From assembly GCA_037379345.1 (NCBI GenBank), contig CM074511.1, positions 62,130,862 through 62,194,861 of the forward strand: DNA of 64,000 nt. The letters are read 5' to 3'. A program made the position numbers and the translations under genes. This stretch comes from Perna viridis (taxonomy: Eukaryota). Positions 1-64,000 of the stretch are shown here, one piece after another. Under the pieces are notes generated by a model. The model did not search any database and was not told the DNA's origin. It saw nothing but the letters and a program-made list of their open reading frames with translations. Numbering within the stretch: the first letter of the stretch is position 1; every line of letters starts with the position of its first letter.

Positions 1-1141
1 AATATATTGTGCTGTTCTACATGACACAGGCAAGTAGCATGTGCAATCGACATTTTAGAGGAGTATAATCTCAACCCTTGTATGACTAACTGTAGTAGTC
101 TAAATTTTAATCGTAAAATATCCTACAGTACAATAAATTGCAATTACTTAGTATCATAATCTGTCGCCATTTTCATTCCCCCTTTTCATGATTGCTTTAA
201 AACATTTGTTTGCTAATAAAAACCTTAATAGCTGGAATAGTCATATAAACAGATCTTGTGTGCTCCCTCCCGTAGAAAATATTTACCATATCTAATTATT
301 GATCTCTAATTTTTTTTTATTGCAATGACTACAATTTGGTTGTTGGATGCATCAACCTAAAGATTATTTCACGTCATGCCAAAATTTATCATTTTAATTA
401 CATTGAAAAAACTTTCTTTTACATGAAGTCCACATAAAAATACTCGAAAGAACACGCCTGAACTGCTTAAAGGCATAAGTGGCGAAAATATTTTTGTGTC
501 TACCCAGCTATGTAAATTAATTTGTATTTCATAACTATTATAACTATAACAATTATAACTATCCAAATGATAAGATCGGTGACTGAAATGCACTAGTATG
601 CTGACAAGTCATTTACCTTTTAGTGATAGAAAATATGTTCTCGCCTTTTTCACTATTCTATGTAACATGTTTTCTCATTAATATATTTAACATGGATGTA
701 CAACTCAATTTGGTCAATAATAATACGATTCGTGACCATTAAACCATCCAGAACCATTCAAAGCGATGAAGCTTTAATTCTGTAGCTCAGTCATTGACCG
801 GAAGTACATCAATAAAACATTACACAATGTTCATTGGTAACATACACAAGTTACGAATAAGGTACGATATACGTAGAGTGATATAAAAGATCATCCTGTT
901 AAATTGATTGAAAGCTAAATAAAGTTAAAAGTTGACAAGTTTTCTCAAGAATTTGTTGGCATCGGATCAAAAGAGTGAAATGATATTTTTGTTTACATTT
1001 ATCAGTATATTGCACATTGTGATATTAGATTAAATTAGTCAAACATCAAAAAGTTTTGATTCATATTTAGTATGTGTCACTTTCATGTTGTCTTGTTAGC
1101 TGCCTGCATCTGTCTGTTAATATGTACACACGTGGTTGAAG

Positions 1142-3220
1142 GAGTAATCAAGGGAACCAAGGTTATAGCTGTAATCAAAAGAATGCAATCCAGGGACAAA
1201 GACCAGACATGGAAAACAGACATACACAACAAAGAACATTAAGTAACTAAAATATTACATACGAAGTAGATAAAGCAAATGAGCAACTTGGACTCCACTA
1301 AAAACTGGCTCATAAAAAGTCAATTCCGGGGTAGACAAACGAGGAAAGGAAAACTTATGACCCGTTGAATAAATCAGTTTTCATGATACACCATAAGTCC
1401 ACGAGTTCATGATGACGACCATAAAACTTCTGCAGTGATGACTTCAATCCTGTAGCAACATAACTCTGTTCCAGAAGCCTATTTGTTAGAGTTCTAGCGC
1501 GATACAAAAAGTCTGCGTAGTTTCGGCAAGCTCTGGCATAACGTATGAGTTGTGATATGAACACTCCATACCCAGGTGCTGAAGGGATCTTGCCACAGAT
1601 GAAAGAAAAGTTGACAATTTTGAATGAAAAGTCATCACGTTTGTCGTAAAGTTTGGTCAGTAGTTTTCCTTTACCATCGATTGCTAAGTGTAGGTCAAGA
1701 TATGAGGCTGACTTCACAGTGTCTGTAGTATCCTTTATCTCAAGTTCTTTGGGGTAGATGCCATGCATCAAATCCCCGAAATTAGGATTGTTTAAAGATA
1801 ATACGTCATCTATATAGCGGAAACTGAGATTAAAGGATCTAGCCAAACGATATTCTTTCGGATCAGATCAGCTATAAAGTCAGCCTCATAAGAGTGAAGG
1901 AATAGATCAACAAGTAAAGGAGCACAATTTTTTCCCATTGGAATGCCGACCGTTTGTTGAAAAACATGTCCACCACACTGGACAAATATGTTGTCGATGA
2001 AAATTCTAGCATTTTGTAAACATCTTCCTCTGTATATTTGGAAGATGATTTGGAATTATTTCTTACAAAGTATGAGGAATCTCTACCAAGAACTATATAT
2101 TTGTCTCTAGGTGTACCATCTTTTTTGGAAAAAAAACAACGATGAATAATGTTTTTTAAGTCGGGATTTTAACTGAGTATGGGGAATAGAAATATGCAGT
2201 GTTGAAAAATCATAGGTTTTGATGCTAGTGTATTCTGATAATAGTCTTGAACTGATTGTCTTCAAAAGATCTTTCGAATTTTTCAGGATCCACATTGAAT
2301 TAATACCACTACGGGAGTAACAAGTATTGTGGTAGGTCTGCAGACCCTCTTTGACAGTTGTGAGTATAGAAGTTAAAAGTTTTGATAGAGGTTTGCTGGT
2401 ACATTTTGCAGATCCAGCTATGAAACGTTGTTTGTATGGATTTTTGTGGAGTTTAGGAATCCAGTACATTGACGGTAAATCACAATCATCGTCCTTGGTA
2501 GAGGGACCAAAAGAGGATTTATGGTTTTCCACAATCTTTTCTTTGGAGAGTGTGGTAGCAGTATAGGTCTTGTCACTGCTATTATTTTCTACGTCTACCT
2601 TTGATAATAAACACTGGACGTAAAACGTTTTGCAGACAAAAACAACGTTGTTTTGGGCTTTGTCTGCTGGTACGACAACATATTTGTCATGTATAGTAGA
2701 CAATGTTTTTGCTACATCTGTGTCTTTGAAAACCGATGTAGCCTTGGCACTCATTGACCTACTTAAAACTTTCATTCGTTTCAAAATCACGGCCTTTAAC
2801 TACTCTGACAGAGAATCAATGTCTTCTTCTCGTTTTATCCATTTTCGTGCATAGTCCTCGACGGCATCCATAAGAACTTTGAAGTTATAATTCCAATTTA
2901 TGGAGCGTGGTTCACGGTACTTGGGACCTTTAGAAAAGATATTACGCAGAGATTCGTTTTCGATGATGGTTAAATCTCCTGTAATGACGTGACCAGAAGG
3001 ACCATATTTGATTGATTTTTGGGGTTTAACGTCCGAGCAGCAATATTTTAGCTATATTCAGACGAGACCATATTTGAATGGAGAGTTTTTGCAAGAACAG
3101 TCAGGTGGTTTAGCCTTGAAGTCCTCAATCTCGAGGTTCTGCAATAGCCTTTTATAATTGAACATTTTTGATGCAATGGGTGAAGTATAGGAATATGAAA
3201 TAATTGGTATGGATTTGTCT
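1142..3220 (-). mobile_element. Penelope-like retroelement (Naiad-type: CxC linker then C-terminal RT), 5'-truncated and frameshifted
   Basis: ORF pieces 3058-3255, 2107-2790 and 1355-1846 join into PPDCSC...GHVITGDL, VVVPADKA, YWIPKLHK, TYDFSTL, GIPMGKNCAP, FRYIDD, YDKRDDF. The ORF ends without a C-terminal GIY-YIG domain. The 3' UTR ends ...CCCTTGATTACTC. Flanked by a 7-bp direct repeat GTTGAAG (1135-1141, 3221-3227). Confidence 0.85.
3012..3065 (-). mobile_element. 54-bp 3' tail of the non-tRNA SINE family, nested in the PLE
   Basis: Matches the tail of the 46958-47476 element. 12-bp TSD GACCATATTTGA at 3000-3011 and 3066-3077. Confidence 0.85.
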
Positions 3221-4195
3221 GTTGAAGAATTGGACAATTCATTTATCAATCTCATACAAAAGTATCTGGTTTTGTTTTTTTAATTTTCAGAATTTTAGTT
3301 TCCGAGTACTAGGACTCTAAATATGCAAAATGTGACATGGACATGAATACCGTGTATTCCTTTTGTTGTTGTTGTTTTTGTCTCTGGTTTTGTTGTTTGT
3401 TTTTCTTTTTTTTTCTTTCTTTCTTTAAACTATCGTTTTTCGTTTAGCACCTTAATAAGTGGAATTACCACTAAATATCTCGATCGTCTATTAGAAATTT
3501 ATTGTGTTTTATTTGTCATTCTGTTCCTTTGTCCTTTTATTTTTCTATCCATATTGTTCTATTACTATTTTTTTTATTTCAATGTAAATATTTTAAAGTA
3601 TAATGTTTCCGTATGCAAGACGTTTAAAGACAAATTGAGATGTTTCTTAATTTAACATCAAGGAAAACAGTGACTCAATAAGTAAGAAGGGATAACTGAT
3701 ATTTTTCTATTTCAGAAAAAAAATATAATGTGATTTACGGAGTTTAAGTTCGACAATACATATTTGTATATTTTAAAATGACCTTCAGTATAAGTATAAA
3801 CCAAGCTGAGTTTAACACGTCTCAGTTGTTTTACTGAAGTTTTACACAACTATCAAGCGCATTTTTTTTTTCAAATCATATTCAAAGAACGTTTTTTGAA
3901 GAAAAGAAATACCTCGTATTTCAATATCAACATTTTCTATTTTATGTCATGAATTCAAACTTAAGTGTATAATTGAAATGCTCATATTTTCTGTCGACGT
4001 ACCCTCCTACATATTATTTATCTTCCCAGTATCAATTTGATCCGATGGAGCAGTGTAGCGAATAGAGTAGTCATATTCTGAGACGTTTGTATAATATTGA
4101 TTTGTTGTGACATGCATCATTAATTTGATCCTCTATTCTACATAATAACATCTAAATGAACTTTCTCGTACTACCACACATCGTGTACTAAGTTA

Positions 4196-4420
4196 CAGCG
4201 CTAGATTAATCCTAAGAGGAGGAATGACCCGGCCAGCGGAAGCTGTATTTTTATATAGCCTAGCTGGCCGAGTGGTCTAGGGCGCTGGACTTCGTGCAGG
4301 CGGTGTTGCCATAGATGTCACAGCGGTACGAGTTCGAGTCCCATGGAGGGAACGACCAAACATTTGCATCGCAAATTTGACAGTTCTAACATCGTTACCT
4401 TTATATATATATATATATAT
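4196..4420 (+). mobile_element. tRNA-derived (Pol III) repeat ending in (TA)n
   Basis: A-box TGGCCGAGTGG at 4265-4275, B-box GAGTTCGAGTCC at 4330-4341, no canonical cloverleaf, (TA)n at about 4402-4421. The left boundary is uncertain. Confidence 0.55.
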
Positions 4421-4843
4421 AAACAATCGTTGTCCATGGTATTTTTTTTACCTTTTCAGTGATAAGGTTTGTTAGTGTATGTACAGTTTCACCTAATTTT
4501 CTGTTATTCTGTAATCAATTATGAAAATATACAAAATGTTTAAAATAAACAGCTCCTTTTCGAAATAATTGGTAACATTCTTCTTTGTGCCATTTGTAAT
4601 TTTCATAATTTCTTTAATCATGATCACCTTCGGTAAATATGTGATAATCAAACCTACTATTTTATTTGCCTCGAAGCTCATTTTGTTGGAGTATAGGAAA
4701 GCCCACAAACAAATGTACCTTGAAATAAATGCTAATGGAAATTCTTTTATCACTTTGCTTTTGACTTCTATTACAGTTTGACATTTACTAAACCTAATCT
4801 AATGCATGTCTTAAGTCAATCTTATGAGGAGGTGAGAATTATT

Positions 4844-5290
4844 ACTACAGAAGTTTTATGGTCGTCATCATGAACTCGTGGATCGTTACGGTGTATCCAT
4901 CTGCATGAAAACTGATTTGTTCAATGATTGATTGATTATTGGGGTTTAACGCCCGAGCAGCAATATTTCAGCTATATTCAGGCGGTGAACATGAAAGGGA
5001 TGACGTGTCATAGTTTTCCTTTCCTCTTTCGTCTACCCCGGACTTTAGTTTTTATTAGCAACTCGGTGGATGTCTCTAGAAAAGCAGAGAACGTTTATCC
5101 TACCGGTGCACCTGGTCCATGCTCCCAGTTTTTGGTGGAGTCCAAGTTGTTCATTTACTTTCGTTAGTTTGTATGTATTATTTTAGTTTCTTCATGTTCT
5201 TTGTTGTGTTTGTCTGTTTTCCATGTCTGGTCTTTGTCCCTGGATTACATTCTTTCGATTTCCGCTAGCTCTTGGTTCTCTTGATTACTC
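4844..5290 (+). mobile_element. Naiad-type PLE 3' fragment with a nested SINE tail (4925-5003)
   Basis: Encodes LQKFYGRHHELVDRYGVSIC followed by the same 3' UTR as 46739-47931. Interrupted by (ATTG)n-GGGGTTTAACG..., with no clear TSD. Confidence 0.85.
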
Positions 5291-6911
5291 TTTTATATCT
5301 GGAAAAGACACAAAGAATTGCATAGAGATGTGTCATTTAGAATTGGTAGGATGCTAAATGTATCAATGTTTTATATATAAGTATTTACTGTTAGTGGTTT
5401 GCAACAAAATTGATAACTTTACAGGTCAGAAATGAAGAATTTTTATTAGTGTATTTAGAACCGAGTAAAATTATTTTGAATTATCAGAGCATGATAATAA
5501 TAATAATGCATGTTCTCTGTTGGACAGTGGTAATAAAAAAACAGGAGAGCAAATAGATTATACTGTTTTGATATAATTTTAAAATGTTGGTTGTACTATA
5601 CTTAAATAACCATCTATAGTTTTTACTTTGGAATAGTTTAGTTTTGAAGCAGCAGATCTAATCGGATTAAAACAAATATTGTGCGGATTTACTAGAGGCA
5701 GTTTTTGATTATGTTTATAATAAACTGAGCAATACGTTTCATACCAATTATTTTCACACATATCTAGTTTGTAATATTCTACGTTTAAAATTTACACAAG
5801 TCAGAAATAATGTAGATGTGTTCAATCTTTATATATGGTCATGGAAATTCAGATATCTTCAACAATTCATGATGAAATCGAATGATGCTATTAGAGACTT
5901 TAAATTATGACTTAGTTATTGTCTATTTCATTTATTAGTCCAGATGTATATTATTATTCTAACGAATGTATGCATAAGAAAACATTTCATTTTTTTTCTC
6001 TTTGTAAGAATTTGTTCAAACAGAAATAAAAATGAAATTCTTTAAAAGCTGTTGCTCCTTACAACAATGGAATCAATGAACATACAAACATCATATGGTA
6101 TGCATTAATGTTGAAGAAGGGTGGGAACAAACATGGAAAGGTTTTATTTTCCTTGAAGCTTGTGTTGATTTATTGTTTAATAATCATAATAAATCAGAAT
6201 ACATCATTAGTTATTTTTTCTTTTAAGCATTTGCCACTAATGCCTTATTCATAAATAAGTGATATTATTTATCTTAAGTTTCAATACAAATTCCTAGTCA
6301 TTTTATGAATTAATATGTTATCAAAATAATGTACAATTGTTTTTCGTATTGTAACCAGTTTAAATAAAACGCATTAATTTTCGCGGTTGCTTACAAACGT
6401 ATTTTCGCGGATTCTGTTAATTGAACATATTCGCGGGTATCAATTTTCGACGTTTCAAAAAATGTAAAGCGTTGTATAGTGTTAAAAATCAAATTTGCTG
6501 GTACTATTATCGCTCTTTTCTGTCCAGAGCGAAAATTAATTATTTTACTGTAAACATGTTGGATAATCCAGTCTTGAAAATACTAGTAGATGACGCTTGT
6601 CATTCTAAGAATTTTTTTTAGATAAAACAAAATTAAAACTTTCAAAATTAACAAAGTTATAATAAAAAAAAATAGGAAGGGCAATATCAAAAAGAACAAG
6701 CTGGCTAAATCAAGGATAAACCGCCAAATAACATTATCAACTTTGTTCATGGCTTGGTACAGGAATTTCATTTAAAATATATTTATATCAAGAATTTTTA
6801 TATTTATGAAATTTTCTTCTATCACATGGCCAATACATCTAACACTTTTTCATTAAAAAAAAGTCTACCTCTATCTATTGTTTTTTTTTTATGAATGATA
6901 TGACAAAATAC

Positions 6912-6957
6912 GATTGATTGATTGATTATTGGGGTTTAACGCCCGAACAGCAGTATT
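6912..6957 (-). mobile_element. SINE tail remnant
   Basis: (GATT)n ATTGGGGTTTAACGCCCGAACAGCAGTATT matches the insert at 4925-5003. Confidence 0.7.
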
Positions 6958-7404
6958 ATGAGAGGATTAAGATGAACAACTCCACATGTTGGTAATATTT
7001 TGCTAAGTAAATTTGTAGCTCATTTTTTCTTTTAGTAATACATAAAAATTAAATAAATTTGTCGCCAGGGACCTATTAAAGAATTGCTTGAAAGATTAAG
7101 AAAAATATATCTGAAAAATATCGAATATTAGAAAGCATCAATTGTTTCAGCGTTCCTTTTTTTTTTTTTCTTTTTTTTTTGCTCATTTTGTTTTGTTTTT
7201 TTTGTTTTAGTTTTGTTTTTTTATTGTCGTTTTTTGTCGGAAGACTTGTGATATGTTCCTTATATTTAGTGCAAAAGAATATATCAATGTTACCCTTCTA
7301 CATCTATCTAACAGTTGTTTGTTTTGATGAATGAAATAATATGCAAATAGCTTGACCTATTGGCATATCTTGTTTATATAGATGCTTGACGATTATGCTC
7401 ACTT

Positions 7405-7515
7405 GCAATACGACGGGTGTCGCTTGCAGAGCATGACATGTTAACCCTTCCGGAGCACCTGATATCCCTCCCAGATTTTGTAGGAGTTCATATTGTTCGA
7501 GTTTTAGTTTTTGTG
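7405..7515 (+). mobile_element. 3' UTR fragment of a second, divergent PLE-like family
   Basis: Shares CGGGTG...ACCCTWCCGGWGCACCTG...CTCCCAG.TTTTG..GGAGT with the Naiad 3' UTR at identical spacing, but the stem sequences differ. Confidence 0.6.
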
Positions 7516-7534
7516 TGACGTCTTAAAAAAACAG

Positions 7535-7960
7535 CTATTATGTAGCGGAGGCACTATAGTCCGTCCGTCCGTAATAAATCGTGTCCAGGCTATATCTATG
7601 ATGTATTTTGGTGTAAGCATTTGATAATTGGCATGAGGGTAGAACAGCACAAGACGACGTGTTGTGTATCCGGGCTATAACTTTTTTTTTGGTGTCTGCT
7701 TGTGATCTTAGCATGAGTGTAGATGAGCTAAACACGATTTGTCAGGTTCCATGTGACTTATGTCCTGGAACTTCGACCTCAAGGTCAAATTATTGATTTT
7801 TGCATACAAATTCGTGTCTGGACTGTTACATCTTTGTCTTTTGGTATAGGCTTTTGATGTTTGGTATGAAGGTAGACCAACTCAGGACAAGGTGATTCGT
7901 ACCATAATTGACCTTAAGGTCAAATTAATGATTTTGGCATAACTATTGTGTGTCCGGGAT
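7535..7960 (+). mobile_element. Helentron/HINE-like non-autonomous element
   Basis: (GTCC)3 microsatellite near the 5' end and two degenerate ~150 bp core repeats with the GACCT(C/T)AAGGTCAAATT palindrome (about 7776 and 7910). Confidence 0.55.
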
Positions 7961-9252
7961 GGAATGAGTTTTTGTTTGAAAAATTGAATAGGGACTGCTA
8001 TTATACTGGAATTTTACCAAATCGAGCCCACAGATATTTATTCCATCCTAAAGATACCTAGTTTTCCTTCACTTCAGTTTAATGTGTAATCTATAATACA
8101 TGGTTCGTTGCATTATGTGTGTAAGTGGTCTATTTTTCCTGTGTTCACGTTCCGGTCTTGTTTTTTTTTTTGACCTATCCTACTGCTGTTGCTTAGATTC
8201 GTTGGTTTATATTTGAAGAAATTTCCCTACACAAAATACGTAGGTTTGTGTTTCATCTTCTGTACTGTTTTGACTACATGCCTGATTTATTCTACCAATT
8301 TTGACTGGTGGTAATTTCCTGCAGCCCATTTATATTGTGTGTGTGTGTTTTTTTTTTTTTTTTTGATTTTTTGTATTTTCTTTGTTTTTGTTTTTTTTAT
8401 AATTATTATTACCCTTAATATATGTATGTTTGGTTCTTTCTATTTCATAAGTGAATACGTTGTCAAAATTTAGAATATGAACTTCACATGTTGGTAATAA
8501 AGAAAACTATCATGAGTATATCAAAAACCGAGTCGAACAATACTGAATTATCTGAAAGTGATTATAAAAACCCACAGCATTTCGACCACGCATCTTTAGA
8601 GGGACTCCTTCAAAAACTGAAGGCATAGAACAGGATTCTTGAATACTTGATATTCTCTGGGTTTTTTTTTAAAGCAGTCATTAAGTTTTTCTACAGTTCC
8701 TATAATGATACTGCCAAGAAACATAAGCCTATCATTATGATGGACATAGGCGAATCATAACAATTGGAAAATTATGATAGAACACTTCTATTTACTTAAC
8801 CTTGCTGCTGGTCCGAGAATCTGGTAATGAATTTGAATGAAGAGAACTTGTATAAAATAAGCCTTTTTAAATAAAGAAATTCAAAAGTTACTTATAAAAA
8901 GAAACGAGTGAAATTTCATCAAAAATAAAAATTATGAGCATTTTATTTTCATTTTTTTTAGTTATGTATAGTATCACTTCAATTTGAAAGACCCTTTATT
9001 CTAAAAAAAATGCTTGTTGGCCTCAAACTTTAATTCAACACTAGAAATAGTATATATTCTTTTTATCTTTTGCTAAATTTGCAATATTTATCAACACCAC
9101 ATATTTAAGATCCCTATTAAGTATATCTATATTTTATTAGGTATAGTTATATATTTGCGTCATTGTATTAACAATGACATCTACCAGGTGTCTGTGTGTA
9201 TTGAGAACGTTTAATATTGGTTGTTGATTATAGTAAAGTCACGTACGTCATA

Positions 9253-9386
9253 TTTTGTTACTTTGTATGTATTATTTTGGTTATTTTATGGTGTTTGTTA
9301 TGTGTGTCTGTTTTAAATGTCTGGTCTTTATCCCTGGATTTCATTCTTTTTTATTTTCGCTAGAATCTTGAATTCCTTTATTACTC
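9253..9386 (+). mobile_element. Naiad-type PLE extreme 3' fragment
   Basis: Diverged match to the last ~135 bp of the 3' UTR, ending ATTACTC. Confidence 0.75.
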
Positions 9387-9429
9387 TTTCAAACATTTCG
9401 TTTGTATTATTGGTTTTAATGACGAAGAA

Positions 9430-11743
9430 TTAAAGTAGTAAGTACTGTTTTTTGCCTGATAGTATTAAGTACTGTGTGTTGTCTGATAGCATTAAGTACT
9501 GTGTGTTTCCTGATAGCATTAAGTACTGTGTGTTGCCTGATAGCATTAAGTTATGTTGTAAATTGCCTGATAGTATTAAGTACTGTGTGTTTCCTGATAG
9601 TATTAAGTACTGTGTGTTGTCTGATAGTATTAAGTACTGTGTGTTGTCTGATAGTATTAAGTACTGTGTGTTGCCTGATAGCATTAAGTACTGTGTGTTT
9701 CCTGATAGCATTAAGTACTGTGTGTAAATTCCCTGATAGTAATAAGTACTGTGTGTTGTCTGATAGCATTAAGTACTGTGTGGTTCCTGATAGTATTAAG
9801 TACTGTGTGTTGTCTGATAGTATTAAGTACTGTGTGTTGCCCGATAGTATTAAGTACTGTGTGTTTGCCTGATAGCATTAAGTTATGTGTGTAAATTGTC
9901 TGATAGTATTAAGTACTGTGTGTTGCCTGATAGCATTAAGTACTGTGTGTTGCCTGATAGTATTAAGTACTGTGTGTTGCCCGATAGTATTAAGTACTGT
10001 GTGTTTGCCTGATAGCATTAAGTTATGTGTGTAAATTGTCTGATAGTATTAAGTACTGTGTGTTGCCTGATAGTATTAAGTACTGTGTGTTTCCTGATAG
10101 CATTAAGTACTGTGTGTTGCCTGATAGCATTAAGTACTGTGTGTTGCCTGATAGTATTAAGTACTGTGTGTTTCCTGATAGCATTAAGTACTGCGTGTTG
10201 TCTGATAGCATTAAGTACTGTGTGTTGCCTGATAGCATTAAGTACTGTGTGTTGCCCGATAGTATTAAGTACTGTGTGTTGTCTGATAGCATTAAGTACT
10301 GTGTGTAGCCCGATAGTATTAAGTACTGTGTGTAAATTTCCTGATAGCATTAAGTACTGTGTGTTGTCTGATAGTATTAAGTACTGTGTGTTTCCTGATA
10401 GCATTAAGTATTGTGTGTTGCCTGATAGCATTAAGTACTGTGTGTTGCCTGATAGCATTAAGTACTGTGTGTTGCCCGATAGTATTAAGTACTGTGTGTT
10501 GTCTGATAGCATTAAGTACTGTGTGTAGCCCGATAGTATTAAGTACTGTGTGTTGCCTGATAGCATTAAGTACTGTGTGTTTCCTGATAGTATTAAGTAC
10601 TGTGTGTTGTCTGATAGTATTAAGTACTGTGTGTTGCCTGATAGCATTAAGTACTGTGTGTTTCCTGATAGTATTAAGTACTGTGTGTTGCCTGATAGTA
10701 TTAAGTACTGTGTGTTGCCTGATAGCATTAAGTACTGTGTGTTGCCCGATAGTATTAAGTACTGTGTGTTGTCTGATAGCATTAAGTACTGTGTGTTTCC
10801 CGATAGCATTAAGTACTGTGTGTTGTCTGATAGTATTAAGTACTGTGTGTTTCCTGATAGTATTAAGTACTGTGTGTTGTCTGATAGTATTAAGTACTGC
10901 GTGTTGCCTGATAGTATTAAGTACTGTGTGTTGTCTGATAGCATTAAGTCCTGTGTGTTGTCTGATAGTATTAAGTACTGTGTGTTGTCTGATAGGATTA
11001 AGTACTGTGTGTTGCCTGATAGCATTAAGTACTGTGTGTTTCCTGATAGCATTAAGTACTGTGTGTAAATTTCCTGACAGCATGAAGTACTGTGTGTTGT
11101 CTGATAGTATTAAGTACTGTGTGTTGCCTGATAGCATTAAGTACTGTGTGTAAATTTCCTGATAGTATTAAGTACTGTGTGTTGTCTGATAGCATTAAGT
11201 ACTGTGTGTTGTCTGATAGCATTAAGTACTGTGTGTTGCCCGATAGTATTAAGTACTGTGTGTTGTCTGATAGCATTAAGTACTGTGTGTTGTCTGATAG
11301 TATTAAGTACTGTGTGTTGCCCGATAGTATTAAGTACTGTGTGTTGTCTGATAGTATTAAGTACTGTGTGTTGTCTGATAGCATTAAGTACTGTGTGTTG
11401 CCTGATAGCATTAAGTACTGTGTGTTGTCTGATAGTATTAAGTACTGTGTGTTGCCTTATAGCATTAAGTACTGTGTGTTGCCTGATAGCATTAAGTACT
11501 GCGTGTTGCCTGATAGTATTAAGTACTGTGTGTTGCCCGATAGCATTAAGTACTGCGTGTTGCCTGATAGTATTAAGTACTGTGTGTTGCCTGATAGCAT
11601 TAAGTACTGTGTGTTGCCTGATAGTATTAAGTACTGTTTGTTGCCTGATAGTATTAAGTACTGCGTGTTGCCTGATAGCATTAAGTACTGTGTGTTGTCT
11701 GATAGTATTAAGTTATGTGTGTAAATTGCCTGATAGTATTAAA
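9430..11743. repeat. 27-bp tandem repeat (~85 units), consensus GTACTGTGTGTTGYCTGATAGYATTAA
   Basis: Directly visible periodicity, with occasional 28- and 31-bp variant units. The ORFs over it are repeat artefacts. Confidence 0.97.
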
Positions 11744-13170
11744 GTATTGGATGCGAACATATGCTACCTCTTATGCTTTCCAATCCTGAGAAAAAAGATT
11801 TTTCTTTTCAAATGATAAAACCTTACTGAAAATTGCTTATGAAAATTCGAATTGTAGTTTTTGTTTACATTACTGATCTGACTTATCGAATATGAAATTG
11901 TTATAAATAGTTATATATGTGGCTATAATTAATTGATACATTGTTAAGTCCATAGTCCTCGTGAATTTTAGATTTTACATGCATTTTCTTTGAAATTCAA
12001 AAGAACCCTAGCATACATAACGATAATATAATTATACCATGAACACTGCAAAATATCATGCCGGATAGAATTTTATATTGCATGAGTTCTACGAGGATAA
12101 TATTCTCCAGTATTTATGCAATAACCCTTTTATTGTATGGCAAAGTATGTTATTCTGCTGGTTCTATTAATTCGTATTTGCGGAACATAAGTTTTGTAGC
12201 AATTGAACCAATCAAGATAAATTATTATATATTTTATTATTCTTAATTTTTTTTTCATTGGAGGATGTTCCTTTGTATAAATTACAAGATCGATCGGTAG
12301 AACACTAATAAAGTTAATACATGTATATATTTAGAATTTTAAAAAGTTTAAACGATAACACGAAGACTAAGTGCATATAAGTCACCGTATCAACTTAATT
12401 TAATGTCGTGATGATCATTAAAGAACCCGATGTTGAATTTATTTTATCTGTTGGACAAACGTTTTTTTTTCTAATGGATAAGCCTATTTCCATCTATGGA
12501 AGTTTTCTGGTGCATAATTATTATATTTAAGCTCGGAAGGAAAGGGGTATACCTCTCATTGAAATTAATTCTGTGAAGTAGGTATGATCTAGCTTAACTC
12601 AGTGGATACCCTTTTTACAGTCGTGTCAGTTTCAGAGAATCGAATCACAGGTTAATATTCATATCCTTTAGTCTTCAAGTGTTACGTGTTAAACACGTTT
12701 AATTTGAACTCAATTTACGTTAAAGTGTATGCTGGATTATCATTTTGTACTCATCTACGAGAATGACATAATTTCTTTTCATGACATTACAATTTAAATT
12801 TACAATACTATACTAAGTGTGAATACTACTTCAGCTTCCTGTCACTTTTCTTTGAAATGTTATGCAATACAAAAAACTCAATAGAGACTCGGAAAACGAC
12901 TGAACTCCGAATGTGTAAGAAAATCCCCATGGGTCATGGAGTAAGCCAAATTGAATAGAACTTTAGATGACTGATTGAGATCCTTTTGACGGATTGTCTG
13001 AAATGGTTTGAGGAATAAATAACTGTATTAGATGCATAACCTTTGTTTGTCTTTAAATATATCATCATATTCGTATATCTATATATAGTGAATAATTAAA
13101 CACAGTTAAACCCCTGTTAGGTTGATGAACTTGATTCCTTGAAGATAATAGAAACATTGTTTGAGACATT

Positions 13171-13288
13171 TAAGGAATGACTGTTATATTTTTTCGGTCT
13201 ATGAAGAAATGACAACAATCACGTGGTGCACACTAAATAACCTGTGTCATTTCAAATAGACCGAAAAAATATAACCCTCATTTGTTAT
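13171..13288. mobile_element. Foldback MITE
   Basis: TAAGGAATGACTGTTATATTTTTTCGGTCTAT...GAAATGACA is inverted as TGTCATTTC..ATAGACCGAAAAAATATAAC.CTCATT..TTA. A more degenerate relative lies near 31566-31670. Confidence 0.75.
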
Positions 13289-15681
13289 AATTTAATTCAA
13301 GTACCAAAGTTCAACAAGTAAATAATTAAAAAAGTTTGAAGACGTCACAGTCATGGCAAAATTTGGTCTATGAAATAATAAACGATATTTTTTATCCAAT
13401 CAGAAACTGTGTTTCTTCTGAAATTAAATTATTGACAGTTGTTTTGTCCCTAGACATCATTTTTAATTATTGTGTTGATTGTTTGGTTTCAATGATGAGT
13501 CAAAAAAGATTGAACATTCAGCGCTTTTAAGTTACTTTCCATCTATCAATGTATGTATGCTATGTTGTTCCTTCCAAGTTATTGCCATCTTATTGTTTTC
13601 GTTATAATGCTGATGCCCAGAAGTAACTCCTTTTAACACGGGTACGGCATGCCAAACTTTGGAAAATATTTACCATTGGTGTTTTTGAATTTATTTAATA
13701 AAACACAGAAACACCAATCATACAATGTATGTATTGCAAATCTCGATATGCTGTATACTTGTTTCAATAAATTTTCCTATTGGCGTTTATAGTCTTTACT
13801 TAGAACTGTCCGAGCTCAACTCTTTTTGTAGGCAGTACCGGGAGTATTGAAAGTAATTTACAATTTAATCTCCGAAAACCCTTGTCTTGTTAAAGCATTT
13901 AATGTTTGTAATCGGTCTGTTTTTCTATGTTGTCGTGTGCCCTAAGGGTTTTAAACGTAATATTATTTGTAGGAAAATTTATGACGTCCAGACATAAAAA
14001 TTATTAATACGGGTTTTTTGTTTTCTATGATCCTTGATTTTCGAGTTTTCTGTCGGAATTATTAATTTTACTATATTGAAACAAAAAAAAAATGCTCAGT
14101 TTTATGTACAATACACTATTGTCAACAAAACGTCATTTTTATTTCACATAGCATATTTTTGGAAAATCTAACAATAGCTCCGTCTAATGAACCATATATT
14201 ATGTTTACTCACATTCTTTTCTTTGTGGTGGATTAAGTCGATATGAAATCGCCAATAATCCAGCTTTGTTCCTCGTCATCCTTCTAACGTTATTAAGACA
14301 ACCCACATTCACAAAAAATGGATGTCTTCGAAGACTAAGGCCACAAATTAATGCAATATTTTATTCCTAAAGGACCACGGCCGACAGTTCAGATCAACTA
14401 TAAATATTCAAGAGAGATAATAGGTATTACTGTTATTTGATCAGGAAAGTGTAAACATTATCAAGGGGTTTATTGTTCAGGTCTGTTGTCGCTGTAATTG
14501 TGTATGAATTTCAAACAAGTGTCTAACAAGTCTTTATATTAGATAGATGAATCAGTACATATCTTTATCGTTTGTTTCTTGGTAAATCATTTTATAATTT
14601 ACGAACAAAAGTTTATCTATAACTTGATCTCGTTGTTTATAAGAAATAAAAACTTGTTCATAAATGTAAAGGAACCGTTGTCACATATAACTCTTCATTT
14701 ACTGAACCATTTACTTCTAGTTAAATCATAGTATGCATCATTCTATCAACATTTTTTACCTCTTCGTTGATACGTGAGTTTCGGGATCTATATGAATCAC
14801 AAACAAAAAACATGTCGAAGCATTATCGGTTCATCATTTTGAATTCTTTAATGTAGTTGATGATTTTACAGAAATAGTCAATACATAGTCTTTACAGATA
14901 CATATTAGATAGAAGCTCTCTATGTGTCCCAAAGGAGAAGTACACCGAAATACTGATAATGGATTCTCTGTCAATAGGAATTAAACTCTTTTGTGCAGAA
15001 ACCAAACTGTACCGTACCAAATATACGCTGAACATTATAAATGAGTTTTTCTCTCTTTCTATGCGATTATGGATTTCCCCAAACGGAAGAATATTCTTCG
15101 GCTTTTCCCAAGTGCGGGGGTTGGACAAAAGATTGTAATTGCCTTATTTCAGATGGAGTTAATTCCGTTAATGCATGGCATGGTGCATTTCCTGGGCAGC
15201 TATCAATACCAAGGAAATTATTGACAAGAATATCATAGTCTATAAGAGAACTATAGAGGAAAGTTTGTTATAAGTCTTCTTAATACTCATTACTTGTCTT
15301 ACAGGTACAAGTACAGTCACATTGTTGGTATTTTTGTATTTATCTATCAGATTCAGCATCTGCTCATTTGATTACTTTTTTACCTAAAACCTACACTTTT
15401 TGTTTACTTTCAATGTAGGTTCGTTTGTCTTGAGTGATTTTTAAAAATGGACACTTGATCGCTTTTACAACAATGATGTCTCTAAGAAAACTTTATATTA
15501 TTTCATTCAGAATACTAAGTTTGTTTATGTAACTCATTAATAAGGACGGAGTGTTAGCAACGGCCTACATATATTTAGATGTAGATGAAACATGCATGGC
15601 TCAAAATCGTTCTGTCGAGAGTAACGTATTTCAGAAATGCCAGTTGTTTGACTATTTAGCGCAGCCGAACAGCGTGTATTA

Positions 15682-18048
15682 GTGTAAACATGTTTTATTT
15701 AGAAATTCAAACAATAGTATAATAACATAAGTACAATGTAAGGAAAGGATTCGGAAACAAGCTTTAAGCTTTTATAAATCCGTTTCCTAGGTAATTAAAT
15801 GACAAATATGTATAAATAGTGCATGCTCGTACTCTAATAATATTTACGAACAATTGAATAAAATATGATGAAAACTTAGGTTTTTGGTATACAATATGAA
15901 ATTGAAAATGAAGATGAAAAAGAGAGGGAAAATGACTTGTGGGCAAAAGTACAGTGAATGTTAGTTTTAAAATATACAAAACAGTCAAGTAAATCTCTTA
16001 CTTTTGATAATATACAACTGAGTAAAGTTAAAAAATGGCAATGTTTTGATCATCATTCAGTTGGTTAGATCCAAAGATTAGAAGATTTGTATTGATTTCA
16101 ACAGGGATTTCAGCTAGCGAGGCTAGAAGTTCAGTTCTTAGAGTTCGATATTTTGGACAGTGGAATAAAAAGTGTTTAGTGGTTTCAATTTCGCCACAAG
16201 TACAAGTAGATGAATTGTCAAGATTAAAAAAAAAATAAATGGGAATTAAGGGCGCTAGAATTTAATCGCAGTCGTGAATATAGTATTTGTCCTAACCTTG
16301 TACCAGTATAATAGTAAGCTGGTACTTTATCATTTTGACTACGCGCTTAAAGATTGCAGTAGAATCTACTGCCTTGACATTTACATCTAATTCGTTCCAC
16401 AGTTTTACTGTTGAAGGTAAAAAATAGTCTGCGTAAATATTAGTGCGAGTAAAAATGTTAGCGATATTATTTGCTTGTCTATTGTTATGATTGTGGCGAT
16501 TTGCAATTGTACCAGGGACAAGATCTGATAGGTAATTGGGTGTTTTGTTATTTAACATTTTATGGAAAAGAAAAAGTTTATGAGTTTTACGTCTGGAAGC
16601 CAAAGTTTCCCATTTAGTTTCTTCATAAAGTTTTTGTAAAGTAGTAAGCCTTGTCCCACCAGTTACAATTCTTCCTGCATCGATTTGAACATTTTCTAAC
16701 TTATCTATCAAAGTTTGATTTTGAGTATCCCAAATGGCATTGGCATATTCTAAAATGGGTCGAATGAAAGACATATATAACTTTTCCAAAGTAAATCTAT
16801 CAAGAATCATTCTACATTAATTTTCCTTAGAACATTTAATCGGTTATACGCTATTTTGATAATGTAATCGGTATGATCATGCCAAGAGCCGTTGTTCGAA
16901 ATCATTAGACCAAGATGCTTATGATTGTCTACAGACTGAATAGGCCGATTATTCAAATATAACGTGGGGTGAACAGGTTTATTGTTTTTCCGAGAAATAG
17001 TAATAGTCTCTGTTTTTCTGGCGTTGAAGTTAACTAACCATTGTTTAAACCATTTATGAATTTTAACTAAGTCGTCATTAAGTATGGAAGCTGTGTCGTT
17101 AGGGGAATCGACTACCAGGAAGTATGGAGGCTATGTCGTTAGGGGAATCGACTACCAGGAAGTATGGAGGCTGTGTCGTTAGGGGAATCGACTACCAGGA
17201 AGTATGGGGGCTGTGTCGTTAGGGGAATCGACTACCAGGAAGTATGGAGGCTGTGTCGTTAGGGGAATCGACTACCAGGAAGTATGGGGGCTGTGTCGTT
17301 AGGGGAATCGACTACCAGGAAGTATGGGGGCTGTGTCGTTAGGGGAATCGACTACCAGGAAGTATGGGGGCTGTGTCGTTAGGGGAATCGACTACCAGGA
17401 AGTATGGAGGCTGTGTCGTTAGGGGAATCGACTATGAGGAAGAGACTGGTATCATCCTCAAAATAATCTGATGTTTGCTTTTATATCAGTTACTATACCA
17501 TTGATAAATAAGATAAATAACAGGTGACCAAGAATAGAACCCTGAGAAACTCCAGCACCAATGGGTAACCATTCCGAAGAAGAACCATTTACGACTACCC
17601 TTTGAGACCTTCCCTCTAGATAATTTTTAAACCAATTTAAAAGATTATCCTCAATTCCAGCCTGTTTTAATTTAAATAAACCCTTATGCCAGACCCTGTC
17701 GAAAGCTTTGCTAATATCTCAGAAGATCACTTTAATTTCTTTGCCGCTGTCCAATGCTGCGAATTGATTGACCACGGAGTCTCCTTTAGTAAAACCCGAT
17801 TGTATATTATTATGATATTCTCAAGTAAATGATTATGTACATGTTTATAAACACAGCCTCCATGACCTTAGATATTACACATAAGAGTGAAATAGGACGA
17901 TAATTTTAACATCATTGGAATTATTACTTTTAAATATGGGGGTTACATTAGCCCTTTTCTATTTGTTAGGATATACTGCATTTTCTAGTGGTAAATTAAA
18001 GAGTCTACACAGTGGATAGTTTAAGATTCAAGCTGATACTTTAAGCAT
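15682..18048 (-). mobile_element. CR1/L2-group LINE, 5'-truncated RT pseudogene
   Basis: Motifs RANVTPIFK, NYRPISLL, ISKAFDRVWHKGL, GVSQGSILG, IRLFEDDTSL, HKHLGL, LYMSFIRPILEYA and C-terminal CTCGEIETTKHFLFHC. AATAAA near the 3' end. Possible TSD GTG(T/C)ATTA at 15674-15681 and 18049-18056. Confidence 0.88.
17081..17440. repeat. 40-bp minisatellite x9 inside the LINE RT
   Basis: AGGGGAATCG recurs at 17101, 17141 ... 17421. Confidence 0.97.
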
Positions 18049-18344
18049 GTGCATTAAAAAAAGTCTCGCATATTTTTATTGGTGGAGACATAACGGAACA
18101 TTATCAATAAACTTAAATGCTATTTAAGTAGAAGTAAGTGCGTTCCTGGTAGACAAAGCATAAAATCATATTATTACACAAGATTTGGAACTAGTTTAAA
18201 CTGTTTAACTTTATTACGTTCACTTTAAACCTCAATACTCCAGTTATAGATCTTGTAGACACTGGCGTGTGGCTTTTTTTATGGGGGGGGGGGGTAATTT
18301 CACTCTCGGTAAAAAGTAGGTTGAAGGTAACATTTTGTGTTTAT

Positions 18345-18860
18345 TTGTCTCGCCTGCGACGAATGTCTTGGATGGCGAGACTAAGGTATTACTTTATCAA
18401 CGTTAAGATTCTGATTAGGTCATTTTAATATGGACCACTTATGCTTGGTTAGTCATATTTGGTATGCAACTTTATCACTGGCAATTCTGTATCTATTTCA
18501 TGCATATGCCTCACATTCATGGTCTATCGACTTCAAAATTTTAAATTTCATGTTTTAGATTTGATGTCAAGTTTTCTGATAAGGTCAATCACATATGAAC
18601 CATTTTTTGCTAGGTCAATCATATTATCATATTTGGTATACAGTTGCATTAGCAGTTCTATATTCATTTCATGCTTATGCCCCTGCAGTTACAGTCTGTT
18701 GACTTTAAATATTTAAAGTCTTTGTTAAGAATCTATTTTATGTTTAAGTCAATTAAATATGAACCACTTGTACTAGGTCAATCATATTTGGTATGTAGTT
18801 GCAACGACATCACTTCTTTCTTTTATGCATGTACCCCGTCAGTCACGATATATTGACTGA
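18345..18860 (+). mobile_element. Helentron/HINE-like element with ~164-bp core repeats
   Basis: 5' hairpin GTCTCGCC...GGCGAGAC. The motif GRACCA...GGTYARTCATATT recurs at about 18433, 18597 and 18761. Confidence 0.6.
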
Positions 18861-21075
18861 AATTATACTTCACCGAAATATCACTTTGTCACAGTTCCAA
18901 TGCAAGCAATAAAATATGCCTAAACAACTTGTCCACTTTGGTGGGGTCAAATGGGTGTATGGATATTATAAAGAGTTCTTAATATATAAAATTAGTTACA
19001 ATGTCCCTATCAACGTCCATGTGCTACCGGCTAGACGTATTTCATTGTCGTGTCTACAATCCTGTAATGACCACAGTTTCAAATAAATTCGTCTAACCTG
19101 GACCATTTTTTTTATTTTTGTTTTTGCCAAACCTATATTAACACATTGACTTCTTTCATAGCTTGTAAAAATGTCTTTATGCTCTCATACAAGGGTACAA
19201 CTTACTAGACATGAAGCTCTAATGGTTACCCATTCCATTTATATCAGATAAAGACTAGATGAGATTGCATTTCAGTTTTATGCTCTTGCTTACAATGCTT
19301 TGGACAAATTTCAAAGTCAAAGAATATCATTAAAGCAAATGGACTAGGAAAATCAATTTTGACGCGAATAGAGAGTTCTATTTCTGTCTATTATTTATCA
19401 TTAGAATTTCTTGTTATTATCCAGACCTTGCTTCGGCCTTTGATTCCGAAGATTCCGGAATGAAATCAATACAGAATAACACAATTATCTCGAATACTTG
19501 ATATTGTTTCTGTCCTCGGAAACACTTTTATGATGTTCATGTTGGAACGGTATGTTAAACAGGTATACCCACATACATGAATGAAGTTCACGTGTCAGTA
19601 TTGTTTGTTTCAACTTTCTTGGATTCACGTTATAATACTGGCAACAAAGAGTTCATTTTAAGACTTCCATTTAGAAAAATAACTAATTTATGTTGCTCTA
19701 ACCATTCACAACAGAAAAGCTTCGTTTTAAAAATCATTGTTTTCAATTATGCGTATAAACTGTACAAGACATTGTCAGGTTACATGATCATATGTAGCAT
19801 GGGAGAGTATTTATACAGAGTATCATCACATTGATTAAAAGTGCCATTTTCATGCAATTTTCTTTTTGTGTAATACTTGATAGTTAATGCTTTCAGAAAC
19901 TAGAATAAAAAGTATTAAGGCAATGTGCGTCTATTGCGAAATGCAGTTAAGTAGAAATATGTCAGGTGGGGAATGATTATTCCTTTTTATCATCGCATTA
20001 GATGATATAAAACAGTTGATGACATCCCATCAATAATTGTGTATAAACTTTCTATTATCTCATCTTCCTGGAATTTTCTGGCTTACTCACAATCTGCTTT
20101 CACCAGGTGAATGATCGAAACTTGTGAAAATTATTGTGAAAAACTGACAAAGCAAAACAATGACAAAGTATGAAACCATTGTCTATGTTATAGATGGGAT
20201 ATAAGTCAGTTGTTTTAAATTATGTTGAAGCTTAGTTTCATAAGAAAATACAACGGAAAAAAAGAATATACACCATCCAATGATATTAATGATTAGGTGT
20301 TTCAGAACCAATATAAGCATACGATTGACAACGCGAACACAGCCATTTGTTAATATTTTTTCCTTCAAAAAAGTGATTAAACTTCTTATTATTTTGATAA
20401 GTTTTTTAAAAAGACAATACTATTTAAACAAGTAATTGTACAATAATTTCAACTTTATTGATTCGTGAATATCATAAAAAATCAAATATTTAACCATGAA
20501 CCAAGCACACACAACCGTAAGCTTGCTTTACTACCATATTGTGTGCATTGTAATGTCACAATTAATTTGAGCTCAAGTATGCCAAAACTCCAGTGTTCCT
20601 TATAGTAAATAATGTCTTCATTTCACTGGGTTTAATCCATCTTCATCCCATTAGATTAATTGTAGCCATTTAGCAATTCAGATTGACATGCATTATAGAA
20701 GTACAAATGAATATACTGACTTTCCATATCAGCATCCCATTGTCAGCTATTTATCTCGAATTTGCACATCTGTGAGTATTTGATAAGTTGATACCATAGT
20801 ACACGAATTCATCCACTGCCAGCTAGGGCAGCTTAATGTGATATAATAACATTGTCTTAGGAAACACTGTGAAATATTGCAACCTTTTAAAGAAAAATAT
20901 ATGGCACAAAGCTTGAGTATTATGGTTTCCAGTATATGAACAATTATAAGCAAATTTATAGAGTTAATGTGTCACTCACACAAAAAATAAATATTTATCA
21001 TAGAAAAATAATGAATGAAATTTTCGGTCGCCTTATCATGTAAGGTCTATTTATTTTACATTCGACGTTTATGAA

Positions 21076-21567
21076 GTTGGTATCATTTTGGTACCAGTAT
21101 CGTATTGCATATCCCTGAGCGGGTGTACGTCAAAACATGGATGCCATAAAAATATAGTGCATTTTCTTTTTGCCTCTCTACAAACTAATGTTTTGTCAAA
21201 AGACATGAACAATGACTTAAAAAATAGAGCAAACATCACACTGTAAGATGAAGAACTTTTTTAAAAGAAAATCTAACATAATATCATAAAAATGTTCCAC
21301 TGAAAAGGTTGGTTTGGTGAGTGCAAAACGAAAGTGAAAGTAGGGAAAATGGCTATTTATAGTTCAAGACTACTTTTCTGTCCAATCTTCGTGGACTCAC
21401 CCTATTTTCTTTGCGGGAAATTATTTTTCACATGTCCTTAGAAATGCTACATAAGTGAAAGTTTTATTGAATCAATTTACATATTTTTTAAAAAATCCTA
21501 AAAATATGCACTTCACTATAGAAGTCTATGGGAAAATTAATACGATACTGAGACCTTTTATACCAAC
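21076..21567. mobile_element. Possible non-autonomous DNA transposon with ~30-bp imperfect inverted termini
   Basis: GTTGGTAT....GGT.CCAGTATCGTATT (21076-21106) versus AATACGATACTGAGACC....ATACCAAC (21539-21567). Confidence 0.45.
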
Positions 21568-24500
21568 GTTAAAGCAGTTTTATGAATTCATTAAAGATGG
21601 TTCCTCAACAACAGAAGTATGAACACACGGCATCTCCAAGTACCGGGAAAAATATCCTTCGTGGGAGACTTGTTGTCTACTAACATAGCAATATTTAATG
21701 ACAATTTTCTTAGGAAACGAATCTGAAAAATTTATTCTAAAATCAATAGCCATGGTCAATAATTTGTATACAAATATGATCACAAACAGTTCTAGAATAT
21801 CGATTGAACTTCATCACTAGTAAATCATCAGGTGTATAAAATTAAAATAATTTACCAGTATAACAAACGAGGACACATGGCGGATCAGCCACGTGTATAA
21901 TGTCGCAGTTCAATCGGAAAGAAATGATTGTCATAATCATTTTAACTCGGCTTCTAGGATTCATACATCTCTAGTAATAACGATTTATAAATAATAAACG
22001 AGCTATCAGCAACGTATATGTAAATAGTTCGTGTCACAATAGTTGACAATAATTATATGTGTTCGCCAGCAGACGACAAGTTTTTCAAAATCAATACAAA
22101 GCAGAAGACATCTAAGAAGGATGCCCTTATTCAAGATACTGCGAATCAACATTACCATAAAAAGACATGAATAGTAGTTGTGGTTGTTTAGTGCCGTTTG
22201 ATTCCTTATTGGCAGTCGCTCTCTATGATTCTCTTGGATTAGCACTCGAAAAAATGTTCTCAACGCACAAATGACAATACTGGAACCAAACACTGGTTTC
22301 TGAATCAATACGTTAACAATTTGATAAGCAAATAGTAGTTGCTTTAATGATAACGCGCGTTTTCTGGTCTCTGGCAGGCTTAAATATTTTACCATGTTTA
22401 TCAACAGTTCTGGAAACTTGTCGTTTCGCATATCAGCACTGACAATATCAAATGGTTTTATTTATTACAAAGACTATGGAGTAGTAGAGGGAAACCTAAT
22501 TCTTGATATCGTCAGCTGAAATAGTATCTAATCATGATAAGACAAGGATCAGATTTGATACATCGAATGCTTTTGATGGATTAAAAAAGGCTTGGTAATA
22601 AAATCAGTTTTTATCAACGTAAACAAGTGGAGCGGTCTGTAAACCTAAAAACGTCAGCTAACATCATGTTATTGGATGTTAAAAGAAAATGATATTTTCT
22701 GAAGATTCATCTAAATACTATTTACCGTGGTTGATCACGGCCAAGACTTTTGTGAGCTGAATTAGAACGATATTGATTTTTGAGTTACACGTTTCAAGTG
22801 AAAGAACTTACAAATAGGGCGAAGATAGTAGGGTTAGATGAAATGTATACCGTGGTCAAACTCCACACCTAAATGTTACATGTAGGAACATGCGCCGTTG
22901 CCAACGAGGGGTAAGGTTAAGCTCTGAAGGGTTTTGTTTTTTGTTTTCATTCTACATAAAATGTTGACATTGTAGTAATTGGTGTTAGTGCTCCCAAAAA
23001 ATGATGATTCTCTTTTTTTTTACTTTTCCCCTACAAAAATAGCAGTATTTAACATAAGACAATGGTATTAAGAGGATTTATCATAATTTTTGTCGCCTCA
23101 AAAACTCCACGCATCTCCAAAAAGTGACCAATCATTTGGTTGAAAATTGAAAATTTGACATAAATAATCTAAAATATGGAAGTAGAATTTTAGACATAAG
23201 AATATTGTTTAAATTTGAAAACTTTGAAATTTGTGGAAAACATTTTTGTGACGTTAAAATAAAATGGATTATAGATCTATTTTCATGACCCTATATCCTG
23301 TATTTAAAATAGGCTTGTATCATTTTATGGGGAAAAAAAACTACGAAATGTCTCTTTACAGTGACCACTTGGCTTACCAGTATAAAAACTTGCTAGAAAT
23401 TGATGAGGTGAAAAATGTTGAATTAACAGTACTTCTTGGTACATTTTTTTAAACCTAGTATTCATTATAACTGAATTATGAACATCATTGACATGAAAAT
23501 GTCAAATGAAAATCTGAGGCTAATGCATTTGCAGTTCACGAATTAAGGAACGAAGAATGTAGTTTGTTTCGTTTGATAATAATGCCAATTACAATAAGCT
23601 AAGACATTTGGGATTGGTGCGTGTCGACAAATTATCACCTCCTGCTTTTCTTATTACATGTATGTTTTGTTATGGTTTGGATTTTCTTTGTTGGCATTTT
23701 ATTCACATTTCTCGCAAGTCATATTTATTAGAAAAATACTCCACAATAAAGGACGAAGTCCTCATAACGGTTATACGAATTCAACCTATGACCTTTTACA
23801 TTTAATCTGACTGGAAGTGGTCGACTCACAGACAAGTCATTCCAATCTACTAGGATTTATTATTAGTGATATATCCCTCTGGCTAAAACGTTTGTTGTTT
23901 ATTGTATTTTGTAAGTTTGGTGAACTTAGCCTTTTAAAAATACAGTCTTATTTTGAAAAGATTTATGAATCCATACTTTCTCCATAGTCGAATTTTGGTG
24001 TTCTTCAGTTTACTGTCAAATGCTTTAACCGCCAAACATGCTGCATAATACATTCAGCAAGCGATCAGAAAACGTTTAAAACACTTACGAACCAAGTAAC
24101 TTTGTTATCTGCAATATGTTCCTACTTTTGTTTTGTTTGTTTTTATTCTTCTGCTTTTTTTTGTTTTTGTTCATTACGTCTATTGTTTTGCTTTGTTTTA
24201 TTTATTTGCGTTTTTTTTAAGATATTTTGTTTTCGATTGTACGTGTAATGTACTTTCTTTCTAAATATAACTACATGTACATGTAAAAAGTGATTTCTTT
24301 CTTTGGTCATAATATTACTCTGTTTTGAGGATACGTGCACGGAGATCGTTTTGAATAACGTTGTGTTATCCATAATCGGAAAAATCGTGCATTCCTGATA
24401 TTGCTCAGAATACAGATAACTAATTATTCCTTCGTTCCTCGGTATGATTTCATTAAACGGTCCATCAATTGATGTAGATCTTATAGAGGAAATATTGTCA

Positions 24501-25249
24501 GCAATTTTTTTTTTCAATTCCTATTCGGTATAAAATAAGGACTTTCTTTGACCTAAAAACCGTAGCCTGTTGATGCATTAGTTTTCTAACGAACTTCATT
24601 TTCTCTGTAATAAGTAATATAGATTTGGTAACAACTATTTCTAAAAAGTCTAAAAATGAACGGCGTTCATTATTTTTAACAGATGGTCCCTGGAGAAATT
24701 ATCTTGCCTGTTAAAAACAAATATACATTTCTAGTATTTTTCAACACTGTATAAAGCGTTCTGAATATTTTTTTTTAGATTCGTCCCATGCATTGGTTAG
24801 TTTTATTTCTTCCGATTGGAAGGATGTCATTCTTTAACGCACCATCATCAAGGCAAGATCGATACATCAAATGACCTATGCGGTAATTTACGACTAAATT
24901 TTCTGATTTATGCGGTCCTCGTTTTGAGAGAATTAGCAAATACAAGTCAATGGTTACAATTCTATTTGTAATGAATATCATATCCAATTGATTTTCTTTA
25001 AATAGTTTAATTCTCAGCTTTCGTTGTTTGCAGAATCGATCGTATCGATCGTGTCGATGGTGTTCCGGGGATGGTGTATAACAATGATAAGAAATAACAT
25101 CATTTCCCAGTGATCACTGCGACGCTTATTGAATTTCAGAAGATGTATTAAGTAACTTCTGCCGGACGCAGCAGGTCTCTAAAAATAATCACTCTTGCAT
25201 TATCCTTATGACGGTAGCTTTGTTTAATTAAACCAACACATCATTATGG

Positions 25250-25278
25250 ATGACAATAAGAAGGAGAAATAAGATTAG
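25250..25278 (+). CDS. Shab: Putative first coding exon of Kv2 (MTIRRRNKI-S)
   Basis: ATG at 25250 after an in-frame stop. The AG|GTAGCT donor is phase 2, matching the acceptor at 26630. Candidate acceptor TTTCGTTGTTTGCAG ends at 25033. Confidence 0.35.
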
Positions 25279-26630
25279 GTAGCTTGGAGAACTTTGGAAT
25301 TGAATAGCACTGATCCTATAAAAAGCTTACTTGTTGATCACACACAGCGCTTGGTTCTGCTTTACGATTCGCTATTGTATAGACACGGAAAACGGGCTGT
25401 AATTGCAGTCGGTAAAAGTATAGTTTCAGTACACGTGTCATGCCTCAGCGCAGAGCTAGTGTTTAGGGTCAATTAGCATGACTAATTATTTCATACCCAA
25501 GTATTACTTTCTACTCAGCATATCTGGTTTCAATAATAAATAACATGTACAATAAGCGTTGTTGACGTTTGAAATCTTTTTATCTTTAAGTTAATGATAT
25601 CTCTATGGTAATTTTCAAAAGTACTAAAACGGTTCTGTGGTTAGACGCATTTAAAAGCTGTATAATAAATGTAACTATAAAAGAAGGTGAGTTAGTTTGT
25701 TTTGCTGATAAATATATATATATTTTTGATTGTTTTTGTTAAAGACATATCAACGAGATTCGGTATGTGCATGCAACTCAACCAATCTTAGACAAGTTGT
25801 TCTGCGTTGTTAAATCTAAATATGTGTTTTTTCTTAAAAGATCCATGACCGATTGTAGTACAAGATAATACGGTAATATTCAAAAGATACTACTAGTATG
25901 TTCTTCACTTTAAGAATGGAGCCAATCGATATTTCAGTTAGCTGAATTTCTCTCTTGCTTTCTTTCAAAATTGTAATTTTAAATCTAAAAAAAAACATTT
26001 TGATTTCTTTAAAGTTGAATTATTTATTCCATTTTCAAATCAAAATTAAAGAACTATGATATGCTATAAGTTCCAAAATGATATGTATTAATGATATACG
26101 ACAATTTGAAAATCACTTATCAGCTCTCTTTACCACATGAATGATTTGAAATCAATTATGAAAACTTTCCTTATCTTCTACTTAACCTGTCTGCAAAGCT
26201 AACCCATCTATCTGTATACCAGTAATACTGTTCCAATCGATGAAACCTCAGTTACTTACAATAACACCAGAGATAATCGGTACTGTGCATTAGATACACT
26301 GTTGCATTTCTCTACGTAACATTGAGCGATGTGTAGCAAAGGAAATCTATTTACATGCCTTTGTAGCGTCTAAACCAAGCGTTTGATTAGTAAACATGCT
26401 GAAACGCTTGCATGTAAAAATAAATTTCCTTTGTGTATGTTCTCTCTACGATGTCTGTGATTCCATCTAAGGAATTTATCATGGAGTCAATAATCTCTAA
26501 TGTATATTCTTGATTACATGGTATGGAAAGACGAAATTATATTCAAGATGGATTTTTACATAGTTTTTTCGCCTCGATATATAGATAAATGATTAATTAT
26601 TATTGACTACGTCTTTTCTACCATTTTTAG

Positions 26631-27477
26631 CTCTGGACAAGGCCGCGAATCTGACGGAACAAGCAATCTGTCCTCAAGAAGCACTTCCTTACATTACGAT
26701 ACCAACAAGTGCAAAAGAGATTCAATTGCCTTTGAGCCACAGGGCTGTTCTTCAAATATTAACAAATTTCAAGGCGTTCGAAGGCAGAGAGATACCACTT
26801 CAAAGCAAGAAGTGAAAATAACGCCGAATCCAATATCATTAGCTACGTCTGCCGTACCGCATAACAATTCAATCACATCAATGCAGATCTCAGTTGATAT
26901 GGGGTTACCCAGTGAAGGAGGAACTGGTGGGACTTATTACCCATACACGGAAACCGGTCCTCCTGAACCAAAGGCTATTTCTAGAAGCAAGGAAATGTCA
27001 AAAAGAGTTGTATTAAATGTTGGTGGAGTTAAACATGAAGTGCTATGGAGAACTTTAGATAGAATGCCCCATACTCGTCTAGGAAAATTAAAATCATGTA
27101 ACACACATGAAAGTCTAATGGAAATCTGTGATGACTATTCAATTGTTCACAATGAGTATTTCTTCGATCGCCATCCTAGATCTTTTGCTTCAATTCTTAA
27201 TTTTTATAGAACAGGAAAATTACATCTTGTAGAAGAAATGTGTGTTTTGTCTTTCTCTGAGGATTTAGAATATTGGGGGATTGATGAATTGTATCTAGAA
27301 TCGTGTTGTCAACATAAATATTATCAAAGGAAGGAACATGTCTACGAGGAAATAAGGAAAGAGGCGGAAAGTTTACGACAAAGAGATGAAGAGGATTTTG
27401 GAACAGGAATGTGTTCGGCTTGGAGACAAAAAATATGGGATCTTTTAGAAAAGCCAACAACATCTATGGCTGCACGG
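26631..27477 (+). CDS. Shab: Kv2/Shab voltage-gated K+ channel, N-terminal/T1 (BTB) exon
   Basis: [68 protein letters not shown]. Acceptor TTTTTAG at 26630 and donor GTAAGT at 27478. First in-exon ATG at 26881. Confidence 0.95.
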
Positions 27478-29601
27478 GTAAGTATCTTTTTTCTTACTTC
27501 GAATATATTTTTTTAAATTTTAACCTTCAATTAAAATTTACTTAATTTATATTAGCTTTTATACATTGCAGTCGTTTATATTTATATGTGAATGCAAATA
27601 AACTGAAAACGCAGACAAACAAAGAATTTATACGTTCTCCAAAAACAAAGGTTAAACTTACACATGTACTTATTCAAGGTAAAAAAAAAAACAAAAGCAA
27701 GTCAAATTTATAAATCTTGATTTAGTATCGATTCTGATTTCCAAACTAGTCCAAAACACTTTCGAACATACAACAAAAGTTCTATGAGTCAACGTGTTTT
27801 GATTCAAATGGCTGTCTTATTGATATTTGCACTCCCATTATTTCTGCTGCATAAGGATGGCTTAAGGACAATGACCTAAGAGGTAAAAGTTGTTAAATGT
27901 GTTTCTCATGAACAAAAAACTATACTAAAGACTTAGACCATTGAATAATGTCTGATACAATGACATTATTATTTGTTATCACAATCATGGCTGATACAAA
28001 GCAAAAGAAAACATGTTACAGAATTCCTACTATCATTGTATTTACTGCAATGTTATGACGATTCAGTCTGATTTACGCGAACATCGTGTACTAAACATGT
28101 TTAATAGTTCTTAGGTCCTGGTTGAAGAGCTGGGCATTTTTCGAATTTTGTCTACCTTATTTTTCTTTGTAAAGCACTTGTAAAAGGACTGTAATTCTAA
28201 CACTATATAAAGGGGGTTTGAAGCCGGAATTATGGGAGACCTCACAATGATCTGGGAATCTTTTCAGTGATTCTAATCCTAATGCGACAGATGGTGTTAT
28301 ATATAATGCAAAAGAGGTTAGTTTTCTGAGATAAGATAATCGCTGCTAATGAAATCATTCAAATACTGGTATTATGTATGAATGCCTCCATTCGTGTGAA
28401 AACTCGTGTAGTAAAGAGTCTTTCACATAAGAAGCAATATATAATGCATAGGCGATCTTATCTCATGATTTCTAATTTGAAAATACAAACAAGCAGCATC
28501 TAAATCATCTTGTTTGTATATATTCGCGCGTGCCTTGAGCAAAGCAGACGATAGGAATGACATGTGATGTAATATATAATGTATTGGCGCTCCTTTTATC
28601 CCGGATACCATCATATAAAAGTACAAATATCATTACTAGTCTCCTTATTAATCATTTATATAAATCTAGTAGCAACATTAGGAGAATAAGCCCCAGGAGG
28701 AAACACACCGAAGAGTCATGCAAAGAAAACAGCGATCTGATTCAAACGTGTTTCGTATGAATACCAAATCTTATAAGCTTAGTCGCCCATAGCATATTTC
28801 GTTTTTAACAAAGTCGCCAAGAATAATAGCCTTTTTATTAATATGAAATAATTTGCATTGAGTTATTCATTCAACTTTAAGCAATTCCGAATATCCCCCA
28901 TTTGCCCCACTAATAGTCAAAATATGTATAGTCAGTCTAGCTCCTCTAACTAATGAATTTCGAATGTCAGATGCTGTTTCGGAGCTTGATAGTCTGTATG
29001 GTTAGGTGCCATTCTAAAGAGAACTAAAGACCTACTTATACACATCTCTGCGAAAAGCATCAGCCACCTGATTCACAAAAACAGTGCTAGATGTTTATAG
29101 AAGAGAACCGCATTTCACAATGATTTTGATCATTCATTTGGGCCTTCAAACACAGAACAAAGTATTTGAGTATTTGAGTGAGTTTTTGAAACATAATGTA
29201 CATTTTTTTCTACGTTTTGACTCTCTCTTTCCTTCAGATAATAAATTCTAAGACATAAATGTTAGCTCCACTTTTAATCTTTCTCTCTGACCTTAAAACA
29301 AGCTCACCAAGGTTAATCGTAAAAAAATTAACATCTGTTTTCTGCATTAATATATCTCGGTATCTGTGGAAATGGAAACGCCATGCCAAGATTATCACGT
29401 GGGCGTTAATTTTCATGTCGTAAACATCTTTCTTCGTTTAAAATGCTTATCAAGTTGTCGTGGTAATAATAACCACTTATACACACGATGAAAGTTCAAT
29501 GCTTACCGAAGGAAGTATTTTGGATTTTTGGTCAATCTAGACATGGTTTTTCAGTGCAAAAAAGCTCGATGCAATAGAAACATGGTTTAGCGGCACTAAA
29601 T

Positions 29602-29938
29602 TCGTGGATCGTTACTGTGTATCCATCTCTACCATAAAACTGATTTGTTCAATGTATCATAGCTTTTCTTTCCTCTTTCGTCTACTCGGACTTGACTTTT
29701 TATGAGCAACTCGGTGGGTGTTTCTTGAAAAGCAGAGGACGCTTACCCTACAGGTGCACCTGGTTCATGCTCCCAGTTTTTAGTGGAGTCCGATTGGCTC
29801 ATTTACTTTTGTTACTTTGTATGTATTATTTTAGTTACTTTATGTCCTTTGTTGTGTTTGTCAGTTTTCCGCGTCTGGTCTTTGTCCCTGGATTACATTC
29901 TTTTGATTTCCACTAGAATATTGGTTCCCTTGATTACT
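29602..29938 (+). mobile_element. Naiad-type PLE 3' fragment
   Basis: Collinear with 47589-47931. Confidence 0.85.
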
Positions 29939-32900
29939 TTTTCATGAAGTCGGAAGTTATAATTTTCGGTAGTTTTACCATGGGCTGTCCTCTGATAAAT
30001 AATAAAACCTTTCTTAACATCGTATATGTATACGAAAAAGAAAACGTAATTTGGGTTTATATTTTATTGTTTGAATTAATATCATTTATTAACATGTAAA
30101 ACATTATTTGATTAGCATAATGATTAACAGCCTATAATTTATTGTTTACTAGTTGTACTATTAAAAACTCTGTATCCTTGTGTAGTCATTTGTTTTGATA
30201 AAGCACCGAACAACGTAGGCGTATTTGGTTAACTTCGTACCGAGTCTGTTGCATTTATTTAAACCAACTTCGACACAGTTTCCAGAGAAGGATATTTTAA
30301 CTGATACTGGAAATGAATGATAGTATAATATACTTTTAAGTTTTCATATTGCTTTGGCATTCAGATGTATTTTCCATTTCACCAATTCTTGACTGGCATG
30401 ATTGTGCAATTTCAAATCATCTCCAGATGATCACAGAGCTTCTAGTGTAAGCAAACATCCAACACATGTATTATGCAAGAATTCGTCATTCGTTGTCCAT
30501 GTAATTGTAGGAAATTCGTTTCTAAAATGAACATTAAAATGTCAATCACTATAATTATAGACAAGAGGAAATAACCATGTAACATTCCGAAAGATTAAAC
30601 AAATGTCATCAATTGCCCTGATACTTATTGTTATGAACTTAATATTACTCTAATTCATGTATAAACTACGCACCGTATAGTGACTGTAGCATGCATAGTT
30701 TCATTAAAAGTCAACCATGTACATTTCTACAGTCTATACAGGATAAGTGTGAAACACGTCTAAATAACAGTGAACCTTTTCCTAATAAGAAAACTTAATT
30801 TGAGAAGTTACACGCTTTCTGACTGACCACATTTCATAATGTGACTGTGACGTCATCAACCTTTGTAATGTTTGGTACTAAAATTAAATTACAGCAAGCA
30901 CAAAGTGAGCTCAACAGCAACGTGTGTGTTCGTGAAAATAACATTCTTGAGATGGTCCGAAGTGATAGCTATCAGCCTAACCAGATTACGTTCAGTAGGC
31001 AGCAGAAACAGCCTTAAAATTGATGTTTGGCAGCAAGAAAATCATGAAATTTCACTCATTGGGATCAATAAACAAAAATAGATCAGAAGTCATATTTATC
31101 ATTGAAAATATACAGTCGTTTTCAATGCATTCCTTTAATTTTCCCTGCGTCATGAAATCAGAAACCTATGAAATATTCATTAAAAAATTCGGGAAGGGTT
31201 GCGTGCACTTGTAAACGCATCTCCCTTCGCTGTTCCACTTGCTGTTAAAGAATATTACCCGCCTTTGAAAAAATATAGCCCCGACTGTATAATTCAAATC
31301 GAAGCATAGCTTTTCTAAAATAGGGAAGGCAATCATATTTGGAATTTCTGTAAAGCCGTCAGTTGCGTTTACGTCACAAGTTATGTGTAAAATATTCCCA
31401 CCATCTGTGGGGAACTGTTATCATTCCGGACTTTATTCATATTCTGAATTGGACCAGCTTAATCTTAAAATGATATAGCCGGAGCTTCCGCTAAAAGTAA
31501 GGACTCAAAAATGTTGAATCTCTTGGTGCTCGCTTCTATAGGCGATATATATGCCTACACCATATGAAGGATTGACTGTTATATTCTTCCTGACGGTCCA
31601 TTTGAAATAACCTCAATGTCCATGATACATACTTAAAAATAACTTGCTTATTTATTTAGTGTCCACCACTAAGATTAAGTTAACCATGTCAAAATAAGAG
31701 TACTTAGTGACTGGTACAAACCAGTATTCAAGTTTCAGAAAGCAAGAAACGAAGTATATATATAAGATATAAATACACTCCTGGATGACCGATTGGCTAA
31801 GCGTCTACCAAACATGAGATGCATTTTGTTACATTTGTGAACATCAGAATGATGCGTTACAAATCTTGTATTTGACAATATGAAATGGTTGTGATTATAT
31901 ATTTAAATGTAGATTTTAAATTCACACTCATGGCTTTTCGTCTAACATGTTATTAAGATTACCCCGGTGCTTGCGTGTGTGATACCTTTACCAAAATTCT
32001 CGAAACAGAATTTCCTGACGTATGCACATCTTTATAAACTAATCTAAGGGTGCACTATACATTTATATTAAGGCGCACTGTTTCGCACACCAAGTTACCC
32101 CGGTCAAATGTTGTAAAATTTAAAATTAAAAGTAGAAATTTGGTGGTTATATTGTTTAAATGTAGTTAAGCATTTATACATAGACCGATGTAATATATAT
32201 AACAGGTGTAGGAAGAATGGTATCCGGAACGTTTCAGTCCCCTGCCGTATTAGGTTCTCTCCTTATCATCAGATGGCTGATTTTTAAAAACCTTATTTCG
32301 CACGAACGTTTGGAACTAAAATTGTGAGAGAATGAATCGAAAAGGGTCTTCTTATTTTTACCCTATTTCCAACTACTCCATGCATGCTTTCATCCTGTGG
32401 TAGTGTCTAAGTGCCTGATATTTTGTAAAACATAGTAATTGCCTAAAAACTCAGTAATATTTGTTTCAGTATGTTACCATGGCGACTGGATTTTATAACA
32501 ATAATCACTAAATTACTGATAAATGACTTGAACCTCCACACACCAAGGATTTCAAAAATATGCACTTTTTTATGACAAAACACTAGAAATTTCTTTGCGG
32601 ACTGCCTCAAAACAGCTTTACTTCAACAAAGTGGGACCAAATATTCAGTAGTGACCTAACTGTATTGTACTACCTAAAACTGGAATAAATCATGAATATC
32701 CAGCAATTGAAATAGAAAGCGTAGCAGACAACGTTTTGTTGGACAGCAAACAGGTCTATAGCCATATGTAGTCATGGCAACCACGTCTCTATTAAGTGTT
32801 CCAACATGGAGAGTCCAGCTAGTAATAAAGAACGAGTTGTGGACATACAGACAGACGTTACCCTTAGTACCCAAAATTTTGGTTTTGGGGGATAAAGAAG

Positions 32901-34189
32901 TTGCAAACTGGTAACAATGATCCTTTTCAAGCTTTAGACTACATATCATGTATTTATCTCTGTCGATTGTTAACAGAAAATCCTTAGACATTTGCTAGAC
33001 TTCCTTTTACCCCAACATAAAGTAATCGATGTGAAAAGAACTCATGAACATGTCTGTCGGATCAATCCGAAAGTCGTGTCCTTTTGTTACGCGGGATTTC
33101 ATTTATGACCTATGAAGTTTTAATAGCTTCTTTAAGTAAATAAAATGGCTTAAAAACAACTGAAACTAAATCAGTCTCTTAAATGTTAGCTTTTTGGGGA
33201 GAGTTCTGCGGGTCGGCATCGTATAACACTGACATGAAGGATTGGTTGTGAAAATCAATACTTTATGTCGTCTAATTATTTGCTAAAACTGGAACAAAAC
33301 ATGACCATTTTTCACAGCATCAAAATTTAAAAAATGCACGAACTCTGCACGAGCTTAATCACAGTGACTCATGATTCTGGCAAGTCATGTAGGTTTGCAG
33401 ACAATACTAGTCATTAATGCAATTTTGATAATAGAATTATGTAATAATATAGTTTTATCGTCGCCTATCACGAAACAGTAACAATCTTCTGCATTGTGAT
33501 ATTGTAGCATGTAAATTGTCTGGAAGTTCAACAGTATTCTCTCTGTTTTTTTAACTTTCAGATCCCCAGTAGCTTATAAATTGAGAATGCGATGTTGATG
33601 CCATATAATATTCACTTTGGCATACTTGGGCATTTTTTATAATTACATCTGTCCGTGTTTTTATGAAATCGGGTGTGATATTAGTTGAATAATTATAACA
33701 AAACGAATAACCAAAACCATCAGGATAAAGACCTGATTTCTGAAAAGAACCAGTGACATTTAACAAATGTCTTTTACAAATGTCACTGCCAAGAAGTAGC
33801 TATATTTACTTCATGTGCGGAATCCTTATGACATTTTATGGACTCGACAGCTGCGAAAGGTGATAACCTGCAGTTGTTTCCAGAGATAGGGATGGTAGAT
33901 ACTTAAGACTTTGGTGTTGGTTATATGCCATGGACTGAAAATACATTTGTTGACATATGATGATCAATTTCTTTAAAATACGTATTATTCCGAAGTAGGA
34001 TATCAGCAGCATGATTAAAAGACATCTTTACATTGTATCGTGTAACAGTATAAATATGATATTCTCTGACCTTTCCGATATTGCTGAAAATTTATGCCTT
34101 GCTTTGACATGAAATATCTGACATTAATATATATGAATAATTACATTTACTGTGCATATAAAAATACGCCAATCTCATTGGATTATCGG

Positions 34190-34365
34190 TATCGTGTAGT
34201 GGTATAGGTAAAGGCAAGAACGTGAAGGAAAATGTCTATTCAGGTCAACATTGTATTTCGAAGAAGGCGTAAAGTTCCGTCAAGCACTTATGACGTTACA
34301 TGGTTACAATAAAGCGCGGTACATACTGTACGTCGTCTATGTGCGGTACTGTGTAGTTCTCGACA
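34190..34365 (-). repeat. 3' LTR (176 bp)
   Basis: Direct repeat of 38870-39042 with 5 substitutions and one 3-bp indel by eye. Confidence 0.93.
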
Positions 34366-34527
34366 TTCTGGGGGCCGCGCGAAAGTTAAATGAAAAGAAA
34401 TAAAGAAAAATCAAATTACTGAAAGAAAGTCAAGAATAAATGAATGTTCATGAATAATAAAGCGCGGAATTAACTGTCTCTGCACAATTTTAAATTTCAC
34501 TTTGAAAGTTTTTAATGAAACGTTTTA

Positions 34528-35900
34528 TTATTTCGCATTTGTCCATCTTTTAATCTTATCAACAGCAACAGTTTTTGCTTTGCGAACATGATTTTTTGAA
34601 CAGTCCATTTCACAATTATCGACATTTGAGTTTCTATTTGATGTCATCTCTAACGGATACAGTTTCGTGACAGGACGTGACGTAAGTCCATTTTTGGTAC
34701 GTATAACTGCTGATCTCGCTATTCTGTCTCCTCCTGTGTTGAGCTTGTTTACCACGGCTAGTGTCCATTTGGTCATGAGTGTATCGTCATAAACTTGTAC
34801 AACATCGCCGGTTTTTATAGTTTGTTCGTTATTCCCTGTGTTCTGCTGATATTCTCGTAGAAATGTCATATATTCGTGTCTCCATTTACACCAGAATTGT
34901 TGTATGATGTTTGATTTGAATTTTGATAGTTTGTTCACAGATTCATGAGTCATGATATGCGGTGAGTTTGTAAAGTCTTTATTCTCCAGGTAGGGAAGGG
35001 AAGTTATTCTTCGCCCGTAAAGTACGTGAGCTGAAGTAAGTGGTTCTTCGTCTAACGGATCGGATGAAACGTATGTGAATGGTCGGTCATTTAGTACAGT
35101 CTCAACTTCGGTAACAATTGTCGTTAGTAGTTCTAAGCTGATAAGTAAGCGTCCTAACGTTTTCTTTATGCATTTTTTGTAAGACCTATCAGCATCTCCC
35201 ACCAGCCGCGATACCATGGAGCTCCTTAGGTATAAATTTCCAAGTTGTTCCGTAATTGTTGAGTTGGTCTACAAGTAATGGCGATCGTGTATCGTGTAAG
35301 TTCTTCGATCTGTTTTGCGACGGCTGAAAATTTTGTGGCAGTATCAGAAATCAGTTTTGGGCAGTGATATTCTACTTACGATTCTACGGAACGCCAAGAT
35401 AAACATGTTTTAGCTTAAACCAGTCATCACTTCCAATTAAACGGCCCGTGTTCTGGCACAGGTGAATAGACAAATATATACCTTTTTGATTTCTCAATTC
35501 TTGTTTTAAACATTTAACGCACCTGTGAAATCCACACCTGTTACAGTAAATGGCGGTTCTTCGCTCAGTCTATCTTTCTGAAGTGGTGGAGGATTGGGTG
35601 CCGAATAGTGTCGGCTTATAATTTTATTGCATTTCACGCATTTACGTATGACACTTTTAACAACTTGTTGTGTCGCAGGTATCCAATAACTTTGATGAAG
35701 TAACGTTACAGTACTCAATATTCCTGAATGAAGATGAGAAACATGTGCGTCCATGACAATGAGTTGTGTAAGCTTCTTTTCCTTGAAGTAACAATGGAAA
35801 TTTTTCACACTCATCTATTTGTGCATTATGGATGCGTCCTTCACATCGAATCAAGTTGTCCTTATCAATGTACAGCTTAAGTTGTTTTATAAGATTGGTC
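34528..35900 (-). pseudogene. BEL/Pao integrase, frameshifted
   Basis: ORFs 35657-35854, 35506-35814 (H-x4-H...CVKC, PFTVTGVDF) and 34528-35217. Confidence 0.9.
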
Positions 35901-36079
35901 CTTTTGTTCCCATCTTTTTGTAGATCACTAATAACATTGGGAAAATGTTTGGTTTGAGAATCTGTTATCCAAGCTACTGAGCGGTTTGAATTTCATTTGT
36001 TTTCAACGTTCCAGTTTGTTTCTCGGCTGATCTACAATTCTTAATGAATCTTATAACATAGGCAGTTACTTTCAACAGC

Positions 36080-36226
36080 AATCAAACTTTGTCGACCCCA
36101 TTGTCCTTATGTCCCATCCCTTTTTCATTTCATCATCATTTCATGTTCATTTTATCATCAATTTCATGCTCATCGTCTGAATATAGCTGAAATATTGCTG
36201 CTCGGACGTTAAACCCCAACAAACAA
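36080..36226 (+). mobile_element. 5'-truncated non-tRNA SINE nested in BEL
   Basis: Matches the 3' third of the 46958-47476 element. Probable TSD TCAAC(A/G)GC at 36072-36079 and 36227-36234. Confidence 0.85.
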
Positions 36227-36332
36227 TCAACGGCTTTTTAAACGAATCAAATCTGTTAATATCAATGGTCTTAGAGAGTCCTTGTTTATCCGTGTTATCC
36301 GTCGTCATTGTACACGTGTATGTATTGATACA

Positions 36333-36477
36333 TTGCTCATTTGCTTTTGTTACTTTGTATGTATGATTTTAGTTACTTTATGTTCTTTGTTGCGTATATC
36401 TGTTTTCCATGTCTGGTCTTTGTCCCTGGATTACATTCTCTTGATTACCGCTATAACCTTGGTTCCCTTGATTACTC
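36333..36477 (+). mobile_element. Naiad-type PLE extreme 3' fragment nested in BEL
   Basis: Runs from TTGCTCAT to CCCTTGATTACTC, collinear with 47784-47931. Confidence 0.85.
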
Positions 36478-36669
36478 TTTCTGACTCGGTAACAGTTGAC
36501 AATATGAGGTTTTCATCTTTCCTCCATTTTAGCCATTTGTCTTCATCAATGAGCCAACTAGGACCGCCCATCCATAGTTTGCTCTCTTTGTATTTTTCTG
36601 CTGAAATTCCTCTCGATAACAAATCGGCCGGATTACAATCAGTTAGACAATAATTCTACATACATTTGT

Positions 36670-38846
36670 TTACTTAAACGCCTAACTACATTCCTAGTCC
36701 TTTGCATAGCAATTGTCGTATTTACCGGTAATGGAGGGTGGTCGGTTTTCCATGGTAACTTAGCATGGTAACGGTTGTCACGGCAGGCTATAGAATTTTC
36801 GTAATTTACTAGGAAGTGTTCATGTTCTGTATTTGTTTTCTATGTCTCGATACCAATGTTTTCGATTTCCCAGAACTTTTCTAAATAGTATTCTTCTACC
36901 TTGTGAGATACCATAACATTCAGCATTTAACTTGTTTGTTTGATGTTATGAGACCAGACATAGGATAACCAATCTTTGACTCAACTGCAGTTAGACCATT
37001 GCCTCTGATAATACGGTCTCCGACGATGTTCCAATAGTGGTCAGCCCCTATCAGTAAGTTTATTTCGAACCTATCATCGCTAGTCACTGGGTGCGCTAAT
37101 TTCAGTGCGCGTATATGTTTTAGTTCAGTGACAGAGTTAACATGGGTCCGTATTGGTACGGCAATTTCTGGTATTACAAGTACATTGAGCGGATCGATAT
37201 TTCGATATTTGCTGATCTCAGGTGTCTTATTTGTCTGTTTTCTTCGCCAAATCAATTGATATGGACCACCTCGTTTCTGGTTGAACATAGCTGTAACTTT
37301 TCGGCAACTGATTCTGTGATGAATGATCTCTGTGCCGCTTCATCGTACAAAATATTAGCTTCTGTAGTATACTTTTCTGAGCGCACGTTGGCAATTGCAG
37401 TTTTCAACAATACATTTGAAGCTTTGTGTGTTAGAGATGAATGTAAAACTATATTACTTTTCTCGCCCGTGCAAGGTTTACTCGATTCATCAGACTTGCG
37501 ATTTATTTTATTAGTGCATAAACTTGTGTGGTGGCGCTTGTTACACTTTTTACAATTGCTCGACGATTTACAGTCCGCTAAACTCTGATGGCCAAGGTAG
37601 TTGAAACACAATCTATCCTTTTTAACAACAGTCATGCAATCTTCAGAGGATGTGACTTTGGTACAGTTTACGGCGAAGTGCCCAGTTTCATGGCAAAATA
37701 AACATGACTTAGTATTGCGATTCAATATTGATCCGGACTTATCATTTCTACTGAAATTTTAGGACGGGTTTTCGTGTTCGTCAAAAATGCAGCTGTGGCG
37801 TGCGGGCTTTCGATTTTTTCCGGAAGTTTCACGGCTTCCATGATATTTAATTCACTCAGTAGCGCCCTACGTAACTCGTTTATAGTCCAGTTTGTGGATT
37901 TATGTTCTCTGGCTAAATGCTCACGGATTTTTATAGGTAATTTGTTCAAAATAATTGGAACTAGTAATGATCCGTAAATTTCATCAGTCTGCCCAAGAGA
38001 TTCTAGGCCACGTACATATGTTTCGGTCTTATCGTAATAATTACGGAGGCTAGCTAAGGAATATATCGGCGCTGGAATATCGAGTAAGGCCTGCATGTAG
38101 GTTTGTATGATCTTGTGAACCCGTCCGTATCTCTCTTGTAACAGTGAAATTGCTTTAGCGTAATTTGTATTGGTCATCGAAAACCCGGCAATGGTTTGTA
38201 ATGCCTCATTGCGTAGTAGGGACTTTAGGTAGTTAAATTTCTGAACATCGCTCAATGTGGGATTTGTGTGGACAAAAGTTTCGTAGGAATCCCAGGAAAG
38301 CTGCCAGTCTAATATGTCTCCTTCAAATATGGGTAAATTCAATTTTGGATGTTTGTGATAGTCACTGCGTGCACTGTATGTTGACGAAGACTGAAGATTT
38401 GGGACTTGCATGGGTGGATTAGTGAAGTAACTAGAGGTTGAAGCTACAGTAGGTTGTACACTTTGATGCATAAAGATATGAGCATTTGGATTCAAAGGAG
38501 TAGCTTTGTGAGTTGCAGGTAGACTTGTGGGTTTATTCGTACATGCTGTTTCACTAGCGTCTGCTAAATTTTGAATTTGACGAAGTTTAAAGTCTAAATC
38601 GTACATATACTCATCTGAGTCTTGTATTTTGTCTGCTATTTCTTCTTCTTTTGTCTGTTCCAAAATCTTCTCGTTGAGGTCTGCAAGAATTTTTTGCTTC
38701 TGTTTAACAGTTTCCAGCAGGGTTGAAATCTCAACAGCATCCGCCTCGGTCGACTCCGTGGTCTGTCGAATATCGTCAAATTTTCCTAGGAGTCTCGTAA
38801 CAGCTCTTTTATGTCCGGCTCGTACAGCTTTCAGCTTTTCCATCAT
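36670..38846 (-). pseudogene. BEL/Pao gag and protease, frameshifted
   Basis: ORF 37722-38897 (likely start MM at 38846; PKLNLPIFEGD, QKFNYLKSLL), 37252-37725 (CxxC-H-C knuckles) and 36920-37288 (LLIGADHYW). Confidence 0.9.
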
Positions 38847-38856
38847 TTGTATCCTT

Positions 38857-38868
38857 GTCACGGCACCA
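38857..38868 (-). promoter_or_regulatory. Primer-binding site, tRNA-His
   Basis: TGGTGCCGTGAC lies 1 nt inside the 5' LTR boundary and is complementary to the eukaryotic tRNA-His 3' end. Confidence 0.85.
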
Positions 38869-38869
38869 A

Positions 38870-39042
38870 TATCGTGTAGTGGTATAGGTAAAGGCAAGAA
38901 CGTGAAGGAAAACGTCTATTCAGATCAACATTGTATTTCGAGAAAGGCGTAAAGTTCCGTCAAGCACTTATGACGTTACATGGTTACAATAAAGCGCGGT
39001 ACATACTGTACGTCGTCTATGTGCGGTGTGGAGTTCTCGACA
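38870..39042 (-). repeat. 5' LTR (173 bp)
   Basis: Reads TGTCG...CGATA on the minus strand and is followed by the PBS. Confidence 0.93.
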
Positions 39043-40226
39043 GACGCTTTATAAATGATGTTGAATGAGTCGATGTAACACAACTTCTAACTATAAAGGC
39101 CTCGCCTTCAATAATTATGACTGGACTCCTTTTTAGCGTTCATGTAAAAAAATGTGCGACCGGTCAATGCTTTTACATGCCGATGAAATTCTAAATATAG
39201 ATCTGTTGTGTTTTGTAAATGACCTGAGATAGGAAGAAAATGAAGGGATTGCTCCCATGTCAAACTTTAAGTTACGTTAATTTTGGCGATCCGGACGACA
39301 TTTTATTGCATTTGGAGTGGGGAATTAAATGGGAAATTGCGGGATGATCTTCTTTCATGTGGTGATCTAGTATACCACTTTCAACTGCAGGCAGTGTGTG
39401 TATAATATCATTCAAAGGATGTAAATTATCACGTTGAAAAAAGAACGCTCCAAATCATGATTCAACGGACAAATGATATTACAGTACAGTAATATAAAGG
39501 TTTTTCTCGTACATATAATGTAATGAGAATGGGTAAGATGAACATGTCAAAGAGATAACAACACAACCGGTATAAAAAAAAAATGACAGCTCAAGGCCAT
39601 CCATGGGTCTTTAATGAACGACGAGGAAACCCTCACACCACAGGGCAATCTAAAACAAAATTTTACACAGGTACAGCGAAATAGTTGCCCCTATATGCCC
39701 CAGCAACATAAAAGTAAACTGAAAGTGAAAACGAAACAATACATACAGAGACCAGAAATTCCTGACTTGAAACAGGCGCAAAAATGCGGCGAGGTTAAAG
39801 AACTTTAGTATGAAATCTGGCGACCGTGGAAAAATATTACACATTTAAACACACCTAAAATCCAGTTCAAAAAGGCCTGAGTCCCTTGTTAAAACAGAAA
39901 TAAAGAAACTGATTATACGTTACATTAATACACACACAAAGGATAACTAGCAATTAACTGACATACCAGCTCCAGATCAGTTTAAACCTACAAATAGTTA
40001 TGTCCTCATCGTAAGTAATATTAATCCAAATTCTTCCCATGCGGCGTTGAAAATCACGGTACATAGTCATACGATAAGGAAACAATCCATGTCTTTCCGA
40101 AAACTGCTTTTAAATATAATGTGTTTGGTTAAATGTATTAAGACCCTAAGAGCGAATATATGCTAATACAAAAAATTATATCTTTAACGATTTGACAACA
40201 ATATCATAACTATGTCTCTTAAGAAT

Positions 40227-40872
40227 CTGTGATCCTTTCCACAAAAAATCGTAAGTGTAAAATTAATCGTAAGTTATGACGTCATAGTAAATAAAAGTAT
40301 TGTGACGTCATAACTTACGACTAATTTGACTCTTACGATTTTTTGTGAAAATGTTTGTTTGTTGGGGTTTAACGTCTGAGCAGCAATACTTCAGCTATAT
40401 TCAGACAATGAACATAAAATGGATGATAAAATGAACATGAAATGATAAAAAAAAGGATGGGTCACAAGGATAATAGGGTCGACAAATTTTGATTGCCACT
40501 GGAAAAAGGGGGATGGGTAAGGTCGGGCAATTTAGCCTCCTGTGGCGGAGCGCAAAGGTTCCTACTCCTATCGAATACCACAGCAGGGTTCTTTAACGTG
40601 CGAGGAACGTGGCATCTTTCCCAACACGGTGCACCACTATGGTTTGCGGTCAGGTTTTCCGTATTATAGCCAGACAACCCCAGCATGCAACATGCCAGGG
40701 GTACCCCATTCCACCACCTGGGGCACACATCCCAGTTGCTCTGTGGACAGAGCGCCTAGCCCCCGGCTAGGTTTCTGAGCACTATTTAGTCGCCTTTTAC
40801 AACAAGCTTAGCGCTGCTGCAGGCCTATTCTTTTAACACCCGGACCTGCACGGGGCTTGAAAAGGACTACAG
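40227..40872. mobile_element. ~135-bp foldback MITE split by a SINE insertion
   Basis: Arm 40227-40288 is the reverse complement of 40299-40351 plus 40864-40872, with a few mismatches. Confidence 0.8.
40352..40857 (-). mobile_element. Full-length non-tRNA SINE-like element, copy B
   Basis: Roughly 90% identical to 46958-47476, with a (CAAA)n tail. TSD TGAAAA at 40346-40351 and 40858-40863. Confidence 0.9.
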
Positions 40873-43800
40873 CTTATTTAACAGTTTAGTCAATTTATTT
40901 GGTGAGTATTGAGCTTTCCGTGCATTGTGACGAATATTACCATAAAATAGAGGGTGGGAGATACCCGCATATATAAATCGTTTGCAAGTACATCTGTATT
41001 GGAGTAAGAGTTCCTTGTATCAGTTGAGATAAATTTTGAATGTGATATCAAAAACCCTGATGTAGTAAATTCTCGGTTATATAAAGATTTCTTCCGTTAA
41101 AATCCGGAACATTATTTCAAATACGAAGAAGTCGAACCAATTGTGATATGTAAACACCATATGATGTTGACAAGGGGATGTCACCATTTAAAAGAACGGA
41201 TAGTTAACAAAAGAGAATAAAAAATCGTCAATTCATAAAACGTAAGTTTTAGTATTGAGTTTACCATTATTGATACGAATACTAAGCTCAAGAGACGGAT
41301 CTTCTTTTTTATTAAGATTTGCTTTATTCAAAGAAAGTTATGTAAGTATAGATATTGAAGTCGTCAAAGGGGTCCCCATCCATTCAAGTCATGAATTGTA
41401 GCAATACAGAAAGAGGTCCTCAAAAAGTGGAACACAATTGATCGCCATGGAAATTCCAAAAACTTTTGACGATAAACGGTATCGCCACATCAAACTAAAA
41501 TGTGTCCAACAGGAATTCGAAGCGCTGTGGGCATTTCAAAAGAAGCCCAACTAACATAGTTCCCATGCTTTTCGTTACTAAGAGTGATTAGAAAGAATTC
41601 GAACAAATATATTCATATCCCAATTTATTAAAGAACCATTTGATAAGATATGCGAATTTTTACTAGTTACACAAAGAATGACAGGAAAATTTTGCAGTGT
41701 ATTTCACTTAATTTCTAAATTTTTTAAGTTTTCTTCAACATCAGCTTTTTCTGATGTCTGAATGTATTTCTGTTATAAAAAGCGTTAAAAGGGAGATGTA
41801 TCCTAATTATCATGCTAAGTACCTAATTCTTGTAATTAACTCCGAAATACGACAGATACATCGCCAATTGACAAATATTTATCTTCTTAATATTGGATAA
41901 TTAATCACTTACCTTCTATATTATTATTATGTTATGGAATGTCATCTGATTAGATTTATTATAGGCCATTTATTTCATTGGCGTACATACAACGCATATA
42001 CTTACTTACTTCACCCTGTATTTTTTTTTCGGATTTTCATGTGTCTTGACCAGTTTAAGGAAAAAAAGGAGAAGTCGCGAAGCCCACGATTGAAAATTTG
42101 CTCTAGCATTAAACTGACTCGCACGGAAACATCTTTAAAAACATAAAGTATTTTTTTCCTCTTTTCTGATTATATTTCCGATGAACATTTTCCCGTAAAT
42201 GATCTTCTCTTTGAAAAAGGGTTTTTGCCCGGGTAAATGCTTTTAATTTACCAATTTTTAGCTTTGTCAGTACCGAGATTGAAGGTAATGTCGAGTCTTA
42301 TTGTCAAAAGGCCTAACCGATATTTTAGAGATTAATTCAAATTCCGAGGTCAGCGACCTGTTAATAAGGTCAATACGGTTGTCCAAAGATTAAATTCCGA
42401 TAAGTTAAAGGCAAACATTCCTTGATCGAAAATGTTCATATGCTCACTTTAATAGAAAAATAATAAGAAAACTGTGTCATCATATCCAGATGTTTTCTAA
42501 AAAATGAATGATTCTCTTCACGTAGTACCCGGAATAAGAAGCATCTCCTAGATAATAGTTCGTGAAACGTTTATTCATTCTTTTCTATTTCCTTCACGCG
42601 ATGTCTATACTGGAAGGTCGCTGACCAAAGATTTGAGTAAGTCGATAAATCATGATTAAAACTGTGAAGAATAACATATGGCATTTGTATACTGATATCA
42701 GCTTGTATTCAATCGAAAGTCAGGTGTTTTGTAGACTTGTAGGTGTCTTTTGTTGTAATGCCGTAATATTTAGGACCTAACAAATATCATATGAATCAAT
42801 TAAAAGCTGGTGAACAAGACTGGTAGTCCATGGGCCAGATTACGAAGCCCCTCCAGAGGGATTTCTGCAGACCTACATAGGTTGAGAGATATGTACATTA
42901 ATTTAGAACATAAATCCGCCTGTATGCCAAAAAATAAATGCAGCGTTGACATGGAAACCAGGGTCTAAAAGGAGGGCACATGGTCATTTCTAAGTATTCG
43001 TCTTCGAAATATTTTGATTCCATCCAAGTAAAAAATATTGTTTTTGTTCATACAAGTGGCATCACAAGAAAGTTAAGATATTGATCTTTACTAAAAAGAT
43101 TAAGAAGTTGCTAACCATTTGAAAAATGGTATAAAACTCTAAATTTCTCACACACCCCTTTAAAAATCGACTAGTCGAGACCAAGCTAATGTATTTTAAA
43201 AAGTGAACACAAATGAATTGTTATGATTCATTTAGGACTAATTAAAATGTTTGAAGGGCAGAAAATGCCTTTGACCACAAAAAATATGAAAAATAGGTAA
43301 TTTTCTTATTTTTGCCAATTAAACGGTTTAGTTATTTATTATATAAATTACCTCCATTATTCATCGTTATTTTCAACATAAATTAAAATTTTTGTGAAAG
43401 GCGGATTGATATTCATGTTGTGACGTTTCGGTGGGAGAAAGCGCGGGAGTGGAATTACCGAATTTATTTCACAGTGTGAATTATCGAAAAAAATTACACT
43501 GGGAACATTCGGTAAATCACTGCTATCTATATAATAAAGGCATATATTATGGATACTGAATACTTGAAGCCTTCAAACACACATGAGAATGGAAAACGAA
43601 TGACAAAATCTCATTATTAGTGAACATTATGATCCGTATTTATATGTTTCAACTAAAAAATCTTTAAACGATAATGAAGTATCTCAAAATCAACTATTTT
43701 CCTTCTGAAATGATTATATTCACCACGTATAGCTTAAACCTCTTTCTTGACACGAGTATTTCCATTAAGTTTTTATGTGATATATTTTAAAACTATGATA

Positions 43801-46344
43801 TCCTCGAATCATCTGTCTTCTTCTACTGAAACTTTGAGTTACTGTTACAATATTCAAAATTACAAACGAAATGATATGTATAAGCAGGGTAGATCTACAC
43901 ACATGTGAAATATCTAATGTAAAGGTTACGTCATAATCATTACTAATTTCCCTCTTTTCGTAGATCAACACAAAATTTAAAAAAATGAATTTCATAAATT
44001 TGTTGTAAGTTACTATCGAAATATCAAAAAATCGAAAGTTTCATTTTATGTTAATGTAGCTATATATTGAATTGATTCATAAATATTTGGCCAAACCCTG
44101 AGCCTTCTGATTCGCATAAAACTGACCTTCAGTTCTTTTCCGCAAGGCAGATTCCATATTAGAATAACTAGTCCTTTTTAGAGGAAAAAAAACCTTGAAG
44201 CAAGTTTTTTGAAGGTTTCCATGCTACCAATTGATAAAACAGCAGTACAACGATTTGAAAATTTTATCATTAACTGAAAATGTATTGTTGTATTTGAAAA
44301 AAATGGCCTATAAATCTATCAAAAAGTACGAGTAAACAATATTCTTCTGACTTCTGACACACACATAAAACTGTAGTCCACACGAATCAATTAAGCTTTT
44401 TATGTGAACAAAAGTGCTAAGGATGATGATATTCATACCAAATCTTTGTTTTTTTTTTCAATTGTTTAAATGGTTTTCACCTTAAGGAAACAAATTGACA
44501 AAACTAAAATCCCCTCCATCACACTGGAATCTCCGATAATCATGGTTTTCGCAAATCAGTAATCGCCATTTGGACCTAGTTTTAATGATTGCTTGATTAA
44601 ACAAGCAAAATGACAGGTGCTCATTGATAAGCAAGGTATGAATTAAAATATTTAGAATAATTTACAGACGTTCCTAAGTGAAATATACTGTCGTTAATCT
44701 CGTTAATCTTGCTTTTTTACCCCCAGAGTTTTGCAAGCAATTGATGTAACTTTCAATCGATCCAACTTCTGAAAAAAAACTTAATACATTTCATTTTACT
44801 ATGGAGTACTGGATAGTTTGTTACGTAAGGTTTTACCGGTTGTGACATTCTAAAAATTCATGACTTAGTTATTTGACAGATTTCGTGTGCTTAGAGTCCT
44901 TAACTTCCATTTGATATCGAAATTGCCGCAAATTTGCCGTAAAAATTGACATTTAGAACCATATAAGTCGCAATAAAGTTTACAATATTTGCGGGAAAGC
45001 GATCTCATAAATTGTTATAATCTGATATTACTATAAATTCATTTTATTCGTTTGTTTGGTATTTAGACGATTCGATCAATTAATAAACAAAACCACTATG
45101 TGTCAAGGGATTATATTTTATTTGTAACCTTCTGACGACTGGTCTCCTGCGTGAGCAACATTAATGAGTACAAGATTCCCAGAGTGTCGTGTTCTAATAC
45201 CATTAGAGATCACAAACTGTCAAGAAATGAAAGAATTGTACGAAATAAACAATAATTATACATTTCATCACTAATTAATTTTATGTGCCTTTGGATAAGG
45301 GGAGAATAAACGTGCATATATTTCTAATTAATTTCGTATCATGTGATTTTCCGACAGAGTTCGATTAATTTCTCACCTAAATTCTCTTCGACAGACATAT
45401 TTACCCAATATTCCGTTTTAATTATTTGAAATAAATGCAGGAACTCGGTTCTGGCAATCATTTTATCATATCAAAATATCCATCAATCTTAATCGTTGAC
45501 AAAACTTTTCAGCCATTGGCATATTCGTGATAAACACAACAGTTATGTAATATTACTTTTTTTTTAAATCTGTGCCTTACACGATAACATTTTTATAATT
45601 CATGAAATTATGAAACAAAGAAAACGACGACTAGAAAGGTATTAATTAAATGAAAAACTTGATGAAATGCCTTTTTCGTTACATGTACAGGTAATTTTTG
45701 GTTAATAACTGCTTGAATGATACAAAATGCACCAGCAGCAATCAGTGACGACAGATTTAGGTACCTCTACAGTTGCCGTTTATCAGTGCTTCAATTTTGA
45801 CGTGTATACAAGTTTTGCATATAGTAGATGAGACACGTACAAAGACTTGTAGGTCTCATTTTCGATTTATTTTTGGCCCGGATTTTTTTCTGTTGGAAGC
45901 ATTCAAAACCGAAGACAGATTTGTATTTTGTCTTCCGAGTACATCAATATAATGATTGTCAGAATCTTCTCTTTTGTATTATGAACAAACTTCTTTTTAT
46001 AGTTTAGAAATAGTTAAGTGGCATATTTCAATCATCGTGTTTATGCATTAGCGATTGTATTGATAGTTGTACGAATTTGTCAAAATACAATTAACAAAAA
46101 CATAGAATTCATAAGGATCAAAAAGTTGATTACAAATGATTTTTTAGGAAAAAATAATGCCTTTTTGATTGAAATATTAACCGAATCTCCTCAGTCAAAA
46201 CGCATATTATGCTGCATATATTTCTCCTCCATTTAAATCTAATAGGAAAGTACGTGATATAATTATCTGTATTTACTTTAGGTCACCGGACCGATCCGTG
46301 ACTTAGTAATTTAACGTCAAATGATAGACGTGCAATGAGACTTG

Positions 46345-46590
46345 CGTTGTTTAGTATTATACCAATAACATGAGCCGAAAATGTGCTAGCTAGCTCACAG
46401 AAGTAACGGTTCACATGAAAGTTTGTCTTTCCACTCTTTACTCCGTGCAACCTTTACGACTTTGCTAATTGACTGATTGACTCAGATAAATGGGCTAAAA
46501 ATTAGAAGTTTTAGTATGACTTGGTCGTGGATCGAAAACATGACCTCCTGCACTACAGGTGAGCATGCTACCGCGAGAACACCATGACGA
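46345..46590 (-). mobile_element. Old tRNA-derived SINE remnant
   Basis: The minus strand reads GGTAGCATGCTCACCTGTAGTGCAGGAGGTCATGTTTTCGATCC, a degenerate tRNA head with a B-box, followed by a SINE-like body. Confidence 0.5.
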
Positions 46591-46738
46591 TCCTGTCTGT
46601 TTTAAGAGTCAAGATTGAAACCTTCCGGCCCTATATGTACAGTACAACTGTATATTGGTACTAAGACATTATGTTTTGATAATTTGTTATACAAGTGAAA
46701 AAAGTGGAGGATTCAAAATACAAAAAAATACAAGCTTC

Positions 46739-47931
46739 AAGTCAGCCTCATATCTTGACCTACACTTAGAAATCGATGGTAAAAGAAAACTATAGACCAA
46801 ACTTTACAACAAACGTGATGACTTTTTATTCAGAATTGTAAACTTCCCTTTCATCTGTGGCAACATCCCTTCGGCTCCTGCGTATGGAGTGTTCATATCA
46901 CAACTCATACATTATGCAAGAGCTTGCCGAAACTACGCAGACTTTTTGTATCGCGCTTGTTTGTTTGTTTGTTGGGGTTTAACGTCCGAGCAGCAATATT
47001 TCAGCTATATTCAGACGATGAACATGAAATTGATGATAAAATGAACATGAAATGATGATGAAATGAAACAGGGAAGGGACACAAGGACAATGAGGTCGAC
47101 AAATTTTGATTGCCACTGGAAATAGGGACAGGTGGGTAGGGTCGGGCAATTTAGCCTCCTGTGGCGGAGGCCTATGGTTCCTACTCCGGGAGAATACCAC
47201 AGTAAGGTTCTTTAACGTGCGAGGAACGTGGCATCTTTCCCAACACGGTGCACCACTATGGTTTGCGGTCAGGTTTTCCGTATTATAGCCTGACAACCCC
47301 AGCATGTAACACGCCAGAGGTATCCCATTCAACCATCTGGGGCACACATCCCAGTTGCTCTGTGGACAAAGCGCCCTAGCCCCCTGCTAGGGTTCTGAGC
47401 ACCATTTAGTCGCCTTTTACAACAAGCTTAGCGCTGCTGCAGGCCTATTCTTTTAACACCCGGACCTGCACGGGGATTGTATCGCGCTAGACGCGCTAGA
47501 ACTCTAACAAATAGGCTTCTGGAACAGGGTTATGTTGCAACAAGATTGATGTCATCACTACAGAAATTTTATGGTCGTCATCATGAACTCGTGGATCGTA
47601 ATGGTGTATCCATCAGCACCATGAAAACTGATTTATTCAACGGGTCATGGTTTTCCTTTCCTCGTTTGTCTACCCCGGACTTGACTTTTTATGAACAACT
47701 CGGCGGGTGTTTCTAGAAAAGCAGAGGACGCTTACCCTACCGGTGCACCTGGTCCATGCTCCCAGTTTTTGGTGGAGTCCGAGTTGCTCATTTACTTTTG
47801 TTACTTTGTATGTATGATTTTAGTTATTTTATGTTCTTTGTTGTTGTGTATGTCTGTTTTCCATGTCTGGTCTTTGTCCCTGGATTACATTCTTTTGATT
47901 ACCGCTATAACCTTGGTTCCCTTGATTACTC
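46739..47931 (+). mobile_element. Naiad-type PLE 3' portion (RT thumb and intact 3' UTR), split by a SINE
   Basis: KSASYLDLHLEIDG...ACRNYADFLYRA | RTLTNRLLEQGY...MKTDLFNGS, collinear with the reverse complement of 1142-1715. Confidence 0.9.
46958..47476 (-). mobile_element. Full-length non-tRNA SINE-like element, copy A (519 bp)
   Basis: Perfect 12-bp TSD TTGTATCGCGCT (46946-46957, 47477-47488), (CAAA)n tail, no credible ORF. Confidence 0.92.
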
Positions 47932-49906
47932 TTCCAATAGCCGCATGCAACTCAAATTAAATGAATGTTTTATAAGTTATAAATCCTTTTTTTCTTTGAC
48001 AATGGCGCTTCATATATTGACTTTGGAATAATGATAAATCTTACTTTTAAGGTCAGGCATGGTAAAAAGTGATATAACCGTCTTGCTTTTATGGAAAGAA
48101 TTTCAAGCGTTGAAACATAGAACCAGAAACATTTACTCTTGTTTCACTTGCACCTGCAAATCCATTAGCAAGAATTCAAACGCTGTAGATTAACAATCTC
48201 CGTGTAGTGAATTTCTGTATTTATGGGAAGCAGAGCCGTATTGATGTCAATTTCTTCCTCCAGGAAACACTGAAACCGATAAATGCATTGTTCAAATTTG
48301 GTTTCTCTGTTGTAAACAATACCAGCTATAATGTTCAGACTCAGAACAAAATCAATTAAGCTGGTAAAATAAATACCAGCTGATTATTTAGAATTAAAAA
48401 TGCAAATGGTATTAGATATTTTTATATTCTAAAACAGAATTTCTTTGAATGCAATTCTAAGTCTCCGTGGTAACGTATTGTATTCTAGTCTTTGATTGAT
48501 ATGGAGTTTTCATGTATGAAAAGTGTGCTTTTATCTTTCAACAACAAAGACTTCTGGCATACTTTAGATATACCATGACAACAAAAGAGTACTCTCCTAT
48601 AAGTGGGCTTACCAGGCAAGCACATAAAATTGTTTTCATAAAAACATAGCATAGATTATCAAATCATTTGGTATAGAAATATTGTATGAACATTGGAACG
48701 TATCTTTATATTGGAATCAAGTGCTTTAGACATAACAGGTTGTGGCTTGTATATCCGCTCTTAAAATAAAATAAGAAACCGTGAAACCGCTGCAAAATGC
48801 TATTTTAACCTTTAGTATTAGTATCGTGTTTTGTTTGTTTTTGTTTGTCGTTTTAACCGTCAGTACATTAAAATACTGTAGTTGGTCTTCTTTAATATTA
48901 TTTGTTTTCTTTATGTTCATTGTTTGTTTGGTTGTTAGTTGATTTCTTTTCTTACTGATAATTGTTCAAATAAAATACACCACAAACAAGTTTGAATAGC
49001 TTAACGATTATATTCCAAATGGTTTACACCACCTGTAGAATTGGTAATATGCCTATACACAGCTTTCCAGCTAAATCAGTTCATCGCCATATATAGACAA
49101 AACATAGATATCTGGAAGTAATAGGATTCTTCTATAGAAAAATATACCACCAGTGATTTGATGTTGTAAGTCTGTCACAGATAAAACGACTGGTTTATCG
49201 ATTTTTCCTCTTTCTTCAGCTGTGTGACATTTTTTCCCGTTCTAATGATAATATAATGAAGTTAGTTATATCAGGTTGGATTGTGTCCATGACCACCTGA
49301 ATTATTTCTATGCTTTAATTTCACTTTCCATGATTGCTTTAAATGACACTCACAAATTCAATCGATTTTCAAACGAACTTCTGTTTTAAATTAGTTAACA
49401 ATGGGTGTTGTGGTTGCTAAGGAAATATACATTTTATACACAGCTTCGCTGTTAATGAATTTGTTCTGATTCGGGTCCAATATTATCGGTAGTTCGTTAT
49501 TACCTCAGAAAAAAAGCGAAGCAATTTACGGTTACTTTCAATCAGGTGATATCTGTAAATTGATCATTATCTTTTTGGCACTTAGTTTCGTTTCTACGTT
49601 TTTTCAGGTGAAAAAGTAATATACTAATTTTCGATGAAGTTCTTAATAGTTTGGAGTGGTGCCTTAGTTTTAAATTGTAGCTTTACTTGTAAGCTTTTTC
49701 TGAATCTTGCCAAATAATCGTCGACATTTTAAGTAATTGTTGAATATTGAAATCTTGGTAAAAATACTTATCAACGTTAACTATAGAGCACACCATATTG
49801 GACACTTAAATTGATAGTTTATTTGAACTTTTTATTTTGTCGAAGTAGTTTCGGTTCTGTACAGGATTATCTTGTCTGCTCTATACATGGAATCTTTTTC
49901 AACACT

Positions 49907-50047
49907 TTGCTCATGTACGTTTGTTACTTTGTATTATTTTGGTTAATTTATGTTCTTTGTTTTCCTTGTCGGTTTTCCATGTCTGGTCTTTGTCCCTGGA
50001 TTATATTCTTTTGATTTCCACTCGAATCCTGGTTCTCTTCATTACTC
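49907..50047 (+). mobile_element. Naiad-type PLE extreme 3' fragment
   Basis: Runs from TTGCTCAT to ATTACTC; a diverged copy. Confidence 0.75.
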
Positions 50048-53000
50048 TGCATCAATCGTCGAATGTCGTCGTCTTAGAAAATCTGCTATACCATTGCGTT
50101 GTTGTTGCTATATTTGGCCAGATGCACCGTGGATGTGTTTACTTCAAAAAAGTGTTGATTATAACGATAAGGCGTAATGCAATGCTATTTTTTTTATCAC
50201 TTATGAAGGGTATAATTCCCTGTCGATACTTTCGATAGAGTAAAGTAAAGGTGACCTACCTACTTCAGTCGAAGTCGAAGTCGTCCGACAGTTCCTTTTT
50301 AAAGGCCGTGTATGATCTGCTATAACCATGAAAACCGTATCGGAAATAGATAAACTTTCAGCTGATGAAAAGTATTAATTGGGTTTTAACAAAGTGATTG
50401 CCCTTGACGACTACATAAAATGTATTGATGTTTTAGCTTCTATTTGTAAACCATAAGTAGATAGGAAGAAAATCAGTGAATTTATCCTAGTGACAAGGCT
50501 TATCTTTGTTGTCCATTTTTTACAACTCCATATAAAAGTGGTAGCCCCCATTTTTTTTTTCTTTAAATTTCTATCTTGAAGGCATGATAGATGTAAAGAA
50601 ATGTTCAGCAGATAAAATAACCCTTACAACAAGGTTCAAATTCTACTTTGATCAATCTTATATCAAAGTAGTTACAGTTGGGAAATCACCGTCATGTGGA
50701 ATTGTTTATCATAGTTTGTTTTCGTGATTTTATATTATTTTATTTGGTATAAATTGTGTACATAGTGAACGGTATCGGCCTTTTTCTGTATATCACGTTT
50801 TGCAACACTACAGTAAACAAAGTTGAAATGAAAAATTCCTTTTAGCACTTGATCTAAAACCAGTCGTATAAGCTGCAGAATACGTCGAATTATTTAATGC
50901 AAGATACATATAGAAGCTTAAGTTTTACGGTCGTGTAAGCAAGGATTTACTGTATCATTAATGGCTTGTCCATGACTAAAAGCTTTTAGTGGTAAACCAT
51001 TATCGGGTTCCATTAATAGCATTATTCATTTGACTTTGTTTTTTTCTGGTATCACACAAGATACACCAAAAATACAAGGCATTGTATTATATATAGTAAG
51101 AGAATGGTACTAGAATTTAAAGCCGGATAATTTAGAATAAAAAATTATCACTACAGGAGGAATTCATAAGAGGATAACTGTGTACAGAAGTTATTGCCTA
51201 TGAATAAAGTTTTTGTTGCAAAAATATTTTACAGCAGTCCATTGCCTTCTCATTTCTCTTCATCATGACGTTCTTCATCATGACGTTATATTCCTTTTTA
51301 CTTTAAGTTTACTGCTCATTACGCCATCCCGTTGTCGTTTGTTCTTGGCAATATTTTTTTGTTTTCGTTTTCGCTGTCTTTCATCATGTGTCCAGAATAG
51401 GGCTGCCCGATACTTTCACTGATCTGTCCCAAATACATGGCCTATCTATAGCCAGCTATTATAAGCGTGTCTGTCTTAAAGGTAATATCGTCAGAGAGAA
51501 GTTGTTTGTGTGATCTTAAAAGGCCACAAATTATCCTGAATAGCTGTTTGTGTTGAAAGCTGAGCTTTTTTGTTGGTCAAGATTTGTCACGTACCAATAA
51601 TAAGGGTTATACAATAATCACTCAAATGATGTAATTAAAAGTTTAAGTTTAGTTTGGCCAGAATTCCTGCTGTATTCAGCTCTGGCTGATATCAGTTTTT
51701 GCTCTCTGCTCAGTTTAGACAGTGATTCTGATGTATGTCAAGACTTAATACTCAATACAATCAGAAAGAGGTGTAGTTTGTGCTGTCTAAAACCGTATTA
51801 GTACTATAAATATGATGTTCACAGGAAGATCTTGTTGGACTGGGAATTTTTTTCTTACTTTATTGTATAGTATTTCGTCATTATTTTGTAATTTCTGTTT
51901 ATCAGTGTATGTTTCTTTGATATAATGTTTTGTCTTTATATCTCCTGTTATCATCTGATGGTCAACTCCTCTCTATTCTGTCATTATATATGATGTTGTT
52001 GATAAAGAGGTGGTCTGTCTAATTTTGTCTCTTCGATTAATTGAGTACCAAGTTTGTTTCTGGATACATCGTGCCTCCCACGACTAGATTTTTGTAGAGC
52101 AGAGACCATAAGCCTTTCTCCTTTCTCATTCCTTGCACCACATCCTTGTTTTTCTTGTATGTGTTTGAAGTCCTTGTTCCTACATTTGATGTTCGATCTC
52201 CTGTTATTGTCTTTGTGTCATATTTAGATGTTTTGTTGAATTCATACAAAGATACATATGGAAACATGGCATTCAATCGAAATTGAAAGCTATTGGTGTT
52301 TATTTATCTTATAAAATAAACTATATATACATATACAAGCAGCATAGAAGTCTCCAAGTTATTACTTGGGATGATTTAAAGCAGCTACTAGTGCTTGTAC
52401 AATATTGGTGTTTGTCAGTTCACTTTTGAAAAGAAAGTCTGGATACGCCAAAACTTTGAACACAATAAAGTGTTGTTGGGGAAATGCCAATATGGCACTC
52501 TAATCAATCTTTTTTTCCCAACGAATTAAGTTTGGCTAGCCTTATGTAATATCGAAACTGTGCGCCCTTGACAAAGATACAGATGCATGTTTTGAGATCA
52601 TTACAAGATCAATGTGTATTTGTCCATTGATCTTCATTTATTTATTTGTGGGTATCAATTTTGTTCTGAGCTGATGTTGATATGATTGATTTTCTGGAAA
52701 TAACAAGTATAACGCATAATACTTATTGTTTATATTTTGGTATCCCAGATTGATCTGTATTTCTTCGATGTCTCAAATTTGGGAACGCGAAATTACTTCT
52801 ATGGTTTTATAAATATCATGTAACTACGCTCCTCTCCATAACTAAACAGAATTACCAACCCTTTAACATCGGATGATTGCCGTCTTAATTCAAATTTGCT
52901 ATTTAATTTTGAAATACGTATTATTCACATTTTTCTGTAGTACTTTTTATATACAGATATTGTGTGTTAAACTGCATCTAAAGTATATAAACTGTACATT

Positions 53001-53378
53001 TTGAATTGCTGACATTATCAACAAGTTTTGAGAAGTTGTTGGTACATTAGATATTGATGAATAATTCAAACCTAATTAGCATATGTCTTTTTTCTTGCAT
53101 TATGGTTGGTTGTTCACTTTTAACGACCTCCGCGATGAATGTATTTACAATTGTGAATTCCATGTACATATCGTAAACAACATGTCTACCATCGCTTCTA
53201 CAAAAGATAGAGCCGTTTAAAGGCTTAAAACAGTATTATCTGCTTTATTCCATTCATTTTTCGGCATCGTGTATTCGTTACTATAACTTTTTTCAGTAGC
53301 CCGTAAATACTTTCAATATTGAAATGAACAACAATGTCACGTTGTTTACAATATATTTCAGATAGTTAGGGTTTGGAA

Positions 53379-53577
53379 TTATTATGATTAAACACTGTTT
53401 TTCAAGAATTTACCGATGTGTAAAATTGGACCATTTACTCACGAAACAAATAAAAGTCCGAAGGACATTTATGGATGTGTAAAATTTGACCATTCACTCA
53501 CAAAACAAATTTATTGAGTGAATGGTCCATTTTTTTACATCGATAAATTCTTGAAAAACAGTGTTTAATCCTATAAT
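53379..53577. mobile_element. MITE with ~60-bp TIRs and an internal partial duplication
   Basis: GATTAAACACTGTTTTTCAAGAATTTA...CCATTTACTCA is inverted at about 53515-53570. GATGTGTAAAATT.GACCATT.ACTCAC occurs twice in direct orientation. Confidence 0.8.
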
Positions 53578-55996
53578 ATGCTCCAAAGAGCTGTATGCCT
53601 TTAACCTTACGGTTTACAAAAAACAAACAAAAAAAATATTATGCCAGCAGTGATGGAGTACAAGAATCTGAGACAAAGAGTTTAGGTACAAATTAGGTAA
53701 GCTAATGTGCTTGTAATAAAGATGTGTAAGTACTCGGTGGTATGATTTATCAAAAAATTATAAATATGTGTATCTTACATGTAATTAAGCGATAAAAGAA
53801 TACTAATGAGTGGAATTTAACGTATACAGAATGTAGCGAATATATACCCCAACATATTGGTATACGTGTAATATAGTATATATAGTTGCATGTGATTATA
53901 TTGAAAACAAGTTAAATGCAATAGGGGTGAATTTTGCGTGAAGGAGAGTCCCCTCTATTCAAAGTTTACAATACCTTAAATATAAAATATTCTTACATTT
54001 ATTTTCACAGACAAGATCAGAGAAATTCATGGCCAAGCTTTCACAGGTATAGTACCCTGTGTAATCTTCCCGTTTGTTCCTTGTAACGTTGGTTGAAAAT
54101 GGCGATATCAAAATGTCACTTTTTTCCATTTTATTCCAGCTTTTGGGGCCTTTTGTTTCTTTCATACTTTCAATATGAATAGTAAAATAGTATGAATTTA
54201 AATTTTAATAATAAATTGTGTATCTTTTTACTAATATTTACTGTTTATTCAACTGTACTCAGAGTGAAGAGATAATGCATATCCTACACCATTTACCTGT
54301 CTTACACCCTCGCTTCGACATTTTAATATCGTCAGCTATCTTGTTTGAATGACCTGAATGGATAAAAGCATTGCACGGACCTAGATTAAGAGCTATACAT
54401 AGCTAGGGTGGTTAGGCTATCAGCTATTGGTTGAATTGGTTTGGCTATAAAGCTGGCGATTAGTTACTTACTGTGCTTGCTTTTAGTAGAGCTTGAATGG
54501 TTGTTGTTAAATGTACTTTGACGCTCGGTTAGAAACGCGGTTTAGCAAAGCGCACGCAGGATTGCACGTGTACACGAATATGAGAAGTAGTTATAGTTAT
54601 CTATTGGTCGATGACCAGATAATCAGATAATTTATAACACTGTAGATGATGTTACTCATATATTAGTATTAAGACAATGCTCAATTCAATGTAATTCAAA
54701 TGTAAACATTACAACTGAGCCAATGTAATCGCAAAAGTCAAAGCCGAATTTTAAATATATGCTAATACAGCCGTAGGGGTTTCCCTGGTATCGCAAAATT
54801 TGCATTGCATTCGCAGTGATTATTGCATGAAATTATTACTTAAACTACCCCATTTCAAATGAATCTTTTTTCCTGAGCATTAAAGTATTATATAACAACA
54901 ACCGTTAGATTAAGTTAACTTCTCCTCCGCTTGAAGCCACATCAATTTTGTCAATAGCTGCATCTTAGCCCTACTAATAAGTTTGAATAGAATAGATCAA
55001 ATTATTTATTAATAATACAATGTCAGTTCTAATTATTTTGTTGGAGAAGTAAACAAATCCACCGCATGCTCACAGGGAAAACAAGTGCAGTAATCAATTA
55101 TTCAACTGTTGAGTATTGTAACGATCTAATAAATATAAAGAGAATAATGTTTCAAGCTTATTTAAAAAAGATGAACCAAATTATCAGCATTTGCTGAACA
55201 TTCTCTTTTGTTTTTTTTTAAGTTTGTTTACCAAATAAAAATGAAATAGTTTAATTTTTATTTCATTGTAACAAATAAAGCAGAATTCTAGTATATACTG
55301 TTGTAATGGCTATTTAAAGCTCTGTTAATACAAGACGAAAGAACATTTTCTTAGAGCAAACATCCAATCTGATTTATTGCACATACTATTATTTACTGAG
55401 CGTACATGCATGAGATTACCTGCTGTGTACATCTTGTACTTCAGAAGTCGAGTCTTTTCCGTCTTCTTATGGACCTGCATGTTACATTTACCCACAACCT
55501 TTGCTAAATATCCTAATCAAAGGGCTACTGATAATATGACGAGTGCCCACGCAAACCTTTCAGCATTTATTGTGATGCGATCCTGTATTTTTACTTACTA
55601 GTTCACTAACTCGATGATATGGAGTAATTATTTATACGTTGCGAAAGTGCGATGTATTTATAATGATATCATCACAAATTTTGAAAGAAAAAATGCCTCA
55701 ATCAGCACAGGAAATATCTTCAGTCTTGATGAAACGTGCATTTCTCGCAACATTTATCTTTTTTGTTTCAGGTAAATGCATGACAAATAAACAAAATGCA
55801 CGTCATGTGGTGTACTTTATAAATCAAAGGCTATAGATTAACGACTGACATCAACTATTAGATATATACAAGCAAAAAAAGTGATAAGTTGTTTTGTGTG
55901 TCTGATAGATATCGTTAAAAAAAACATGAAAACAAGGGAAATCTTTAAGTGATTAGAAAAGTTGATTAGTACGTTTTTACAGATTCATTTTTTCAA

Positions 55997-56028
<32 letters not shown>

Positions 56029-59000
56029 GAAGTTAAGTGTTTCAACTAATGATTTTCATGTCTTGTTTATCAGATATTATAATTCATTCACACAATCTTG
56101 GTATCATTTACCTATAAAGTGAAATTCTTTTAATGTTTACGCGGTGGTTCTCTAGAAATATGAGCATTCCCCACCAAAAAAACAATTTTACATTGACATC
56201 AAGGGTAAAACGCTGACAATGACTTCTTAATATGATTTCTGGGTATCCATTATATAAGCTCAGTCTCTAATTTAGACAAAACAACGCCCCCTCACTTGCG
56301 CAATCGTCTACTTCCGTGTCGACTAATTTCTTCACTTCCGTCAGAATATTTTTTCAGCCATGTGCTACATGTATAGGACGTCGCTGGCGCTCCGTCCATA
56401 ATATTAATTTCGTAACGTTTCTCGACTTTGACAACATTTTGAAGTTATAAGATTATCTAAAGCTGAATATCTTTGGGACTTTTCGCAGTTCACTGTCAAA
56501 AGCTATGACGCTTTTTGGTGATGCAAATGAAAACTTAATTTACGTTCTCATTGAAGTATTTTTTTTTAAATAAATACGCCTTTTGAAATTTTATCTGTTA
56601 GTTTATGGAAAGCTAAAGAAATTAAAAACCATAGATAACCTAAAATCTATCCAGGTTAATTTTGAAAAAAATATAATATATATATATATATAACTTTATA
56701 ACTTTTCCCGAAATAATAAAAAAAAGCAATTGAAATGTGCAAAATTTATTTTTCTAATTACAAAAGATCAAGTTCTTCGGAATCCTTCAGACATCCAGTG
56801 CTGCGGAGTGTATGGAGTAATCTGCTTCACGAAAAACTGGAACATGCTTGGTGGGAAAATTGCTAAAGAACGATTTTCTAAAATTTGAATAAATCATCAT
56901 AATGCGGCAACTTTTGTCAAATCTCTACGCACGAGAATTTTAAATCGTCAATATTTTGAAATGCTTCGATCGAATTTGATTTACTCCTATTACAGCTGTG
57001 TAATGGTTCACTGTTAAGGTCTAATGACATTTGAATATCTTCGTGGTTGTCGTTTTTTCCCAAACATATAACATTATTTGCTCCATAAATGCTGAAGCAA
57101 GTACCATAAAATTTGTTTGTTGCATTACAAAATCAGAAAACGATCAAGTAAATGAAGGTTATATTCTAGTTATTCGATCAAGATGCCATTCAAACAAGAA
57201 CGATAGATTCTGAAGCAAGAATCAGGTAGGGTACTCTCTTCACTCTTTACAGAATGTACCATTTTTTTTCTTACCAATCCGTTGTACTACAAATGAATAG
57301 CTGAGTATGGTATTAATGATGTTACATAAGCTTATTATCATTATTATTTTCATCATGGATACCACATAGACTTATATCGAGTCTATAGACAGGGCTGATG
57401 CAAAGTTTTAATTCATAAAATATAATAAAAATAGGACTAATTTAGTCACATTATGTACGTTATGATAAGTTTCCATTCTATACTTTCTGTTCAGAATGCA
57501 TTTTTCAGAACCTAAGTATTTCCCCTTCATATAACTCTTTTACAATTGTGAAAGCAGAAATCTGATTGGCTGACCAGGAAGGTCTTTTTAACAGAAAGGA
57601 GTGTTGTTTAATCTTTATTGCAGTGAATAAACGAAATAATCAGTAGATCTAATTTCATTACCAGTATTGTCCATAGTAGTTTCACTTGAATGCATTATGA
57701 CTTCAGATACATCCCATGGACACAAATTTGTTGAATGCAAAAAGACCCATTCAGACATTTTATTCCTTGAATATCTTTTGAATGTCAATTGTATTGCAAG
57801 GAGAAATGCATTTTTATAACTTAATACAGTTTCATACAAGGGAAAACAGTCGTTGAAAAGAAAACATATTTGGTGAGATATCGAATCAGGACTGCCCGAT
57901 TCTATTGTAAAGTGGTACCCAAAGACTTCACTTTAACTATGCTTGGATGCTTTATCAGTACAACAACCCATTAGTAAAGTAATAAACACTGACAATCGAA
58001 GGAAACCTAGCAAAGTATTAGGCTGGTAATGAAAATTTGTATCGATTCTTGCCTTTTATTGCAATCATGGCACGCCAAGATCAAATATTTATTGCTTTCT
58101 TCGTAATGAGTTTAATTAAAACAATGGCAGCCAGGGTGAAGTTTAAGATTCTAAATTAAATCCCATTTATTTCAAAGGTCAAAGTTCGAAGAATTGCATT
58201 ACTTTGTTTTATTATCTTATGAGTTTTCTGTGTAAAAGCGTTCTATTCTTATATGTGTTGTAAACATTTAAAGTGCTTAAAGCAAACAATATGTTTACTA
58301 ATTTCGTACCAGACGGTACTATTGCAAAGTAAGTGCTGGCTTGATTTTAATTGTTTTAAAAATTCAGGCATGCCATAAATCGTGCTTGTAATATGTTTGT
58401 TTACAAAAACGAATATGTGGTTGCCCGTATAAGTCGCAAAATTCTGTTGTTTAACAATATCTTATTAGCAATAATGACTTAGAGCTACGGATTTCCTATA
58501 AGTCATTATTCTGTTTACTTCTGCAGAATGGATTTTGATCGATCTTCTTTTTTTGCTGTTTTATTAGTTATTCACTGATAAAAAAAACGACAATTCAACC
58601 TATCACGGGTAAATTGTTGCTGATACAGTGTAACTGCGTTTGTATGTAGGTGGCGTCGTCATCGCAATCTTGCTGTATTTGTCAACTATGAAGTTCGTCT
58701 CAACATTCGTTTCATGAATAACAAGACAAACGTGAATTGTTATACTCTAAGCAATTCAGTTGCCTTATCTATCCGACTGGTATTCATTACTATGCTTTCG
58801 TCTAGATACTGATTTTTTACATCTGGAAGGAGGCTTTAATGCAATTAATGCATTTTGCTTATCCTTTGCATGGATTGCAATCGTTCAATTTTGCAAAAAC
58901 TTCGTGTGGTTATAAATGACGCTGAAGTGACCTTTTTATTCGCCGGATTTAACAATCTTGTTGTATACGTTATAATCAGTCGACGTTTTTTATGAAAAGA

Positions 59001-59085
59001 ATTGATTTATTCTAACTTTTCAATGTTCTATTCTTTCATAATGTTCCATGTTAGCATAATAAGCGACACTGTTTTTGTCTTGCAG

Positions 59086-60156
59086 GTTGTTGCAATTATA
59101 TCCATACTTTTCATCGTTCTCTCAACAATTGCCTTAACTCTTAACACAATGCCACAAATGCAGATGAAAGGAGGAAAAGACAACGAACAGTTAGACATTG
59201 TAGAGGCAGTATGCATTGGATGGTTCACACTTGAGTATTTAGCCAGATTTTGGGCATCGCCAAATAAATGGAAATTTTTCAAAGGACCACTAAATATAAT
59301 TGATCTTCTTGCAATTATGCCATACTTTATTAGCTTAGGTTTAACCGAAACAAATAAGAATACCACTGAACAATTTCATAATGTACGAAGAGTTGTGCAA
59401 ATATTTAGGATAATGCGAATTTTGCGAATTTTAAAACTAGCAAGGCACTCGACAGGATTACAGTCTTTAGGATATACATTACAAAGAAGTTACAAAGAAC
59501 TAGGATTATTGTTAATGTTCTTAGCTATTTCTGTTTTACTATTTTCTAGTTTAGCTTATTTTGCCGAAAAAGATGTACATAAAACAAAATTCATCAGTAT
59601 TCCCGAAACATTCTGGTGGGCAGCGATCACCATGACGACTGTTGGATACGGTGATATATATCCCACAACGGTTCCGGGAAGGATAGTAGGCTCTGTATGT
59701 TGCGTTTGTGGTGTTTTAGTCATTGCCCTACCAATTCCAATCATAGTTAACAACTTCGCAGAATTCTACAAGGATCAAATGAGGCGAGAAAAAGCGCTCA
59801 AAAGACGTGATGCACTAGAGCGTGCAAAAAGAACAGGAAGTATAGTTTCATTTCATTCTATAAACCTGCGCGATGCATTCGCCAGGAGCGTTGATCTTTT
59901 GGAGGTCAGCATTAATGGTAATAGACAAAACCAAAGACGGGACAGTTGTGATGGATTTAGTGACGATGGGAAAGGGTCGGGTTCTCCTTGCGTTACCAAA
60001 TCTAGCACTGCAACACTAAAAGCTAGAACCGAAAGCTGTGATACTAAAAGTCTTCCTGGAACTCAAAAACATGGTACCTCTAATGTAGCAGAAACTGATG
60101 ACGATTGTCCCAATAGAATGACGTCATCACAACCAGTACTGAACACCAACCAACAG
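59086..60156 (+). CDS. Shab: Kv2/Shab channel, S1-S6 and proximal C-terminus exon
   Basis: S4 [21 protein letters not shown], pore TMTTVGYGD and Kv2-type S6 [11 protein letters not shown]. Donor CAG|GTAGGT at 60157. Confidence 0.96.
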
Positions 60157-61279
60157 GTAGGTACGCATATTTTTCTAATCTTATTCAACTTTTTTCCGTT
60201 ACCCTTTTTTTGCTATGAAAATAAACTCTTTTTTAAAGTTTTAAAAGCAATTCCATTTATGGTGCTTTTGGGTGATTTCTCACGCTGCTTCATTTTGCTG
60301 TATTTACACTCACAAATGTGTTGCATTTTGATTGATTATCTTGTGCATTTTTCCTTATGTTTAGAAAGAAAGCCTCACTTCTTGAAGTGCAGCATGCGGT
60401 TACTCTCACTTGCACATCTGAATTTTATGTTTGTGCTAATCTAAGCCTTTTCATACTGAACATACTTATCATTTATATTTATTTGATAACTGAACAGTTA
60501 TTTATTGCATACAACGACATTTTCTCTATGTCCCTTTTTAGTCGTGTCTCTCAGAGACAGAATGATTTGATTTATTTCTGGGTTTCTAGAATTCTTGAAA
60601 CTTACCAGACGTGGTTTTGGGACTTGGGTTATTTTTTGCTTGTCAGATAATGTTGAATGGTTGAAATTTTGCCTGATATATGTCTCTACAGTAATGGTAC
60701 CCTTGTGAATTATTTAGCTAAACATGTCACCATTATTTTGTTTAACCGAAATATCAGAGGTTAATGCTGAGGCAAAGTAGATAAAACTGTGGTTTATTCC
60801 CATATATATTGTCGAGGGATTTTTAATAACCATTTGTTTTGGTAGTTAGTAGCTGTATAGTACAGAAGAGTACACATAAATAATTAGATTTTCTCCTTAA
60901 TGATTTTCACAAAGGGAAAATTGTTTATATTTAACTGAATAATTCATATATATGACCAAAATCATGCAAACTCATACGTTGATGATTTTGACGTCCATGC
61001 GATTTTATACTAGTCTGTTGGTATAAATCAATAAAACAATTTTTTGTTATTGTGGTTTATCTATAGAACATGAATCGGTTTTAAAACTTTTTCAATTATA
61101 AACTTCGGATATTTTCTTTCTTTGCTGTATATAAGTTTTCACTTTTTAACTTTCAATTAAAATCCATTTCATATAGCTTGAATTGAATCTATAAGACAAC
61201 ACACGAACCGCAATTTCAAAATGAACGTATACGCGATTATACATAAAAAAAGTAGAAAAACTCTGAGCATTCGTGTGGC

Positions 61280-61950
61280 TCTCGTAGTTATACCCCTTTC
61301 CTCTTTAGAAATCATAAAGGAAACCATAAAGTCATTCAAATGGGCAAAGAAAACAAAAAAGGAGATGCCCAATATCATCATTTGATAAAGTATGAGTATA
61401 TGTGTGAAAGTTTCATTGAATTCAAATCTGCGGTTAAAGAGGAGTTTGGGATTAGTAGATCGTGTCCTTTGGTCGACCAATGACAAGGTCCATGTTTTGT
61501 ACCAGGAAACCCCGAAAGTTATTGAGATGGAAACAGAAAGTATTAAACAATATCTAACGAAACAGCTATTTTAGAGGAGTCACTGATTAGAGGATGTTCC
61601 TCCTTTGGTCGACATATGACAAAGTCAGTGTAAGAGGTGCATAATATTAATTGTGTCCTGTGATAAAGAAAGTGTGAAAGTTTGATCAAGTTATATAATG
61701 CCTTTCGGATTCGAAGATGGTTCTCCTAAGTTGACCAAAGACAAAGACCGTGTTATGTATCATGATATCCCAAAAGTCAGTGAGATGGGGAAAAAGGGGT
61801 ATACAATGGCATCATATGATAATGAATGAATTTCATTAAATTCTATTTAGAGGTTTGATAGTAGTTGTGGATTAGAACTTAGGACGTACAGACAGACAGG
61901 ATGTTCGCTATATACCTGCCACTTGAAAAGTGATGGGGGCTTAAAAATAA
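61280..61950 (-). mobile_element. Degenerate Helentron/HINE-like element
   Basis: (GACA)n microsatellite near 61890 and internally duplicated blocks (GTGTGAAAGTTT at about 61402 and 61672; CCC.AAAGT...TGAGATGG at about 61510 and 61768). Confidence 0.45.
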
Positions 61951-64000
61951 AAATCTAATTCTCTTTAATTTGTTAATTTGTACAATTTTTAAATTTTTGT
62001 TTACATATTGTTTTTCATCAAGCCAAATCACATGCAAATTTAGTTACCTGCTGGAGTGTTATCGCTCAGTATATGACTGGTTGTAATACTATACTTGCTT
62101 TTTGATTTATACCCACAATTATTGAACAGATGTTAAAAGCATAAATATGCCAACCTAATTTTGAAAGGTTTAAAATTGCTATATCAATTTTTAATTGGAC
62201 GCTTTGTAAAGTCAGTCCAAATTCAGCTTAGATTTCCAGGTTGACATTTAAATACACGCAATTGTCCTTTTAAGGCGGGCATAAAGTATCTAGGAGTATT
62301 AAAGCCTTAGCATTGCATAGCCTGACAATTCTTGAAAGTCTTGAAACTGGGAAGTTTAGCCCAAGAGTTGTTTATTGAACATGACATGAGCAATAGACTT
62401 TCATGGTTAGAATATTTAGCTGTCGGCCAATGTGGCCTGCAAAGAAAAATGTAAAAATATAAATGTTTTGCGCCAATTTGGCAGAATGAACAGATTTGGA
62501 TTCCGTTTTGCACTAAGGTTTTATGATATGCATGAGTAAATAACAGAAAAAAAAAACAAAAACAAAAACAAAAGGTTTCGTTGGTGAGGTATGCTTATAT
62601 TTACTTATATATTATGCAATATTCAAGTTGATTTGGTCAAGTTTATTTTCAGGGCAGAATTTAAAATAAACCGATCATACCCCTTACCACTTACAAAATA
62701 ATGAAATGCATTTTTCTTCTTTAGTTTGTTGTTGTAATATCACGCCAAGAGTTTGGGTCTATTACAAAACATGGAGCTAAATATGTGCTGGACCCAAATT
62801 TATGAAGTGCCCTGGTAGATGTATGTACCAATAGTCGTGAAAATCAATCAGATCAGAAAGTTTGAAATTTCCATTTAGTTTCTCCTGCTTGTTTTTTTTT
62901 TATATTAGAGGTTTCGAGTTTATTGACAATCAGCTTCATCAACTGTAAGCGATTGTTATTACATTGATTAGGGGGAATAAATTCATGTTTGCTTCTATTT
63001 GTTAACATTTTCATTACCGAAATGAGTTTGGTTTGTTACGGAAATGCATATTTGGTGTTTGTCTGATCTGGAAAACCTTGCAATAACATTTTTCAACTCT
63101 ATCAAGTTTATTTAGCAATCTTTGAAGTTTTGAGAAATTAATTGCTTAGCTTATGTGTCAGATAATCAATTTTAGAACTTCTAAATCCTCTTCAAATCCC
63201 TGAATTGCAGAAACTGTCAACTCGGTGAGCAGGTCTATCAATCCGATAAAGAAATCATCTATTGTAATTAATTGGGCAACTTGACTCTAAGAATACTGAA
63301 ACGGCTAATTTCCAGATCTCTTGAGTTAATATCTAGTTAGTGAACTGCCGAAATGCCAAAAGAAAATGTAATACACTATCATTCAGTCATTAAAACAGCA
63401 GAACAATTGAATGCATTCGTTTCATCATTCAGGAATATTCTGTTTTGAATCCAAATTCAAAAGACATTGTTAGGTACAAACAAGAGGTAAATTCTATAGA
63501 GGAATACTTCGTATCTAAATCAACCAAGTGTGCAGACTCTGATTAGGTTCATAGCAAAAACTTTTCATGTTCAAGATATAAAGTCCTTTAAATCAATAAG
63601 AATATCAAAACGGTTAATACCCTCCTGAAGTTTTCACAAAACTCATCCATGATTATAATATGAAGGTTGCGTTCCTTGTATGGACAATATTTTTCTCTAT
63701 GTTCCCTTTTTCTTCCAATACTCAATCTTTCTGTTATCAATTTTCAATCATCTACTCTTGGCGAATTCTCTCTTCTTTAATGTGAATAAAAAGAAATAAC
63801 TTTTCTTATTTTATGTGTTTACACATTTATGGACATTTTTCTTGTGGTATTTGCATAGGCTGAACTTTTCTAAGGCAACTTTAAAACTGCTCTTCCAAAA
63901 AAACTTATGATAATTTGAATGAGTTTTTCAAGAACTATATGAGAACCGGTTTTATTGAATTTATAGATCTTGAAAAGTTGATCAAAAAGATACAATTTTT

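Follow-up and report, generated by a model that had tools for sequence, protein, structure and literature searches.

LP-SINEs are retroposons of gastropods and bivalves, the first ~70 bp of which match the LINEs Nimb-17_LMi, I-3_DR and RTE-9_CPB (Matetovici et al. 2016, PMC4758252). In that study the head was proposed to act as a LINE promoter, a proposal that was not tested there, and the parallel with Pr77 was noted. The function of the head was left open, and the main text of the paper contains neither the word 'pseudoknot' nor any link to viruses. A second group of described systems, the exoribonuclease-resistant RNAs (xrRNAs), was discovered in viral 3' UTRs, where these RNAs often stand in series; most of them depend on a pseudoknot, they form a ring of 15-16 nt, and one of them, coremin, is conserved in sequence (PMC8374639). 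The same 2021 review described xrRNAs from viruses only and asked whether eukaryotic genomes have them. With regard to the nuclease itself, Xrn1 holds 5-6 nt between its surface and its active site, and class 2 xrRNAs halt it within a helix when the junction is still 5-6 nt ahead (PMC5760640).

The element described here lies in the window, i.e. the whole stretch of 64,000 nt of Perna viridis DNA that was analysed. Its type has already been published (LP-SINE), while the fold of its head and the occurrence of this fold in viruses were not found in print, the literature covered being open-access papers. Spellings of the core sequence gave no paper in this open-access literature, and no natural retroposon xrRNA could be recognized there by title or by the start of the abstract. 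The main text of a 2026 preprint on ~150 new ribozyme classes contains no core, Nimb or pseudoknot, although its supplements could hold the motif. Both the published element type and the sharing of the RNA with viruses had been missed in an earlier note on this DNA, which had proposed a SINE-like element with a pseudoknotted, possibly catalytic head.

Retroposon copies and their LINE relatives

Copy A (46958-47476, minus strand), as delimited by its target site duplication (TSD) and an empty site, is a full-length, non-autonomous retroposon of 519 nt, which is too short for a reverse transcriptase, and its 3' end consists of (AAAC)n. The TSD measures 12 nt, with its 5' copy at 47477-47488 and its 3' copy at 46946-46957 (both minus strand). 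The insertion interrupts another repeat, the uninterrupted counterpart of which is found at ~1471-1530 of the window, and more empty sites were represented by reads and contigs skipping 540 nt. Immediately upstream of the TSD an additional duplication of 9 nt (47489-47497) was observed, which is absent from the empty site and perhaps arose by slippage during insertion. The window also contains a second full-length copy, copy B (40352-40856, minus strand), a 5'-truncated copy corresponding to the last 153 nt (36078-36230, plus strand, 95% identity) and a tail-only fragment (4925-5003, minus strand) with comparable fragments at 3007-3065 and 6915-6957. In the 723-Mb genome of P. viridis, 2056 first-look candidates for the head were obtained, 40 of which were scored. 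Copy A is one among thousands of TSD-flanked retroposon copies with a fixed 5' end and with no tRNA or Rfam match. Other features of the window include an inverted repeat of 54 nt (40236-40351, 89% complementary) adjoining the 3' end of copy B, tandem arrays with a 27-nt unit (from 9407) and a 40-nt unit (17040-17479), and a match to the Rfam potassium-channel RNA editing signal (59641-59754, plus strand, 80.9 bits), which is likely a Kv channel exon.

The two full copies had been described earlier as starting at the same point and as identical over the first ~70 nt, with about 10% difference in other parts. Identity was found over positions 2-73, and the copies are 90.7% identical overall, but copy B starts at 40856 and not at 40857, with G as its first base where copy A has T; the only differences within the first 100 nt are at positions 1, 74, 85 and 92. 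As an argument the identity of the two heads did not hold. Among eight full copies that were not chosen by their head (six from LINE-selected loci and the two window copies) the head diverged by 4.9%, no lower than the tail (4.0%) or one body segment (4.4%).

ARAGORN predicted no tRNA over the element, and a search against Rfam, both at the gathering threshold and at E<=10, gave nothing relevant over it (one chance snoRNA match, E 6.8). An exact Pol III B box is absent from the element, the single match with one mismatch being located in the tail. These results speak against an origin from tRNA, 5S or 7SL RNA, and the view that the head is of non-tRNA type was supported. Judged by its Nimb-17-like head, variable TSDs, 3' short tandem repeats and lack of a protein of its own, the element is of the LP-SINE type. 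In the scallop copies of Fig. S2 of PMC4758252, the region marked 'Nimb-17 homology' has, by eye, the same core hairpin and the same layout of P1 and pseudoknot as described below.

The same head was found to start an intact I/Nimb-like LINE with two ORFs and with APE, RT and RNase H domains (L491, G002:C4), a stretch of animal-type DNA within a symbiont assembly, and to stand in truncated form ahead of LINE ORFs in a further assembly (L492, G001:C493). The proposal of a LINE-derived head was supported. At its other end, the element carries an I/Nimb-like LINE tail ending in (AAAC)n (46958-47012, minus strand), which aligned with the 3' end of L491 with a score of 33 that was reached in none of 1000 shuffles. 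Since L491, although from another animal, carries this head together with a similar tail, both parts can come from one LINE clade, and the tail need not have been borrowed from another LINE, as had been supposed. The link to RTE elements made in the earlier note held for one LINE, RTE-9_CPB, but the other two LINEs recorded with this head are listed as members of the Nimb clade (PMC4758252).

For P. viridis itself, 10 of 12 stretches with I/Nimb-like LINEs share one 5' start, with a head different from that of the SINE, and the covariance model of the SINE head gave no match in the four such LINEs tested. The tail match of this family was weaker, 2 of 1000 shuffles scoring as high. These results refer to a survey in which 131 of 960 candidates were scored and which did not reach beyond the family closest to the query. 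Among the matches listed for sixty P. viridis loci that contain the core pattern, this SINE family was the only one seen, and there was no autonomous carrier. The P. viridis LINE (L513-L524, with an ORF2 of 1247 aa) has a different conserved head in its first ~60 nt, in which a C/G-rich stem of 7 bp and a pairing of its loop with 8 nt of a strand further downstream are possible; it is a possible second H-type pseudoknot at a LINE 5' end. This head recalls the RTE 5' UTR domain that was reportedly described by Kojima in 2018.

Structure, covariation and 5' end of the head RNA

The structured head (47398-47476, minus strand), as defined by covariation, consists of a pseudoknot domain followed by a stem, an internal loop and a hairpin; the covariance model matched it at 47397-47476 with 76.5 bits, by construction. 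In the P1 hairpin (47459-47474), recognized from the sequence and from pair counts, 47474-47471 pair with 47462-47459 and enclose a loop of 8 nt (47470-47463), which is the 5' strand of the pseudoknot. It is able to pair over 8 nt on the minus strand with 47445-47438, the 3' strand of the pseudoknot stem. Between the two strands a linker of variable length is closed by the invariant AGAAU(A) (47446-47451), which is predicted to pack against P1. According to the fold, the P3 stem, the internal loop, a near-invariant P4 hairpin with a loop of 7 nt and a UAA follow at 47398-47435, with the core at 47424-47406. The hairpin at 47374-47392, which had been pointed out in the earlier note, is family-specific and located outside the conserved motif, and it was not seen downstream of the motif in other families. 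The nested fold of the head alone did not exceed chance (z -0.64), with a folding program that cannot fold pseudoknots.

Homologues were collected with a core-pattern search of metagenomes, which gave at least 122 stretches. For the alignment of the pseudoknot, 129 hits with enough flank were grouped into 42 clusters, and 13 of these could be parsed with a strict anchor independent of the pseudoknot pairing. Of the 29 unparsed clusters, many of them decayed or with a long linker, 15 lacked the P1 anchor and 14 lacked AGAAU. In the 13 families 80 of 91 pseudoknot pairs are preserved, compared to 52.8 +/- 4.9 in shuffled alignments, and none of 20000 shuffles was as good. When the six viral rows were taken alone, 41 of 42 pairs were kept, a value matched by one of 720 permutations. 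When 12 non-viral rows were picked by hand and aligned, 86.6% of the cells were paired, compared to 30-51% in slid controls; 17 cells are changed on both sides compared to 6.2 after shuffling, and such two-sided changes are found in five of the seven pseudoknot pairs, related rows inflating shuffle tests of this kind. P3 was supported less strongly than the pseudoknot (score 53 against 40.3 +/- 4.2 shuffled, 20 of 5000 shuffles as high), and three of the four P4 pairs never vary, partly because the homologues were found via this pattern.

The linker from P1 to AGAAU measures 4-156 nt in 51 parsed copies, and the 12 copies in which it exceeds 40 nt keep a mean of 5.3 of 7 pseudoknot pairs. Inserts of 50-156 nt in the linker, with the pairing largely kept, were seen in SINE families on six metagenome contigs (L194, L196, L175, L206, L183 and L139). 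On the evidence of covariation between families, the H-type pseudoknot of the head is real. The strings CCCG and CGGG and the loop pairing, from which it had first been proposed, are present on the minus strand of copy A where they had been placed, as are all other strings given for the head in the earlier note, and the covariation analysis then suggested for the head homologues came out in favour of the pseudoknot. In an animal-type contig (L169:1368-1520), two different heads were observed in direct tandem.

The 5' end of the element is uniform. In 46 P. viridis copies, which were found without a copy A query, conservation sets in 6 nt before the U of the loop, with random sequence upstream, and the first base is G in 33 of them. 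The same onset, 6 nt before the loop U, was found in two metagenome SINE families with 24 and 18 copies, respectively, so that the uniform 5' end first noticed in the two window copies is common to three families. A TSD of at least 8 nt could be identified for 43 of 63 full copies, and 40 of these 43 TSDs end 5-7 nt before the loop U, within 1 nt of the onset of conservation. The scallop copies in the 2016 supplement of PMC4758252 start, by eye, at most 5 nt before the loop U.

In one raw RNA-seq run, reads of the element favour one strand by 1.5-2.0 to 1, whereas the flanking repeat favours the other strand, and 390 reads extend past the 5' end into mixed flanks. At 97% likeness the sense excess over the head is 3- to 8-fold, where the assignment of strands assumes the usual stranded protocol. 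At this likeness 96 reads cross the 5' boundary at a depth of ~125 sense and ~45 antisense reads, which indicates that many sense RNAs are uncut at the boundary. Read-through RNA across the 5' end exists, and this speaks weakly against efficient self-cleavage. A pile-up of read ends at the 5' boundary was not seen in this run, in which random-primed reads make for a weak test, and the run gives no positive support for a trimmed element RNA.

Occurrence of the motif in viral contigs

Among nine viral stretches found with the core pattern, seven showed the full architecture of the motif, in addition to one loop variant. The motif-bearing viral sequences represent six lineages of small contigs and one DNA-virus contig of 212 kb. 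Five of the small lineages could be assigned an RNA-virus RdRp or capsid based on Pfam domains (RdRP_4, RdRP_3 three times, and A21 capsid), and the examined part of the ORF of L249 matched nothing in Pfam or PDB. The motif stands in sense orientation behind the last ORF in each of the six small lineages, at 4, 9, 22, 72, 99 and 201 nt past the stop codon and at 79-185 nt from the contig end. The probability of this 3' placement by chance was crudely estimated at 3e-10. Two of the six lineages carry tandem copies: in L249 the second copy is cut by the contig end and shows one compensatory change, and in L467 a diverged second copy lies upstream. In the 212-kb DNA-virus contig, a lone full motif (L251:2955-3028) is situated between two genes, 119 nt after a stop codon.

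A covariance model built without the viral rows scored all eight viral motifs at 38.9-71 bits, compared to 15 bits or less in other controls, the score partly reflecting the pattern that was used to find them. Two phage-like contigs with the hairpin and no pseudoknot scored 26 bits and were excluded from the viral count. In a loose control scan of 96 viral stretches, a fully paired P4 was present in only two contigs, both with the pseudoknot, and 120 more viral stretches taken as a control gave no new case. When 80 of 120 further loci were scanned with the model, the four that reached at least 38.9 bits were all already known and the remainder scored 22.8 bits or less. A search with the hairpin loop left free covered 32 viral stretches, and in none of the complete motifs among them did the loop differ by more than one base. 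A phage collection gave short chance matches only.

Nine hits in prokaryote genomes are not taken as an occurrence in bacteria, since those examined lie in DNA of animal type, namely in LINE ORFs, in simple repeats or at the end of a chimeric contig. Such animal-type LINE/SINE DNA inside prokaryote assemblies was observed in L491, L492, G005 and L476:1-575, and G005 shows 66 RT matches, many of them in frames of more than 1000 aa. As the sense motif lies behind the last ORF in the viral contigs, the shared motif evidently acts as RNA; a DNA promoter would presumably be useless in RNA-virus genomes.

Possible roles of the head RNA and comparison with known systems

The reading that we favour, at a probability of roughly 0.45, is that the head RNA is a block to 5'-to-3' exoribonucleases (Xrn1/Xrn2 type) of a class not in Rfam. 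It would then represent a new class of exoribonuclease-resistant RNA, a module that moves among animal LINEs and SINEs, RNA viruses and a large DNA virus. The retroposon 5' end would be set by stalling of the nuclease, as a third route beside internal promoters and ribozymes. A host read-through transcript containing an element copy would be decapped or cut upstream and then degraded 5' to 3', until the nuclease stalls at the pseudoknot junction with ~6 nt inside it. The protected RNA would begin at the first base of the element with no need of a promoter or ribozyme, and could be copied from the shared tail by the reverse transcriptase of a Nimb-type LINE. A stable 3' subgenomic RNA would result from this fold in viruses, so that a single activity would explain both this RNA and the uniform 5' end of the retroposons. 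The near-invariant hairpin may serve to complete the brace or as a binding site for a protein. The start at 6 nt before the loop fits a block of this kind because of the 5-6 nt held by Xrn1 between surface and active site (PMC5760640).

Two traits of xrRNAs are present in the motif, namely a pseudoknot conserved by covariation and a site in a viral 3' UTR or intergenic region (six of six small lineages behind the last ORF, two of them in tandem, and one intergenic site in a DNA virus). The covarying structure of the head contains no three-way junction as in xrRNA classes 1 and 2, and no match to the coremin hairpin with a YGAD/YGNNAD loop and spacer was found in the head. The motif fits no described xrRNA class. 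Since the linker after P1 reaches 156 nt, it cannot be the ring of 15-16 nt, which would have to sit elsewhere. The ~20 invariant bases of the core would be more usual in a catalytic or a protein-binding RNA and count against an exonuclease block, although the xrRNA coremin is conserved in sequence too. The position of the viral motifs also counts against it, only three of six being within 22 nt of the stop codon. Tandem copies are known for ribozyme heads too (SIDER2, PMC4035085; totivirus ribozyme pairs, PMC13725137), and a purine as first base (G in 33 of 46 copies) agrees as well with a start of transcription or a cut made by a ribozyme.

Such a cut is the basis of the explanation ranked second, which we hold to be rather doubtful: a self-cleaving ribozyme of a new class would cut just 5' of P1, in the manner of the HDV-like ribozymes of R2 and L1Tc, and so free the element from read-through RNA. 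The uniform 5' end and the ~20 invariant bases around the pseudoknot and internal loop agree with this, and there is precedent for cleavage just upstream of such a domain at LINE 5' ends (PMC4035085, PMC5786205) and for ribozymes in the UTRs of toti- and tombus-like viruses (PMC13725137); a comparison with Pr77 was drawn by the 2016 authors (PMC4758252). Nevertheless, no known ribozyme could be recognized. A simple descriptor of the HDV-like core gave 0 hits in the head with 40 nt of flank, and HDV-like ribozymes gave no Rfam match. Neither did hammerhead, twister, pistol and hatchet, the short core patterns of which are absent from the head, with the sole exception of one loose pistol-like pattern that starts in unique flank. 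No weight was given to a possible likeness with the pistol linker or with small-subunit rRNA. The Rfam search with the head that had been suggested earlier gave no ribozyme match at the gathering threshold or at E<=10.

The viral motifs also argue against a ribozyme, since the base at -6 in the small viral lineages is T, C, A, C, A and C and the viral P1 has just 3-5 bp, so that a constant geometry of cleavage cannot be seen. Single-stranded RNA genomes cut at this place would presumably lose their 3' terminus, whereas known viral ribozymes are mostly located in 5' UTRs (PMC13725137). Sense reads of the element cross the boundary, though old copies may be inactive. The ribozyme proposal of the earlier note was not supported for the known classes, but a new class is conceivable; it ranks behind the exonuclease block because the motif lies upstream of the RNA-virus 3' terminus and because sense reads run through the 5' end.

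An unlikely alternative is that the head binds a host protein or the ribosome and serves as a cap-independent translation enhancer or replication signal, and that the 5' end is set in another way. The head would be a 3' cis-element in viruses, an aid to translation in LINEs and a means of placing the RNA near the LINE protein in SINEs. The near-invariant stem and loop of the hairpin are consistent with such binding, three viral motifs lie 72-201 nt past the stop codon, all at most 185 nt from the contig end, and 3' translation enhancers are described for Tombusviridae (PMC10520033). This explanation does not account for the start of three families exactly 6 nt before the loop, and the motif is also present between genes of a large DNA virus. 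A binding platform and an exonuclease block could coexist. An internal DNA promoter taken over from a LINE, as proposed for LP-SINEs (PMC4758252, section 10, where it is untested), with an incidental fold, is very improbable, for although the location of the head at the start of LINEs and SINEs, the purine first base and the 3- to 8-fold sense excess over the head among near-identical reads agree with it, the motif occurs in viruses with RNA-dependent RNA polymerases, shows compensatory changes and keeps its pairing across inserts of more than 40 nt (mean 5.3 of 7 pairs, 12 copies). A dual role as promoter and RNA is possible, as in Pr77 (PMC4035085).

Should the exonuclease block or the ribozyme be true, the head would be a new RNA class common to retroposons and RNA viruses. 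This would explain how SINEs are made with no Pol III head, and why only 70 nt were swapped between LINE clades. Thousands of such modules in host transcripts could affect RNA decay.

Compared to the described systems, the element resembles the LP-SINEs in its ~70-nt LINE-derived head in place of a tRNA head, its TSDs, its tandem-repeat end and its length, which is ~520 bp in the published families; its body could not be matched to any family in PMC4758252, five words from body and tail being uninformative. Like the Pr77/L1TcRz heads of L1Tc, NARTc, RIME and SIDER and the HDV-like heads of R2, it has a pseudoknotted module of 70-80 nt at the exact 5' end, which is common to LINEs that differ elsewhere and to short derivatives and sometimes stands in tandem (PMC4035085). 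In contrast to these, the head has no HDV-like P1/P3/P1.1 arrangement, and no LINE found in the P. viridis genome would yield the element by a simple internal deletion. With the ribozymes in the UTRs of linear RNA viruses it shares the distribution of one motif class over retrotransposons and toti- and tombus-like viruses, but those are hammerhead, HDV-like and twister ribozymes, mostly in 5' UTRs (PMC13725137), while this motif is none of them and is located behind the last ORF. The viral xrRNAs (flavivirus classes 1a, 1b and 2, the Tombusviridae/Luteoviridae class and coremin) agree with it in the viral 3' UTR site, the tandem copies, the pseudoknot and a 5' end 5-6 nt before the junction (PMC8374639, PMC5760640, PMC10520033). 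The motif differs from them by an H-type pseudoknot combined with a separate conserved hairpin, a structure predicted from sequence, and by its presence in animal retroposons as well.
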